Of a DNA stretch of 64,000 nt, positions 1 to 64,000 are shown in pieces; within the stretch, counting starts at the first letter, position 1; each line of letters starts with the position of its first letter. Position numbers and translations under genes: made by a program. The notes below the pieces were generated by a model. The model saw nothing but the letters and a program-made list of their open reading frames with translations, made no database searches and was not told where the DNA came from. Source of the DNA: an uncultured Prevotellaceae bacterium (lineage in GTDB: Bacteria; Bacteroidota; Bacteroidia; Bacteroidales; Bacteroidaceae); contig CAMHUI010000005.1 of NCBI GenBank assembly GCA_946188345.1, positions 25,435 to 89,434 on the forward strand, read 5' to 3'.

Positions 1-334
1 GTCCCAGCACGGTTTCATAGACGGCGGCCAGCACGGGGTCGATGTTGCGGGCCTCTACTTCCGACCGTTTCAGGCGCTCCAGCTGCGGACGAAGGGAGTC
101 TGGACTCACCTCCGACTGCACCTGCACGTGCATAAGCCGGGCCTTCAGCAGGTTGCCATAGGAGCGTTCCTGCCGCGCCTTATCTTCGATACGCTGGAGG
201 ACTTCCAACTGCGTCTGCGGAAGATCTTTCTGCTGGGCAGTGGTCACCTGTTTCCATAACTGAGCATAACCTTGTGCATTCATATTCATAGGAATGGCCG
301 CCAGGACCATAATGAGGACTTTAAATAGCTTCAT
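1..334 (-). CDS. N-terminus of a large exported protein, probably alpha-2-macroglobulin family (runs off the window start)
   Basis: Manual translation from ATG at 334: MKLFKVLIMVLAAIPMNMNAQGYAQLWKQVTTAQQKDLPQTQLEVL... Signal peptide ends MNA-Q; the LWKQV..KDLP start resembles Bacteroidetes A2M proteins; frame is open to position 1. Confidence 0.6.
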   Translation of the reverse strand, partial: MKLFKVLIMVLAAIPMNMNAQGYAQLWKQVTTAQQKDLPQTQLEVLQRIEDKARQERSYGNLLKARLMHVQVQSEVSPDSLRPQLERLKRSEVEARNIDPVLAAVYETVLG

Positions 335-577
335 AAGCGTGCCTTATTGAAAAATTCATATACTTTTGCAAAGATACACATTTCTTCGGAGGAGGCAAAG
401 GCTTTCCTTTTTTTTTTATATTATTTAAGGTTCGCGCGAACCAATTGCGCCCTCGGAAGGCAGAGAGTTCGGGGGTGGCTCCACCCCATCCTCAACCCAA
501 AAGAAGAGGGAGTTGCCCTTGCAACCAATAATCCTGCAAAGTCCCCACCGCCAGGGAGGGATAAAAAGCAACACCTT

Positions 578-1000
578 TTGTCAAAAATTTTTATCAAAAA
601 ATTCTGTCAGGTTTTTCGGGTGTTCTAGCAAAAATTTTTCAACTTTCAGGCCGATTTTTGGGACCTTCACAAGCAAGTTCTCAGACTTTTGGTACAAATC
701 GTCAAGACTTTTGTACCGATTCGCCCGATGATATCTTAGAAATCGCATCACGATTTCTAAGATATCGTCATGACTTTTGTACCAAAAGTCTGAACGAAAG
801 CCTGCCTTTCGCTGTTCGAAAGGTCGGCTCCGTTGGTCGGTTTGTCGGTGGTTAACGAGGATAGAAAAGCTATCTCTTTCATTCTCAACTGGTTAAACAA
901 AACGGCTCAAAACTCCGTTATTTACGACCGAGGGAAAAAATTTTTCAAAAGATGGCATTCTCAGGGCCGAAAAACGAGATTTTTGTCAAGAAAATTCAAA
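578..1000 (+). repeat. ~420-bp dispersed non-coding structured element, copy 1
   Basis: Reverse complement of 31199-31620; core 680-859 has one mismatch by eye; nested inverted repeats inside. Confidence 0.9.
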
Positions 1001-1074
1001 TAAGTTCTCATTGGCTTACCCTTCGGTTCCTCATTTCTCTTACTTCATTTCTCATTTCTCATTTAAATTAGTTT

Positions 1075-1241
1075 CTCCCGCTCGGCTAAACGTAAAAAAA
1101 ACATAAACAAGTTTCTGTTTTCTTTGTTTTGCGCTCGCTTATTCGTACCTTTGGATAAGGTACTCCCGCTCGGCTAAACGTAAAAAAAACATAAACAAGT
1201 TTCTGTTTTCTTTGTTTTGCGCTCGCTTATTCGTACCTTTG
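1075..1241 (+). repeat. Tandem duplication (79-bp unit, 88-bp period), each unit ending in a Bacteroidetes promoter
   Basis: CTCCCGCTCGGCTAAACG...GCTCGCTTATTCGTACCTTTG at 1075-1153 and 1163-1241; each has TTTG-N19-TAccTTTG. Confidence 0.9.
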
Positions 1242-1265
1242 TCCTCAAAATCAGAAAAAACAGAT

Positions 1266-3809
1266 ATGATGAAAGACGTTTTAAAGCGTTGGCTGCCCGA
1301 TGTAGTGGCCGTAGCGCTCTTTGCAGTGATTGCATTTGCCTACTTCATGCCCGCCGACCTTGACGGGCGCATCCTCTACCGACATGATGCCTCGGCCGGC
1401 CGGGGCGCCGGACAGGAACAACTGGAGTATAAAGCCCGAACCGGAGAAAGGACCCGATGGACCAACAGCACGTTCAGCGGCATGCCTACCTACCAGACGG
1501 CACCGTCGTACGACTCTACCGACACGCTGCAGACGGCCGTCAAGGCCTACCACCTGTGGCTGCCAGAGAATGTATGGTACGTGTTCGTCTATCTCCTTGG
1601 CTTCTACATCCTGATTAAAAGCATCCTTCCTCGGCCAGCAGACGGGCGTGATGCCACGGGGGCCATACTCGCCTTTCTTGGAGCCATCGCGTGGGCCTTC
1701 TCGTCGTACTTCTTCATCATCATCGCCGCCGGACATATCTGGAAGGTGTGGGCCCTGGCCTATCTGCCGCCACTCATCGCTGGCATCGTGCTCTGCTATC
1801 GGGGACGCTACCTCTGGGGATTCATCCTCACGGCCATCTTCACAGCCTTCGAAATTAACGCCAACCACATCCAGATGACCTACTACTTCCTGTTCGTCAT
1901 CCTGGCCATGGTCATCGCCTTCTTCATTGAAGCCCTGAAGGCCAAGCGCCTGACGGGATTCTGGAAAGGGACTGCCATCAGCATCATGGCAGCTCTCGTG
2001 GGCATCGGCATCAATATCTCGAACCTCTACCACACGTGGCAGTATGGCCAGGAGTCGATGCGCGGCAAGTCGGAGCTCGTCAAGCCCGACACCCAGCAGG
2101 CAGCCACCAACGGGCTCGACCGCGACTACATCACCCAATGGTCGTATGGCATCGGCGAGACATGGACACTGCTCATCCCCAACGCCAAGGGCGGGGCTCA
2201 CAGCATCCAGCTCTCGAGCAACGACAAGGCCATGGAGAAATGCGACCCGGAGCTGCGGAGCACCGTCGGCCAGTGGTACCAATACTGGGGCGACCAGCCC
2301 TTCACGGCAGGCCCCGTCTACGTGGGCGCCTTCGTGCTGATGCTCTTCATCCTCGGGCTCTTCGTCGTGAAAGGTCCCATGAAGTGGGCACTGCTCGCCG
2401 CCACCATCCTCTCCATAGCACTCTCGTGGGGTAAGAACATGATGTGGCTGACCGACCTCTTCATCGACTATATGCCCATGTATGCGAAGTTCCGCACCGT
2501 GTCGTCCATCCTCGTCATTGCCGAGTTCACCATTCCCCTGCTGGCCATCTTAGGCCTCTGGAGCTGGATGACGGGAGCTCACGGCAGCCAGCGTCCCACC
2601 TCTGACCTTAAGGCCATCGCCGCAGCCTTCCTGCTCACGGGCGGCTTCTGCCTGCTGTTTGCCCTGGCACCCGGCATCTACTCCTCGTCTTTCGTCTCAG
2701 CAGCCGACAAGATGCAGATAGCACAATACATTCCCGAAGAATACCTGGCCACCGTACTGGCCAACATCAGCAAGGTGCGCGAGGCCGTCTTCGTGCAGGA
2801 CTGCTGGCGGTCGTTCATCGTCATCGCCATCGGCACGGTCCTGCTGCTGCTCTACCGCTATAACAAACTCTCGGCGAAGGCTACCGTCACCGCCGTCATC
2901 GTGCTCTGCCTCGCAGACATGTGGATGGTCAACAAACGCTATCTGAACGACTCGATGTTTGTCAACAAGATTGAGCGCGAAGCCCCACAGCAGATGACCC
3001 AGACCGACAGAATCATCCTGCAGGACAAGTCACTCGACTACCGCGTGCTGAACATGGCCTCCAACACGTTCAACGAAAACGAGACCAGCTACTACCATAA
3101 GTCCATCGGCGGCTACCACGCAGCCAAGCTCCGCCGCTATCAGGAGCTTATCGATGCCTACATCGCACCCGAGATGCCGCAGCTGATGAATGCCATTGCC
3201 GGTGCACGAGGAGACATGGACATGGTGAACGGCGACAGCATCAGCCCCGTCATCAACATGCTCAATGCGAAATACATCATCATGCCCCTGCAGGGCGGAG
3301 GTTCGGCCCCGCTGGAGAACCCCTATGCCATGGGCAACGCATGGATAGCCAACCGCATCACCTACGTGAACACCGCCAACGAGGAACTCGAGGGCATCGC
3401 CACAATCGACCTGCGTCATGAGGCTGTGGCCGACAAGCGCTTCGAGGGTATCCTCGGACAGGCCACCGACGCCGAGGGCTCTTGCACGCTGACCGCCTAC
3501 GAGCCCAACGAACTGAAATACACCGTCGAGACAAACAAGGAGACCGTAGTCGTATTCTCTGAAATCTACTATCCTGGCTGGACTGCAACGATAGACGGCA
3601 ACAAGGCAGAGGTCGGACGCGTGAACTACGTCTTGAGGGCCCTGCGCATACCGCAAGGCAAGCACGAAGTGGTGCTCTCGTTCAAACCCACGTCTGTCAA
3701 GACGACTGAGACCATTGCCTATATCTCCTATGCCCTGCTGATACTCGCCATCCTCGGAGCAGCTGGCTATCAGCTTGCCAGAAAGAGAAAGGAAAAGGCT
3801 GAACACTAA
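1266..3809 (+). CDS. YfhO-family multi-pass membrane protein (GT-C-type glycosyltransferase-like)
   Basis: WTNSTFSGMPTYQ, WSYGIGET, GGYHAAKLRRYQ and SEIYYPGW motifs; many TM helices. Start moved to ATG 1266, downstream of the promoter. Confidence 0.85.
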   Translation: MMKDVLKRWLPDVVAVALFAVIAFAYFMPADLDGRILYRHDASAGRGAGQEQLEYKARTGERTRWTNSTFSGMPTYQTAPSYDSTDTLQTAVKAYHLWLPENVWYVFVYLLGFYILIKSILPRPADGRDATGAILAFLGAIAWAFSSYFFIIIAAGHIWKVWALAYLPPLIAGIVLCYRGRYLWGFILTAIFTAFEINANHIQMTYYFLFVILAMVIAFFIEALKAKRLTGFWKGTAISIMAALVGIGINISNLYHTWQYGQESMRGKSELVKPDTQQAATNGLDRDYITQWSYGIGETWTLLIPNAKGGAHSIQLSSNDKAMEKCDPELRSTVGQWYQYWGDQPFTAGPVYVGAFVLMLFILGLFVVKGPMKWALLAATILSIALSWGKNMMWLTDLFIDYMPMYAKFRTVSSILVIAEFTIPLLAILGLWSWMTGAHGSQRPTSDLKAIAAAFLLTGGFCLLFALAPGIYSSSFVSAADKMQIAQYIPEEYLATVLANISKVREAVFVQDCWRSFIVIAIGTVLLLLYRYNKLSAKATVTAVIVLCLADMWMVNKRYLNDSMFVNKIEREAPQQMTQTDRIILQDKSLDYRVLNMASNTFNENETSYYHKSIGGYHAAKLRRYQELIDAYIAPEMPQLMNAIAGARGDMDMVNGDSISPVINMLNAKYIIMPLQGGGSAPLENPYAMGNAWIANRITYVNTANEELEGIATIDLRHEAVADKRFEGILGQATDAEGSCTLTAYEPNELKYTVETNKETVVVFSEIYYPGWTATIDGNKAEVGRVNYVLRALRIPQGKHEVVLSFKPTSVKTTETIAYISYALLILAILGAAGYQLARKRKEKAEH

Positions 3810-3839
3810 AGAGTCTACATTCAAGAGACAACATTCCAC

Positions 3840-4643
3840 ATGGAGTTCCGCACGATAGTCGACATACCCAAGCCCCCCTTCACGATAGAGCCCTGCCAGA
3901 GGATGCTCTTCGTGGGGTCTTGCTTTGCCGACAGCATCGGGCGCCGAGCCCAGCAGGAGAAGTTCCGGGCTGTGGTCAACCCGTATGGGGTGATGTATAA
4001 TCCCGTCTCCATCCTGCACACCCTGCAGCGGCTCTCACCCGACGTTCCGCCCTTGGTCGTCCTGACCCTTGGCACCAATCACGTCTATCGGGAGAAAGCG
4101 ACGGGCGAGATTGTAGACAACTGCCAGAAACGCCCCCAGAATCTCTTTACGGAAGAAATCCTTTCAGCCGATGAATGTGCAGACTATCTGAACCATACCG
4201 TCGACCTCTTGCAGCAACATTGTCCCGACGTAAAGGTCATCCTGACCGTCAGCCCCATCCGCTACCGCAAGTACGGCTACCATGAGAGCCAGCTGTCGAA
4301 GGCGACCCTGCTGCTGGCAGCCGACAGACTTGTTTCTTCAAATGCAGCTGTATGCTACTTCCCTGCCTACGAGATTGTGCTCGACGAGTTGCGCGACTAC
4401 CGCTTCTACCAGCCCGACATGCTTCATCCCTCGGAACAGGCGGTGGAATACATCTGGCAACGTTTCGGCGAGACATTCTTCTCGGAACGCACCCAAGCCT
4501 TCCTGAAAGAGTGGAAGCCCATCCGTGAAGCCCTCAGCCACCGGCCTTTCAACCCCGACAGCGATGACTATAAGACCTTTCTCGCTGCCACGCAGGAGAA
4601 AGCCCGTCTGCTGGCCCAACGCTACGAAGGATTTGAACTATAG
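3840..4643 (+). CDS. GSCFA domain protein (SGNH-like)
   Basis: GSCFA, NPYG, TVSPIR, YFPAYE, DELRDYRFY and DMLHP motifs. Confidence 0.9.
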   Translation: MEFRTIVDIPKPPFTIEPCQRMLFVGSCFADSIGRRAQQEKFRAVVNPYGVMYNPVSILHTLQRLSPDVPPLVVLTLGTNHVYREKATGEIVDNCQKRPQNLFTEEILSADECADYLNHTVDLLQQHCPDVKVILTVSPIRYRKYGYHESQLSKATLLLAADRLVSSNAAVCYFPAYEIVLDELRDYRFYQPDMLHPSEQAVEYIWQRFGETFFSERTQAFLKEWKPIREALSHRPFNPDSDDYKTFLAATQEKARLLAQRYEGFEL

Positions 4644-4648
4644 AAAGA

Positions 4649-4999
4649 ATGAGAAAAGTGCTCAAACGACAACAACGCGCAGCCTGGCTACTGCTGATGC
4701 TCTATGTACCGCTGTTGCTGGCCATCTCTACTCACATCCATACAGAAGTGGCCGACGACATCGCATGCGAAGAGTGTCTGCATCATGTCTGCCACGAAAG
4801 CCACTTCTCACAGGACAGCTTCACATGGGACGACTGCGTGCTCTGCCAGCTTAACAGCGCACCTTGTGTCGTACCTTCTACGCTTTCACTCACTACTTAT
4901 TCCAACGACTCCCACACAACGCCGACAATGGCCGTGGCCATACCACCCACGTCCATTGTCAGCCTTCATTCTCCCCGCGCACCACCCTATTCATTCTGA
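4649..4999 (+). CDS. DUF2946/CruR-like His/Cys-rich upstream ORF with C-terminal RAPP motif
   Basis: N-terminal hydrophobic helix, HIH, CEEC, CVLC and ...SPRAPPYSF; directly upstream of a TonB-dependent receptor. Confidence 0.8.
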   Translation: MRKVLKRQQRAAWLLLMLYVPLLLAISTHIHTEVADDIACEECLHHVCHESHFSQDSFTWDDCVLCQLNSAPCVVPSTLSLTTYSNDSHTTPTMAVAIPPTSIVSLHSPRAPPYSF

Positions 5000-5052
5000 C
5001 AAGCCGACAACCCACACCCCTTACCTTTATTTACATATTAAGAACTATCAGA

Positions 5053-7182
5053 ATGAAACTCCATATACTTTTGGCAGGGATGCTGATTGCACCTGCCTTG
5101 CCAGCCACAGCCCAAGTGGCCGTTCCTCACCTCTATGTTGAGCAGGATACTTGTGTAGAAATCAATGAAGTCGTCGTCACCGGCCTGACGGGTACAACTA
5201 AGATGAAGTATTCGCCGACCCCAATCACTGTTGTCAACAAGGCAACGCTGCACGGCCAGCCTTCAACCAACATCATCGATGCCCTGAGCCGTCAGCCTGG
5301 CATGTCGCAGGTCACGACAGGCAGCGGCATCAGCAAGCCCGTCATCCGCGGACTGGGCTACAACCGTGTGGTGGTGGTCAACGATGGCATCCGGCAGGAA
5401 GGACAGCAATGGGGCGACGAACACGGCATAGAGATTGACGGAGAGACCGTCAACTCCGTAGAAATCCTTAAAGGTCCAGCCTCCCTGCGCTACGGCAGCG
5501 ATGCCATGGCTGGCGTCATCATCTTCCACGACGCACCCATGCTATCTGAAGACGGCATCCGAAACAGCCTTTCCACCGAGTATCAGACGAACAACGGCCT
5601 CTTTGACTATTCTGCCATGACGCAGGGACGGCAGGGGAATATCTTCTGGAACGCCCGGTGGACCCAGAGAATGGCACATGCCTATCAGAACAAATACGAC
5701 GGCTACGTTTATGGCTCTCAGTTCCGCGAACAGGCTGCCACAGGCCACGTCGGATTGCTTCACAGCCTCGGCCAGGCACGGCTCCATCTCTCCTATTTCA
5801 ACAGCCTACCCAGTATCATTGAGGGCGAACGCGATCCGTTCACTGGCGATTTCGAGATGGCTGACGGATTTACCAACATCAAGTCATACCACCATGCCAT
5901 GCCTTATCAGCGCATCAACCACTATAAGGCCGTCATTGACAACACACTGGCCATCGGCGAAGGGTCTATGAAGATGACGCTGGCTTATCAGCAGAACCAC
6001 CGCAAGGAGTTTGAGGAAAGCCCCGACGAGGCCGGACTCTACCTGCAGCTGAACACGGTGAACTACGACATCCACTACCATGTACCGGTCTTTAGCTCCT
6101 GGCAGCTTGTCACAGGCATCGCCGGCATGTACCAGCACTCTGACAACAAAGGCGACGAATACCTTATTCCCGACTACGGGCTCTTTGACGTAGGACTCTT
6201 CGCCACTGTCTCAAAGAGTTTCCGGAAATGGACGCTCAGCGGAGGCCTAAGAGCCGACTACCGCCACATTCACAGCCACGGACTTTATGATCAAGGCCGA
6301 CTGAGATTCACCGACTTCACGCGTAATCTGACCGGATATACAGGCAGCGCAGGCATCATCTACAACATCACACCGCGCATGAACTTCCGAGCCAACCTCT
6401 CGAGAGGCTTCCGAGCTCCTAACATCTCAGAGCTGGGCTCCAACGGTATTCACGAGGGAACGGCAAGATATGAGATAGGAAACAGTCAGCTGAAGTCGGA
6501 ATACAGCACGCAGATTGACCTCGGAGTTGACTATTCGTCGTACATCATCTCCGTGCAGCTGGCCCTCTTCGCCAACCAGATCGACAACTTCATCTTTGCA
6601 GCGACTTATGAGCCTTCGTCCAACGCCTACCTCCCTGCGTCCAACATCTACCGCACATACAAATATACCCAAGGTGACGCCCGACTCTATGGCGGTGAGA
6701 TTTCTGTAGACATGCACCCTGTGAAGAACCTTCACTTCGACAACAGTTTTTCTTTTGTCAACGCCCGGCAGCTGCACCAGCCTGAAGCATCGCGCTGGCT
6801 GCCGCTGACGCCAGCGCCGAGATGGAACATGGACCTGCGCTACGAATGGCCGACCTTCCCGCTACTGAGCAAGAACCTCAGCAACACGTTCCTGTCGGCT
6901 GGTATGGAGTGTAACTTCCGGCAGAACCACTTCTATGCCCAGGACAATACCGAGACGGCCACTCCTTCATATACCCTGTTCAATGCTGCCATCGGCACCG
7001 ACATCCTGTCAAAAGGCCAGCGCGTCGCATCGGTCAGCATCATCGGCAGCAATCTCACCGACAGAGCCTACCAGCACCACCTCAGTCGGCTGAAATACAC
7101 CGACTGGAACCCTGCCACAGGCAAAACGGGAATCTTTAATATGGGAAGGAACGTAGCCTTCAAATTAATCATTTACATGTAA
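5053..7182 (+). CDS. TonB-dependent receptor (probable metal uptake)
   Basis: Signal peptide ATA-Q, TonB box EVVVTG, plug motifs IRGLG and VEILKGPASLRYGSDAMAGVI, QEGQQWGDEHG, beta-barrel C-terminus. Start at ATG 5053. Confidence 0.9.
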   Translation: MKLHILLAGMLIAPALPATAQVAVPHLYVEQDTCVEINEVVVTGLTGTTKMKYSPTPITVVNKATLHGQPSTNIIDALSRQPGMSQVTTGSGISKPVIRGLGYNRVVVVNDGIRQEGQQWGDEHGIEIDGETVNSVEILKGPASLRYGSDAMAGVIIFHDAPMLSEDGIRNSLSTEYQTNNGLFDYSAMTQGRQGNIFWNARWTQRMAHAYQNKYDGYVYGSQFREQAATGHVGLLHSLGQARLHLSYFNSLPSIIEGERDPFTGDFEMADGFTNIKSYHHAMPYQRINHYKAVIDNTLAIGEGSMKMTLAYQQNHRKEFEESPDEAGLYLQLNTVNYDIHYHVPVFSSWQLVTGIAGMYQHSDNKGDEYLIPDYGLFDVGLFATVSKSFRKWTLSGGLRADYRHIHSHGLYDQGRLRFTDFTRNLTGYTGSAGIIYNITPRMNFRANLSRGFRAPNISELGSNGIHEGTARYEIGNSQLKSEYSTQIDLGVDYSSYIISVQLALFANQIDNFIFAATYEPSSNAYLPASNIYRTYKYTQGDARLYGGEISVDMHPVKNLHFDNSFSFVNARQLHQPEASRWLPLTPAPRWNMDLRYEWPTFPLLSKNLSNTFLSAGMECNFRQNHFYAQDNTETATPSYTLFNAAIGTDILSKGQRVASVSIIGSNLTDRAYQHHLSRLKYTDWNPATGKTGIFNMGRNVAFKLIIYM

Positions 7183-7186
7183 AAGA

Positions 7187-7231
7187 AAAGAGGAATGGAA
7201 ACAACACCTTTCGCTGTTTCCATTCCCCTTT
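7187..7231. terminator. Bidirectional intrinsic terminator between convergent receptor and queF genes
   Basis: AAAAGAGGAATGGAAACA...TGTTTCCATTCCCCTTTT hairpin. Confidence 0.7.
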
Positions 7232-7251
7232 TACTGATATTCTTGGTCGGC

Positions 7252-7713
7252 CTATTCGTGTTCTTCAAGACGCTTGATGGCAAGCTGCTCCCAACGAGTG
7301 CCGGGCTGGCCATAGTTGGCGTAGGGCCAGATGCTGATACCGCCCCGGGGCGTGAAGAGTCCCGTCACCTCGATATAATTCGGCTGCATCAGGCGGATGA
7401 GGTCCTTCATTATGATGTTCACACAGTCTTCATGGAAGTCGCCGTGGTTACGGAAGGAGAAGAGATATAGCTTCAGGCTCTTGCTCTCCACCATGCGGTC
7501 GGCCGGGACGTAGCTGATGCGAATCTCGGCAAAGTCGGGCTGCCCGGTAATGGGACAGAGCGTTGTAAACTCCGGACAATTGAACCGAACCCAATAGTCG
7601 TTCTCCTTATGTCTGTTTTCAAAAGTCTCCAGCACCTCAGGGGCATAGTTGTCGCTGTACTTCACTTGAGCGCCCAGCTGCTGCAGGCCCTCTTCTTTTC
7701 TATTATCGCTCAT
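7252..7713 (-). CDS. queF: preQ0 reductase (NADPH-dependent 7-cyano-7-deazaguanine reductase), type I
   Basis: [21 protein letters not shown] and PRGG motifs. Confidence 0.97.
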
Positions 7714-8399
7714 ATAATAAAGATTTTCAGAATGTTATAACTAATGTTCTCATCATAGGCATCGACACCCTCGTAGCGTTTCACCCACTTGACGACACGA
7801 ATCGTCAGCGGCAGGATGACCACCTCGTAGGCGGTCTTCAGAAACACCTGAGTGAGCATCAGCAGAGGCAGTTCCCTTGCCGGCACCACTCCCGAGAGGG
7901 CCAGCGGAAAGAAGATGATGGAGTCAACGGTCTCGCCATAAACAGAGCTGAGGATGGCACGCAGGGGGAAGCGGCGGCCGCGGTCGCGCACCTTCATGCG
8001 GCTCATCACGTAGGCATTGACAAACGAACCCGCCAAGAAGGCCACAAACGATGCAGCGGCAATACGCGGAGCCAGACCGAAGACAGCATGGAAGCCAGCA
8101 TCGTTGTCCCAATACGAAGCACCGGGCAACCAGTCACAAAGCGCTCCCATGGCTACGACAAAGAAGTTCATGGTAAAGCCAGTCCAAATGAGTAGCCGGG
8201 CCTTACGGAAGCCCCACACCTCACTCACGCAGTCGTTGATGATATACGAAACAGGGAATACCAGCAATCCACCGGTCTGTGACAGTGGCCCAAGCGCTAT
8301 CTGCTTTGTTTCCAATAGGTTTGCCGTAATCAGGCAAACACAGAAGAGTATACTGAAAAGCATGAACAGCACACTCACCATCGGCTTATTCTTTTCCAT
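7710..8399 (-). CDS. yhhQ: Queuosine precursor transporter (YhhQ/Vut_1 family)
   Basis: [27 protein letters not shown] and GETVDSIIF; overlaps queF by 4 bp; preQ1 riboswitch upstream. Confidence 0.9.
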
Positions 8400-8401
8400 T
8401 T

Positions 8402-8437
8402 CCTTGTTTTGTTAAAGGGGGTTGAGCAAGTACCCCT
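8402..8437 (-). ncRNA. preQ1 class I riboswitch
   Basis: Minus strand AGGGGUACUUGCUCAACCCCCUUUAACAAAACAAGG: P1 AGGGG/CCCCU, loop CUUG pairing with 3' CAAG, A-rich tail; directly before yhhQ-queF. Confidence 0.88.
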
Positions 8438-8452
8438 GTCTGTTTTCGGGTG

Positions 8453-8460
8453 CAAAGGTA
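8453..8460 (-). promoter_or_regulatory. Bacteroidetes sigma70 -7 element for yhhQ-queF
   Basis: TAccTTTG on the minus strand just 5' of the riboswitch. Confidence 0.7.
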
Positions 8461-8742
8461 CGAAAAAATCGATTAAGTGAGGAAGAATGAATCCATTTAT
8501 TTTTCCGAGCGTGAAATTTTTATCAAAGAAATGAGCGAAAAACAAAGAAAAGACAAAGTTTTTTAGTTTTGTTTTGCCGAGCGAGAGTAACTCCGGCAGA
8601 GCACAATAAGAAATAAAGAAATCAAGAATATAAGAAAAAAACTTAATTTATTGAGTAGAATGGCGGCATATTCTGTCTTTTTTCATAATTTTGCAAAAGT
8701 GTTTACACCAAAAGACAACGACAAACAAATTAAGAAGACAAT

Positions 8743-9606
8743 ATGAAGAAACTCATCCTTCTCGCTGCCGCCGTCATGATGGCCATCGCAGCTACGGCAC
8801 AGCAGGCGCTGCCTGAAATCAAAGACGCCGCACTGAAAGCCAAATACGAGGCGTTCATGGAACAACTCAAAGCGCCCAACGAGGTGCTGGCCGAAGAATA
8901 CCAGAACTATATGGCCCTGCAGGGCGACACCTCCGAAGAGGCTGCTGCCAAGCGCAAAGCCATCGAAGAACGCTTCGACAAAGTACAAAAGCAGATGGTC
9001 GGACTCTATCGCAAGGCCATCAACGAGAATCAGGACAACATCCTGCCCGCCTACTTCATCGCTCAGACTTACCACAACTACGAGTTCGACGAGCTGAAAG
9101 AACTCTGTAAGCCCGGCACAGCCTACTACGACCACGAACTGATGGCACAGCCCAAGGCCTTTCTGGCTTCGCTCGAAAAGCGACAGACTGGGCGCCAGTT
9201 TGCCGAGCTCGAGATGAACGACCTCGAGGGCAAGCCCGTGAAACTCAGTCAGTTCGTCGGCAAGGGCAAATATGTGCTCGTCGACTTCTGGGCCTCATGG
9301 TGCGGTCCCTGCCGTCAGGAGATGCCCACCGTCGTGAAGAGCTATGCCACCTACAAGGACAAAGGCTATGAAATCGTAGGTGTGTCGTTCGACCAGAAGG
9401 CAGAGCCCTGGAAGAAAGCCGTCACTGACCTGGGCATGACATGGCCCCAGATGTCCGACCTGAAGGGCTGGCAGTGCCAGGCCAATGAGGTATATGGCGT
9501 CAACAGCATCCCCTCGAACGTACTCATCGACCCACAGGGGAAAATCATCGCCCACGACCTTCGCGGCGAGAATCTGCTCAACACCCTCGCCGAGCTCTTC
9601 AAGTAA
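8743..9606 (+). CDS. TlpA-like thiol:disulfide oxidoreductase (exported)
   Basis: Signal peptide; VLVDFWASWCGPCR; TAatTTTG at 8686. Confidence 0.9.
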   Translation: MKKLILLAAAVMMAIAATAQQALPEIKDAALKAKYEAFMEQLKAPNEVLAEEYQNYMALQGDTSEEAAAKRKAIEERFDKVQKQMVGLYRKAINENQDNILPAYFIAQTYHNYEFDELKELCKPGTAYYDHELMAQPKAFLASLEKRQTGRQFAELEMNDLEGKPVKLSQFVGKGKYVLVDFWASWCGPCRQEMPTVVKSYATYKDKGYEIVGVSFDQKAEPWKKAVTDLGMTWPQMSDLKGWQCQANEVYGVNSIPSNVLIDPQGKIIAHDLRGENLLNTLAELFK

Positions 9607-9634
9607 TCAATCTGCACATCTCCTATATATCGCC

Positions 9635-9665
9635 AAAAGAGGACGGGCACTCCGTCCTCTTTTTT
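9635..9665 (+). terminator. Intrinsic terminator
   Basis: AAAAGAGGACGG-GCACT-CCGTCCTCTTTTTT. Confidence 0.85.
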
Positions 9666-9865
9666 ATTGATGCCCCTCCACGCGCTAAATCACACTTTTT
9701 TCTAAATATCTCATCCCTTATTTCTCATTTCTCATTTTATTTCGCGCCTTCGGCTTCGCCCTTCGAAAAAAAACTCATTTTTTTCATAATTTCTCATTCC
9801 TCATTCCTCATTTCTCATTTTATTTCGTACCTTTGCAGTGATTTATAAAAACATATATTGTAGAT

Positions 9866-11809
9866 ATGATTAAAATTACTTTTCCCGACGGCTCTGTTCG
9901 CTCGTATGAGCAGGGCGTCACTGGTTTTCAAATTGCCGAGAGCATCTCGCCGGCTCTCGCCCGCAACATTGTATCTTGCGGAGTGAATGGCGAGACAGTA
10001 GAGTTAAACCGACCCATCAACGAGGACGCCACCATCGCCCTCTACAAGTTCGACGACGATGAGGGTAAGCACACCTTCTGGCACACCTCAGCACACCTGC
10101 TGGCAGAGGCGCTGAAGGAGCTCTACCCAGGCATCCAGTTCGGCTTCGGACCTGCCGTAGAGAATGGTTTCTTCTACGACGTGCTGCTCCCCAACGGTGA
10201 GATGATCAAGGAGAGCGACTTCCCCACCATCGAAGCCAAGATGATGGAGCTGGCCCGCAAGGACGAGCCCGTCGTGCGTCACGAAGTGTCGAAGGCCGAC
10301 GCACTGAAGGAATTCAATGCCGACGGTCAGACCTACAAGTGTGAGCATATTGACCAGGACCTCGAGGATGGCACCATCTCGACATACACACAGGGTAACT
10401 TCACCGACCTCTGCCGCGGTCCGCACCTCGTATCGACAGGTCTCATCAAGGCCGTCAAGCTGACCAATGTGGCTGGAGCCTTCTGGCGCGGCGATGCTGA
10501 GCGCGAACAGATGCAGCGTCTCTACGGCATCTCGTTCCCCAAGAAGAAGATGCTCGACGAATACCTCGTCATGCTTGAGGAAGCCAAGAAGCGCGACCAC
10601 CGCAAGATAGGCAAGGAGATGGAACTCTTCATGTTCTCCGACAAAGTAGGTAAGGGTCTGCCCATCTGGCTGCCCAAAGGCACCGACCTCCGTCTGCGCC
10701 TGCAGGACCACCTGCGCAAGGTGCAGAAGCGTTTCGGCTATCAGGAAGTTATCACACCGCACATCGGCTCGAAGACCCTCTACGTCACCTCGGGTCACTA
10801 CGCCCATTATGGCAAGGACTCCTTCCGACCCATCACCACACCTGAAGAGGGCGAGGAATACATGCTCAAGCCCATGAACTGCCCCCACCACTGCGAGATC
10901 TTCGCCAACAAGCCCCGCTCCTATCGCGACCTGCCCCTGCGCATCGCAGAGTTCGGCACCGTCTACCGCTATGAGCAGTCGGGAGAGCTCCACGGACTGA
11001 CCCGCGTACGTTCGTTCACGCAGGACGACGCCCACCTGTTCTGCCGTCCCGATCAGGTGAAGCAGGAGTTCCTCAATGTCATGGACATCATCAACATCGT
11101 CCTCACCGCCTTCGGATTTAATTTCGAAGCCCAGATTTCCCTGCGCGACCCCAACGACCACGATAAATACGTCGGTACCGACGAAGACTGGGCACTGGCC
11201 GAGAAAGCCATCGTCGAAGCCTGTCAGGAAAAGGGTCTGCCCGCCAAGGTGGAATACGGCGAGGCTGCCTTCTACGGCCCGAAGCTCGACTTCATGATCA
11301 AGGACGCCATCGGACGCCGCTGGCAGCTGGGTACCATTCAGGTTGACTACAACCTGCCGAAGCGTTTCCAACTCGAATACACCGACGAGGACAACCAGAA
11401 GAAGACACCCGTCATGATCCACCGCGCTCCCTTCGGCTCGCTCGAACGCTTCACCGCCGTACTCATCGAGCATACCAGCGGACACTTCCCCCTCTGGCTC
11501 ACACCCGAGCAGGTAGCCATCCTGCCGCTGTCGGAGAAGTATAACGACTACGCCCAGCACGTGGCCAAGGAATTCGACAAGCAAGGCGTCCGCGCCACCA
11601 TCGACCTGCGCAACGAGAAACTCGGTCGTAAAATCCGCGACAACGAGCTGAAGCGCGTGCCCTACATGGTCATCGTGGGCGAGCAGGAAGCAGCCGACGG
11701 CACCGTCTCCATGCGTCAGCAGGGTGGCGGCGAACAGGCCACCATGCCCATCCAGGAGTTCATCGACCGCATCAACAGCCAGGTCGCCGAGATGACGAAA
11801 GACTTTTAA
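9866..11809 (+). CDS. thrS: Threonine--tRNA ligase
   Basis: TGS N-terminus, DLCRGPH editing motif, [28 protein letters not shown]; promoter TAccTTTG at 9828. Confidence 0.99.
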
Positions 11810-11821
11810 AAATTAAAACAT

Positions 11822-11870
11822 AAAAAAGGCTGGGACCTTTCCATAATTAGGAAAAGCCCCAGCTTTTTAT
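11822..11870. terminator. Bidirectional terminator after thrS
   Basis: AAAAAAGGCTGGG...CCCCAGCTTTTTT. Confidence 0.7.
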
Positions 11871-11889
11871 TCCCCCATAAGCACCCCCG

Positions 11890-12456
11890 CTACCAGCTCC
11901 AGATAGAGCCGTTCGGGTTGTTGCTACGCTGCTGCGTACTACGGTTTCCAAAGTAGTCGGTAGACGACGTGGACGTTCCCTCCGTCTGACCATACCTGTT
12001 ACGGTAAGTTGTCGTTGAATTGCCGAAACAATCCGTCGAAGTCGTCGATGAGCCGATGCTGCCGCCATACTGGTCGTAATAGTTCGTCGTCGTGCCACCA
12101 CCATAGTTTTCCCTCGTCGTCGACGAGCCGATGCTGCCACCATACTGGTCGTAATAGTTCGTCGTCGTGCCACCACCATAGTTGGAACGTGTCGTGGCAC
12201 TGCCCGTACTGCCACCATACTGGTCATAGTAGTTCGTCGTCGTTCCGCCACCATAGTTGGAACGTGTCGTGGCGCTACCTGCACTGCCGCCATATTGGTC
12301 ATAATAGTTGGTAGTGTAGCCGCCGCCATAGTTCGAACGAGTCGTCGACGAGCCGATGCTGCCGCCATACTGGTCGTAATAGCGGGTGCTGTACTGCGCA
12401 TTTGCTGAGATGGCGAAGAGGACAGCCATCAGTGTCATCATAATCTTTTTCATCAT
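11890..12456 (-). CDS. Secreted protein made of 25-aa G/S/T/Y-rich repeats (function unknown)
   Basis: Signal peptide ANA-Q; about 5 copies of YYDQYGGSxGSxTTRxNYGGGxTTN (75-bp DNA period) plus a degenerate copy. Confidence 0.85.
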   Translation of the reverse strand: MMKKIMMTLMAVLFAISANAQYSTRYYDQYGGSIGSSTTRSNYGGGYTTNYYDQYGGSAGSATTRSNYGGGTTTNYYDQYGGSTGSATTRSNYGGGTTTNYYDQYGGSIGSSTTRENYGGGTTTNYYDQYGGSIGSSTTSTDCFGNSTTTYRNRYGQTEGTSTSSTDYFGNRSTQQRSNNPNGSIWSW

Positions 12457-12474
12457 TTCAGAGTTATTTTAAGT

Positions 12475-12921
12475 TCATTTACGTTTCATCTTCTCTTTCA
12501 ATTCAGCCAACGCCTCGGCCGCATATCTGCTGCCATACCTCACACCTTTCCTATAGTCCTTTTTGGCAGCATTCAACATGCCAAGTTCCTCATAGGCATA
12601 TCCTCGGATATAGTACAGTTCACCATCGTAATACTTCGTATCCAATGCATGCCCCACATAGCTGACGACATCCCACCACTGCCTGTCATGGAATGCCTCA
12701 AAGGCCTTGTCTGCGAAGAACTCGTAATTCTCCTTCCTCCTTGACGCTGTTTCAGCGAGCGCCCGCACATAGGCATTCATCGCCCCGCTGTCATACAGTT
12801 CCGTCGTAGGGAATATCACCGGGCCATCATACTGCGCCCAACTCTTCATACTCGCCATGCACGCCATGGCCATCATCAGCACACACTTCTTCTTAATTCC
12901 TTTTTTCATAGTTCCATTCAT
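12475..12921 (-). CDS. Secreted short TPR-like protein
   Basis: Signal peptide SWA-Q; YYIRGYAYEELGMLNAAKKDYRKG is a TPR-type motif. Start may be at MKKGI. Confidence 0.75.
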   Translation of the reverse strand: MNGTMKKGIKKKCVLMMAMACMASMKSWAQYDGPVIFPTTELYDSGAMNAYVRALAETASRRKENYEFFADKAFEAFHDRQWWDVVSYVGHALDTKYYDGELYYIRGYAYEELGMLNAAKKDYRKGVRYGSRYAAEALAELKEKMKRK

Positions 12922-13016
12922 TTTTCTTGATTACTTTTTCTTGATTTCTTTTCCATTATTTATAATAATTCCTTCTTTCTTCTCGTCCCATCCTTTTCGT
13001 TTATCCCTCTCGGCCG

Positions 13017-13075
13017 CAAAGTTACCTCCATTTCCCCACTCCGACAAACAAAAACAAATCACAAGCCTTGTGAAA
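13017..13075 (-). promoter_or_regulatory. Leftward promoter (TTTG-N20-TAacTTTG) with upstream palindromic box TTTCACAAGGCTTGTG
   Basis: Box 13060-13075, -33 element 13045-13048, -7 element 13017-13024; same layout as 15928-15986. Confidence 0.75.
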
Positions 13076-13150
13076 CCCACATTTTCCCTCAAAAGTTTTC
13101 ATTATTCCAATAATCTTTGTATTTTTGCACAAACAATACCACATAAACTT

Positions 13151-13303
13151 ATGAGCTACCCACTGATATCAGAATACATTGAGGCTATTTTGGCGGCTGA
13201 GAACAACTTCGAGGAGTTGAACTATCTTCGCCCTGTTTTGGATGAAAAAGGACAGCCCGTAATGACGAGCGGCAACTTTGCCGGCGCTTTTAAAAAAGTA
13301 TAA
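13151..13303 (+). pseudogene. Truncated N-terminus of a Bacteroidales kinase-like protein
   Basis: MSYPLISEYIEAILAAENNFEELNYLRPVLDEKGQPVMTSGNFA resembles the start of Prevotella kinase-domain proteins (SGNFA loop) but stops at 50 aa; promoter TAttTTTG at 13120. Confidence 0.65.
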
Positions 13304-13467
13304 TCGTAATGGGGAACTGGCCCTTGAAGAAGGGGAAGAAACAAAAATGATGTGGGATTTTCCAATCAGCATGAGTCAGGAAGATATGCTGACCGTTATT
13401 AAAAAGAAAGCTGATGAGTGGAATATATATTGCATTTTTAAATAATTAAGCGTACGCCTTGTAAAAT

Positions 13468-14079
13468 ATGTTTTTAATCGTTTTACCTATGAATACAAAA
13501 GATAAAGAGAAAAGGTCCTTTTTGAGCGATATTATTGGCTCAAACAACTATAATAAGATAACTGAGACTTGGAAATGGCCTATTGCTATTTATTCAGTAT
13601 CGGCATTGGTTCTCTATGGTCTTACCACAATTTGCTATTCACAAGTTGTCAGCTATCTATTTTCCTTATTGGTAGGTTTTAACTTGTTCTTCATCGTTTT
13701 TCTTTTTGGATTGACTGTTTGCCTTGATATTCAAGTATCAGGAAAAGGTTTTGAAAAAAGGGATGGAGCGAAACCATCTTTTATGTATATATGTACCATA
13801 TTATGGCTAGTCATTCTGTTATTTGTAGGAGTGTTTGCCATATGGAAAACCGAGAAGATGCGGAAGGACTATGCCTTCCAATGTAAAACGGTTTATGTTG
13901 ACCAAGCAAATAAAATTCTACATTTATATGATTTCTGTGAAAGTATTGATTGGGACCATGTTGAAAAGGTAAAAGTCCACACAATTAATCATAACAATTA
14001 CTCTAGATGTGAGGAATGTATAGAATGGACTTACGAAATGCATGATGCGGCTCGCGACCTATATTTACGACATGAATAA
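13468..14079 (+). CDS. Hypothetical membrane protein (3 TM) with C-terminal His/Cys cluster
   Basis: Three hydrophobic segments; LHLYDFC...SRCEEC. Confidence 0.7.
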   Translation: MFLIVLPMNTKDKEKRSFLSDIIGSNNYNKITETWKWPIAIYSVSALVLYGLTTICYSQVVSYLFSLLVGFNLFFIVFLFGLTVCLDIQVSGKGFEKRDGAKPSFMYICTILWLVILLFVGVFAIWKTEKMRKDYAFQCKTVYVDQANKILHLYDFCESIDWDHVEKVKVHTINHNNYSRCEECIEWTYEMHDAARDLYLRHE

Positions 14080-14404
14080 TGATATAATAAAAATGAGAGG
14101 TATAAACTTTATTCTGGCTTTCCTCTTGGTTCTCTGCCTTGCTCCGATGCCTTACGGTTATTATCAGTTGGTGAGATTCGTGGCGATGGTGGTCTTTGGA
14201 GTTATGGCTTACCATTATTTCGAAAAGAAGCAGGAGGCATGGGCTGTAACGTTCGGGGCCTTGGCTCTTCTTTTTCAACCTTTTGTAAAGGTGACGCTGG
14301 GTCGCACACTATGGAATATTGTAGATGTTGCCGTCGCCATATTACTCATTATCGTATGCTCGTCAAAAGAAGATAACACTAACACAACAGGTAATTTGAA
14401 ATGA
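14072..14404 (+). CDS. DUF6804-family small membrane protein
   Basis: CLAPMPYGYYQLVRF, ALLFQPF and WNIVDV motifs; start uncertain (14072 or 14093). Confidence 0.75.
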   Translation: MNNDIIKMRGINFILAFLLVLCLAPMPYGYYQLVRFVAMVVFGVMAYHYFEKKQEAWAVTFGALALLFQPFVKVTLGRTLWNIVDVAVAILLIIVCSSKEDNTNTTGNLK

Positions 14405-15906
14405 AGATACTTATAGGCATACTCATCGTTCTATACGTTTTACTCTTGTTATTCCTGATTGTATTTGGCATTAATGAGGCTATACAGGAGAGAAAAAAGA
14501 AAGAATTCAGGGAGTGTTTGGCTGACAGTCTTCTGTTCTGGCTGCTGCTCCCCCTTTTACCGATACTCATTCCTATCGCTATGCTCATTTCGCCGATTAC
14601 ATCAAAGATTTCCGAAATAAGACGACATGGCGGCATCAAGGGCTATCGGAAATGGAAAGATGATCTGAAACAGGAGGAAATAGAGCGCCAAAGAAAAAAG
14701 GAGGAAGAGAAGAGGCTGACACAACTCTACACCACGGGGGCCATCAGCCGGCTGGACCTTCCCAAAAAGGAGAATGGCATCAATAAGTTTGAATTTGACG
14801 AATCGTTAGGCCTGAGCGTTGACTATGAAGCTGAGGTACGACAGATTATATATGTGGAGCGTGATTATAACGAGCGACTGAACCGCTTCTTCCTTGAACA
14901 CCCGGACCTGCGCCTCTACCACATGTACAAGTTCTTATATCTGCCCCGACTGGGCAATGACCTGGAGGATGCTCTCCACTATTCTTTTCCTGGTGCATCG
15001 ATGGAGGGTATCGCCATCCCGACGATTGACTCCACCTACCCCATCGACTATCTGGTCTATCAAGAAGATGCTGCCAATATCAAGCATGGCATGTTCTTCT
15101 TCGTCAACGGAAAGGAAAACTGCGGGGCCAAATACACCCAAGGACAATACTATCCCTTGGAGGAAGGAAGCGACGAGGAGATTATCCAACAATTACACAC
15201 CATCGTCCGCGCTGTTCATAGCCAAAATGGTAACTTCTACAGCGGAGGGGTCTATTGCACTGAGAAGAAGCCCGACATCCCCGAAGGGACAACCGAGAAT
15301 TACGCCGACCAAATGTATGATTGGGAGTTCTTTAATGAGCAAAGTCTTTTTGCGCCGCAGCTGCCCGATGACAACGGGCAAGGAGACGGTGCCCGTCCTT
15401 CCGAAGATGAGATTAAGGAACTGGTAAATGGCATCAAACAGCGGCTGCAAAAACTCAATGAATTAGGAGTGGAAAAAAGTTTCCTCATGAAACTGCTACA
15501 GCCCAAGACTCGTTTCAGCCGTCTCGTCGTCACCAAGGATTATAAGATTCTCCTTCCTGACTATCACAATATGGAGATACACATGGAACCGCTGGTGAAG
15601 GCGGTATACCTGCTGTTCCTACGGCATCCAGAGGGGATTCTGTTCAAACATCTGCCTGACTACCGAAAAGAACTGACCGGCATCTATGTCAAACTGAAGC
15701 CGTACGGAATGAACGAGAGGGTTCTGAAGAGCATCGAGGATGTGACGAATCCCACGCTGAACTCCATCAACGAGAAGTGTGCCCGTATCAGAGGGGCTTT
15801 CATTTCCCGGTTTGAAGAGGATTTGGCTCAACACTATTACATTTTTGGTTTCCGTGGCGATCCCAAGAAGATTAAGTTGGACCGCAGCCTGGTGGTATGG
15901 GAATAA
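14401..15906 (+). CDS. Membrane-anchored protein with C-terminal winged-helix-like domain (putative regulator)
   Basis: Two N-terminal TM helices and a coiled coil; the C-terminal EIHMEPLVKAVYLLFLRHPEGI...SINEKCARIRGAF has OmpR-type wHTH spacing. Confidence 0.65.
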   Translation: MKILIGILIVLYVLLLLFLIVFGINEAIQERKKKEFRECLADSLLFWLLLPLLPILIPIAMLISPITSKISEIRRHGGIKGYRKWKDDLKQEEIERQRKKEEEKRLTQLYTTGAISRLDLPKKENGINKFEFDESLGLSVDYEAEVRQIIYVERDYNERLNRFFLEHPDLRLYHMYKFLYLPRLGNDLEDALHYSFPGASMEGIAIPTIDSTYPIDYLVYQEDAANIKHGMFFFVNGKENCGAKYTQGQYYPLEEGSDEEIIQQLHTIVRAVHSQNGNFYSGGVYCTEKKPDIPEGTTENYADQMYDWEFFNEQSLFAPQLPDDNGQGDGARPSEDEIKELVNGIKQRLQKLNELGVEKSFLMKLLQPKTRFSRLVVTKDYKILLPDYHNMEIHMEPLVKAVYLLFLRHPEGILFKHLPDYRKELTGIYVKLKPYGMNERVLKSIEDVTNPTLNSINEKCARIRGAFISRFEEDLAQHYYIFGFRGDPKKIKLDRSLVVWE

Positions 15907-15927
15907 AGGCCGGAAATAAAATTGCAT

Positions 15928-15986
15928 TTTCACAAGGCTTGTGGAGGAAAATGATTTGGTTGCAAAGAGGGAATCGCCTATCTTTG
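15928..15986 (+). promoter_or_regulatory. Rightward promoter (TTTG-N20-TAtcTTTG) with upstream palindromic box TTTCACAAGGCTTGTG
   Basis: Box 15928-15943, -33 element 15955-15958, -7 element 15979-15986. Confidence 0.75.
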
Positions 15987-16062
15987 CAACCAAATTCTTT
16001 ATAATGTTCCCTGACTCCCCTATCATATAGTCAGGGAATAAAAAACAACATGCGTATATTTT

Positions 16063-16968
16063 ATGGAAGGTATGAAACACATCAGTGAATTGATTGAAGG
16101 GGCGAGGGATGCCGATAATATGGTTTATAAGACAGGGTTTGACTTCCTTGACAAAAGGATTGGCGGTTATCGCAAGGATGAGCTGACTATTGTCATGGGA
16201 GGCATCAATAGTGGAAAGTCGGCATTTATCATTACTCAGCTGAACCGGTTTGCCGTAGATCAGGAGATTCCGACTCTGTTTGTCTATAATAACATGAAAG
16301 AAAGGGATTTCATCGCTTCGATGGCTGCCTACTATTGTTCCATCAGGACTAACAACATCTTGTCTGTTTTGAAGAAAGGCTATGAATATCAAAAGGAGGT
16401 TGAGGCCTATCTGCAAAAGCTAAACAACGCACCGCTTTATGTCCTTGAGTGTGGGGACAATAAGGATAAAGCACTTTTAAGCGAGATTGAAATGTTTGTC
16501 AAGGAGAAAGGCGTCAAGGTTGTTTTCTTGGACGAGATGCCGACAGTGATTAATGGTGACTTCCGCTTGTTGCCCCTGCAGGAACTGGCACGAAGGCTGC
16601 ACATCCCCATCGTGGCTACGCTCACCACGTTTACTTTGCGCGATAGCATAGGCTTTATGCCGACACTGAACGATTTGGCACAATACCATGGATTTCATGA
16701 GGTTGACGTGGTCATCGGCTTGACAGCCTATGATAATTACAATGCCTACGACTTCAATGAACAAAATGATATGGCTGGCGACATTTCAGTCCACATATTG
16801 AAAATCAGAGGGGTTCATAACAAACGTATATTTCTTATAAAGAAAGCCAGACTTCTGTGTCGAAGCTATCCGAAGGAGGATGCCATGCTAAAGAGGCTAC
16901 AGAACGAGAACCATTCCATCACGAATCTTATCGACTTGTTGGAATTAAAAACTGTTGAGGAAGATTAG
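16063..16968 (+). CDS. DnaB-like helicase C-terminal (RecA-fold) domain protein, degenerate
   Basis: TGFDFLDKRIGG, Walker A GGINSGKS, Walker B VVFLD, LARRLHIPIV; no DnaB N-terminal domain. Confidence 0.8.
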   Translation: MEGMKHISELIEGARDADNMVYKTGFDFLDKRIGGYRKDELTIVMGGINSGKSAFIITQLNRFAVDQEIPTLFVYNNMKERDFIASMAAYYCSIRTNNILSVLKKGYEYQKEVEAYLQKLNNAPLYVLECGDNKDKALLSEIEMFVKEKGVKVVFLDEMPTVINGDFRLLPLQELARRLHIPIVATLTTFTLRDSIGFMPTLNDLAQYHGFHEVDVVIGLTAYDNYNAYDFNEQNDMAGDISVHILKIRGVHNKRIFLIKKARLLCRSYPKEDAMLKRLQNENHSITNLIDLLELKTVEED

Positions 16969-16989
16969 TTCAAAGTCATATATAGGGCA

Positions 16990-17865
16990 TCAGTCCTCCT
17001 GCTCGTAATAGTAGGAGTAGTCGATGCCCTTCATGAAGATTTCGCGGTCGTCAATTCTATCGGTCAGGACTGACTCCAGAAGGCTTTTGATTTTTGTGTT
17101 GTCCATCTGACTCTCCACCATCGCACTGAGATAATCGCGTTTATTGATTTTGCTCCAGTCGACGCATTTGCCTAACCGTTTCTTGAAAATCAGGTCAAGC
17201 CAGATGCGTGTTGAACGGCCGTTACCTTCCATGAAAGGGTGCGCCACGTTCATCTCAACATATTTATCAACTATCTCATCGAATGACGTCTCAGGCATCA
17301 GCTCAATGGTCTTCAGATTCTGATGCAGGTATTCAGCCAGACAGAAGATGGTATTGCCTTTCGAAATCGTCTTCGTGCGTATTTTCCCTGCGAAGTCGTA
17401 GAGTCCGCCAAACAGATAGGCATGAATCTGCTGGAGGCATTTCACTGTCCCCGGCTTCATGCTGTCGAGCAATCCACTCTCTATAAGTGTGTAAGCCTTC
17501 TTTTTACTTTGCCCATCAATGGTGTTATCGCTATATACGAACCAGTCGAGGAAGTCGCTAGCTCGATTATTCGGATAGTGCTTGGCCAATGTCTGCACGC
17601 CTTCCGCATCGAGGGCATCAGCCGCACGCTGCTTGCCGTCTGGAGCCTCGAATTTGAAGTGGTTAGTGGTACTAACCAGTTGAACGTTTTCTTTAGCAAG
17701 TTTGCCTTTCAGGTATTTCCAATAGTTACGACATTTCTTGTAATCATCTTCATCATTGATGGCTCGTACGATGTCAGTAGCCGAGAACCACCACTTGCTG
17801 TGTTCCTCGTCCCAAACGGCACGGACCTCTCTGTCGTTGAAGAAACGGATTGACTTCTTGCTCAT
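16990..17865 (-). CDS. fic: Fic-family adenylyltransferase (NmFic-like class III) with N-terminal BRO-like domain
   Basis: HPFMEGNGRSTR Fic motif; C-terminal GIDYSYYYE; N-terminal VRAVWDEE..KWWFS..RNYWK..APDGK. Confidence 0.9.
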   Translation of the reverse strand: MSKKSIRFFNDREVRAVWDEEHSKWWFSATDIVRAINDEDDYKKCRNYWKYLKGKLAKENVQLVSTTNHFKFEAPDGKQRAADALDAEGVQTLAKHYPNNRASDFLDWFVYSDNTIDGQSKKKAYTLIESGLLDSMKPGTVKCLQQIHAYLFGGLYDFAGKIRTKTISKGNTIFCLAEYLHQNLKTIELMPETSFDEIVDKYVEMNVAHPFMEGNGRSTRIWLDLIFKKRLGKCVDWSKINKRDYLSAMVESQMDNTKIKSLLESVLTDRIDDREIFMKGIDYSYYYEQED

Positions 17866-17898
17866 AACGTTATCTTTCAGGAAACCTTTATTTCAGAC

Positions 17899-18681
17899 TC
17901 ACACTTCTACCACCTGGCCGTCGTAAGCGAGCTGGATGTCGAAAGGCAGCTGTGCGTTGACTTCTGCATGACGGCCGATGTCGTGACAGCTGTGGATGAG
18001 AAGGGTACGCGGTGCTCCCACCCGACGGACGAAGTCGATGGCATCGGGAACGAGCTGATGGGAATAGTGCTCTTTGCCAAAGCGCAGGGCATTGACGACG
18101 AGGAGTGATGGCTGCGACTGGCTTACGTATTGCAGTTCGGTCTCGTCGATGGTTTTCATGTCGGTGATGTAGACCAGTGTCCGTCCGCCTTGCTCTTCGA
18201 TGCGATAGGCGGTGATAGGCAGTTTTCCGTGCCACACGGTGAAGGGTGTGACGGTGAACTCATTGACCTGGATGGGCTCATGAGGCGTGATAGTGTGCAG
18301 CTGAATGGCTGGCACACCGGGATAGCGGTTCTCTGCGAAGCAATAAGGCACCGTCTTCATCAGCCCGTCGGCGGTTATCTGGTCGGCATAGATATTGATT
18401 TTCCCGAACTGGCAGAATGGTCGCAAGTCGTCTATGCCTCCCACGTGGTCATAGTGTATATGGGTGAGCAGCACGGCATCAATCTTGCGGAAGGGCTGGC
18501 TAAGCATCTGCTGACGGAAGTCAGGCCCCACATCGATGAGCAGTCGGGTGCGGTTGCTTTCGACGAGTGCCGAGCAGCGCAGCCGCTTGTCGTGCGGGTC
18601 GGTGCTGGTGCAGGTATAGCAGTTACAGCCGATGGCCGGCACGCCGACGGATGTTCCTGTTCCGAGGAATGTTATCTTCAT
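17899..18681 (-). CDS. MBL-fold metallo-hydrolase (PhnP-like)
   Basis: LGTGTSVGVP, CxCxxC, THIHYDH. Confidence 0.9.
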   Translation of the reverse strand: MKITFLGTGTSVGVPAIGCNCYTCTSTDPHDKRLRCSALVESNRTRLLIDVGPDFRQQMLSQPFRKIDAVLLTHIHYDHVGGIDDLRPFCQFGKINIYADQITADGLMKTVPYCFAENRYPGVPAIQLHTITPHEPIQVNEFTVTPFTVWHGKLPITAYRIEEQGGRTLVYITDMKTIDETELQYVSQSQPSLLVVNALRFGKEHYSHQLVPDAIDFVRRVGAPRTLLIHSCHDIGRHAEVNAQLPFDIQLAYDGQVVEV

Positions 18682-19688
18682 ACGATATTTACTTCCGGCT
18701 TGATTGCTATTCCGAAGTGTTTCAGCACATCCGTCTGAATGACTCTGCAGAGGGACAATACTTCCTGACCTGTGGCTCCGCCGAGGTTGACAAGCACGAG
18801 CGGCTGCTTTTCATACACTCCGGCACGGCCTACGCTGCGGCCTTTCCAACCGCACTGCTCGATGAGCCAGGCGGCAGGAATCTTCACATGGTCGCTGTCG
18901 ACGTCGTAGTGGGGCATCGCAGGGTATTGCGCAGCCAGCGACTCATAGAAAGACCGCTCCACGATGGGATTCATGAAGAAGCTGCCGGCATTGCCCAGCA
19001 CCTTCGGGTCGGGCAGTTTCTCTCGGCGTATGTCTATGATGGTCTGCCGCAACTCCTCTGCCGTGGGCGATGTGATGCCTTTGGCTGCCAGGGCGCTGCG
19101 GATGTTTCCGTAGTCGAGTTTGGGGATGAAGGTGTTGCTGAGGCGATAGGTGACGTAGGTGATGACGAACCTTCCGCGCCACTCGTCCTTGAATCGGCTG
19201 TAGCGGTAGGCAAATTGGCAGTCGGCATTGTTGAAGAAATATTTCAGTCCTGTAGCGATCTCGATGGCCTCTACGCGCACGATGAGGTCTTTCACCTCCA
19301 CGCCGTAGGCACCGATGTTCTGCACAGCCGAGGCACCGACATCGCCCGGAATGAGCGAGAGGTTCTCGGCTCCATAGATTCCCTGGGCCACACAGAAGCT
19401 GACGACGTCATCCCACTCTTCTCCCGCCCCGCAACGCAAAAGTGTCTTTTCAGTGCCTGAAAGGACCTGCTTCCCCATGACGGCCGAGCGAATCACGGTG
19501 CCTGGGAAGTCGTTCACAGGCAGAAGGTTGCTGCCCCGCCCGACGACCATCAGCGGCGCTTCACGGTCGATGGTGGGCAGCACGGCCAAGAGTTCTTCCT
19601 CTGAGGTGATCTCTATGAAACGCCGGCATCGGGCCTTGATGCCGAAGGTGTTATAGGGAAGAAGGCTATAGTCGTTGGTGTCAATCAT
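18678..19688 (-). CDS. murB: UDP-N-acetylmuramate dehydrogenase
   Basis: GRGSNLL, IPGDVGASAVQNIGAYG, GNAGSFFMNP, PEV. Confidence 0.97.
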   Translation of the reverse strand: MIDTNDYSLLPYNTFGIKARCRRFIEITSEEELLAVLPTIDREAPLMVVGRGSNLLPVNDFPGTVIRSAVMGKQVLSGTEKTLLRCGAGEEWDDVVSFCVAQGIYGAENLSLIPGDVGASAVQNIGAYGVEVKDLIVRVEAIEIATGLKYFFNNADCQFAYRYSRFKDEWRGRFVITYVTYRLSNTFIPKLDYGNIRSALAAKGITSPTAEELRQTIIDIRREKLPDPKVLGNAGSFFMNPIVERSFYESLAAQYPAMPHYDVDSDHVKIPAAWLIEQCGWKGRSVGRAGVYEKQPLVLVNLGGATGQEVLSLCRVIQTDVLKHFGIAIKPEVNIV

Positions 19689-19700
19689 TATCTCATTAAT

Positions 19701-20522
19701 TTAATTGGAGAAACTCATCAATTTCCACTTGTTCTGCCGCAGGCTGAAGGTCAGCTGCGTCTCCTCCTCGTCGGCAATGCCGTGAATGACGAACAGCTTG
19801 TTGCGCCCTTCTGGCAGGGGTTCTCCATAGACAATATTATAGATGGTGTTCGACGGCACGACGCTGGGCCGGAAGGTGTCCCATTGTCCCGGTTCCATCG
19901 TACCCGATATGGTCTCCAGTTCGTCGTCGGGGTCGACGGTGGTGAACGTCACCCGGTGGTTGAGGCTCTGCACCTGGAACAGGCTGTCGGTGGAGAAACG
20001 CTGATAGAAGTCGAGGAAGGAGGAGTTGTGGTTGTCCTTCATCAGCTGATGGTGAATGGTAGTGAGCATCCAGCATCCGTCTTCCCTTTCAAAGTCATAC
20101 TGCGAGACGAAGCCAGCATCCAGGTTGATGCGCTCGACGACGGCTTTGGTGAGCGAGGTGTCGCGGGCAGCCTCCATCTGCGCAGGATTGTCGAAGATGA
20201 GGGTGTAGAGGCCATCCTCCATGAAGAACGGATCGACATTCCACTCGCTTCGCTCAATCTGCATGCGCGTGCCCTCCGCGTCGAAAACGGGCAGGGGGAA
20301 GTGGATGCGCTGGCGCTGCAGCCGCTCATTGGTGGAGAAGTTGAAGAAGAAGTCGTCGAAGAGTCGGTCGGCAGCCATCGGCACCGCAACGGTGTCGTCG
20401 GCCAGCTCAGCCGCATTGGCAACATCCGAGGGTTCAGGCTGGCTCTTACGGCATCCTGACAACAATCCGAAAGCTAACAGACAGGCTGACATGGTCAAAA
20501 CCTGAAAATTTGTTCTTTTCAT
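19701..20522 (-). CDS. DUF4348-like lipoprotein
   Basis: Lipobox LSGC; FDDFFFNF..QRQRIHFPLP repeated as FLDFYQRF..Q. Confidence 0.75.
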   Translation of the reverse strand: MKRTNFQVLTMSACLLAFGLLSGCRKSQPEPSDVANAAELADDTVAVPMAADRLFDDFFFNFSTNERLQRQRIHFPLPVFDAEGTRMQIERSEWNVDPFFMEDGLYTLIFDNPAQMEAARDTSLTKAVVERINLDAGFVSQYDFEREDGCWMLTTIHHQLMKDNHNSSFLDFYQRFSTDSLFQVQSLNHRVTFTTVDPDDELETISGTMEPGQWDTFRPSVVPSNTIYNIVYGEPLPEGRNKLFVIHGIADEEETQLTFSLRQNKWKLMSFSN

Positions 20523-20626
20523 AACCCAGTGTAATATATTTTGACTACAAAAGTACAATTATTTTTCGAGAAAGTGCCCGTTTTGACAGAAAATTATTAA
20601 CTTTGCAGACAAATTTTTGAAAGACT

Positions 20627-21664
20627 ATGATACTCGAGAAAATAGAAGCCCTCCTGAACGAGGTGAACGACCTGTCGGCACAGAACGCCGAGGAAATTGA
20701 ACAACTGCGACTGAAGTACCTCAGCAAGAAGGGTGAGATTACCCAGCTGATGGCCGACTTCCGCAATGTTGCCGCCGACCAGAAGAAGGTCGTCGGTATC
20801 AAGATCAACGAGCTGAAGCAGCTTGCCCAGCAGCGCATCAACGAGCTGAAAGAGCAGGTTGAGACGAAGAACGACGACAGCCAGGACATCGACCTGACCC
20901 GCACGCCCTACCCCATCCGTCTGGGCACACGCCACCCGCTGACCATCGTGAAGAACCAGATTATCGACATCTTCTCGCGCATGGGCTTCACCCTGGCCGA
21001 GGGACCGGAAATCGATGACGACCTGCACGTGTTCACCAAGCTCAACTTCGCCGCCGACCACCCTGCACGCGACATGCAGGACACCTTCTTCATCGAGACC
21101 AACCCCAACGACGTTGCCAAGAACGTCATTCTGCGTTCCCACACCTCCAACGACCAAGCTCACTACATGGAGACCCATCAGCCTCCCATCCGCGTCATCT
21201 GCCCGGGCCGCGTCTATCGCAACGAAGCCATCTCAGCTCGCGCACACTGCTTCTTCCATCAGGTGGAAGGACTCTACATCGACAAGAACGTTTCGTTCAC
21301 CGACCTGAAGCAGGTGCTCCTGACCTTTGCCCGCGAGATGTTCGGCGCTGACACGAAGATACGCCTGCGCCCCAGCTACTTCCCCTTCACCGAGCCATCG
21401 GCAGAGATGGACGTCAGCTGCACCATCTGCGGCGGCAAAGGATGCAGCCTCTGCAAGGGAGAGGGATGGCTCGAAATCCTCGGCTGCGGAATGGTTGACC
21501 CCAACGTGCTCGAGGCTTGCGGAATCGACAGCACACAGTATACCGGCTATGCTTTCGGCATGGGCGTCGAGCGCATCGCCAACCTGAAGTATCGCGTCAG
21601 CGACCTGCGACTGTTCTCTGAAAACGACGTTCGATTCCTCGAAGAATTCCAGAGCGCACGATAA
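20627..21664 (+). CDS. pheS: Phenylalanine--tRNA ligase alpha subunit
   Basis: HPARDMQDTF, FHQVEG, FPFTEPSAE, GYAFGMGVER; promoter TAacTTTG at 20598. Confidence 0.99.
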   Translation: MILEKIEALLNEVNDLSAQNAEEIEQLRLKYLSKKGEITQLMADFRNVAADQKKVVGIKINELKQLAQQRINELKEQVETKNDDSQDIDLTRTPYPIRLGTRHPLTIVKNQIIDIFSRMGFTLAEGPEIDDDLHVFTKLNFAADHPARDMQDTFFIETNPNDVAKNVILRSHTSNDQAHYMETHQPPIRVICPGRVYRNEAISARAHCFFHQVEGLYIDKNVSFTDLKQVLLTFAREMFGADTKIRLRPSYFPFTEPSAEMDVSCTICGGKGCSLCKGEGWLEILGCGMVDPNVLEACGIDSTQYTGYAFGMGVERIANLKYRVSDLRLFSENDVRFLEEFQSAR

Positions 21665-21691
21665 GAAATTCTACTGAAACACTATCATAAC

Positions 21692-21728
21692 AAACGCCCG
21701 ACACCAGTGAGTGATGTCGGGCGTTTTT
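21692..21728 (+). terminator. Intrinsic terminator after pheS
   Basis: AAACGCCCGACA...TGTCGGGCGTTTTT. Confidence 0.8.
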
Positions 21729-21801
21729 CTCGTCTTATTCAAAAAACAAAAATTTCTTCACCTCTCGGAACTGCCTTTATACAAAGGGGATGAGAAAAAA
21801 C

Positions 21802-21957
21802 CGTTGTGACCAAAACCAGACATGAAATCTGGTCTCGTCGTGACCAAAAATACGACCCACATCTGGTCTCGTTGTGACCAAGGCCTGGTCTCAATAAGAC
21901 CAAGGGGTGGTCTCGTTGTGACCAAAGGCTGGTCTCATCGTGACCAAGGCTTGGTCA
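21802..21957. repeat. Array of palindromic TGGTC-N7-GACCA units, mostly at 22-bp period
   Basis: Full units start at 21830, 21864, 21886, 21908 and 21930; half units at both ends. Confidence 0.85.
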
Positions 21958-21974
21958 TATAATGAATGGGCACA

Positions 21975-22835
21975 TTAGTGTTGCACTATCTTTACCCCCT
22001 GGCGCACGATGACGCCTCGCGTGGCTGGTGTTGCGGGCGTTCCCTGCAGGGTGTATGCCCTGTTGTCTGCCGGTTTCGACGGTACGGCCTCTGCAGCTGG
22101 GACTGAAGAGCTTCCGCCATTCAGTTTCCGGTATTCCTCGCGTGCCTTCTTCATCTGCTCGAGGAAGCGCTCACTGGTGTGCAGACGGGCATAGGCAGCT
22201 GAGGCAGCCAGACGGGCGGCGTCGGTGTCGCTCTGCCAGTGGGCTCCAACGACCAGGCGGTTCTCACCATAACGATAGCCACGGGTCAGGATTTCGGTGG
22301 CACGGTCGGGGTTTATCTCCATCATCAGTAGGGCCGAGCTCCAACCCAGCAGGGTATGTCCGGAGGGGAAGGAACCGTTCTTGCGCAGCGCCTCCTCGTC
22401 CTCGGGCTTCAGCGTAGGTTCATTGAAGACCATGAAGGGACGCGGGCGCCGATAGGCTGCCTTGGGTATCTTGCAGATACTGTCGCAGGTAGCTGTGCCC
22501 TCGAGCAGCACCTTGTAGATTTCGGGGGTATCCTCCTTGGTGACCTTCATGCCGAAGGCTTCTTCAAATTCTTCAAGAATCGTTTCCAGCCCATAGACGG
22601 CATCGCGAGTGGCTTCGGCAGCACGCTCCGGGTCTTTTCGCATCTCCTTTCCCCAGTAGTAGCGGGCCACGTCGTTCATGAAGGCCACGGAAGTACTGTC
22701 GGGCGGGCCGGGCAGGAAAATCATCATGTCGGGCATCTCGTCCGGAGTGAAATAGGCATTTACGGTTTCCTCTTCTTGCGCCTGCAGCGTCATGGCCAGA
22801 CAGAGCGCAACCATTGTGATTAAGATTTTTTTCAT
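21975..22835 (-). CDS. Class A acid phosphatase (PAP2) with T9SS-like C-terminal tail
   Basis: KxxxxRPRP, SFPSGH and RLVVGAHWQSD; signal peptide; C-terminal AYTLQG...GVIVRQGVKIV. Confidence 0.88.
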   Translation of the reverse strand: MKKILITMVALCLAMTLQAQEEETVNAYFTPDEMPDMMIFLPGPPDSTSVAFMNDVARYYWGKEMRKDPERAAEATRDAVYGLETILEEFEEAFGMKVTKEDTPEIYKVLLEGTATCDSICKIPKAAYRRPRPFMVFNEPTLKPEDEEALRKNGSFPSGHTLLGWSSALLMMEINPDRATEILTRGYRYGENRLVVGAHWQSDTDAARLAASAAYARLHTSERFLEQMKKAREEYRKLNGGSSSVPAAEAVPSKPADNRAYTLQGTPATPATRGVIVRQGVKIVQH

Positions 22836-22913
22836 TGCGGATTGGATATTAGTGTTAAAAACCCTGCAAAATTAGGAAAAAAAGAAGAAAATGCCAAAGA
22901 TTTGCCGGAAGAA

Positions 22914-24038
22914 TCACTCTATGCGCTCGTAATAGCGCAGGGAGTCTGCTGGCATCCAGCCTGGATGGGTCAGGCTGATTATCTCGCGCAGGAGCAGGTC
23001 GGGACGGAAAGAAACTTCCTCGAAATAGGGCTTCCGGGTAGTGTTGCAGGCGTAGACCTCGCCGCCGTTGAGGGCCTTAAGCTGGCTATATCCATGATAC
23101 TCTGCCTGCAGCATGTCGCGCGTCAAGGGCTCTGGTCCATTGTATTTCACCAGCCAAAGGTCGCTCTGGCCGGCCTTGTCGAGCACCTCCTCGAACGACA
23201 GTGGCAGCGAGCCGCTATGCTCGTCGGCTGCCCAGGCGTAGCCGGCATGGGCATCGGCCAGCATGACACCCATGGTGCTCCGCCCGCCCGGCACGTACCA
23301 GGTGCTGCCTGTGATGCGCTCGGTCAGTACGGAGCGTCCCTTCGGCATGGCTGCCGCCTCACCGCAGAGCTGCCGGTAGGTGCTGTCCACGGTCTGGAAG
23401 AGCGAGTCGGCCTCGTGGCTGCGACCATAGAGCAGACCATAGAACCGCATCCATGCTGCCCGCCCGAGCGGCGACGTCTCCATATAGTCGGCCGTCTCGA
23501 CGATGGGGATGCCCGTCTGCTCGAGGCGCCCGTAGCCACCGCTGTTCTCGAAGGGAGAGATGAGGAGCACCTGCGGACGCAGGTCGACTATATTCTCGAC
23601 CATCGGCAGCATGCCGTCGCCGCAGTCTTCGGCATGGGCTCGCACCCAGGGGATATTGATATACTTCATGTCGCAGACACCAGTGATGGCTTGCCCTGCT
23701 CCCAGCCAACAGAGCAGTTGGCAGTGGGCTGCGGTGAAGACGACACTACGCTCGACGGGTGTATAGATAAGGGTTCCGTCGGGCAGGTCTCTGACGCGAG
23801 CGGAGTCTTTCCGGCTGACAAGGACATAGGTATGCAGGGTGCGGTCCTGCTTCCAGGGGTCGCGGATGTCGACGCGCCAATAGCCGTCACCCTGGGTCAT
23901 GGAGAGGAGGGAGGCATGAGGACTCCGCCCCCCATCCTGCCCCACAGGGGAGTGGGCTGTCGGCCGTTTGAAAACAGCTATCAGGATGACAACAGCCAAT
24001 ACCGTCGCGATTGCGGTTAGAATGGTCTTCTTTTTCAT
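22914..24038 (-). CDS. btuF: Cobalamin ABC transporter substrate-binding protein (BtuF-like)
   Basis: DYMETSPLGRAAW, WYVPGG, YFEE..RPD; in the B12-riboswitch operon. Confidence 0.8.
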   Translation of the reverse strand: MKKKTILTAIATVLAVVILIAVFKRPTAHSPVGQDGGRSPHASLLSMTQGDGYWRVDIRDPWKQDRTLHTYVLVSRKDSARVRDLPDGTLIYTPVERSVVFTAAHCQLLCWLGAGQAITGVCDMKYINIPWVRAHAEDCGDGMLPMVENIVDLRPQVLLISPFENSGGYGRLEQTGIPIVETADYMETSPLGRAAWMRFYGLLYGRSHEADSLFQTVDSTYRQLCGEAAAMPKGRSVLTERITGSTWYVPGGRSTMGVMLADAHAGYAWAADEHSGSLPLSFEEVLDKAGQSDLWLVKYNGPEPLTRDMLQAEYHGYSQLKALNGGEVYACNTTRKPYFEEVSFRPDLLLREIISLTHPGWMPADSLRYYERIE

Positions 24039-24102
24039 CTCTTCACTGATTGAAGCGCCCCAACCCCTTCTTCATGAGGGGTTGGGAGCTGTAGGGGGGA
24101 AC

Positions 24103-25194
24103 TTACTTCGTCAGGAACACCATCTTGTTGGGGCTGACTCCCGGCACGACAAACGAGCTCTTGAAGCTGTCGTTGGCATCAAAGACGTAGACGATGCCTT
24201 CCGTGGCATAGTCTGTATAGCCGATGTAGAGCGAGCCGTCAACGTGATTGACTGAGAGGAAATAGGGAACGGCAGCTCCCTCGGTCATTGCCTTGGGAGC
24301 GTTGTTGAGTTTCCACTCTGTCACCTTGTCGGCCGTGGCATCATAGACCTTGAATGTCATCGTATAGGTCACCCAGTCGGGCGAGATAGAGTTCACCATG
24401 TAGAGGCGGTCGCCTGAGGCCAGCACGCGGCCTGCATGACCTATCTCGCTGGTGGCACAGGTCGTGACATCGTAGACACCGACAGGATTGGAATAGTCGG
24501 CTCCATAGGCAGAGACATAGAGGCGGCCGTTGGCCTTCTGCAAGCCGTATGGGTTGAAGAGGGTCTCATGGGAGACTGCCTTGTCGAACTTCTTGGTATG
24601 GATGGCTGAGAGGGTGTGGCCTGTTCCATAGCCAGAGTTGACGCAGTAGAGGGAGTCGCCCAGCTCTACAATCTGTTCGGGGTTGGCATCGACGGCCACC
24701 TTTGCCTCAAGGGCCAGCGTCGTGGCATCGAAACGCGCCACAAAGCCGCCGTAACAGGTGACATAGAGCTTGCCGTCAACAGCCACGATATTGCGCGGCT
24801 GGCCGAGGCCGTCGGCCTCGAAGCTGGCATAGCGGGCCTGCTCAACTCCGGAGCCGTTCAGGCGCAACAGCACCTCAGATACATTCACGACAACATAGAC
24901 ATCACCCTTGTAGGCGATGATGTCGTTGGCCGTGTCGCCCAGCTTCTGACCGTTCTGCACCTCATAGATATCGCCCTCCATGATGGATTTCGCCGCAGGG
25001 TCGTAGAAGAAGAGGTGAGAGTTGTTCTTACCGTACTGGCCTTCGCAGAGCACAAAGCTGCGATAGCTGGGCAGGTCGACTTTCGAGCCCTCGCGCCAGT
25101 CGGCTTTTTCCTCATCGTCATCACAAGCCGTAAAGGCCATTGTCACACACAAGCCACACAGCGTGGCATAGAAAAATTTTCTTACGTTCATCAT
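24103..25194 (-). CDS. BtuG-like beta-propeller surface lipoprotein (YncE/DUF5074)
   Basis: Lipobox FTAC followed by acidic DDDEE; CEG, NGQKLGDTAN and propeller repeats; adjacent to btuB. Confidence 0.8.
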   Translation of the reverse strand: MMNVRKFFYATLCGLCVTMAFTACDDDEEKADWREGSKVDLPSYRSFVLCEGQYGKNNSHLFFYDPAAKSIMEGDIYEVQNGQKLGDTANDIIAYKGDVYVVVNVSEVLLRLNGSGVEQARYASFEADGLGQPRNIVAVDGKLYVTCYGGFVARFDATTLALEAKVAVDANPEQIVELGDSLYCVNSGYGTGHTLSAIHTKKFDKAVSHETLFNPYGLQKANGRLYVSAYGADYSNPVGVYDVTTCATSEIGHAGRVLASGDRLYMVNSISPDWVTYTMTFKVYDATADKVTEWKLNNAPKAMTEGAAVPYFLSVNHVDGSLYIGYTDYATEGIVYVFDANDSFKSSFVVPGVSPNKMVFLTK

Positions 25195-25231
25195 AATTTT
25201 TATATTTTAAGGATTTAACTGTCTTGCATTT

Positions 25232-27241
25232 CTAAAACTTCAATGTCACCCCTGCCTGCCAGTGCCGGCCTGGCATGGGATAGAACTGGATGATATCGAA
25301 CTGAGTATCGGCAAGGTTCATCACACTGGCCGACAGGCCCAGTTCTCCCCATCTGAGGCGGAAGTCGCGGGAAAGGGTGATGTTATGCTCCGCATAGGGC
25401 TTCATACGGCTGTCGGCATTGTGGAGCACGGCGCTATAACGCTCGCCACAGGCCTGCATGGAGTAGCCCAGAGAGAGCCATGGGGTCTGGACGATGGCCG
25501 AGACGGCGGCGCAGTGTCGCGGGGTATAGGGCAGCTGCTGATTATAATAGGAACGCTGCGGGTCGGTCTTGTCGACAGCCCTCTGCAGGGTATAGGAACC
25601 CGTCACGTCGACATTCCATCCGGTCACAAGGGGCCATCGAGCCTGCACCGACGTCTCGAGGCCACTCATGGCGACACGCCCGAAGTTCATCATCCGCCAG
25701 ACGTATGCCGAGGGGAAGGCCACTATCTTGTCGTGGACATGGCTCAGATAGCCGTCGGCCGTTGCCTCTACAAACACCTTATTATATATAGTGCCGCTCC
25801 ATGTCACGCCGAGGCCATACATCCGAGCCTGCTCGGGACGGAGGCTGACGGTGCCGAAGCGACGGTAGTAGAGGTCGTTGAATGACGGCAGGCGGAACGT
25901 GTGCTTCATCATGGCCCTCAGATAGAGCGTTTCACCGGGCAGCACCTTCCATGAGGCCGACAGTGCAGGCGAGAGGCGCCGATGGTCGCGCCGTGAGTCC
26001 ATCTCCTGGCTCACAGCTCCCGACCTTGAGATGCGGTCTTGCGACAAGGTGCCCACCAGATGGGCATCGAGGGTGAGCCGAGAGGCTGAATAGCGCGCCG
26101 AGAGCGCTGTAAGGGAGGTCCACCGCTCTGGGTCGGCACCTACATAGATATTGTTCCTCAGCGTGCCATAGGCCACGTCTTCTGCCAAGGCCACGCCGAA
26201 GGTCCGCACAGGCTGCCACGCCACGGAGACGGAGGCATAGCGCTCGGTCTGATGGTTCAGGTCGACTTGCCGGCCACCGGCATACTTCACGTTGATGTCT
26301 TCATAGCGGTTCCACGCATGGTCATAACGCAGGCGGGCTGCCATCGAGAGCGCCTTGCCCAGCGGACGCTGGTAGAGTGCCTGCACAACGTAGTTCTCGT
26401 CCCACAGCCGCTCACGGTTGTCTTTATTATAAAGGATGACGCCTCCGGGGAGTCCGCGCTCCGAGTGATAGGCCTGCGCCTTGACATGCAGGCGAGCACC
26501 GTCGGCAAAGGCATGACGAAGATTGGCCTCGCCCTGCCAGGCTTCCATATCAGAATAGAGCCGACGCTCTCGGGTTACCACCGACCCGTTGCGCAAGGTA
26601 AAGGGATAGTCGCCGTCGGCCCTCAGAAGGCTGCCGTCAAGACAGAGCGCCGTTGTCTGGCCGAGCCGTTGGCGATAGCGTAGCGAAGGACTCACGTAGC
26701 CAAACGACCCGCCGCGGAGAGAGACAGAGCCCCCTCCCCCAGTCTCATCCGTCGTGATTGTCACCACCCCTGCCGAAGCATAGTGGCGGGCAGAAAGCAA
26801 CAAGGCATCGGCCTGGCCGACAGCCATGCTGAGGCGGCTGACGTTGTCGAGCTGATAGTGGGAAAGGTCAATCTGGCCCGCCTGCGTGTTGCTCACGACG
26901 AGGCCGTCGTAGCTCACTGCCGTGTGATGGGCTCCGAGATTGCGCACCGAGACGGTCTTCAATCCGCCGATGCCCCCATAGTCACGCACGGTGACGCCCG
27001 CCAACTGTCTCAGGGCATCTGGCAAGGCTGTCAGTCCGAGACGCTGCATACGCTCGCGGTCGATGGAGCGAGTGGGAGCCGGCGACGTAATATCAGAAGA
27101 AGGAGCATGCGCCGTCACCTCCACATCGTCTAACAGTCGGTGTGCGAGTGTGTCGACGTCAGTCTGTGCCCAACCGCTAAGCACGGACATGATTGTCAAC
27201 ACCATTATCAGGATCAGAAACTTTATTCTCAAGATTCCCAA
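25232..27241 (-). CDS. btuB: TonB-dependent cobalamin receptor
   Basis: DYGGIGGLKTVSVR, GQIDLS, PSFNDLYY, C-terminal PMPGR...LKF; downstream of a cobalamin riboswitch. Confidence 0.88.
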   Translation of the reverse strand: MGILRIKFLILIMVLTIMSVLSGWAQTDVDTLAHRLLDDVEVTAHAPSSDITSPAPTRSIDRERMQRLGLTALPDALRQLAGVTVRDYGGIGGLKTVSVRNLGAHHTAVSYDGLVVSNTQAGQIDLSHYQLDNVSRLSMAVGQADALLLSARHYASAGVVTITTDETGGGGSVSLRGGSFGYVSPSLRYRQRLGQTTALCLDGSLLRADGDYPFTLRNGSVVTRERRLYSDMEAWQGEANLRHAFADGARLHVKAQAYHSERGLPGGVILYNKDNRERLWDENYVVQALYQRPLGKALSMAARLRYDHAWNRYEDINVKYAGGRQVDLNHQTERYASVSVAWQPVRTFGVALAEDVAYGTLRNNIYVGADPERWTSLTALSARYSASRLTLDAHLVGTLSQDRISRSGAVSQEMDSRRDHRRLSPALSASWKVLPGETLYLRAMMKHTFRLPSFNDLYYRRFGTVSLRPEQARMYGLGVTWSGTIYNKVFVEATADGYLSHVHDKIVAFPSAYVWRMMNFGRVAMSGLETSVQARWPLVTGWNVDVTGSYTLQRAVDKTDPQRSYYNQQLPYTPRHCAAVSAIVQTPWLSLGYSMQACGERYSAVLHNADSRMKPYAEHNITLSRDFRLRWGELGLSASVMNLADTQFDIIQFYPMPGRHWQAGVTLKF

Positions 27242-27320
27242 TCTTCAAACATGACCTGTCAAAAGTCAATACTAAATACTCTTCTCCTGCCCCAATCCAC
27301 GAGGGCTTGGAAAACCAACG

Positions 27321-27490
27321 CAACGGCAGGTCTTCTGACTATGCGGCCAGCAGCGGAACGCCTTCCCGACATCAGTATCTTGGTCAGTGGCATTGAGTTC
27401 CGCCCTTCTGAAAGGCCGCTCACAGCTGCGGGACAGTCGGGGATTCTCACCCCATTCCCTTTTCATCACTGCATGCGAGTGAACCAATTG
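27321..27490 (-). ncRNA. Cobalamin riboswitch
   Basis: Minus strand: AAAAGGGAAUGGGGUGAGAAUCCCCGACUGUCCCGCAGCUGUGA...GCCACUG...GGGAAGGC...AGUCAGAAGACCUGCC (B12 box); TAccTTTG just upstream. Confidence 0.95.
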
Positions 27491-27736
27491 CAAATGCAAA
27501 GGTACTAATAAAAAGTGAAAATTCGAAAAGTAAAGAGTGAAAAGTGAAATCAGCGAGCGCAAAACAAGAGGATTTTCATTGCAAATAAGCAACATTGTAA
27601 CAATAATACCATGAAATGAACGTTTTGTTTAAGGCAAGAAAACAAAAAAATGACTACCTTTGCATCGGTCAAGGCAACGGTCTATCCGATTGGAGAGTAA
27701 ACACGTATATTTAAAACGAAATAACCATATAGAACA

Positions 27737-28909
27737 ATGAAACAAAACAAGACTCTGACGCTCATCCCCGTGATGCTTGCGTTCTTCGCCATGGGATTTG
27801 TTGACTTGGTCGGCATTGCCTCAAACTATGTTAAGAACGACCTTCAGCTTTCCGACTCGGTGGCCAACATCCTGCCTTCGCTGGTATTCTTCTGGTTCCT
27901 GATTTTCTCCTTACCGACCGGGGTGCTGATGAACAAGATTGGCCGGAAGAAGACGGTCATGCTCTCACTGCTGGTCACGCTCATCTCGCTCGCCATGCCA
28001 CTCTTGGGTAACTCATTCTCAGTGATGCTCTTGTCGTTCTCGCTTCTCGGCATCGGTAATGCCATCATGCAGACCTCGTTGAACCCACTCATCGCAGCCA
28101 TCACCGGTGGCAAGAACCTGGCTTCTACGCTGACCTTCGGACAGTTTGTCAAGGCCATTGCTTCGTTCTCTGCTCCCTATCTGGCCACATGGGGTGCCAC
28201 CAAGGCCATCCCCGATTTCGGACTTGACTGGCGCGTGCTGTTTCTCATCTTCCTGGTCATCGGCACCGTGGCCACTCTGTGGCTGGGAATGACTTCCATT
28301 GAAGAAGAACCGATGGAGGGTGTCGCCTCGTCGGTTGGCAGGCAGTTTGCAGGAAGCGTCAAGCTGTTGGCCAAGCCCATCGTGCTGCTGTCGTTCATCG
28401 CCATCATGTGCCATGTCGGGACGGACGTGGGAATCAACACCACGGCCCCGAAAATCTTGATGGAACGCCTTGGCATCGACCTCACTGCTGCGGCCTTTGC
28501 AACATCGCTCTACTTCATCTTCCGTACCATCGGCTGCCTGACGGGCTCCTTCTTCCTGCGTGTCATGAAGACGAGGTCGTTCTACATTGCCAGTGTCGTC
28601 ATGATTGCTCTCGGCATCCTGCTGCTGTTCTACGAGACCAACCAGTGGATGCTCTATGCTGCCATCGCCTTGGTGGGTTTCGGCAACAGCAACGTCTTCT
28701 CGATGATTATGTCGCAGGCACTGCTGTCGGTACCCGACAAGCAGAACGAGGTGTCGGGCCTGATGATTATGGGTCTCTTCGGCGGCACTGTGTTACCTCT
28801 GCTCATGGGTCTTTGCAGCGATGCCGTTGGCCGCCAGTCAGGTGCCGTATTTGTGTTGGCGCTCGCTACGCTCTACCTGGTCTATTACACCAAGATCGTG
28901 AAGAAATAA
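27737..28909 (+). CDS. MFS sugar transporter (FucP/GluP-like, probable fructose permease)
   Basis: About 12 TM helices; FFAMGFVDLVG and QTSLNPL; cotranscribed with a PfkB kinase; promoter TAccTTTG at 27655. Confidence 0.85.
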   Translation: MKQNKTLTLIPVMLAFFAMGFVDLVGIASNYVKNDLQLSDSVANILPSLVFFWFLIFSLPTGVLMNKIGRKKTVMLSLLVTLISLAMPLLGNSFSVMLLSFSLLGIGNAIMQTSLNPLIAAITGGKNLASTLTFGQFVKAIASFSAPYLATWGATKAIPDFGLDWRVLFLIFLVIGTVATLWLGMTSIEEEPMEGVASSVGRQFAGSVKLLAKPIVLLSFIAIMCHVGTDVGINTTAPKILMERLGIDLTAAAFATSLYFIFRTIGCLTGSFFLRVMKTRSFYIASVVMIALGILLLFYETNQWMLYAAIALVGFGNSNVFSMIMSQALLSVPDKQNEVSGLMIMGLFGGTVLPLLMGLCSDAVGRQSGAVFVLALATLYLVYYTKIVKK

Positions 28910-28956
28910 AGCAACGCTCCCCCTCCTGAGGGATGGGGCCTAATCATTAAAAAGAA

Positions 28957-29832
28957 ATGAAAAGATATATCGTAGGACTGGGCGAAGCACTCTGGGATGT
29001 GCTGCCCGATGGAAAGAAGCTGGGCGGTGCTCCCGCCAACTTCGCTTATCATGCTGGCCAGTTTGTCGGCCAGGAGAACACGCTGGCGGTCAGTGCACTG
29101 GGTGAAGACAAGCTGGCCGACGAGACCATTGCCTCGCTTGAGGAACATGGTCTGACCTACCTGATGCCGCGCGTGCCCTACCCCACGGGTACTGTGCAGG
29201 TGACACTCGACGAGGAGGGCATCCCGTCGTATAACATCAAGGAGAATGTAGCTTGGGACAACATCCCGATGAACGGCGACATCGAAGAGGTAGCCCGCAA
29301 CTGCCGTGCCGTGTGTTTCGGCTCGCTGGCCCAGCGCAATGTCGTTTCGCGCGAAACCATCCAACGCTTCCTCGACCTCACTCCGGCCGACTGTGTGAAG
29401 ATTTTCGACATCAACCTGCGCCAGCAGTTCTATACCAAGGAAATCATCCAGGAGTCGATGCGCCGATGCAACATCCTCAAAATCAATGACGAAGAGCTGG
29501 TCATCATTGGCCGCATGTTCGGCTATCCTGGCCTCGACATTGAGAACAAATGCTGGCTCATCCTCGGCAAGTATAACCTGGACATGCTTGTTCTGACCTG
29601 CGGCACCAACGGCTCCTATGTCTTCACGCCGGGCCATGTGTCGTTCCAGGAGACTCCGAAGGTGGAAGTGGCCGACACGGTCGGTGCCGGCGACTCGTTC
29701 ACGGGGTCGTTCTGTGCCGCCATTCTTCAAGGCAAGAGTGTCGCCGAAGCCCACAAGCTGGCTGTCAGCGTCTCTGCCTACGTCTGCACACAGAACGGTG
29801 CCATGCCCGTCGTGCCGGAGGAACTGAAGTAA
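28957..29832 (+). CDS. PfkB-family carbohydrate kinase (fructokinase)
   Basis: GGAPANFA, FDINLR, KINDEE, DTVGAGDSF. Confidence 0.92.
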   Translation: MKRYIVGLGEALWDVLPDGKKLGGAPANFAYHAGQFVGQENTLAVSALGEDKLADETIASLEEHGLTYLMPRVPYPTGTVQVTLDEEGIPSYNIKENVAWDNIPMNGDIEEVARNCRAVCFGSLAQRNVVSRETIQRFLDLTPADCVKIFDINLRQQFYTKEIIQESMRRCNILKINDEELVIIGRMFGYPGLDIENKCWLILGKYNLDMLVLTCGTNGSYVFTPGHVSFQETPKVEVADTVGAGDSFTGSFCAAILQGKSVAEAHKLAVSVSAYVCTQNGAMPVVPEELK

Positions 29833-29850
29833 AGGTTACTAAACACGCAT

Positions 29851-29883
29851 AAGCGGTCTGGGGATAAAAGTCCCAGGCCGCTT
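29851..29883. terminator. Hairpin between convergent genes
   Basis: AAGCGGTCTGGG...CCCAGGCCGCTT. Confidence 0.7.
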
Positions 29884-30703
29884 ATTCTTTATAGCATAAT
29901 GCTGCTCCGATGGCGGTGCAGAATTCGCTGTGCTTGGGGATGATGAAGTGGACGCCGTAGAGCTTGTCGAGGGCTGAGAACACGTCGTGGCACTGGGGCA
30001 GCAGGGTCAGGTTGCCGATGAGCACGTACTCCTTGATGCCGCTTCCCAAGGATGCCAGGATGGTAGACGAGCCAATGGTCTGCAGCACGGTGTTGATGAT
30101 GCCTCGGGCGATGTCTTCCTTCGCCGCGTCGCTCTTGGCATTGCCGAAGAGGGCTGCCGTAGCGCTCATGGGCAGGCCTGGCAGCGGATTGGGACTGATG
30201 TCGCCTATCTGCACGTCGATATTGGCCAGGTTTCCGCTGTCGGCCTGCGAGAGTATCTGGTGGATGTCGTCGGTCTGCAACATGATGCGCGAGAGGCCCA
30301 TGAGCGTTCCGCCGCCGATGCCCAGGCCGCCGATGTGGCGGATGTCGTCGCCGCAGCACTGGACGAGCGACGTTCCCGTGCCCATGCTGACCACAATCAT
30401 GCGCTCCAGCCCGGTCTCATAGCGGGCACCCAAGCCATCGGCACGAAACTCCTCAGCCTTGTCCGTGGGCAGACCGTAGACAGGCGAATTGATATAAGCA
30501 GCTCCAACGCCGGTAATCATCACATGAGCAACGTCGCCAAGGGCGATGCTGTTGTCGTAGAGATACTTGCCGAAAGCGCCATAGAGCGACGTCACAGGGT
30601 CGGTGGCCTTGATGCGGATGGGCGAGATAACCTGCCCCTCACCATTGATGCCTACTATCTTCGTGGTGCTGATGCCCACGTCTATTCCTATTACAATAGC
30701 CAT
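29882..30703 (-). CDS. coaW: Type II pantothenate kinase (ASKHA fold)
   Basis: GIDVGISTTK, ITGVGA, EFRA, SMGTGTS, GGxGIGGGTLxGL, AIGA. Confidence 0.8.
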   Translation of the reverse strand: MAIVIGIDVGISTTKIVGINGEGQVISPIRIKATDPVTSLYGAFGKYLYDNSIALGDVAHVMITGVGAAYINSPVYGLPTDKAEEFRADGLGARYETGLERMIVVSMGTGTSLVQCCGDDIRHIGGLGIGGGTLMGLSRIMLQTDDIHQILSQADSGNLANIDVQIGDISPNPLPGLPMSATAALFGNAKSDAAKEDIARGIINTVLQTIGSSTILASLGSGIKEYVLIGNLTLLPQCHDVFSALDKLYGVHFIIPKHSEFCTAIGAALCYKE

Positions 30704-30803
30704 AGTCGTTATCTATTTCGGTGCAAAAGTAATAAAAAACCCAGAAAACAGCTTGCAATAAGGGGATTTTTTTGTAAATTTGTCGTGAAATAAAAGAAAA
30801 CCT

Positions 30804-31193
30804 ATGGAAAAGAAGCATTACAACGTTGTTGCCGCGGTCATCATGAAGGGCCGTCGATACTATTGCGTTCAGCGCACCAGGTCTGCATTTCCCTACACCA
30901 GCGAGCACTGGGAGTTCCCGGGCGGAAAGGTGGAAAAGGGCGAGAACGACTATGAGGCCCTCATCCGCGAAATCAAGGAGGAGCTGGACTGGGACATCTA
31001 CGTAGGCCGCCGGCTCGGCACCGTAGAGCACGACTATCCCGACTTCTCCATCACGCTGACCGCCTACCTGTGCCGGCCGGGCGACGGAGAACCGACACTC
31101 TTCGAGCACATCGACGACCGATGGCTCACCCGCAGACAACTCCCACAACTCAACTGGACCGAGGCCGACAGAAAGCTGCTCGAACTGCTCTGA
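30804..31193 (+). CDS. MutT-like NUDIX hydrolase
   Basis: WEFPGGKVEKGENDYEALIREIKEEL Nudix box. Confidence 0.92.
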   Translation: MEKKHYNVVAAVIMKGRRYYCVQRTRSAFPYTSEHWEFPGGKVEKGENDYEALIREIKEELDWDIYVGRRLGTVEHDYPDFSITLTAYLCRPGDGEPTLFEHIDDRWLTRRQLPQLNWTEADRKLLELL

Positions 31194-31198
31194 CAACC

Positions 31199-31620
31199 TT
31201 TGAATTTTCTTGACAAAAAACCTTCAAAACGCCCTCACCAGTCGATTATTCTGAAATTATTTTTCCTCGGCTGCAAATAACGCAGTTTTGAGCCGTTTTG
31301 TTTAACCAGTTGAGAATGAAAGAGATACCTTTTCCGTTCTCGTTAACCACCGACAAACCGACCAACGGAGCCGACCTTTCGAACAGCGAAAGGCAGGCTT
31401 TCGTTCAGACTTTTGGTACAAAAGTCATGACGATATCTTAGAAATCGTGATGCGATTTCTAAGATATCATCGGGCGAATCGGTACAAAAGTCTTGACGAT
31501 TTGTACCGAAAGTCTGAGAGTTTGGCTATGAACCCACGGAAAGTAGGCTGAAAAGTGGAAAACTTTTTTCTAGAACACCCGAAAATTCTGACAGGAATTT
31601 TCGGTAAAAAATATTGACAA
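31199..31620 (-). repeat. ~420-bp dispersed non-coding structured element, copy 2
   Basis: Reverse complement of 578-1000. Confidence 0.9.
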
Positions 31621-31622
31621 CA

Positions 31623-31666
31623 ACCCACGCATTTGACTTCGCTTACGCAGAGTAAAATGCGTGGGT
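31623..31666. terminator. Hairpin downstream of the B3/4 gene
   Basis: ACCCACGCATTT...AAATGCGTGGGT. Confidence 0.65.
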
Positions 31667-31704
31667 CTGTATTTTTATTCCGTGATAATCGGATACTCTT
31701 GCGC

Positions 31705-32370
31705 TCAGCGGTAGAGGAAGAAGCTGCCGTTGGAGCCCTTGGCGTAGCGCTGGGCCAGGGTAAGGATGTATTCAGCGTTGCTGCTCACTCGCTCTTCGTT
31801 GCCGTCGTAGCCGTTGACAAGTACCAGCAGGCTGCGCGTGGAGAGGTCAATCTTCGTGCGCTCGTTGTCGCTCGTGGGAGTGCCCACGCCACCCTCGGCA
31901 TCGCGGAAGACGGGCAGCCCCTCAATGTTCAGCATGCCTCGGCCGATGCCTTCGTAAGGCTCGCCGGCCCGTCCGACGCCGAGCGTCAGCGTGTCGCCCA
32001 CGAACTTCGATGCGTCGAAGCCGCCGATGGAGTAGCCGAAACGGATGCTCGCCAGGTTGATGAGGTCGACGAGCGTGTCAATCTGGTAGAGCGCCTTGCC
32101 CTGCAGCATGCGGCGGATGAGCGCCTCCGATGCGGGACGATAGCGCGAGGGGTCCTTGCCGCAGGCCCGATAGACGCGGCGTGTGGCGGCAATGCCGGGA
32201 AGCTCCTTCAGCGACTCCGTGGTCAGCGTGGCACGATACTCCTCGCCCAGCGCATCAATCTCTGTCCACAGTTCCTGGCTATAGGCTGAGTTCTCCACCG
32301 TTATCTCGACGCAGGCACCCACAAAGCCGGGGCATACCTGTTCAATCTCATTACTGACAAGTACTTTCAT
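31705..32370 (-). CDS. Stand-alone B3/4 (PheRS-beta-like) tRNA-editing domain protein
   Basis: GKDPSRYRPASEALIRR, VDLINLASI, GTPTSDNERT; start moved to ATG 32370. Confidence 0.88.
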   Translation of the reverse strand: MKVLVSNEIEQVCPGFVGACVEITVENSAYSQELWTEIDALGEEYRATLTTESLKELPGIAATRRVYRACGKDPSRYRPASEALIRRMLQGKALYQIDTLVDLINLASIRFGYSIGGFDASKFVGDTLTLGVGRAGEPYEGIGRGMLNIEGLPVFRDAEGGVGTPTSDNERTKIDLSTRSLLVLVNGYDGNEERVSSNAEYILTLAQRYAKGSNGSFFLYR

Positions 32371-32510
32371 AGCAACTGCAAAAATACAAAGAAAAATGAA
32401 GACAGGAAAAAGATGTGCTGAAAAAAACTGCCTGAGCTGCATTTTTTCTCTCCTGCGTTGCTTTTTTTCTCTTTTTTGTTTTAACTTTGCAGGGAGAAAA
32501 TCACCATAGA

Positions 32511-34523
32511 ATGAACGAGGAACTGACACTTCGCATGGAGCAGCTGGTTGAGGAGCTCAACCGCGCTTCGGAGGCTTATTATAACGGCCGTCAAGAGCTG
32601 ATGACGGACTACGAGTGGGACGCTCGCTTCGACGAGCTGAAGCGGCTCGAGGAACAGACAGGCACCATCCTGCCCGACTCGCCCACCAACCGCGTCTCTG
32701 AGGACAACGTAGAAGGCCAGAAGGAGGAGCACGAGTTTCCGGCCCTCTCGCTGGCCAAGACCAAGAAGGTCGGCGAACTGGCCAAATGGGCCGAGGGACG
32801 CCCGATATGGCTGTCGTGGAAGCTCGACGGACTGACGCTCGTCGTCACCTACGACAACGGCCGCCTGACCAAGGTCGTCACACGAGGCAACGGACACATC
32901 GGCACCAACATCACCCATCTGGCCAGCGCCATCAACGGCATACCGCAAACCATACCAGCCCGCGAGCACACCGTCATCCGAGGCGAGGCCGTCATCTCCT
33001 ACGACGACTTCAACAGCTTCCTCATCGAGAGCGGCGAAGACTATGCCAACCCCCGAAACCTCGCGTCGGGCTCGCTCACGCTGAAGGACATCGAGGAAGT
33101 CAGGCGCAGAAACATCAGATGGATTCCGTTCACCCTGCTCACCCCACAGATTGGCGTCTCGAAAGGTGAAGGACTCAGATGGCTCAAAGCGCAAGGACTC
33201 ACTCCCGTCGACAACGAGCTCATCAACGACCCCACCACCGAACAGCTTGAACAAGTCATCAGCCACTGGCAACCCGAGCACTGTCCCTACCCCGTCGACG
33301 GCCTCGTCATCAGCTACGACGACACGGAATATGCCCGCACCGGCAGCGTCACCGGCCATCACGCCACTCGCGCCGGACTGGCCTTCAAATGGCAGGACGA
33401 AGCAGCCGCAACGGAACTCGAGGAGGTAGAGTGGTCGTGTGCCGCCTCTACGATATCACCCGTGGCCATCTTCCGACCCGTAGAACTCGAGGGCACTACC
33501 GTCAAACGAGCGTCACTCTGCAACATCAGCGAATGTGAACGACTCGGCATTGGCGGCAAGGGCACAAGGCTGCAAGTCATCAAAGCCAACAAAATCATCC
33601 CCAAGGTCATCAAGGTGGATGAGACCGTTGGCACCTTCGAAATCCCTGCCCACTGCCCTGTCTGCCACCATGACACGGAAATCATAGTGAGCGAAGCCAG
33701 CGGCACCCGCACACTGCACTGCACAAATCCCGCCTGTCCGGCCAAGCAGCTGAAGAAGTTCGCACGATTTGTATCCAAGGAAGGCATGAACATCGACGGC
33801 ATCAGCGAACAGACGCTCTCGAAATTCATCAACCTCGGCTGGATCAGCGAATTCGACGATATCTACCGGCTGCGAACCCACATACGGGAACTGGCATCGA
33901 TGGAAGGCTTCGGCGAACGGTCGGCAACCAACATCATGGGCTCGATAGAGAAGTCCAGACAGGTAGACGCCCAGCGGCTGCTGATAGCCCTGAGCATCCC
34001 GAAGTGCGGAGGCGACGTAGCCAAGCGACTGCTCAGCCACTACGACATCGAAGCACTGATCGCTGCCTGCCAGACAGAGACACCTCCCGAGGAGGTATTC
34101 CCACATATCGATGGCATCGGTCCCGAGCGGTCGGCACTCATCGTCGGCTGGTTCCGCAACGAAGACAACCTGGCCATGCTGCGCCGACTGATGCAGGAAA
34201 TCAACATCCAACAGCCGCAACTGGCACCCACCGGACAGCAGTGCGAAGGACTGACCTTTGTCATCACAGGCGACGTCCACCACTACAAGAACCGCAACGA
34301 ACTCAAAGCCTACATCGAGAGCCAGGGCGGACGAGTGGCCGGCAGCGTGAGCGGTTCGACCTCCTACCTCATCAACAACGACGTAACGTCGACATCGGGA
34401 AAGAACCAGAAAGCCCAGCAACTGGGCATACCCATCATCTCCGAAGACGACTTCATCAGCCGCTTCGCCAACGAAAGCCCAGCCCCCAAAAGCCAACCCG
34501 TAGAGGGAAACCTGTTCGGATAG
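32511..34523 (+). CDS. ligA: NAD-dependent DNA ligase
   Basis: KLDG, TRGNG, NPRNLASGS, CPVC/CTNPAC zinc finger, HhH motifs, BRCT; promoter TAacTTTG at 32482. Confidence 0.97.
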   Translation: MNEELTLRMEQLVEELNRASEAYYNGRQELMTDYEWDARFDELKRLEEQTGTILPDSPTNRVSEDNVEGQKEEHEFPALSLAKTKKVGELAKWAEGRPIWLSWKLDGLTLVVTYDNGRLTKVVTRGNGHIGTNITHLASAINGIPQTIPAREHTVIRGEAVISYDDFNSFLIESGEDYANPRNLASGSLTLKDIEEVRRRNIRWIPFTLLTPQIGVSKGEGLRWLKAQGLTPVDNELINDPTTEQLEQVISHWQPEHCPYPVDGLVISYDDTEYARTGSVTGHHATRAGLAFKWQDEAAATELEEVEWSCAASTISPVAIFRPVELEGTTVKRASLCNISECERLGIGGKGTRLQVIKANKIIPKVIKVDETVGTFEIPAHCPVCHHDTEIIVSEASGTRTLHCTNPACPAKQLKKFARFVSKEGMNIDGISEQTLSKFINLGWISEFDDIYRLRTHIRELASMEGFGERSATNIMGSIEKSRQVDAQRLLIALSIPKCGGDVAKRLLSHYDIEALIAACQTETPPEEVFPHIDGIGPERSALIVGWFRNEDNLAMLRRLMQEINIQQPQLAPTGQQCEGLTFVITGDVHHYKNRNELKAYIESQGGRVAGSVSGSTSYLINNDVTSTSGKNQKAQQLGIPIISEDDFISRFANESPAPKSQPVEGNLFG

Positions 34524-34564
34524 AAGAATATACATTATTATCACTAACCAATAGTTTAAAACAA

Positions 34565-36010
34565 ATGAAAAAAACTAAGATTGCCAGTCTGCTGGCTGCT
34601 TTTATTATTATTCCCTCGGCCGTCAGTGCACAAGTTACGGCTCGTGTGGAATTTCCTTACAAAGAGTATAAGAATGTTCACACCTTCCCGATGGGCGAGA
34701 ACGGAGCGCTTCTGCTAATGTTTGAGAAGAAGACGCAAGACGGTAAACGCTGGCTGAAGCTAAGACACTATGACACAAACCTTGAGTTGAATGCCATTGA
34801 CTCCGTTGAGGTCGACAAGGATATGGAGGTCTTTGGGAACAAGATAGACGAAGGCACGTGCTACACTATGCTTCGCGACGGTGGCGACTTTGAAATCGTA
34901 GCCTACAACACCACCACTCACGAGATAAAGGTACTTGACGGAGAGTACTCACGCAAGGCATCAATGCGCGACTTCACCATAGGTGACGGCTATATGGTGT
35001 TTAGCTCTACACAAAATAAGCTTGACCGAATAGGCATTGTAAACCTCAAGACCGGTGCGAGCCATTTCATTGACATGCACCTGAAGGGCGTGCGCGACAA
35101 AGACATCTTCGTGATGGAGAACACGATCATTGACAATGAGATAAACGCGCTCGTCAGAGTGGGACGCGACGTGCTACTGGTGCGCTATGGCATGGATGGA
35201 GACATGAGAAGCATTATATGCCTTACCGAGAACATCAGTGAGAACATCCTCTCTGCATCAATACAGAAGTCAGCTGGCAGATACTTCGTGACAGGAACCT
35301 ACACCACTGGCAAGAAAGCCAATTCGCAGGGCTTCTACTTTGCCCAGCTGGAGGGTGAGAAGTTCAAGTTCATCAAGTTCTATAACTTCCTCGACCTGAA
35401 AAACTTTACCGAATTCATGACCGACAAGGCTAAAGCCAAAGTGGAACGCAAGAAACAGAAAGCAGAGGAAAATGGCAAGGAACTTACCATGAACTACTTA
35501 ATCACCAGCCACGACGTGATTGAGGAAGACGGCTATTTCTACTACATTGCCGAGTCTTACTTTCCCACATACTCCTATTTATATAATGGAAGAAGCACCA
35601 TTCAAGTCTTTGACGGCTATTTCTACACCCACGCCATCTTGATAAAGTTTGACGCTGAGGGCAACGTGATATGGGATAATTGCTTCCCAATGCACCCTGC
35701 CTACCATCCTTTCTACATCAAACATTTTATCTCGGCCAATCTGGGTGACAAAGACCTTAACGCAATCTTCACCGATGGGAAGAATCTGGTAAAAAAGTCA
35801 TTCAGCAAGGCCGACGGAACCGTTACACAAGACAGAAACGTGGAGATGATAAAGACCGGTAACGATGAAGAGGACGTGAAGAAATCGTTCACCAACAGCG
35901 ACTACTGGTATGGCAAGAACTTCCTTATCTATGGCAACCAAGTAGTGAAGAACAACGTCACACATGACCGTCAACGCGTTATTTATATCAACAAATATAC
36001 AGTACAATAA
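34565..36010 (+). CDS. Exported hypothetical beta-rich protein
   Basis: Signal peptide from ATG 34565 (VSA-Q); AESYFPTY and FDAEGNVIWDN; the upstream extension overlapping ligA is not credible. Confidence 0.75.
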   Translation: MKKTKIASLLAAFIIIPSAVSAQVTARVEFPYKEYKNVHTFPMGENGALLLMFEKKTQDGKRWLKLRHYDTNLELNAIDSVEVDKDMEVFGNKIDEGTCYTMLRDGGDFEIVAYNTTTHEIKVLDGEYSRKASMRDFTIGDGYMVFSSTQNKLDRIGIVNLKTGASHFIDMHLKGVRDKDIFVMENTIIDNEINALVRVGRDVLLVRYGMDGDMRSIICLTENISENILSASIQKSAGRYFVTGTYTTGKKANSQGFYFAQLEGEKFKFIKFYNFLDLKNFTEFMTDKAKAKVERKKQKAEENGKELTMNYLITSHDVIEEDGYFYYIAESYFPTYSYLYNGRSTIQVFDGYFYTHAILIKFDAEGNVIWDNCFPMHPAYHPFYIKHFISANLGDKDLNAIFTDGKNLVKKSFSKADGTVTQDRNVEMIKTGNDEEDVKKSFTNSDYWYGKNFLIYGNQVVKNNVTHDRQRVIYINKYTVQ

Positions 36011-36063
36011 AAACACACAGTAACTATCTTCCTGATACAAAATAAACAACAAAAAAGAAGATT

Positions 36064-36579
36064 ATGAAACACGACGGGAAACGACTTACCATTCTCATGC
36101 TGCTCTTTACAAGCGCCATGAGTGCTTGGGCACAAGCTTTTGATGGCGACTTCGACAGGAAGATAGTCGTTGGCTACCTCAACTGGGGAGGCAAGTCCGG
36201 CGGAGAGCTGGGAGTTGACAAAGGGCTCAACGACTACCTGTCATACCACTTAACACTGCGCATCGTTGACTCAGACCCTGACTGGGTTGGTGAAAAGAAC
36301 TTCCTCAACGGCTGTGATGCCGTACTTGGAATAAACTACCACTTTCAGGGCATCTGTCATCTGCCGTCAAACTTCGACTTCTACGCTGGCCCTAACATCA
36401 GCGTGCGCAGCCACATTGGCGCTGAGGCAGGAATACGATATAACTTCGGCGAAGTGGTGGGAGCCTACCTGCAAGGCTACTACAACATAACCAAAGTGCT
36501 TAAGTTTGATGACGAGGATGACTCTTCTCCGTTCGACAAAAAGTGGGGAGTCAGCGTGGGTCTCACCTTCAACATTTAA
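36064..36579 (+). CDS. DUF6646-like small outer-membrane beta-barrel
   Basis: Signal peptide AWA-Q; alternating strands; C-terminal GLTFNI. Confidence 0.7.
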   Translation: MKHDGKRLTILMLLFTSAMSAWAQAFDGDFDRKIVVGYLNWGGKSGGELGVDKGLNDYLSYHLTLRIVDSDPDWVGEKNFLNGCDAVLGINYHFQGICHLPSNFDFYAGPNISVRSHIGAEAGIRYNFGEVVGAYLQGYYNITKVLKFDDEDDSSPFDKKWGVSVGLTFNI

Positions 36580-36688
36580 CAAGGCACTGATAAATGATTA
36601 ATGATGATACTGTCGGTTGGCTGAATCGTTAACTCCCGTTGACTAACCCTTCGGCCACCGACCTACGGCTCCTCATTTATAAAAGAAC

Positions 36689-36720
36689 AGGCCGCTTTCC
36701 ATCACGGAAAGCGGCCTTTC
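36689..36720. terminator. Bidirectional terminator
   Basis: AGGCCGCTTTCC-ATCAC-GGAAAGCGGCCT. Confidence 0.8.
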
Positions 36721-36765
36721 TACTTTAACCAAAAAGATATTTAAACTTATGAACCTAAATACTTC

Positions 36766-39411
36766 TTATTTCACAACCTTACGGCCATTGAGGATATAGA
36801 CACCGCCCTTGACTGGCTGCTGCAAGATGCGGCCGAAGAGGTCGTAGAGCACGTTCTGCTCCTTCTCTGCCTTTGGACTGTTCACGCCGATGGGATGGTT
36901 TGCTTGAACGTCCAGCCGCACGAAGAGGTCGTTGGTGACGTTTTCTTCGTCGCCGCAATAGTTGTAGGCAAGACTGCCTGCCACGCTTTCAGCCAAAGCA
37001 TCGGTGTCAAGCCCGGCATTGGCAAAGCCTTCCTTAATCATCGGGGTGATGATGGAGGGGAACGTGTTCAGTGAGTCGAAGAAGGCATCGAAGCCTGCCT
37101 TGAGGTCGTCGACCAGCTTCTGAGAATCCTTGAAGTTCTCATTACCCTCTACGAAGGCAGTGATGAGGTTGATCATCGGCGGAACGATGGTGCTGTTGAC
37201 ACGGCTGGCCATATCCTCAGGCGACTCAGGCAGACGCATGAAGTCGTTCTTGTTGAAGAGGTCGGTATCAGGGTCGTAGTCGAACGTGAAGTTCTCCTTG
37301 AAGATAGGCTCGATGACATCCCAGTTCTCTTCACAGACCTTAGCCACGGTGATGGGTGCGGCAGCGATGAGGTAGGCTTCAAGAGAAGTGAAGTCGGCAT
37401 CAGCCGTAGCTTCGCGGATAGGACGGGTGCTGACGACAAGTTCATCACCGTCGATGGTCACCTGACGATAGTTACTGTTGAAGGCACGCAGCGAGGCCGT
37501 AGCCACCTGATAGAAGCCGCTGCCATATGGCCAGTCACGATCGGAAACATATATATTCTGTATGTCGGAAGCCTGCAGACTGCCGCAGAAGACGGCCCAC
37601 ACGCCCATCTGTGCGAAGGCGAGATGCACATCCTCGGTGGAAACTTCGTATGGCTCTTCAGCATTGCCTTCGTCACCTTCGTGTGCGTCATCGCCACCGA
37701 AGAAGGAACCTAAGTCGGCACTCTCCTTGTTGACGACAGACCCCAGAGTGGCGTAGCCGTTGAAGGGCTCGGCCACGAGGTGGTTCATCATCATCATCGA
37801 CCCAGTAGCTCCCAGCTTGGTATACACGTTCTGCATCCATTCGAGCGTCTCCTTGGTGATACGTCCGTCGGTAACAAGTTCGTCATCGTCAGACGGCTCC
37901 TCGCCGGCACGCAGGTTCTCACTGTAGCGGTTGTCGTCGAGGCAGAACACGATGAGTCCTTCGACAGGACTGATAGCATAGGAGAGAGAGTTGGGGTCGC
38001 GCTCCAAGGCATCGGCATAGCCATAGGCACCATATATACTTGCAAAATCCTCGGCAGTGATATTCTCGGCAAAGGATTCTTCTTCGCCATCGTAGGTCTT
38101 GGCATTAGGATTGTTGATGTCGCTGCTGCCAGGGATGACATAGACCTTCACGCCAGCCTCGGCGACGGGCTTGAGCAGCTCGGCCATCAGCTCGTGGCTC
38201 TTCTTCTCACCAGCCATCGTCAGGTTGCCTGTGATAAAGAGGGCATTGGGCTTCTGAGCTATCACCTGGTCGAAGGCAGCCTTCACCACCTCAGGACTCT
38301 GAAGATAGGAAGCATAGGAAGCCGTTTCGGGAACATTCTCCAAGTTTACCAGTTCGGGAGCCAGCAGCTCCATGTCGCTCATGACGATGAAGTTGTAGTC
38401 GCCCTTGGCAAACTCGGGATAAGCCACAGTGAAAGAACCTTCCTGAAGTCCACTCACGGGATTGCCTGTCACATCAAAGGCACGAACATGATAGACACCA
38501 GGCTCAAAGCCATTGAAAGTGTAGCTGCCTTCATTAAAGCGGGCATTGCCCTCAACGGCAAAGGTCTGCTTCTGAGGAACAATATCGAAAGCACGATAGA
38601 CAGCCACCTGAGAACCGGCTGCGAGATTCTCGAACTTGACAGACACGCTTTCGCCGGCCTTCGGATTCTCATTGTCAACGGAGATTGCAGGCTTATGGAC
38701 GGTGGGAGTTCCGCCTTCAAGCACCTTGATGGTGGTCTTGAAGTCTGCCTGCACATGATCAAAGGCCTCTTCGCCATTGTCGTTCTTCGGCAGGATGGAG
38801 GACTCGGTCGACGTGCAGTAGACACGCGTCCCAAGCGCATCCTGGACAGAGTTGAAACGTTCAATGTTATCTTCCTCATCGCCGACGATATAGTCGATTT
38901 CATATTCGCCTGCCACGCCGTCGTTGATGACCTTATAATTGAAGGCGATAGAGTCGCAGCTATTGCTCCCCGAGCCCTGCAACCCGGCGCGATGTTTCTC
39001 GTCGGTGATGAAGGCCACCCATGTATAGCCTTCCTTGGGGTTCGACTGATTATAGAAAGAACTCAGCAGTGCACTGTAGTGCATGTTGCCCGTCAACGTA
39101 CCAGGGCCAGCAGGCTTGTTCTCGGAGTCGTTGGCATCAGCCGGGATTACAACGCCTTCCTCTGCATACTGCTCATAGGCACCTTCTTCCACCTGCACAT
39201 CCCAGTTCTCAGGAACGCGAACCGCGAAGATTCCCAACGTGGTCACGGGGCCGTTGTTGTTGTCGTTGACAACGACGATGCGGCCTTGATAAGCTTCATT
39301 CGGATTAACTTCCTTGGGAGCTACTATCTTTCCGAACTTGTAGCAGGAAGCCAGCATGGCAATAGCAAACAGAGCTACCGACCAACTCAAAAAACGATTG
39401 TCTCTTTTCAT
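36766..39411 (-). CDS. Lipoprotein with degenerate calcineurin-like metallophosphoesterase domain and T9SS-like tail
   Basis: Lipobox LASC; motif positions SDMEL, TGNLT, PGSSD, MNH and CGSLQ; C-terminal LYDLFGR...GVYILNGRKVVK. Confidence 0.75.
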   Translation of the reverse strand: MKRDNRFLSWSVALFAIAMLASCYKFGKIVAPKEVNPNEAYQGRIVVVNDNNNGPVTTLGIFAVRVPENWDVQVEEGAYEQYAEEGVVIPADANDSENKPAGPGTLTGNMHYSALLSSFYNQSNPKEGYTWVAFITDEKHRAGLQGSGSNSCDSIAFNYKVINDGVAGEYEIDYIVGDEEDNIERFNSVQDALGTRVYCTSTESSILPKNDNGEEAFDHVQADFKTTIKVLEGGTPTVHKPAISVDNENPKAGESVSVKFENLAAGSQVAVYRAFDIVPQKQTFAVEGNARFNEGSYTFNGFEPGVYHVRAFDVTGNPVSGLQEGSFTVAYPEFAKGDYNFIVMSDMELLAPELVNLENVPETASYASYLQSPEVVKAAFDQVIAQKPNALFITGNLTMAGEKKSHELMAELLKPVAEAGVKVYVIPGSSDINNPNAKTYDGEEESFAENITAEDFASIYGAYGYADALERDPNSLSYAISPVEGLIVFCLDDNRYSENLRAGEEPSDDDELVTDGRITKETLEWMQNVYTKLGATGSMMMMNHLVAEPFNGYATLGSVVNKESADLGSFFGGDDAHEGDEGNAEEPYEVSTEDVHLAFAQMGVWAVFCGSLQASDIQNIYVSDRDWPYGSGFYQVATASLRAFNSNYRQVTIDGDELVVSTRPIREATADADFTSLEAYLIAAAPITVAKVCEENWDVIEPIFKENFTFDYDPDTDLFNKNDFMRLPESPEDMASRVNSTIVPPMINLITAFVEGNENFKDSQKLVDDLKAGFDAFFDSLNTFPSIITPMIKEGFANAGLDTDALAESVAGSLAYNYCGDEENVTNDLFVRLDVQANHPIGVNSPKAEKEQNVLYDLFGRILQQPVKGGVYILNGRKVVK

Positions 39412-39589
39412 ATTTTTATTACGGTTTATAATAAATAACTGCGTATCAATCACTACATTATAATGACGAACAAAAAATAGCTGAACACTAAACAAAAGAA
39501 TATGATTTTTCTGATTTTAAGTTTTTTAAGTTCTTGAAGATATAGTTCCGCAGTTTTTTCACTACCTTTGCAGTCAGAACGTATAAACC

Positions 39590-40273
39590 ATGCGAATTGA
39601 CATCATCACCGTATTGCCCGAGATGATTGAGGGCTTTGTGCACGAGAGCATTCTGGCCCGTGCCGAAAAAAAAGGGCTGGCAGAAATCCATCTGCACAAC
39701 CTTCGCGACTACACGCTCGACAAATGGCGTCGGGTCGACGACTACCCATACGGCGGCTTTGCCGGAATGGTTATGCAGTGCGAGCCCATTGACCGCTGCA
39801 TATCGGCCCTGAAAGAGGAACGTAACTACGACGAAGTCATCTTCACTTCGCCCGACGGGGAGCAGTTCACCCAGCACGTAGCCAACGAACTCTCACTGAA
39901 GGAGAACCTCATCATCCTCTGCGGACACTACAAGGGCATCGACCACCGCATCCGAGAACATCTTATCACTAGGGAGATTTCCATCGGCGACTATGTGCTG
40001 ACGGGTGGAGAACTGGCAGCTGCCGTTATGGCCGATGCCATCGTTCGCGTCGTGCCCGGCGTCATCGGCGACGAACAGAGTGCCCTCAGCGACTGCTTCC
40101 AGGACGACATGCTCGCTGCCCCTATCTATACCCGACCTGCTGAATACAAAGGATGGAAGGTACCTGACGTTCTGCTGTCAGGCAACGAGGCGAAAATCAA
40201 GCAATGGGAGTTTGACCAAGCCATGGAGCGGACTCGGCTATTGCGACCCGACTTGCTCGAAGGAAAGAAATAG
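39590..40273 (+). CDS. trmD: tRNA (guanine37-N1)-methyltransferase
   Basis: [31 protein letters not shown]; promoter TAccTTTG at 39563. Confidence 0.98.
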
Positions 40274-40301
40274 ACACACCACAACAGGCTACCACATACA
40301 A

Positions 40302-40344
40302 CAATAAGGTGTAGAGTATGTCAACCGACACTCTACACCTTATT
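40302..40344. terminator. Bidirectional terminator
   Basis: AATAAGGTGTAGAGT...ACTCTACACCTTATT. Confidence 0.8.
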
Positions 40345-40360
40345 TATATATACCTTTATT

Positions 40361-42427
40361 TTATTTCGTATTTCGCTTGATGACGCTGTAAGCATCGTAG
40401 AGGCCGAGCTCGCCAGCCTTGCTGAGGTCGGCTACGCCTTCAAGCTTATGTTCCGACCGGATATAGGCCAAACCACGGTTATAGTAAGCCTCAGCCAGGC
40501 GGGCATCGAGTTCGAGGGCCTGCGTATAGCTGTCGATGGCTGAATTGTAGTCGCCCAAGAGATAGTAGTGATTGCCGAGGTCATAATAGAGGTAGGGATT
40601 CTGCGGATTGAGCCTGATGGCCTGCAGAAGGTCTAACTTGACCTTTGCCGTGGCAATCTTATTGTCGATGCCGTGGGTCTTATTGAACTGATTGAGAGCT
40701 GTCTGACAGACGGCACGCTGCCAGAAGGCCAGGCAATTGGCGGTATCGAGTTCGATGATGGTTGTCAGGTCGCTGATAGCATCTTCATAGTTCTGCATGA
40801 CGCTATAGCTCACGGCTCTTTGCATCAGCAGCGGCGGCAGCTGCTCAACACGGGCTGTGTCGATGCGCTCGCTGAGCCGCTCGACGGCCTTGAAGAACTC
40901 TTTGCTCTGCGTCTCGTCGAGTTGAGTGATGTTGCAGTTGACGAAGATACGCGAGTCGTTTCTCGCTGCCCGGGCATTGAAAGCCTCGACGTCGCGATCG
41001 AAGGCTTGATAGCTCTGCAGACCGTTGCGATAGGCGAAATAAGAGAGCTGATACATAGGCATGAGGGCCATCTCGACGCTTCGGTTCTGTATCTGACCGC
41101 GATAGACCGACTTATACTCATGCTCTACCTGATTCTCATCGTCAACAACAAGCTGGTTGTATTTATCTGGGTCTATCTCGCTCCGCTTACGCATCTGCTT
41201 CACCTTCTCGTCGTCCCAGCGCTGCTGGATGCCGAGGTGCTTGTCCATCTGGGCCTTCAGGATGCGGAAGTTATCCATCTCGGCTTCATTCTTCATACCC
41301 AGCAGCTGATAGCATCTGGCGCGATAGGAAAGGCCTGTCCAGAAGTTGGGAAACTGTTCGATGACGACAGTATAGTCTTCGATAGCTCCTCTGAGGTCGC
41401 CAGTCTCTTCGCGCAGCACACCACGGTTGAAGATGGCCATGACGTTGTCGGGCTCCATGCGGATGACGTAGTCGAAGTCTTCTATGGCACGGTTGTCATC
41501 GCCCAACTGCATGCGCAGCAGGCCTCTGTTGTAGTGGGCCAGGAAGTTATGGGGATCGAGGTCGATGGCCGTATCGTAGTCAGACATGGCGCCACGCAGG
41601 TTGTTCTGGTTCATTCTGGCCAAAGCACGGTTGACGTAGTTGCCTGCAGCCTTTGGCCTGAGGTGGATGGCGCGGCCGAGTTGCTTGTCGGCTTCGCTCC
41701 ACTCCTGCCGGGCCAAGCTGACGAATCCGCGTGTGGTCCAGGTCTCAGAGGAATAGGGGTCAATCTCGAGGCTTCGGTCAAGCCAGACGATAGCCTCGGC
41801 GGTGTCTTGCTTCTGAAGATAAATCTCAGCCCTCAGCGTGTAGGTGTTGCTCAGGTGCGACCATCGCATCATCATCGTGTCGGTCTCCAACAGTGCTCGG
41901 TCGTAGTCCTTGATGTTCATCATGCAGAGCGCACGGTTGAAGCGATAGTTCTGCGAACGGGGATTGAGCCGGATGGCATGGTCGTAGTCGCTGATAGCAC
42001 CCTCGAAGTTCTTCTGCCTGATGCGGTCGATGGCACGAAGGTCGTAAAGCCCCTCTACATAGGGGTTCATCCGCAGGGCCTCCGTGGCATCGGCTTCAGA
42101 GCCTGTGAAGTCATCGAGGTAGTATTTGGCAATGGCGCGATACTGCCAGGGCTGATAGAGATAGGGACGCTGGGAGATGACCTGATTGAAATACTGAATG
42201 GAGAGGACATAGTCTTCATAGTGAAGGGCTATCTCTCCGCTGAACATCAGGCGATCGGTATTAAGCTGAGCGTGGGCTTGGGGATTAAAGGATGGCGAAT
42301 GGAGCAAGAAGAATGAGAGCAAGATGCACAAAAGGCTGTGCCTTACTGGCTGGACAGATGCTCCCATACCGACATGAGCGGCATAGGGCTTTCTTTCATT
42401 TTTCACGCGCCATTCGCCATTCTTCAT
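40361..42427 (-). CDS. Exported multi-TPR protein
   Basis: Many TPR motifs ([17 protein letters not shown]); processing site AHA-QLNTD; start uncertain. Confidence 0.88.
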
Positions 42428-43001
42428 TCTTTATTCTTTTTTTGATTGCAGCCTTCGTACGGTAGCTGCAACGGTAGCGACCTTGCAGAAGGGCCTTGAG
42501 CTTGCCTTGGATAAGCTGCTTGCGCAGAGGCGAGATGCGGTCGATGAACATGTGAGCGTCCAGATGGTCGAACTCATGCTGCATGACACGGGCCAGATAG
42601 CCTTCTATCCATTCATCGTGCTCCTGGAACTGTTCGTCCTGATACTTCACATGGATGCGAGTGGGACGGCTCACCTTTTCGTGGATGCCTGGCAACGACA
42701 GACAGCCTTCCTCAAGGTTCTCGCGAGGGCTGTCCTCGTCAAGTTCGATGATATGGGGATTGATGTAAACGTGGCGGAAGTCTTTATATTCCGGCAGGTC
42801 GTCGCTCAAAAGGTCGAGGTCGATGACGACGAGTCGGATGTTTCGTCCTATCTGCGGTGCGGCCAGGCCGATGCCATCGCTGGCAGCGAGCGTCTCCCAC
42901 ATGTCAGCGATGAGCTGCTGCAAGTTGGGATAGTCTGGGGTGATGTCTTCAGAGACTTTCCGAAGAACTGGCTGGCCATAAATATAAATAGGAAGTATCA
43001 T
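42396..43001 (-). CDS. def: Peptide deformylase
   Basis: [21 protein letters not shown]. Confidence 0.98.
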
Positions 43002-43009
43002 TTTTCTTT

Positions 43010-43130
43010 TGTTGACTATTAGTGGAGAAGTTGACAGTGGAAGAGTTGACAGATGGAAGAATTATGAGTCTAACTAATCATAATTACTAATTACTCATTA
43101 CTAATTACTAATTACTAATTACTAATTATT
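43010..43130. repeat. Simple-sequence repeats (GTTGAC-containing units, then about 7 TAATTAC heptamers)
   Basis: Seen directly between ruvX and def. Confidence 0.85.
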
Positions 43131-43552
43131 CATTTCATTCTGTTTCTTCTTGCCTCGAGATAGCCTTGCAGGATGATGGTGGCACTGATGGTGTCGACAA
43201 GTGCCTTGTCTTGCCGGGCGTTTTTCTTCAGGCCGGCGTCTATCATCGTCCGATGGGCCAGGACAGAGGTGAAGCGTTCGTCATAGTATTCGATGGGAAT
43301 CCCGGGCATGTTCTTGCGCCAGCGGTTGACGAACTGCTCCACTCTGGCAAGGTTCTCGCTGGGCTGTCCGTTGGTTTGCAGGGGCTTACCGATAACGATT
43401 CGCTCTACTTCTTCGCGCTGAACGTATTCGAGCAGGAATTCATAGAGTTCAGAAGTAGAAACAGTCGCCAACCCATTGGCAATAATCTGCAACGGGTCGG
43501 TGACTGCTATTCCCGTACGTTTCCTTCCGTAATCGATGGAAAGTATTCTCAC
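43130..43552 (-). CDS. ruvX: YqgF/RuvX pre-16S rRNA nuclease
   Basis: IDYGRKRTGIAVTD, DERFTS, VDTISATIILQ. Confidence 0.95.
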   Translation of the reverse strand: MRILSIDYGRKRTGIAVTDPLQIIANGLATVSTSELYEFLLEYVQREEVERIVIGKPLQTNGQPSENLARVEQFVNRWRKNMPGIPIEYYDERFTSVLAHRTMIDAGLKKNARQDKALVDTISATIILQGYLEARRNRMK

Positions 43553-43555
43553 TCT

Positions 43556-44047
43556 TTATTTGTTGTAGAGCAGCCAAGCATCGGCATACTTCGAGCGGAT
43601 CTGGTCGCGCGACTGCACGGCAGCTCCCTTCTCGTTGAATGTGGATGCGATGACGCGATACATGTTGTTATTGGGATTGAAGGCAATCTGTGCATCATAT
43701 CCTAAAGCCTTGAGCGTGCGCTGCAGGCCTTCTGCGTTAGCCTTCACACCGAACGAGCCGACAACAACGCTGTAGGCCTTCAGTCCGGCACCGTTGACAA
43801 GCTGGAGAGACTCCGTGCGTGTGGGAACGTTGTCGTAGTTGTCTGTGACGACGGGCTGGGTCTGGACAGGCTGGGTCTGAACGGGTGTTACAACGGGCAC
43901 CTGAGTCTGGACGGGCTGCTGGGTAGTCGTCTCTGTTCCGGCCATGGCGGCATCGTAGGCAGCGCGATAAGCAGACTGCTTGCTCTTACATCCGGTCAAG
44001 GTGATTGCGGCGCACAGGATTGTGCAAATTACCAATGATTTCTTCAT
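43556..44047 (-). CDS. SPOR-domain lipoprotein
   Basis: Lipobox LTGC; YSVVVGSF..NA, YRV, AWLL. Confidence 0.88.
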   Translation of the reverse strand: MKKSLVICTILCAAITLTGCKSKQSAYRAAYDAAMAGTETTTQQPVQTQVPVVTPVQTQPVQTQPVVTDNYDNVPTRTESLQLVNGAGLKAYSVVVGSFGVKANAEGLQRTLKALGYDAQIAFNPNNNMYRVIASTFNEKGAAVQSRDQIRSKYADAWLLYNK

Positions 44048-44276
44048 AATACTAAGTGTGTTTTGAAATTAAACTTGTTCGTAAATTTGGGAGCGAAGTT
44101 ACAAAATATCTTGCAAACATCGTTCAAAAACACGCATAAAGTTTGTTAAATGGGGTTAGAAGTGCTTATTTTAACAAAAAATTGCATCTTTTTTGGTGCC
44201 ATATCCCAAATCTTTTCGTACTTTTGCGCCCGAAACATCAATATTGTGTAACTATAATAAAGAAAGGAACATAACT

Positions 44277-44489
44277 ATGAAGACATTTGCTTATTTTGGT
44301 GCATTCCTGACTGGCGCCATTGCCGGTGCAGCCCTGGGCCTGCTGATGGCTCCCGAAAAGGGCGAGGATACGCGCGAACGCATCAGCGACGCTGTCGATG
44401 ACTTCTGCAAGAAGCACAACATCAAGCTCACCCGCAAGGATGTTGAGGATTTTGTTGACGACATCAAAGAAGCTGCAACGGACGAATAA
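44277..44489 (+). CDS. YtxH-domain protein
   Basis: FLTGAIAGAALGLLMAPEKGEDTR. Confidence 0.88.
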   Translation: MKTFAYFGAFLTGAIAGAALGLLMAPEKGEDTRERISDAVDDFCKKHNIKLTRKDVEDFVDDIKEAATDE

Positions 44490-44836
44490 TGATTTCCAAC
44501 GACCGCAACATCGAGACCATCGGCGAGCTGGTGGAGGTACTGAAACGCTACGTCGACGTCAAGAAGGAATACATGAAGCTCGACCTCATTGAGAAGGTCG
44601 TGCGACTTGTCACCGTGCTCACGCTGGTTACTGTCTTGGCACTGACGCTGCTCTTGGTGTTCATCTATGTATCGTTTGCGGTGGCCTATGCGCTGGCAGG
44701 AACGATGGGCAACGTGGGGGCCTTCCTCTGCGTGGCAAGTTTCTACGTGGTGCTCTTTCTGCTGCTTGTGGCTTTCCGCAAGCGCATTATCGAGCGGCCT
44801 GTGGTGCGTTTCCTGGCAAGCATGCTGATGGATTAA
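44489..44836 (+). CDS. Phage-holin-superfamily (YqjE-like) membrane protein
   Basis: YxDxxxExxKL followed by two TM helices; translationally coupled to the YtxH gene. Confidence 0.7.
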   Translation: MISNDRNIETIGELVEVLKRYVDVKKEYMKLDLIEKVVRLVTVLTLVTVLALTLLLVFIYVSFAVAYALAGTMGNVGAFLCVASFYVVLFLLLVAFRKRIIERPVVRFLASMLMD

Positions 44837-44855
44837 CCCGTAAAAGACTATCGCT

Positions 44856-45125
44856 ATGGCAACAAACAGCTTACAGCAACCCATCACCTCGCTCACAGAG
44901 ATTCGCCAGATGAAGGACGGCCTGCGCACGGAGCTGCAGGAGAACGAGAAGCAAGTGAGCGAGCTGTGGCAGCGCCTGGTGACGCCACCCGTGCAGTCGG
45001 GCGTGATGACTCCGTCGAAGCGCGTTGCCAACATGGTTGGCACCAGCATCAACGTGTTCGACGGCCTGCTGCTTGCATGGAAGCTCTACCGCAAATTCGG
45101 CGGGAAGCGTCGCCTGCGTTTCTAA
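44856..45125 (+). CDS. Small hypothetical protein
   Basis: Coiled coil plus basic C-terminal helix (DGLLLAWKLYRKF); third gene of the operon. Confidence 0.7.
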   Translation: MATNSLQQPITSLTEIRQMKDGLRTELQENEKQVSELWQRLVTPPVQSGVMTPSKRVANMVGTSINVFDGLLLAWKLYRKFGGKRRLRF

Positions 45126-45212
45126 TAGTAAACAACTGAGAGAGGGAGGAATGTTTTCTGGACTTAGAGTCAGTGCATGCCTCTCTCTTTTTTATTGATT
45201 GACAGACAGAAA

Positions 45213-46148
45213 ATGATTCTAAACATTATTCTTATCGTGGTCGGCGTGGCCATTGTGCTATGGGGTGCCGACCGACTGACCGACGGTGCCGTGGCCCTGG
45301 CCGAGCGGATGAAGATGTCGCAGATGCTGATAGGCCTGACCATCGTGGCCCTGGGCACGTCGATGCCCGAGTTTTTCGTCTCGCTCACTTCAGCACTCAA
45401 GGGCACCACCGACATGGCCGTGGGCAATGTCGTCGGCTCAAACATCTTCAATGCCATGGTCATCGTGGGCTGCGCAGCCGTGGTGATGCCGATGACCATC
45501 CTGAATACAACGGTCAGAAAAGACATTCCCTTTGCCCTGTTGGCTTCGGTCGTACTGATGCTGCTCTGCATCGACGGCAGTATCTCCCGACTCGATTCTG
45601 CCCTCTTCGTCGCCCTGCTCGGCATCTTTTTCTATATCTCTATCAAGGGCTCGCGCAGCGAACCCACGCAAGAGGCCGAGGCAAAGACGCCGCAACCCGT
45701 CTGGAAGGCACTGCTCTTTGTGGTACTCGGACTGGCAGGCCTCGTCGTCGGCTCCAACGTCTTCGTCGATAATGCCGCATCGCTGGCCAGCCTGCTGGGC
45801 ATGAGCGAGGCCGTCATCGGACTGACCATCGTGGCAGGAGGCACGTCGCTGCCCGAACTGGCTACGAGCATCGTGGCCGCCAAGAAGGGCAACAGCGACA
45901 TTGCCATCGGCAACGTCCTGGGGTCGAACGTGATGAACATTCTCTTCATCCTTGGCATAACAGGCTTGATAAGCCCCATGCAGATCAACGGCATCACCTG
46001 GGTTGACCTCTCGATGATGGGCATCTCGATGCTGCTGCTATGGCTTTTCTCGTTCACGAAATACCGCATCGAGCGATGGGAAGGCTTGTTGCTCGTCATC
46101 CTGTTTGCAGGCTATATGTCGTGGCTCATCGCAGGAGCCATGGCATGA
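45213..46148 (+). CDS. Calcium/sodium antiporter (YrbG/CaCA family)
   Basis: Two alpha-repeats: GTSMPE...GNVVGSN and GTSLPE...GNVLGSN. Confidence 0.93.
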   Translation: MILNIILIVVGVAIVLWGADRLTDGAVALAERMKMSQMLIGLTIVALGTSMPEFFVSLTSALKGTTDMAVGNVVGSNIFNAMVIVGCAAVVMPMTILNTTVRKDIPFALLASVVLMLLCIDGSISRLDSALFVALLGIFFYISIKGSRSEPTQEAEAKTPQPVWKALLFVVLGLAGLVVGSNVFVDNAASLASLLGMSEAVIGLTIVAGGTSLPELATSIVAAKKGNSDIAIGNVLGSNVMNILFILGITGLISPMQINGITWVDLSMMGISMLLLWLFSFTKYRIERWEGLLLVILFAGYMSWLIAGAMA

Positions 46149-46340
46149 CGCCACCGCCGCCACTGCCCACTGACACATGTCACCCACTCCATAGGCAGAC
46201 TTCCAGCCAACGGAAGCCTGCCTTTTCTTTGCCCAGACTCCTCTGCTGGACGAAGAAAAGCCCCCTCCGACACAGACAAGAACAGCATTTGACACCATGA
46301 TTTCTATCCTTTTAATTGACAATCACTTAGGAAAGTAAAA

Positions 46341-46426
46341 GTAAAATAGCCTATTTTGGTCAGTAAAATAGCCTATTTTGGTGAGTAAAATAGCCTATTT
46401 TGGTGAGTAAAATAGCCTATTTTACT
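46341..46426. repeat. Four tandem 22-bp palindromic units
   Basis: GTAAAATAGCCTATTTTGGT(C/G)A starting at 46341, 46363, 46385 and 46407. Confidence 0.92.
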
Positions 46427-46643
46427 TTACGATATCTTACAATTCATTTTACGATACCTTAAAAATCTCACTGGCAATGCTGAGAAAAGGCATCGTCATC
46501 GGGTAGAAAAGGCTATGAGGTTCCTGTTTGGAATAAAAACGGCAGCATAATGCTTAAAACAATATAAAAAACAAATAGAAAATAGCTTTTTCGGAAGAAA
46601 ATCGCTATCTTTGCACATTATTATAAATACACACATAGCTATC

Positions 46644-48047
46644 ATGTTCAGCAAAGAGACATATATGCAGCGCCGTGAGCAGCTCCGACAGCTTGTCGGA
46701 GAGGGGCTTATCGTGCTCTTCGGCAACAACGAAGCCCCCAATAACTACCCCAACAATGCCTATTACCCCTTCCGCCAGGACTCATCGTTCCTCTACTACT
46801 TCGGACAGCAGCGCGACGGGCTCGTGGGCATCATTGACATCGACAACAACTGCGAGGTGCTCGTTGGCGACGACATCGACATCGAGGACATCGTGTGGTA
46901 TGGTTCCGTCGACAGCGTGAGCGACATGGCGGCCCAGGTTGGCGTGGCCCAGTTGGCTCCGATGAAAGAGCTCAAGGTCGTCATCGACCGTGCCAAGGCC
47001 CAGGGCCGGCAGATTCATTTTCTGCCTCCCTACCGACACGACACGATGATACAGATCATGGACCTGCTCGGCCTGCACCCCTCCCAACAGAAGGAGGCAG
47101 CCTCGCTCACCCTCATCAAGGCTGTCGTGAAGATGCGTTCAACGAAGACCGCCGAGGAGATTGAGGAACTCGAGCGCGCCGCCGTGATAGGCTACAAGAT
47201 GCATACCACGGCCATGCGCATCACCCGACCGGGAGTAACCGAGAAGTACGTCGGCGGACAGGTCGACGGCATCGCCCACTCCTATGGTGCACAGGTAAGC
47301 TTCGCCACCATCTTCTCGCAGCACGGTGAAATCATGCACGGCAACCCCTCGATGGCAGTCCTTGAGAGTGGCCGGCTGGCGCTGTGCGACGCCGGAGCCG
47401 AGACCGTCAACAACTACTGCTCGGACAACACCCGCACCTTCCCCGTCAACGGCCGTTATACCCAGCGCCAGCTCGAAATCTATTCGATTGTCGAGGAGTG
47501 TCACGACCTGGCCCTCAGCATCGCCAAGCCCGGCGTGAAGTACTTCGACGTCCACATGGCCGTATGCCGCCTGATGACCGAACGGCTGAAGGAGCTCGGA
47601 CTGATGAAGGGCGACACCGACGAAGCCGTGGCCGCTGGAGCGCATGCCATGTTCCTGCCCCACGGACTGGGACACATGATGGGCATGGACGTGCACGACA
47701 TGGAGGGTCTCGGACAGATATACGTAGGCTTCGACGAGGAGACACGCCCGCGTCTCGACCAGTTCGGCACCAACGCCCTGCGCATGGGCCGACGGCTGGA
47801 GGAAGGCTTCGTCGTCACCGACGAGCCGGGCATCTACTTCATCCCCGCCCTCATCGACGACTGGCGCGCCTCGGGACACTGCGCAGAGTTTCTCAACTTC
47901 CCATTGCTCGAGACCTACAAGGACTTCGGAGGCATCCGCATCGAGGACGACCTGCTCATCACCGCCGACGGATGCCGGTTCCTCGGAAAAGACCGCATCC
48001 CATACCACCCGAAGGATGTAGAAGCCTTTATGCAGCAAAACAATTGA
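46644..48047 (+). CDS. pepP: Xaa-Pro aminopeptidase (M24B)
   Basis: PFRQDSSFLY, DAG..YCSD, HGLGHMMGMDVHD, EPG, GGIRIEDD; promoter TAtcTTTG at 46606. Confidence 0.93.
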   Translation: MFSKETYMQRREQLRQLVGEGLIVLFGNNEAPNNYPNNAYYPFRQDSSFLYYFGQQRDGLVGIIDIDNNCEVLVGDDIDIEDIVWYGSVDSVSDMAAQVGVAQLAPMKELKVVIDRAKAQGRQIHFLPPYRHDTMIQIMDLLGLHPSQQKEAASLTLIKAVVKMRSTKTAEEIEELERAAVIGYKMHTTAMRITRPGVTEKYVGGQVDGIAHSYGAQVSFATIFSQHGEIMHGNPSMAVLESGRLALCDAGAETVNNYCSDNTRTFPVNGRYTQRQLEIYSIVEECHDLALSIAKPGVKYFDVHMAVCRLMTERLKELGLMKGDTDEAVAAGAHAMFLPHGLGHMMGMDVHDMEGLGQIYVGFDEETRPRLDQFGTNALRMGRRLEEGFVVTDEPGIYFIPALIDDWRASGHCAEFLNFPLLETYKDFGGIRIEDDLLITADGCRFLGKDRIPYHPKDVEAFMQQNN

Positions 48048-48080
48048 AATCTTTAAACACATAAATTATTTAAGGTAAAA

Positions 48081-49268
48081 ATGAAAAAAATCATGACATT
48101 GGCCCTGATGGCATTCTTCGCCATCGGCGCACAGGCCCAGAAGAACGACGCCGGCAAGCCCGTGTTCACCGTCGTTAAGGAAAATCCGATTACCAGTATC
48201 AAGAACCAGAACCGCTCAGGCACCTGCTGGGACTTCTCTACCCTCTCCTTCTTTGAGGCAGAAATCCTGAAGAAGACCGGCAAGACCTATGACCTCTGCG
48301 AGGCCTTCGTCACCAACAAGACCTACATGGACCGTGCCATACAGGTAGTCCGCCTGCACGGCGACTGCCAGTTTGCACAGGGAGGCTCAGCCTACGACGT
48401 CTTCTATACACTGAAGAACTATGGTATCTGCCCCGAGGACGCCATGCCACCCGCAGGCTCGCTCTATGGCGACACGCTGAACAACTTCACCGAATTCTTC
48501 TCCGTACTCTCTCCCTACGTCGACGCCGTATCGAAGAGCACAGCCAAGAAAATCTCCTCGCAGTGGAAGGTCGGTTTCCAGGGCATCCTCGATGCCTATC
48601 TTGGCAAATGCCCCGAGACATTCACCTACGAGGGCGTTGAATACACCCCGCAGACCTTCGCCCAAAGCCTCGGACTCGACTGGAACGACTATGTGAGCAT
48701 CACCAGCTATACCCACCATCCCTTCTACACCGAGTTCCCCGTCGAGGTTCAGGACAACTGGCGCAACCCCGGCTCGTGGAACCTGCCCATGGACGAGATG
48801 ATGGAAGTCATCGACAACGCCGTCATGAACGGCTATACCGTAGCCTGGGGCGGTGACGTGTCGGAAGAAGGCTTCACCCGTCAGGGCACAGCCTACTGGT
48901 ATAACACGCAGGACCGCAGCCTGGCCGGCAGCGACATGGCCCACTGGCTGAAGCTCACTCCCGCCCAGCGCCGCAGCGAGGCTGACTCGCTGGGTTGCCG
49001 CATCGAAGAACTCGTGCCCACACAGGAACAGCGACAGGAGCGTTTCGACAACTGGCAGCTCACCGACGACCACGGCATGCTTATCTACGGCATCGCCAAA
49101 GACCAGTACGGCAAGGAATACTACATGGTCAAGAACTCATGGGGCGAAACAGGAGAATACAAAGGCATCTGGTATATGACCAAGGCCTTCATCGCCGCCA
49201 ACACCATGGACTACATGGTCAACAAGAACGCCGTACCCAAGAAGATTCGCAAGAAACTCGGCATCTAA
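48081..49268 (+). CDS. pepC: Aminopeptidase C (papain-like C1B)
   Basis: QNRSGTCW, DDHGM, KNSWG; signal peptide. Confidence 0.92.
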   Translation: MKKIMTLALMAFFAIGAQAQKNDAGKPVFTVVKENPITSIKNQNRSGTCWDFSTLSFFEAEILKKTGKTYDLCEAFVTNKTYMDRAIQVVRLHGDCQFAQGGSAYDVFYTLKNYGICPEDAMPPAGSLYGDTLNNFTEFFSVLSPYVDAVSKSTAKKISSQWKVGFQGILDAYLGKCPETFTYEGVEYTPQTFAQSLGLDWNDYVSITSYTHHPFYTEFPVEVQDNWRNPGSWNLPMDEMMEVIDNAVMNGYTVAWGGDVSEEGFTRQGTAYWYNTQDRSLAGSDMAHWLKLTPAQRRSEADSLGCRIEELVPTQEQRQERFDNWQLTDDHGMLIYGIAKDQYGKEYYMVKNSWGETGEYKGIWYMTKAFIAANTMDYMVNKNAVPKKIRKKLGI

Positions 49269-49280
49269 GATAACAGAAAT

Positions 49281-49325
49281 AAGGGTAAAAGGATTGCCGC
49301 ATAGGTTTCCTTTTGCCCTTTTTTC
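49281..49325 (+). terminator. Intrinsic terminator
   Basis: AAGGGTAAAAGGA...TCCTTTTGCCCTTTTTT. Confidence 0.7.
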
Positions 49326-49375
49326 TTTGATACACGTCCATATTTACAGGTCAACCAGGAAAAAAACCATTCACC

Positions 49376-51541
49376 ATGAAACAAGTCAAAGCACTCTTAC
49401 TGTTAGCAGCCTTCGCCATAACGGCAACAGCCCACTCGCAGACGTTCCGCATCCAGACCGACCAGCGCGAGCTGGTACTCGCCGTAGGTCAAAACGGCCG
49501 GCTCTATCAGACCTACTTCGGCAAGCGGCTGGCCGACAGCGAAGATGTCAGCAGCTTCTCCTGGCTGACCAACAAAGGCAACGACAGCACCCCCGACCGC
49601 GGACTGGAGCCCATGGGCGGACTTGGTGGCGAGGATATGTTCGAACCTGCCCTCGGCATCATCCACAACGACGGACGGCAAGACACCTATTTATATTATA
49701 AGGAGTCAAGCGTGACCGAGGGCGATAACCCCGAGCACATCTTCACGCTGGCAGACAGACTCTATCCCGTAGAGGTGACCATCCACTACAAGGCCTATCG
49801 CAAGGAGAACATCATCGTCAGCTGGAGCGAAATCATACACCGCGAGAAGAAGCCTGTCGTCATGACCCACATGGCCAGCCCAATCCTGTTTATGAAACCT
49901 GCCAGCTACCAGCTCACCCACTACCACGGCGACTGGGCACGCGAAGGCCGACCGGAGACCACACAGCTCACCTTCGGAAAGAAGATACTCGACACACGCA
50001 TGGGCAGCCGGGCTGCCGAACAATGCGAGCCATTCTTCCAGCTTACCGACGGCACGACGACCATGCTGGGCACCATCGGATGGACAGGAAACTTCCGGCT
50101 GACTTTCGAAGTCGACAACGTCGGCGGACTGCGCATCGTCCCTGCCCTGAACCCCGTAGCTTCAGGCTATCAGCTCGAACCTGCCAAAGTATTCCGCACA
50201 CCCGACTTCATCGTCTCCTTGGCCAACGATGCCGACCAGGCCACCCGACAACTTCACGACTGGGCACGCCACTACCAGCTTAAAGACGGCATGGGCAACC
50301 GCATGACGCTGCTCAACAACTGGGAGAACACTGGCTTCAACTTCAACCAGCAGAGCCTCGCCACACTCATGCAGGAGGCCAAGGACTTAGGCGTTGACAT
50401 GTTCCTCTTGGACGACGGATGGTTCGGCAACAAGCATCCGCGCAACGATGACCATGCCGGACTGGGCGACTGGGAGGAGAACCACTCGAAGCTGCCCGAC
50501 GGTATTCCGGGGCTTCTTCGCGACGCACAGAAGGCCGGTGTGAAGTTCGGCATCTGGGTAGAGCCCGAAATGGTCAACCCACGCAGCGAGCTCTTCGAGA
50601 AACACCCAGAATGGGCTCTGCACTACCCCGACCGAGAGGTGACCTATCATCGCAACCAGCTCGTGCTCGACCTCTCGAACCCAAAGGTGCAAGACCATGT
50701 ATTCAACGTCGTCGACCGCATCATGCAGCAGACGTCCGACACACCATCGTCTGACACCCATGTGGCCTACTTCAAGTGGGATTGCAATGCGATGATTACC
50801 TCGCCCTACTCAGCCTATCTGAAAGACCGCCAGAGCAATCTATACATAGACCATGTGCGCGGACTCTATGCCGTGCTCGACCGTATCAAGGCAAAGTATC
50901 CGGAGGTGCCCATGATGCTCTGTTCGGGCGGTGGAGGCCGGTGCGACTATAAGGCTTTGGAGTACTTCACGGAGTTCTGGCCTTCTGACAACACCAATCC
51001 CTTCGAGCGGCTCTATATCCAGTGGACGATGTCGCAATTCTTCCCCGTCAAGGCCTTGGCAGCCCATGTCACGAACTGGAACCGGAAAGCCTCGATGAAG
51101 TTCCGCGTCGACGTGGCCTCGATGTGCAAGCTCGGCTTCGACATCAACCTGACCGACATGCCTGCCACCGACTATGCCTTCTGCCAGCAGGCAGTGAAGA
51201 ACTGGAACCGCATGAAGCCCGTCATCCTCGAAGGCGACATGTATCGGCTCATCTCTCCCTATGACACGCCCCACATGGCCGTCAACTACGTCTCGAAAGA
51301 CCGCAGCCAGGCCGTACTCTTCGTCTACAACCTCCATCCTCGGACAGGCGACCCACGTCCACGCGTCTGCCTGCAAGGGCTTGATTCAGATGCGCAATAC
51401 GAGGTTACAGAGACCAATCTGACGAACAACCGACAGCCATATTCCCACATCTATACGGGTTCCTATCTGATGGGAACTGGATTGGATGTCCTCGCTGCAT
51501 CAGAAGGTAGCAGCAGAGTATTCGAACTGAAGAAGAAATAG
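49376..51541 (+). CDS. Alpha-galactosidase, GH36
   Basis: NNWE, LDDGWFG, GIWVEPEMV, YFKWDCN, CSGGGGR, WPSDNT. Confidence 0.95.
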   Translation: MKQVKALLLLAAFAITATAHSQTFRIQTDQRELVLAVGQNGRLYQTYFGKRLADSEDVSSFSWLTNKGNDSTPDRGLEPMGGLGGEDMFEPALGIIHNDGRQDTYLYYKESSVTEGDNPEHIFTLADRLYPVEVTIHYKAYRKENIIVSWSEIIHREKKPVVMTHMASPILFMKPASYQLTHYHGDWAREGRPETTQLTFGKKILDTRMGSRAAEQCEPFFQLTDGTTTMLGTIGWTGNFRLTFEVDNVGGLRIVPALNPVASGYQLEPAKVFRTPDFIVSLANDADQATRQLHDWARHYQLKDGMGNRMTLLNNWENTGFNFNQQSLATLMQEAKDLGVDMFLLDDGWFGNKHPRNDDHAGLGDWEENHSKLPDGIPGLLRDAQKAGVKFGIWVEPEMVNPRSELFEKHPEWALHYPDREVTYHRNQLVLDLSNPKVQDHVFNVVDRIMQQTSDTPSSDTHVAYFKWDCNAMITSPYSAYLKDRQSNLYIDHVRGLYAVLDRIKAKYPEVPMMLCSGGGGRCDYKALEYFTEFWPSDNTNPFERLYIQWTMSQFFPVKALAAHVTNWNRKASMKFRVDVASMCKLGFDINLTDMPATDYAFCQQAVKNWNRMKPVILEGDMYRLISPYDTPHMAVNYVSKDRSQAVLFVYNLHPRTGDPRPRVCLQGLDSDAQYEVTETNLTNNRQPYSHIYTGSYLMGTGLDVLAASEGSSRVFELKKK

Positions 51542-51561
51542 CATATTGACATATGAGCAAC

Positions 51562-51590
51562 AAAAAGGGAAGCCCGACAGCTTCCCTTTT
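51562..51590. terminator. Bidirectional terminator
   Basis: AAAAAGGGAAGC-CCGACA-GCTTCCCTTTT. Confidence 0.8.
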
Positions 51591-54500
51591 ATAGTTTAAA
51601 CTTCGCCGTAGCTGTATTCTTGCCGTCGGCAGCTTTGCCAATGTATACTCCCTGCGGCAAGTGGAGCAGGTCAACATAGACGAAGTCGCTTCTGACGACA
51701 GTGGGCTGCACAGCGACCTGCTGTCCGCCGGCGGTATAGACGGCGATGGTGGCACGTGCAGCGTCGGGACCTGAGAGCGTGAGTCGTTGCGAAGCATAAG
51801 TGAGCGACCAAGGCACAGAAACGGCCTCGACGTTTTGGATGCCCGTGGGCGACTCTTTATAAAGGAGCTTGGTATAGGAGTCGAGTTGGTTGGCCTGTGC
51901 GATAGTGGGGCGATGCATGAGATACACCTGTCCTGCCCCGTCAGGATAGCGTCCGACAGTGCTGTTTCCGTCGTGTGCCGGATAGGCGAAGGTGTCTTCC
52001 CACGTCCCGTCGGCATCGCTGAGGGTGAGTGTGGCACCATCGTCGGAGAGCTTCATGTCGGCATGCGGCTGCGTGAGGGCTTCGCGGCGGTCGCACCAGA
52101 CGACAACATGCCCATAAGCAGGCAGTTCGCTGACGCCCTCGGGCAATAGCAACGGCTCGCCGCAAAGGCGCAGCGTGGCAAGGTCGACAGGTTGGGAGGT
52201 GGTGTTATAGAGTTCCACCCAGTCGCTGCGCTTGGTATAGTCGCTCACGTAGACACTATTCACGGCACTGACCTCGTTGATGCGCACAGGAGACAAGCCG
52301 CCTGCACCCTCGGCAAGGGGCTCAAAGCAGGCCGTCAGGTCGTATTCGTCCATAGTAATGAGGTGGAGCTGTTCTTTTTCAGAATAGATAGTACCATCTC
52401 CGCTGACATTGATATGGTCAAGGCGAATGGCGAAGCGGTCGGCTTCCACGGTGCCTCCGGGGAAGGCCACGGCGAGTACGTTTTTTCCTGAAACAAATGC
52501 CGAATAGGGAACGTCCCGACGGATTGTCTCCATCGTGTTGCCTTCATACCGCATCAGTTCGCTGCCGTTGACATAGAGGATGAAGGGCCGGTTGGCCTTC
52601 ATGGTGAGCCGGAACTGATCGATGTCGGATGGATGGAAGATAAACATGGAGTGACACCGCATGCGGCATGTGCCTTTCGGTATGGCCGTGGTAATGGCCC
52701 TCGGCCAACTGCTGACGGAGTAGTCGACGGCCGTCCAATCGGCATCGCCGGTGTCTGTGGTATCATACGACCAAAGGGCTGAAGCCTGGAAGCGTGTGGT
52801 CTGCTTGGTGGTGCTTCTTCTCCAGCCAACAAAGCGGAAACCAGGTGGCACGATGGCTCGGATGGCTGCAGGCCGGAAGAGGGTACCCGAGAAGCGGCCT
52901 CCCGAAGCTTCCTGACCGTTGATGGTGATATGGGCGCCTGGGGTTCCGTCGGTCGAGAGGTTCAGCTGGCGAGCGGTTGATTCTGTCAGTTGCATGGGCT
53001 TATAGCTTGCCATGACCTCTGGCATCCATGTAGCCCGCCCTTCGAGTTTGCTCTTGATGGTAGAGGCCATGCTTGAAGCGCTCTTCCCGTCGAAGGCCAA
53101 AGCCGGCTCCACATGCATGTAGAGGCTGTCTACAATATCGCAGCTGCGCTGATATTCAAACACGCTGCCGCCCATCAGACAGAACGACGTGGCAAACTGC
53201 TGGCGGAACTCCTTATTCTTCAAGAGATTGAGGAAGATGGTAACGATTTCAATCTCGGCTTTTATCTGGGGCTTTCCGTTGAAAAGCGTATTGAAGGTGT
53301 GCTGCTGCTCTTTCTCAAGATATTTGAACGGGCTGTCTTGCTCGAAGGCCGCATCAATGTCGAATGCCACAAGACGGAGCCTGCCGCCCTCGGTCTTGCG
53401 GTAGCCTTTCATATTGTTGTGCGGCCAGTCGCCTCGACCCAGGTAGAGACTCATTGCCATGTAGTTGATGAACTCGTCGATGTCGAGCCACTGCTTGATT
53501 TCTTCATAGACAGACTGAGTGGCGGCGCTCTTGGAGAGGTCGTAGAGGCGCTCGAAGCCTTCGCGTGTACCACACTGCTGAATATAGGCCGAGTCGCAGT
53601 TCATCTCGAAAACGTCAATCTCATCGGAGTCCCAACCTTGATTGGCATAGACGAAGTGCTTATTGGAGGGCTCTCGCAGGTTAATGAGGCCTTTATATTC
53701 ACCGTTGATGAAGTGATGCACGGGCTGGTAGGACTGCACATCGAGGTCGATGCCCGACTGCTGGATGATGGTGCCCAGGGCAGGGTCCTTCAGCATGCAC
53801 TTCTCGTCGTTGCCACCATTGCGCAGATGGAGCGTCCGGTTGCGCAGATAGGGCTTGGCCGAGAAGAACTGATAGGGATAGTCACGGTCGCCACCATACT
53901 CCTTGCGGCCTTTCAGCTTGAACGACTTCATGGCAGCACCGCGACTCCAGCCACCCACAATCTTCATATCGACATCCTTCGTGACACACTGCCGGCCTTG
54001 CGTGTCGAAGTAGCTCATGTTGACGGGCCGGTCCCACTCCATGTTCCAGTTGGCCTTCGTCCACTGGCCTGTGCCCGGTATGCCGTTGACTCCACGGGTA
54101 TAGATGCCGATGGAGTCGTCGTAGAGGAAGCGTGGGTCGCTGACAACGGACACAGTGGGCAGATAATAGGCTCTGTCGCGTTTCAGGTAGCTGCGCGTGG
54201 TGACGGCACTGGCCAAGGCTCCCTCACCATAGAGGCGGAAGCGCAACAGGGTGGTCTCGCCGAAGATGAGGTCCTCACCAGTGGCGCGATGGCCGTTGCT
54301 ACGAGTGGGCAGCGTCCCGTCGTAGGTATAGTAGAGCTCACAGCCCTCGGGGATGTCGACGCTGACGCTGACAGTCTCATCGAAGAATCCCGACTCAGGC
54401 ACTACCACAGGAGCCGCAAGCTGCCGATGGGCATAAGTGGCCGGTGCGTTGTCGGACTTGGGCGTAGGCCCCGACGTATAGGCCCACTCGCTGCCACCAT

Positions 54501-54945
54501 TGGTCGTCCGGGCCCACGAAGCCCGTTCTACCGACTCAGGATAAGTGGCCGAGCTGAGCAACCGGCCTTCGCTGTCGCTCAGATAGATGGTGCCGCCATC
54601 CATGTCAAGGTTGAAGGGCACCTGCGTAGCCGACAGCTGACGGTCGTCAAACCAGATGAGTCGATAGCCCTTGGCAGAGATAGTGCCCATGTTCTTCGGA
54701 GCCTTCCATTTGCGTAGGTTCGAAGCATCGTCGCTGAAGTAAACGCCCGAAAGGTCAGCCGACTTGCCGGTGGCATTATAGAGTTCCACCCAACCGTCGA
54801 AGTTCCACGTTGGACTCATGACATCGTCAACGTTGGCAGCCATAATCTCGTTGATGATATAGCGCTGGTCGGTGGTCTGGGCCGATAACCCAAAAGATAC
54901 CGCCAGACACATCAACGACAGGATATTTCTGAAAGAGATGCTCAT
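51589..54945 (-). CDS. CotH-kinase-family surface protein with lamin-tail and Ig-like domains and T9SS tail
   Basis: INEIMAAN..WVELYN (LTD, twice), YYTYDGTLP, LRNGGND, INGEYKGL, DWPHNN, C-terminal LPQGVYI. Confidence 0.88.
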   Translation of the reverse strand: MSISFRNILSLMCLAVSFGLSAQTTDQRYIINEIMAANVDDVMSPTWNFDGWVELYNATGKSADLSGVYFSDDASNLRKWKAPKNMGTISAKGYRLIWFDDRQLSATQVPFNLDMDGGTIYLSDSEGRLLSSATYPESVERASWARTTNGGSEWAYTSGPTPKSDNAPATYAHRQLAAPVVVPESGFFDETVSVSVDIPEGCELYYTYDGTLPTRSNGHRATGEDLIFGETTLLRFRLYGEGALASAVTTRSYLKRDRAYYLPTVSVVSDPRFLYDDSIGIYTRGVNGIPGTGQWTKANWNMEWDRPVNMSYFDTQGRQCVTKDVDMKIVGGWSRGAAMKSFKLKGRKEYGGDRDYPYQFFSAKPYLRNRTLHLRNGGNDEKCMLKDPALGTIIQQSGIDLDVQSYQPVHHFINGEYKGLINLREPSNKHFVYANQGWDSDEIDVFEMNCDSAYIQQCGTREGFERLYDLSKSAATQSVYEEIKQWLDIDEFINYMAMSLYLGRGDWPHNNMKGYRKTEGGRLRLVAFDIDAAFEQDSPFKYLEKEQQHTFNTLFNGKPQIKAEIEIVTIFLNLLKNKEFRQQFATSFCLMGGSVFEYQRSCDIVDSLYMHVEPALAFDGKSASSMASTIKSKLEGRATWMPEVMASYKPMQLTESTARQLNLSTDGTPGAHITINGQEASGGRFSGTLFRPAAIRAIVPPGFRFVGWRRSTTKQTTRFQASALWSYDTTDTGDADWTAVDYSVSSWPRAITTAIPKGTCRMRCHSMFIFHPSDIDQFRLTMKANRPFILYVNGSELMRYEGNTMETIRRDVPYSAFVSGKNVLAVAFPGGTVEADRFAIRLDHINVSGDGTIYSEKEQLHLITMDEYDLTACFEPLAEGAGGLSPVRINEVSAVNSVYVSDYTKRSDWVELYNTTSQPVDLATLRLCGEPLLLPEGVSELPAYGHVVVWCDRREALTQPHADMKLSDDGATLTLSDADGTWEDTFAYPAHDGNSTVGRYPDGAGQVYLMHRPTIAQANQLDSYTKLLYKESPTGIQNVEAVSVPWSLTYASQRLTLSGPDAARATIAVYTAGGQQVAVQPTVVRSDFVYVDLLHLPQGVYIGKAADGKNTATAKFKL

Positions 54946-55046
54946 TCGCCTCGTATAACTATTATTTTATATATTGACGATTGAGCTTCAATTCTACACT
55001 AATCGCCATCTCTGTATATTAAGACCAGAAAACAATCTTTGAGTCT

Positions 55047-55107
55047 TGCCATCTTGGCGTACTGGTGCGCCATTCTGTCACCCTGCGTCCGGCGGCACAG
55101 GATTTGA
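55047..55107 (+). promoter_or_regulatory. Putative sigma54-like promoter with two upstream palindromic boxes (clpB)
   Basis: TGCCAtctTGGCG at 55047 and CGCCAttcTGTCA at 55068; GGCACAGGATTTGA at 55094. Confidence 0.45.
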
Positions 55108-55160
55108 GGTTAGAGCGATGAAACACCTTAGATAATAATAAAAAGAAAGGAGGCCATAAT

Positions 55161-57668
55161 ATGACATTAGACAAATTCACCATCAAGGCGCAGGAGGCCG
55201 TTCAACAGGCGCTCCTTACCGCCCAACAGTACGGACAGCAGACCATTGAGCCCCTGCACCTGCTGGCCGGCATCATGGACAAAGGCAAGGACGTGTGCAC
55301 ATACATCTTTCAGAAGCTGGGCATCAACGCCCGCCAGATAGAAACACTGGTGCAGACGGAACTCCAGCACCTGCCACGTGTGCAGGGCGGCGAACCCTAT
55401 CTCTCCGGAGAAGCCAACCAGGTGCTCATGCAGGCCGTAACCACAGCCCAGCAGATGGGCGACGAATTCGTGAGCATAGAGCCCCTGCTACTGGCACTGC
55501 TCAACGTAAACTCTACTGCCAGCCGCATCCTGAAAGACGCCGGACTGACTGAGGCCGACATGAAGAAAGCTATTCAGGAACTGCGCCAGGGACAGAAGGT
55601 GCAGAGCCAGAGCGGCGACGAACAGTTTCAGGCCCTCTCGAAGTATGCCCGCAACCTCGTTGACGATGCCCGCCAAGGCAAGCTCGATCCCGTCATCGGC
55701 CGCGACGACGAGATACGCCGACTGCTGCAGATTCTCTCTCGACGCACAAAGAACAACCCCATCCTCATCGGCGAGCCAGGCACCGGAAAAACGGCCATCG
55801 TAGAAGGACTCGCCGAGCGTATCGTGCGCGGTGACGTGCCTGAGAACCTGAAGCACAAACAGCTCTTCTCGCTCGACATGGGTGCCTTGGTAGCAGGTGC
55901 CAAGTACAAGGGTGAGTTCGAGGAGCGTCTGAAGGCCGTCATCAAGGAGGTGACAGGCAGCGACGGCAACATCATCCTCTTCATCGACGAGATACATACG
56001 CTCGTCGGAGCCGGTGGCGGCGAGGGTGCCATGGATGCCGCCAACATCCTCAAACCCGCATTGGCACGAGGAGAGCTGCGCGCCATCGGTGCAACGACAT
56101 TGAACGAATACCAGAAATACTTCGAGAAAGACAAGGCGCTGGAGCGACGCTTCCAGACCGTCATGGTAGATGAGCCCGACGAGCTCTCGGCCATCTCGAT
56201 CCTGCGAGGTCTGAAGGAACGCTACGAGAACCACCACAAGGTACGTATACAGGACGATGCCTGCATCGCCGCCGTACAGCTTTCCGAGCGGTATATCTCC
56301 GAACGCTTCCTGCCCGACAAGGCCATCGACCTGATGGACGAGGCCGCTGCCAAGCTGCGTATGGAACGCGACAGCGTGCCCGAGGAGCTCGACGAAATAA
56401 CCCGTAAGCTGCGCCAATTAGAGATTGAGCGCGAGGCCATCAAGCGTGAGAACGACGAGACCAAGTTAGCCCAGCTGGACAAAGAGATTGCCGACCTGCG
56501 CGATCAGGAGCAGGCCTTCCGTGCCCGCTGGGAGCACGAACGCGAACTGGTGAACAAGATCCAGCAGGACAAGCAGCAGATGGAGCAGCTGCGTTTCGAG
56601 GCCGAGCGTGCCGAGCAGGAGGGCAACTACCAGCGCGTGGCCGAGATCCGCTACGGACAGCTGAAATCGCTACAGGACGACATCGACCAGGTGCAGGCAG
56701 AACTCAAGAGCGAAAAGGACAGCAACCGCATGGTACGTGAAGAAGTCACCGCCGACGACATCGCAGAAGTGGTAAGCCGCTGGACGGGCATCCCCGTTAG
56801 CCGTATGCTGCAGAGCGAGAAAGACAAGCTCTTGCACCTCGAAGAAGAGCTGCACCGCCGCGTCATCGGACAGGACGAAGCCATCCAGGCTGTCTCTGAT
56901 GCCGTGCGCCGTTCGAGAGCCGGCCTGCAAGACCCGAAACGGCCCATCGCCTCGTTCATCTTCCTCGGCACCACTGGCGTCGGCAAGACGGAGCTGGCCA
57001 AGGCCTTGGCTGAATACCTCTTCAACGACGAACAGATGATGACGCGCATCGACATGTCGGAGTATCAGGAGAAGCACACCGTGTCTCGACTCATCGGAGC
57101 ACCTCCGGGATACGTAGGCTACGACGAGGGCGGACAACTCACCGAGGCCGTCAGGCGCAAGCCATATCAGGTGTTGCTCTTCGACGAGATTGAGAAAGCC
57201 CATCCCGACGTGTTCAACATCCTGCTGCAGGTCCTCGACGACGGTCGGTTGACCGACAACAAGGGACGTACGGCTAACTTCAAGAACACCATCATCATCA
57301 TGACATCGAACGCCACGCGCGACCAGCTACGCATGGTCATGAGGCCTGAGTTCCTCAATCGTATCGACGACATCATCACTTTCCAACAACTGTCGAAGGA
57401 ACAGATTGGCGAAGTGGTAACGCTTCAGATGCAGCGCGTCAGCGACATGCTTGCCCCTCAGGGTTTCGCTCTGCAGTGGACACCGCAGGCCATCCAATAC
57501 CTGGCCGACATGGGCTACGACCCCGACATGGGAGCCCGCCCCGTGAAGCGAGCCATCCAGCGCTACGTGCTCAACGACCTGTCGCGGCGCCTACTCGCCG
57601 GAGACGTCCAACCGGATAAGCCCATCATCATCGATGAGTTCGGCGACGGCCTCGTCTTCAGGAACTAA
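55161..57668 (+). CDS. clpB: ATP-dependent chaperone ClpB
   Basis: Two AAA+ modules ([16 protein letters not shown]), M-domain coiled coil, GAPPGYVGY. Confidence 0.98.
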
Positions 57669-57688
57669 CAAAAAAGACATGCCACAAT

Positions 57689-57722
57689 GAGGTCCCTCCC
57701 CAGAAAGGAGGGACCTTTTTTG
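57689..57722 (+). terminator. Intrinsic terminator
   Basis: AGGTCCCTCC...GGAGGGACCTTTTTT. Confidence 0.8.
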
Positions 57723-57800
57723 TTAATAATCATTAAGTATAGAAAATCCTTACAGATTATTTTTATTACCTTTGCAGCCGCAAATTTTACAACAAAACAA

Positions 57801-59120
57801 ATGACATTACGACAAGTGAGTGTGCTTGTCGCCATGACAATGGGCGCATTGTCGGCACAGGCACAGGGCAGAGACGGGAGCGTCTCGCTGACCCGGAAAT
57901 CATTGACCGTAGAAGAATTATTTAATCTTGTAGAAACAAACAGTAGTAGTCTTCAAGCTGCGAAGACGGGCGTACAATTTGCTGACCTCGGGGTCGCATC
58001 AGCCAAAACTGAGCGACTGCCAGATATCTCGACTTCTCTATCGGCCAGTTACAACGGCAATGTGCTCATCACGGACCGCAAATTCGGTGATGCGCATGGC
58101 TATCATGCGCCCCATTTTGGAAACTCCTTCGCCTTGGAAGCCCATCAGACCATTTACACCGGCGGAGCTCAGTCGGCTGCCATACGAATGGCAGAGATTG
58201 GCAGAGAGCAGGCTGCTGTGGGCGTCGACGAAACCCGTCGACAGCTGCGCTTTGCAGTCCTCGGACAATATCTCGACATCTTCACGTTGGGCAACAGCAT
58301 TCAGGTCTATAAGAGCAACATCGAGTTAACAGAACGGCTCATCAGCGACATACGGGAAAAGCACGCCCAAGGAATGGCCCTGCAGAACGACGTCACTCGC
58401 TACGAACTGCAGATGGAAACCCTGAAGTTAGGACTCCGTAAGCTGCAAGACCAGCAGTCCATCCTCAATCACCAACTCTGCACCACACTGGGATTAAAAG
58501 ACGTAAGCATACAAGCCGAAGTAAGGCCTACCCCTAACCCCTCGCCAGAGAAGGAGAGCCTAACCTGTCAAGCTCTTCCGCCATCATATCGTCTGGCCCA
58601 ACTCGACGTCGACCAGGCCAGGCAGCGCGAGCGCATGGCGAAGAGTGAACTATTGCCAAAGGTTGCACTCTTCGGAGTAGAACAGTTTGCCGGTCCATTC
58701 ACCTACGACATTCCACCTATCAACAAGAACGTAAACTTTTGGACGGTTGGTATAGGTATCAACTACAGCCTCAGTTCCCTCTTCAAGAGCAACAAGAAGG
58801 TCCGTCAGGCCCGCACTGATGTACAGCACCGTCAGCAGCTCGTCACCGTGGAGCAAGAGAGCATCAGCAATGCCCTTCAGTCTGCAGAGACGCTCTACAG
58901 ACAGGCTTTCGTAGAATGGCAGACGCAGCAAAAGAGTGTTGAACTGGCCGCCCAAAACTATCAGGTGGTCAGCGACCGTTACTTGAACCAGCTGGCCCTC
59001 ATCACCGACATGGTGGATGCATCCAACCTCAAGCTCAACGCCGAGCTACACGAAGTCAACGCCCGCATCGGCATCCTCTTCGCCTATTATAGAATAAAGT
59101 ATATCAGTGGAACTATCTAA
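57801..59120 (+). CDS. TolC-family outer membrane efflux protein
   Basis: Signal peptide and OEP repeats; first gene of the tolC-hlyD-MFS operon; promoter TAccTTTG at 57767. Confidence 0.9.
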   Translation: MTLRQVSVLVAMTMGALSAQAQGRDGSVSLTRKSLTVEELFNLVETNSSSLQAAKTGVQFADLGVASAKTERLPDISTSLSASYNGNVLITDRKFGDAHGYHAPHFGNSFALEAHQTIYTGGAQSAAIRMAEIGREQAAVGVDETRRQLRFAVLGQYLDIFTLGNSIQVYKSNIELTERLISDIREKHAQGMALQNDVTRYELQMETLKLGLRKLQDQQSILNHQLCTTLGLKDVSIQAEVRPTPNPSPEKESLTCQALPPSYRLAQLDVDQARQRERMAKSELLPKVALFGVEQFAGPFTYDIPPINKNVNFWTVGIGINYSLSSLFKSNKKVRQARTDVQHRQQLVTVEQESISNALQSAETLYRQAFVEWQTQQKSVELAAQNYQVVSDRYLNQLALITDMVDASNLKLNAELHEVNARIGILFAYYRIKYISGTI

Positions 59121-59127
59121 GAAACCT

Positions 59128-59171
59128 CTAGGAAATCCTAGATAGTCCTAGATAGTCCTAGATAATCCTAG
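59128..59171. repeat. 10-bp tandem repeat CTAGATAGTC (about 4.4 copies)
   Basis: Seen directly between tolC and the adaptor gene. Confidence 0.85.
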
Positions 59172-59189
59172 AAAAAAAGAAAAAAAACT

Positions 59190-60224
59190 ATGAACAAGAA
59201 AAACATCAAACGATTATACAATACAGCTGTCATTGCACTGCTGCTTCTGGCCATTGCCTATTGCTGCTCACACTTCATTCATTGGGGTAATATAGAATAC
59301 ACCGACAACGCTCAGGTGTGGCGCCACATCACTCCCGTCAACTCCCGAGTGCAGGGTTTCATTAAGGAAGTACGCTTCGAGGACTATCAGCATGTCCGTC
59401 GGGGCGACACGCTCGTCATTATCGACGACAGCGAATATCAACTCCAGCTGGCCCAGGCCGAGGCAGCCTTGAAAGGTTCCAAGTCGGGCTCACAGGCCGT
59501 CTCTGCCAGCATGACCACAACGCAGAGCAACGTCCGAGCAGCTTCTGCAGGTATCAATGAAGCCCGTATCAACATGGAGAATGCCCGTGCCGACTTCGAA
59601 CGCTATGAGGCCCTGCTGAAGAAAGAGGCCGTCACACGGCAGCAGTATGACAATGCCCAGGCTCGTTACGAAGCCGCCAAAGCCCGCTACGAGCAGGCCC
59701 AAGCCAGCCGGCAGTCTACTTCTTCCGTCCTGGGCGAACAGGCCGGCCGCCTCTCACAGACCCATGCCGGAACAAGCGTAGCCGAGGCACAGGTGAACCT
59801 TGCCCGGCTCAACCTCTCCTACACCGTCATCATCGCCACTTGCGACGGCGTCATGGGCCGCAAGGACATCCACGTCGGACAACTCGTGCAGCCTGGTCAG
59901 CAAGTAGCTCGGATTGTCGACGACAACGACGTGTGGGTCGTGGCCAACTACCGAGAGACGCAGATGAAGCACGTCCAACCCGGCAACCAGGTTACCTTCA
60001 CTGCCGACGCCATCCAGGGCATTACCTACGAGGGGGAAGTCGAAGCCATCGCCGGTGGCACAGGAGGAGCTTTCTCACAGATTCCCGTCGACAATGCCAC
60101 AGGTAACTTCGTCAAGGTGGAACAGCGCGTTCCCGTTCGCATACGCCTGACCGACGGTAACAAGGCCGAAGACATAAAGAAACTGCTGGCCGGACTGAAT
60201 GTTGAAGTAGAGGTGAGATACTGA
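59190..60224 (+). CDS. HlyD/EmrA-family periplasmic adaptor
   Basis: TDNAQV, LSYTVIIA, DNATGNFVKVEQRVPV. Confidence 0.93.
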   Translation: MNKKNIKRLYNTAVIALLLLAIAYCCSHFIHWGNIEYTDNAQVWRHITPVNSRVQGFIKEVRFEDYQHVRRGDTLVIIDDSEYQLQLAQAEAALKGSKSGSQAVSASMTTTQSNVRAASAGINEARINMENARADFERYEALLKKEAVTRQQYDNAQARYEAAKARYEQAQASRQSTSSVLGEQAGRLSQTHAGTSVAEAQVNLARLNLSYTVIIATCDGVMGRKDIHVGQLVQPGQQVARIVDDNDVWVVANYRETQMKHVQPGNQVTFTADAIQGITYEGEVEAIAGGTGGAFSQIPVDNATGNFVKVEQRVPVRIRLTDGNKAEDIKKLLAGLNVEVEVRY

Positions 60225-61759
60225 TGGCCTGGGATAATCAGAAGTTCTCCATGCCCATGTTCAACCCATGGGTTCCCGAGCGGATACGTCCTTGGATTTA
60301 TCTGCTCTTCGCCTTTCTGTTTCAGCTGTCTGGCGGTGTCTACTTCTCGCTAAACAACCACATGATGGGAGCTACGAGTCTGATGCGCGAAGACATCCAA
60401 CTCATCGCCATGTGCGGCGTGGTGGGTGTCAACATGCCATTCCCTTTCATCTTCCGCTTTAAGATGCGCTTCACCAACCGGCAGCTGATGATCAATGCTG
60501 CAGCCGTCATCCTCGTTTGCAACATCCTCTGCCTCTACGTCAAGTCACTGCCCCTGCTCTGCGTCATCTCCTACATTGCAGGATTCTTCAAACTCTGCGG
60601 CACCTTCGAGTGTTTCTCCAACATCCGCCTGTGGATATCGCCCAAGCAAGACTTCGGCGTCTTCCTGCCTACCATATACATTATTATTTTAGCAGCCGCG
60701 CCGGCATCCAACTGGACTGCCCTCTGGCTGACACAGACCCTCGGCTCGTGGGAAGCCATGCACTGGTTCATGTGCGTGCTCATGCTCATCGTCATCCTGA
60801 CCGTCTACACCCTCACCCACGACTTCCGCATGTTCCCCCATGTGCCGCTCATCTCGCTCGACATCCTCGGCTGCCTGCTCTGGTCGGCGATGATGCTGGA
60901 GATTATCTGGATCTTTACCTACGGCGAATACTACAACTGGTTCGACTCGCGCCGCTGGTGCGAGGTATTGGCTGCCCTGCCCGTCACCATCGCCATCTGC
61001 CTCCTGCGCAGCCGGCGCATCCGACATCCCTACATCTCCTTCGATGTATGGAAACACTGGCGACTGCTACCCATTCTCGGCATGTTCTTCGTTGCCGAGA
61101 TGATGAACGCCACGCCCCACGTCATGCAAAACACACTGACGGGAGGCATCCTCCACTTCGGATGGACCACTACCAAGCAGCTCTACCTTGTCGAGATGTT
61201 CGGCTATATGGCAGGCTGCGCCTTCACCATCTTCTGGCACAGACCCATGCACCAGAAATACACCCGACTGCTCAGCGTAGGCATCTTCGTCCTGCTGATG
61301 CACCAACTGCTGATGTATTTCTACGTCACCCAGGGCCTCACCATCCAGCACCTCTGGCTGCCCACCTTCCTGCGCACCTTCGGCTACGCCATCTTCTTCT
61401 CCACGATGACGCTCTATCTGAAAGACCTCATCGAGTTCCCCGCCTTCCTCATGGCCCTCACCGTGAGCGGCTTCATCCGCAACGGCGTCTGCGAGAGCCT
61501 CTGCTCCGGCGTCTATGGCTACGGCCTGCGACTGAAGATTACCGAGGCCATGAGCCGCGGACTCCAGTCGGACATGACGCAGGTGCTGCTCACCGCCGTC
61601 AAGGAGATGTACGGAATAGTCTGTTGGATAGGCGCCATACTCTTGCTCCTGTCCCTGCTCTACGATGTGCAACCCATCCGCAAGGCCATGTTCCACATGC
61701 CGTCAAACCTTGCCTTGTTCCGCCGCATGCAACGCAGTCTGAGGGAAGACAACCAATAA
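60224..61759 (+). CDS. MFS (DHA2/EmrB-like) efflux membrane protein, divergent
   Basis: About 14 TM helices; TYGEYYNWFDS loop; translationally coupled to the adaptor gene. Confidence 0.75.
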   Translation: MAWDNQKFSMPMFNPWVPERIRPWIYLLFAFLFQLSGGVYFSLNNHMMGATSLMREDIQLIAMCGVVGVNMPFPFIFRFKMRFTNRQLMINAAAVILVCNILCLYVKSLPLLCVISYIAGFFKLCGTFECFSNIRLWISPKQDFGVFLPTIYIIILAAAPASNWTALWLTQTLGSWEAMHWFMCVLMLIVILTVYTLTHDFRMFPHVPLISLDILGCLLWSAMMLEIIWIFTYGEYYNWFDSRRWCEVLAALPVTIAICLLRSRRIRHPYISFDVWKHWRLLPILGMFFVAEMMNATPHVMQNTLTGGILHFGWTTTKQLYLVEMFGYMAGCAFTIFWHRPMHQKYTRLLSVGIFVLLMHQLLMYFYVTQGLTIQHLWLPTFLRTFGYAIFFSTMTLYLKDLIEFPAFLMALTVSGFIRNGVCESLCSGVYGYGLRLKITEAMSRGLQSDMTQVLLTAVKEMYGIVCWIGAILLLLSLLYDVQPIRKAMFHMPSNLALFRRMQRSLREDNQ

Positions 61760-61770
61760 AAACCATTATA

Positions 61771-61851
61771 CAACGAATTCGACAAATGAGACGAGGTCAG
61801 CATTTCATGGAAAGCCAAAAGACTGATTCGTCTCATTTGTCGAATTCGTTG
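61771..61851. repeat. Long perfect inverted repeat (24-bp arms)
   Basis: CAACGAATTCGACAAATGAGACGA / TCGTCTCATTTGTCGAATTCGTTG. Confidence 0.9.
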
Positions 61852-61865
61852 TTTTCTGTCGATGC

Positions 61866-62849
61866 CTATTGCCGCAGGCCGGCCAGCGTCGCAAGTTCCT
61901 GAGTGTGCTTTCTCGCAGTCTCCTCGCCGATGAGCATCATCCGTTCGATGCTCTTCTTCCGGAAACTCATCGTGTCATCATCGGGGATGTCGGGGTGGAT
62001 ATAGATGTCGCATAGCTGCTTGTTCTCTTCGTAGCGCTGTCGGTCAGGACGGTTCACGGCCCACTCCACCATCGGCGAGAGCGCCAACAGGTCGCCCACG
62101 TGCTCCAGCAGTCCCTCGCCCTCGCGGGGCTTCTTTGCCTTGTGCTGCGCCTGCTGCAGGTCTATGGCGATGACAATGTCTGCACCCATCGCCCGCACCA
62201 CGTCGACAGGCAGGTTGTTAATCATCCCCCCGTCCACCAACGTCATGTCGTCAATCCTCACCGGCTTGAAGCAACCGGGTATGGCCATTGAGGCGCGCAT
62301 GGCTACGGCCGGACTGCCCTCGGCGAAGACCACCTCGGTGGCTGTCTTCATGTCGAAGGCCACACAGCGGAAGGGCACCCGCAGACGCTCCATCTCGTTC
62401 ACGCCCCTGCTGCCCATCAGCGAGTCAAGCATCACCTCCACCTGATGGCCCCTCAGCAAGCCGCGCCCGCCGATAAAACCCTCCTTCTTGTCCAGCATCG
62501 GGAAGCCGAAGACATACACCATGTCGCCATCGTCCTTATAGGGCACCGTGGCATATTCCTCGCGGCGGTCGGTCAGCAGCGAGAACCACTCCTGCGTCTT
62601 GAACAGCTCTTCCAGTTCGGCAGCCTTATAGCCCGTGGCATACAGTCCTCCCACAATGGCGCCGATACTCGTACCGGCGATATAGTCCACCTGGATGCCC
62701 ATCTCCTCGATGACCTTCAGCACGCCTACCTCGGCGGCACCCTTCGCACCGCCACCGCCAAGCACCAGCCCCACCTTCGGACGCTGAGCCTCAGCAACAC
62801 CCACTGCCAGCAACACGGCCAGCAACAGCGTCATCATCCGTTTCCACAT
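61866..62849 (-). CDS. Patatin-like phospholipase (exported)
   Basis: GGGGAKG, GTSIG, ASMAIP, DGG; signal peptide from ATG 62849. Confidence 0.92.
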   Translation of the reverse strand: MWKRMMTLLLAVLLAVGVAEAQRPKVGLVLGGGGAKGAAEVGVLKVIEEMGIQVDYIAGTSIGAIVGGLYATGYKAAELEELFKTQEWFSLLTDRREEYATVPYKDDGDMVYVFGFPMLDKKEGFIGGRGLLRGHQVEVMLDSLMGSRGVNEMERLRVPFRCVAFDMKTATEVVFAEGSPAVAMRASMAIPGCFKPVRIDDMTLVDGGMINNLPVDVVRAMGADIVIAIDLQQAQHKAKKPREGEGLLEHVGDLLALSPMVEWAVNRPDRQRYEENKQLCDIYIHPDIPDDDTMSFRKKSIERMMLIGEETARKHTQELATLAGLRQ

Positions 62850-63006
62850 AGCCTTATAGATATAGAAAAACAACATATTCACGGCAAAGGTATTAAAAAT
62901 ATCATTACATTCAGATAAAAGCCATAGTATTTTCACTTTTTTTGTGGTAAGCAGAACATAGCCATCCCCTTGTTTTTTGTCACGAATTAGAGAATCTGAA
63001 GACAAG

Positions 63007-63035
63007 AGGCCGCCACCCCACAGGGCAGCGGCCTC
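63007..63035 (-). terminator. Hairpin after the small ORF
   Basis: GAGGCCGC...GCGGCCTC. Confidence 0.55.
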
Positions 63036-63062
63036 CATGCCGTTGATTCTCTTAGGAAATGA

Positions 63063-63266
63063 TTACTCCCAGGCGTCCCAGATGCTGCCACCCTTGCCAA
63101 GGTTGCCTTCGGTGGGATCACTGTCTTCCAGTTCGTTGTTCACGTTCGACAAACCCTGACCCAGCTTGCCAGCACCCTTATCCTGAATGCCGGAAGCGGT
63201 CTGAAGCAGAGAACCGATAGTCATGCTATGCACCTCTGTTGCAGGTGCGCTATATGTCTTTTTCAT
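63063..63266 (-). CDS. Small MKKTYxxP-type peptide (function unknown)
   Basis: 67 aa, preceded by GAAGGAGG; directly follows a T9SS-tail gene. Confidence 0.7.
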   Translation of the reverse strand: MKKTYSAPATEVHSMTIGSLLQTASGIQDKGAGKLGQGLSNVNNELEDSDPTEGNLGKGGSIWDAWE

Positions 63267-63287
63267 ATCGTTTTACCTCCTTCTGTT

Positions 63288-64000
63288 TTATTTGTTGACA
63301 AACTTCTTACCGTTCACAATCACAACACCGCGATAGCTGTCGCTGACACGCTGACCCTGCAGGTTGTATACGGGAGCAGCTTCTTCGCTCACGCTCAGTA
63401 CGCTGTTGACAGCGGTCGTATTGTCGTCAAGGCCGAAGAATCCCTTGGCAGGATCGCTGACGGCAGCCGACAGATAAGCCGTATGGGCACCCACGGTGAA
63501 GCCGTTGGTAGCGTTCACCTTGAAGAAACCTACCACGCCGTCTTTCTCCAGCAGCACGAAGTTCGTCTTGCCGCCCTCCGTCTGGTTAATCTTCATGTTC
63601 TCATTCACACCTACGAGGGCATTACCCGTGACATCCTCCAGCTCGGCAGCAGCAGGCTCGTAGGCAACAGGAATCTCATAGGTATTCGCTTCACCCTTCA
63701 ACAGGATACCAGCATTGGCAGGGACATACTTTGTAACAGCATTGAATGTAACGGCATCGTCTTCAACAGCAGCTGTGTAAGCAGTCACCTCAGCACCTGT
63801 GAAGTCAAGAGGAAGTTCAGAACAGAATGTTGCATAACCAGCAGCAGTTACCTTGACAGGAACAGTAACCAAAGTCGTATATCCTTTGTTGACTACACTC
63901 GGCCGAACACCCTTAATAATAATATTATCTACAAATGCACCATAGGTGCCACTTGCAACAATTGTCATCTTTACACAACTCAGATTAAGGCTAATCGCAT
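63288..64000 (-). CDS. C-terminal part of a T9SS-secreted surface protein (starts beyond the window)
   Basis: GYATFCS..LDF, VPANAGILL, C-terminal VYNLQGQRV..RGVVIVNGKKFVNK. Confidence 0.8.
   Translation of the reverse strand, partial: AISLNLSCVKMTIVASGTYGAFVDNIIIKGVRPSVVNKGYTTLVTVPVKVTAAGYATFCSELPLDFTGAEVTAYTAAVEDDAVTFNAVTKYVPANAGILLKGEANTYEIPVAYEPAAAELEDVTGNALVGVNENMKINQTEGGKTNFVLLEKDGVVGFFKVNATNGFTVGAHTAYLSAAVSDPAKGFFGLDDNTTAVNSVLSVSEEAAPVYNLQGQRVSDSYRGVVIVNGKKFVNK

Follow-up and report, generated by a model that had tools for sequence, protein, structure and literature searches.

A palindromic box as the likely operator of a new family of one-component regulators, probably activating, in variable gene islands of Prevotella-family genomes

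Regulators of the ToxR/CadC kind start with an N-terminal DNA-binding domain, followed by a membrane helix and a periplasmic sensor, while the usual binding sites of OmpR/PhoB domains are direct repeats. In the invertible promoters of Bacteroidales, inverted repeats enclose the promoter and a recombinase is available. SusR is described as a membrane protein that senses sugar in the periplasm and carries its DNA-binding domain at the C-terminus, in the cytoplasm; it activates neighbouring operons, and its predicted sites are direct repeats spaced by 67 or 77 bp (PMC3878776). Several WYL proteins (BrxR, CapW, DdaA) are winged-helix regulators linked to defence genes; BrxR is described as binding inverted repeats and repressing (PMC9122601), and DdaA as activating damage and defence genes (PMC12392091). 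In addition, the TerY-P anti-phage module is described as a set of vWA, PP2C and kinase genes (PMC11090510).

The 64-kb stretch of DNA analysed here (the window) contains a gene island in which the 16-mer CACAAGnCTTGTG occurs at 13075-13060 (minus strand) and at 15928-15943 (plus strand), the two forming an inverted pair of 16 bp. These are its 2 copies in the whole genome (1.96 Mb scanned, 57% complete), and the 13-bp core, the palindrome CACAAG-n-CTTGTG, likewise has only these two exact copies in the window and in the genome. Both sites share the layout box-N11-TTTG-N20-TAnnTTTG, each box lying 35 bp ahead of its TAnnTTTG element; among the 1,060 TAnnTTTG sites of the genome, two carry the exact box at this distance and none carries a version with one to three mismatches. 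Box 1 (13060..13072) separates two divergent promoters. Predicted promoter 1 (13017..13048, minus strand) has its -33 TTTG at 13048-13045 and its -7 element at 13024-13017, 35 bp from the box, and predicted promoter 3 (13120..13127, plus strand) is a TAnnTTTG -7 element at 47 bp, which points at a kinase remnant, two membrane genes and then the gene of a 501-aa regulator. Box 2 (15931..15943) starts 24 bp past the stop codon of this regulator and stands 35 bp before the -7 element (15979-15986) of predicted promoter 2 (15955..15986, plus strand; -33 TTTG at 15955-15958). An earlier note on this DNA had pointed out the identical palindromes and their 35-bp distance at promoters 1 and 2, and both were found again with these positions and strands; the divergent third promoter had been overlooked.

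We consider it probable that the palindromes are operators to which the 501-aa protein attaches with its predicted winged helix; as a dimer upstream of -33, it would probably switch on the primary-sigma promoters of the island that encodes it. The winged-helix domain would bind the box directly, docking as a symmetric dimer immediately upstream of the -33 element, and would activate rather than repress. Through the divergent 47-bp promoter, the regulator would likely control its own gene run as well, since promoters of the 45-49-bp class lead first into a regulator (8/41) or a kinase (5/41).

The regulator (14401..15906, plus strand) begins with two hydrophobic segments within residues 1-65, starting at aa 1 and 38 by hydropathy, with fewer than 20 residues between them and no sizeable extracytoplasmic domain. 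A middle alpha/beta domain of unassigned function (aa about 124-280) and a helical linker follow, and residues 372-501 are predicted to fold as an OmpR/PhoB-type winged helix. Structure comparison of this C-terminal domain returned OmpR/PhoB-type proteins in all of the top 25 rows, with BaeR as best match (Z 9.1, rmsd 2.7, 98 aligned, 13% identity) and CadC (Z 7.9), TcpP (Z 7.3) and ToxR (Z 6.7) among the others; identities to the OmpR/PhoB-type structural matches were 8-19%, and Foldseek also placed OmpR/PhoB-type domains on top, but with E-values of 0.03 or worse. Fold prediction and structural matches agree with the C-terminal wHTH-like domain noticed earlier. At the sequence level, no match of this domain to a known DNA-binding family was found in Pfam, NCBIfam or a profile search of the PDB, the last of which gave nothing relevant; the entire protein reached the cut-off of no family in Pfam or NCBIfam and had no Pfam match at E 0.1, and the Pfam profile of the OmpR/PhoB effector domain matched 0 of 76 homologues at E 0.001. 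Atlas searches returned only unnamed clusters for the C-terminal domain and no match for the middle domain, for which structure comparison gave no clear match either (best rows thioredoxin-like, Z 4.9 or less). A homodimer prediction for aa 325-501 scored 0.22 against a mark of 0.42 and was counted neither way. Family members were found neither in viral contigs, searched with a single protein as query, nor in GenBank phages, whereas two plasmid records had one. The plasmid record NZ_CP091789.1 of the cultured Prevotella sp. E2-28 carries the regulator with a box at 35 bp behind it.

Like ToxR, TcpP and CadC, the regulator combines an OmpR/PhoB-type winged helix with a membrane segment, lacks a receiver domain and has its putative site upstream of the core promoter. 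The order is reversed, however, with the membrane segments first and the DNA-binding domain last, a periplasmic sensor is absent, most relatives are soluble, and the site is an inverted rather than a direct repeat. OmpR/PhoB response regulators (BaeR, PhoB, GlnR) are the best structural matches and also carry the domain C-terminally, but neither a receiver domain nor a histidine kinase was matched in the 501-aa protein or the island, and the associated motif is palindromic, with paired changes, instead of a direct repeat. With SusR as described, the regulator shares the predicted combination of membrane protein and C-terminal DNA-binding domain, and it differs from that description in having no periplasmic sensor, a palindromic motif and targets other than sugar-use genes. 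The family contains no WYL domain, in contrast to BrxR, CapW and DdaA. With a DNA-binding domain and a membrane segment (from predicted fold and hydropathy), the 501-aa protein has the architecture of the broad class of transmembrane one-component regulators (PMC10269533), which is found in only 21 of 61 same-architecture homologues. Membrane sensing, as the earlier note proposed it, is thus not a general trait: a membrane segment is predicted in just 21 of the 61 regulators that share the middle domain and is missing from 40, and it is the part of the 501-aa regulator that varies among close strains. It may be the cytoplasmic middle domain that receives the signal, the membrane anchor being an accessory that can be swapped.

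The gene content of the island is as first described. Promoter 1 leads into a 148-aa TPR protein (12475..12921, minus strand; TPR_8, E 3e-5) and a 188-aa protein (11890..12456, minus strand) whose 25-aa repeats are encoded by five 75-bp copies; both have signal-peptide-like starts, and other genomes have the same pair of genes close to boxes and regulators. On the plus strand lie the 50-codon Ser/Thr kinase remnant (13151..13303), which shares 64-77% identity with kinase starts and whose intact relatives match PADLOC STK_OB, a 203-aa membrane protein of no family (13468..14079) and a DUF6804 membrane protein (14042..14404), the DUF6804 domain being an N-terminal fusion in many homologues of the regulator. 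The first gene of promoter 2 encodes a DnaB_C-like ATPase-fold protein of 301 aa (16063..16968, plus strand). It had been called degenerate, which holds for the loss of the N-terminal domain, but Walker A- and B-like motifs are kept, with an Asn in place of the Glu that follows Walker A in intact DnaB. The targets in this island are two out of many interchangeable ones, and the output would be any cassette that stands behind a box, here the TPR protein, the repeat protein and the truncated DnaB-like protein.

Cargo that recurs behind boxes includes an FtsZ paralogue, A1S_2505/vWA proteins, kinases, DnaB-like proteins and ADP-ribosylglycohydrolase, and most likely serves stress or conflict responses. 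PADLOC was run on one ORF per cluster, which gave a sample of 138 driven ORFs (from 292) and 138 neighbours (from 589). It matched 18/138 box-driven genes, 18/138 neighbours and 4/42 flank genes of the window. As these counts show no enrichment, the anti-phage role and the "ATPase decoy" suggested earlier are guesses. Parts of a vWA, PP2C and kinase set occur in related loci, but the island itself has only the kinase remnant and lacks the full set of TerY-P as described.

The palindrome stands ahead of promoters in dozens of related Prevotella-family genomes, and it co-occurs with the 501-aa family, as the first reading had foreseen. Box plus promoter was found in 35/98 domain-bearing genomes versus 11/302 domain-free ones (control 1/401), although such tallies overstate independence because the genomes are related. 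A family gene lies within 3 kb of 42/62 box-plus-promoter sites, and a box with at most one mismatch occurs in 29/100 protein-selected regions versus 0/100 in the control. The predicted recognition helix of the regulator also tracks the box, which is present within 2.5 kb at 54 of the 74 canonical-helix loci (20 have none in that range) versus 1 of the 24 loci that lack this helix; beside radA, inspection by eye found no alternative palindrome for the degenerate-helix subfamily.

This tracking argues against the idea that the box belongs to another factor (a WYL protein of the islands or a chromosomal regulator), with the 501-aa family merely co-travelling on islands, and we hold that idea to be improbable. 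The WYL cluster has five members, compared with 128 regulator ORFs across 138 regions, and a chromosomal factor would be expected to have boxes in most genomes, but the 35-36-bp box occurs in only 47/401. What speaks for another factor are 11 genomes with box plus promoter in which the regulator was undetected, near-complete ones included; G113, 99% complete, has a perfect 35/47 divergent arrangement around its orphan box, and a profile search of ten of the 11 found nothing in six, a broken remnant in one and middle-domain matches in three. The gene order in L294 (WYL gene, box, type I-B cas operon) and the frequent position of regulator genes downstream of boxes themselves would also fit. In genome G097, on the other hand, the same contigs carry two clades of regulator, and each adjoins a box variant and spacing different from the other's. 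The outer base pairs of the box covary (CA..TG, TG..CA, CG..CG), and these variants cluster on a regulator tree built by a quick method; a column-wise search for residues that divide CA- from TG-type boxes found lineage differences outside the helix only.

Elsewhere in Bacteroidales, three distances between the core CAAGnCTTG and TAnnTTTG are conserved, namely 28-29, 35-36 and 45-48 bp, so that the 35-bp distance recurs from genome to genome with further classes beside it; other taxa and reversed controls gave no spacing peaks of this kind. Among 76 distinct box-selected sites in Bacteroidales records, 38 are at 35 bp, eight at 36 and 29 at 45-48, compared with one at 35 bp among 50 boxes from other taxa. 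The 100 protein-selected regions (1.05 Mb) hold 26 core-TAnnTTTG pairs at 28-29 bp, 41 at 35-36 and 17 at 46-47, and the reversed control of the same regions 0. A loose pattern of the 28-bp class stayed at control level across 401 phylum-wide, mostly non-Bacteroidales genomes (25 vs 36 genomes).

Boxes pile up solely upstream of -33, which fits activation. The same binder might repress by covering the region upstream of -33 until a signal releases it; the defence-island regulator BrxR is described as repressing through inverted repeats (PMC9122601). The -33 and -7 elements match well, TTG of the -33 element being preserved in 44/60 of the 35-bp promoters, so these may not need an activator, and the 28-bp-class box lies just 4 bp from -33. 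We nevertheless find repression rather unlikely: there is no box pile-up on core elements or downstream, where positions are singletons, and the spacing is base-exact, a helical turn separating the 35-36 class from the 46-47 class, as contact with polymerase would predict.

Far less probable still is a role of the boxes as sites of recombination, whether to invert 13060-15943 or to exchange cassettes. They do form a 16-bp inverted pair here, contigs of three other samples are identical to the window as far as 15943 and differ from it beyond, and one joint in run X2, from 15906 to 13059, is of uncertain arrangement. Unlike the invertible promoters of Bacteroidales, promoters 1 and 2 lie outside the box pair and would stay unflipped by an inversion, and no recombinase is found among the island's genes. 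Besides, the contigs of runs X1, X4 and X9 are collinear across box 1 in the listed contig joints, many related loci have one box alone or several of the same orientation, and recombination would not call for a constant distance between box and promoter.

Judged from sequence, the box most plausibly serves as operator for a family of one-component regulators, new and probably activating, that belongs to variable gene islands. We tentatively speculate further, with more doubt than belief, that this OmpR/PhoB-fold family of more than 2,000 clusters, with swappable sensors (membrane anchor, TerB-like, DUF1810, DUF6804, TPR) and one palindromic code, is an infection- or damage-sensing plug-in activator of Prevotella conflict islands, which would drive decoy copies of FtsZ and DnaB, enzymes that handle ADP-ribose, TerY-P-like kinases and captured CRISPR-Cas operons, and whose box variant and spacing would be specific to the clade.

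A large family called hypothetical in databases, from the dominant genus of rumen and gut, can thereby be assigned a predicted fold, a likely site on DNA and a geometry of its promoters. Binding to an inverted repeat, if true, would be uncommon for an OmpR/PhoB-type domain. The geometry of activators at the -33/-7 promoters of Bacteroidetes is little mapped, and the three exact spacings offer test cases at hand. In addition, the box shows which island genes are co-regulated, the recurring FtsZ and DnaB paralogues included.

The palindrome CACAAG-n-CTTGTG occurs twice in the window as an exact 13-bp core, at 13060-13072 (box 1) and 15931-15943 (box 2), and a sequence search bore out the earlier note's placement of the enclosing 16-mer at both sites. 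These are also the only copies in the 1.96-Mb assembly, which is 57% complete. At each of them 35 bp separate the box end from TAnnTTTG and 11 bp from TTTG, and among 1,060 TAnnTTTG sites genome-wide only these two promoters carry a box 35 bp upstream; the Bacteroides -7 consensus is TANNTTTGY (PMC12632263). A plus-strand TAnnTTTG lies 47 bp downstream of box 1 and points towards the kinase remnant, the two membrane genes and the gene for the 501-aa regulator (14401-15906, plus strand). At promoter 2, a 20-bp inverted repeat (15949-16000) overlaps the -33 and -7 elements alike. The island (37-51% GC) is enclosed by housekeeping genes of 57-58% GC, the left one thrS, and its right end is a Bro-N plus Fic adenylyltransferase gene (16990-17865) facing the DnaB-like gene.

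The exact 13-mer was tabulated in 103 of the family's 401 genomes versus 30 for the reversed box used as control, and is a noisy probe, since the majority of the first 30 loci fetched had no promoter link. In 17 of the species collection's 64 parts, a scan for the box, 20-50 bases and TAnnTTTG returned 124 loci, which were sorted by taxon from their record titles. The fixed spacing proposed earlier extends beyond this genome: 38 of 76 distinct Bacteroidales boxes lie 35 bp from TAnnTTTG (8 more at 36 bp and 29 at 45-48 bp), whereas the 50 boxes from elsewhere are spread flatly, with one at 35 bp. Among the long box loci, 20 of 45 from Bacteroidales (two of which overlap others) also encode the regulator's C-terminal domain, versus 0 of 34 from elsewhere.

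The reverse test started from this domain, which is present in 99 of the 401 genomes, and took 100 regions around domain matches, among the matches listed. Boxes with no more than one mismatch occurred in 29 of them and the control in none. Here the motif widens to nnCAAG-n-CTTGnn (108 cores versus 19 control cores), with covarying outer base pairs (TG..CA 34, CA..TG 23, CG..CG 6). Distances from core to TAnnTTTG peak at 28-29 bp (26), 35-36 bp (41) and 46-47 bp (17), while the control core gave no such pairing in the 100 regions; 3' of the -7 element, box positions are singletons only. The linkage to the regulator family also appears by genome, as the earlier note had anticipated: a box with a 35-36-bp promoter is found in 35 of the 98 domain-bearing genomes versus 11 of the 302 that lack the domain (control, 1 of 401), these being given as counts rather than probabilities because the genomes are related and not independent. 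Of 62 such sites, 42 have a family gene no more than 3 kb away, and for 15 the contig carries none.

Homologues of the last 172 residues number 3,637 at 90% clustering and 2,343 at 50%, the names given being only 'hypothetical', and the regulator matched no Pfam or NCBIfam model at cut-off. AlphaFold models aa 114-501 confidently (pLDDT 87.9), with a predicted winged-helix fold: aa 372-501 align structurally with OmpR/PhoB-type winged helices, which fill the top 25 rows (best BaeR, Z 9.1, rmsd 2.7, 98 aligned) and which Foldseek also ranked first, with weak E-values. Almost no variation is seen in the predicted recognition helix (about aa 455-468). A regulator ORF was called at 98 protein-selected loci; with a helix pattern chosen post hoc from the alignment, a box lies within 2.5 kb at 54 of 74 canonical-helix loci versus 1 of 24 others, in keeping with the regulator-box pairing put forward earlier; the one exception is a frameshifted copy. 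Several divergent-helix regulators have one-off palindromes at the same promoter spacings. Box variants cluster on a quick tree of the 74 domains (20 changes versus a shuffled mean of 37), which kinship alone could yield; more telling is genome G097, where two regulator clades on shared contigs each stand beside their own box variant and spacing.

The reading as regulator and operator has evidence against it in the 20 canonical-helix loci without a box and in the orphan boxes, promoter-linked with no domain detected, of 11 genomes; a profile search of 10 of these found no match whatever to the regulator in 6. Some orphan boxes are probably chance occurrences, since they lie inside ORFs, and others are perfect intergenic palindromes. 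A changed-helix subfamily (loci L266-L278) occupies a stable site near radA and a housekeeping gene, with the box absent nearby. Loci L279 and L282 carry another palindrome, GGGG-n5-CCCC with longer inverted arms, 23-24 bp upstream of TAnnTTTG near regulators, and L269 has similar arms near a regulator gene.

That the boxes are instead inversion sites is improbable: contigs from three sequencing runs of other samples (X1, X4, X9) pass through box 1 in the window's orientation, in a reading of contigs only that covered all but 23 joints and in which one X2 joint was ambiguous; the repeat pair does not enclose promoters 1 and 2, and the island genes include no recombinase. The strains in these three runs match the window through 15943, where box 2 ends, and diverge from it beyond that point, so that the promoter spacer and the gene after box 2 are swapped between strains.

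First genes, tallied per spacing class with a simple ORF caller, included A1S_2505/vWA proteins (10), an unnamed 120-170-aa family (8), regulators (5) and DnaB-like proteins (3) 3' of 35-bp boxes (77 pairs); an FtsZ paralogue (11) and regulators (6) at 28 bp (28 pairs); and regulators (8), kinases (5), DUF1848 (3) and WYL (2) at 47 bp (41 pairs). The majority of box-driven targets belong to no known family. A two-gene unit of FtsZ paralogue and short regulator behind a 28-bp box (L198, L203, L204, L241-L243, L249, L253, L258, L259) recurs across many genomes. In L232:3600-7500 (G114:C26), at least six 35-bp boxes within 4 kb surround one regulator, nearly each small gene being preceded by its own.

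Target kinases match PADLOC STK_OB, with PP2C and TerY matches nearby, and such kinase/PP2C/TerY-type modules are described as anti-phage (PMC11090510). The anti-phage role suggested earlier gained no support from PADLOC, which matched 18 of 138 box-driven genes and 18 of 138 neighbours, equal counts that weigh against a defence-specific regulon; 4 of 42 flank genes in the window matched. Single cases among targets include CRISPR-Cas genes: in L095:1504-6822 a 45-bp box precedes cas9 and cas1, and in L294:5126-12099 (G310:C42) a WYL gene and a 35-bp box precede the type I-B run cas5-cas3-cas8b-cas7b, the middle domain alone of the regulator being detected in that genome.

This middle domain is common to 61 of the 83 regulators above 230 aa in length, 21 of the 61 having a predicted membrane segment; DUF1810 takes its place in 7, and a further 45 ORFs are short, most of them about 190 aa. 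DUF6804 begins many close homologues and is a separate gene in this island. The middle domain is also found C-terminal of TerB-like domains, as in the 440-485-aa fusions of L305-L307. The membrane-coding stretch 14428-14590 has diverged at equal length between near-matching flanks in three other samples. By inference, the input would be the middle domain, with the membrane anchor as an add-on.

The winged-helix domain would sit as a dimer on the palindrome, whose centre is 42 bp 5' of where the -7 element begins (35 or 54 bp for the other two spacing classes). The dimer would contact RNA polymerase and raise transcription, both of the cassettes on either side and, via the divergent promoter at box 1, of the regulator's own gene run. 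The sites, their spacing and the link to the family are observed and the fold is a prediction, whereas this binding, the sign of the effect and its trigger are what we infer; the well conserved -33 elements count against the activator reading.

Full-text literature searches, covering few subscription journals, listed no paper whose title or abstract start describes the family or motif; passages from PMC7159879 contain nothing relevant, and the regulator tables of PMC10269533 could include family members. The palindrome is a real, conserved putative operator with a well-supported candidate binder from an unnamed family, which would constitute a new form of one-component winged-helix regulator.
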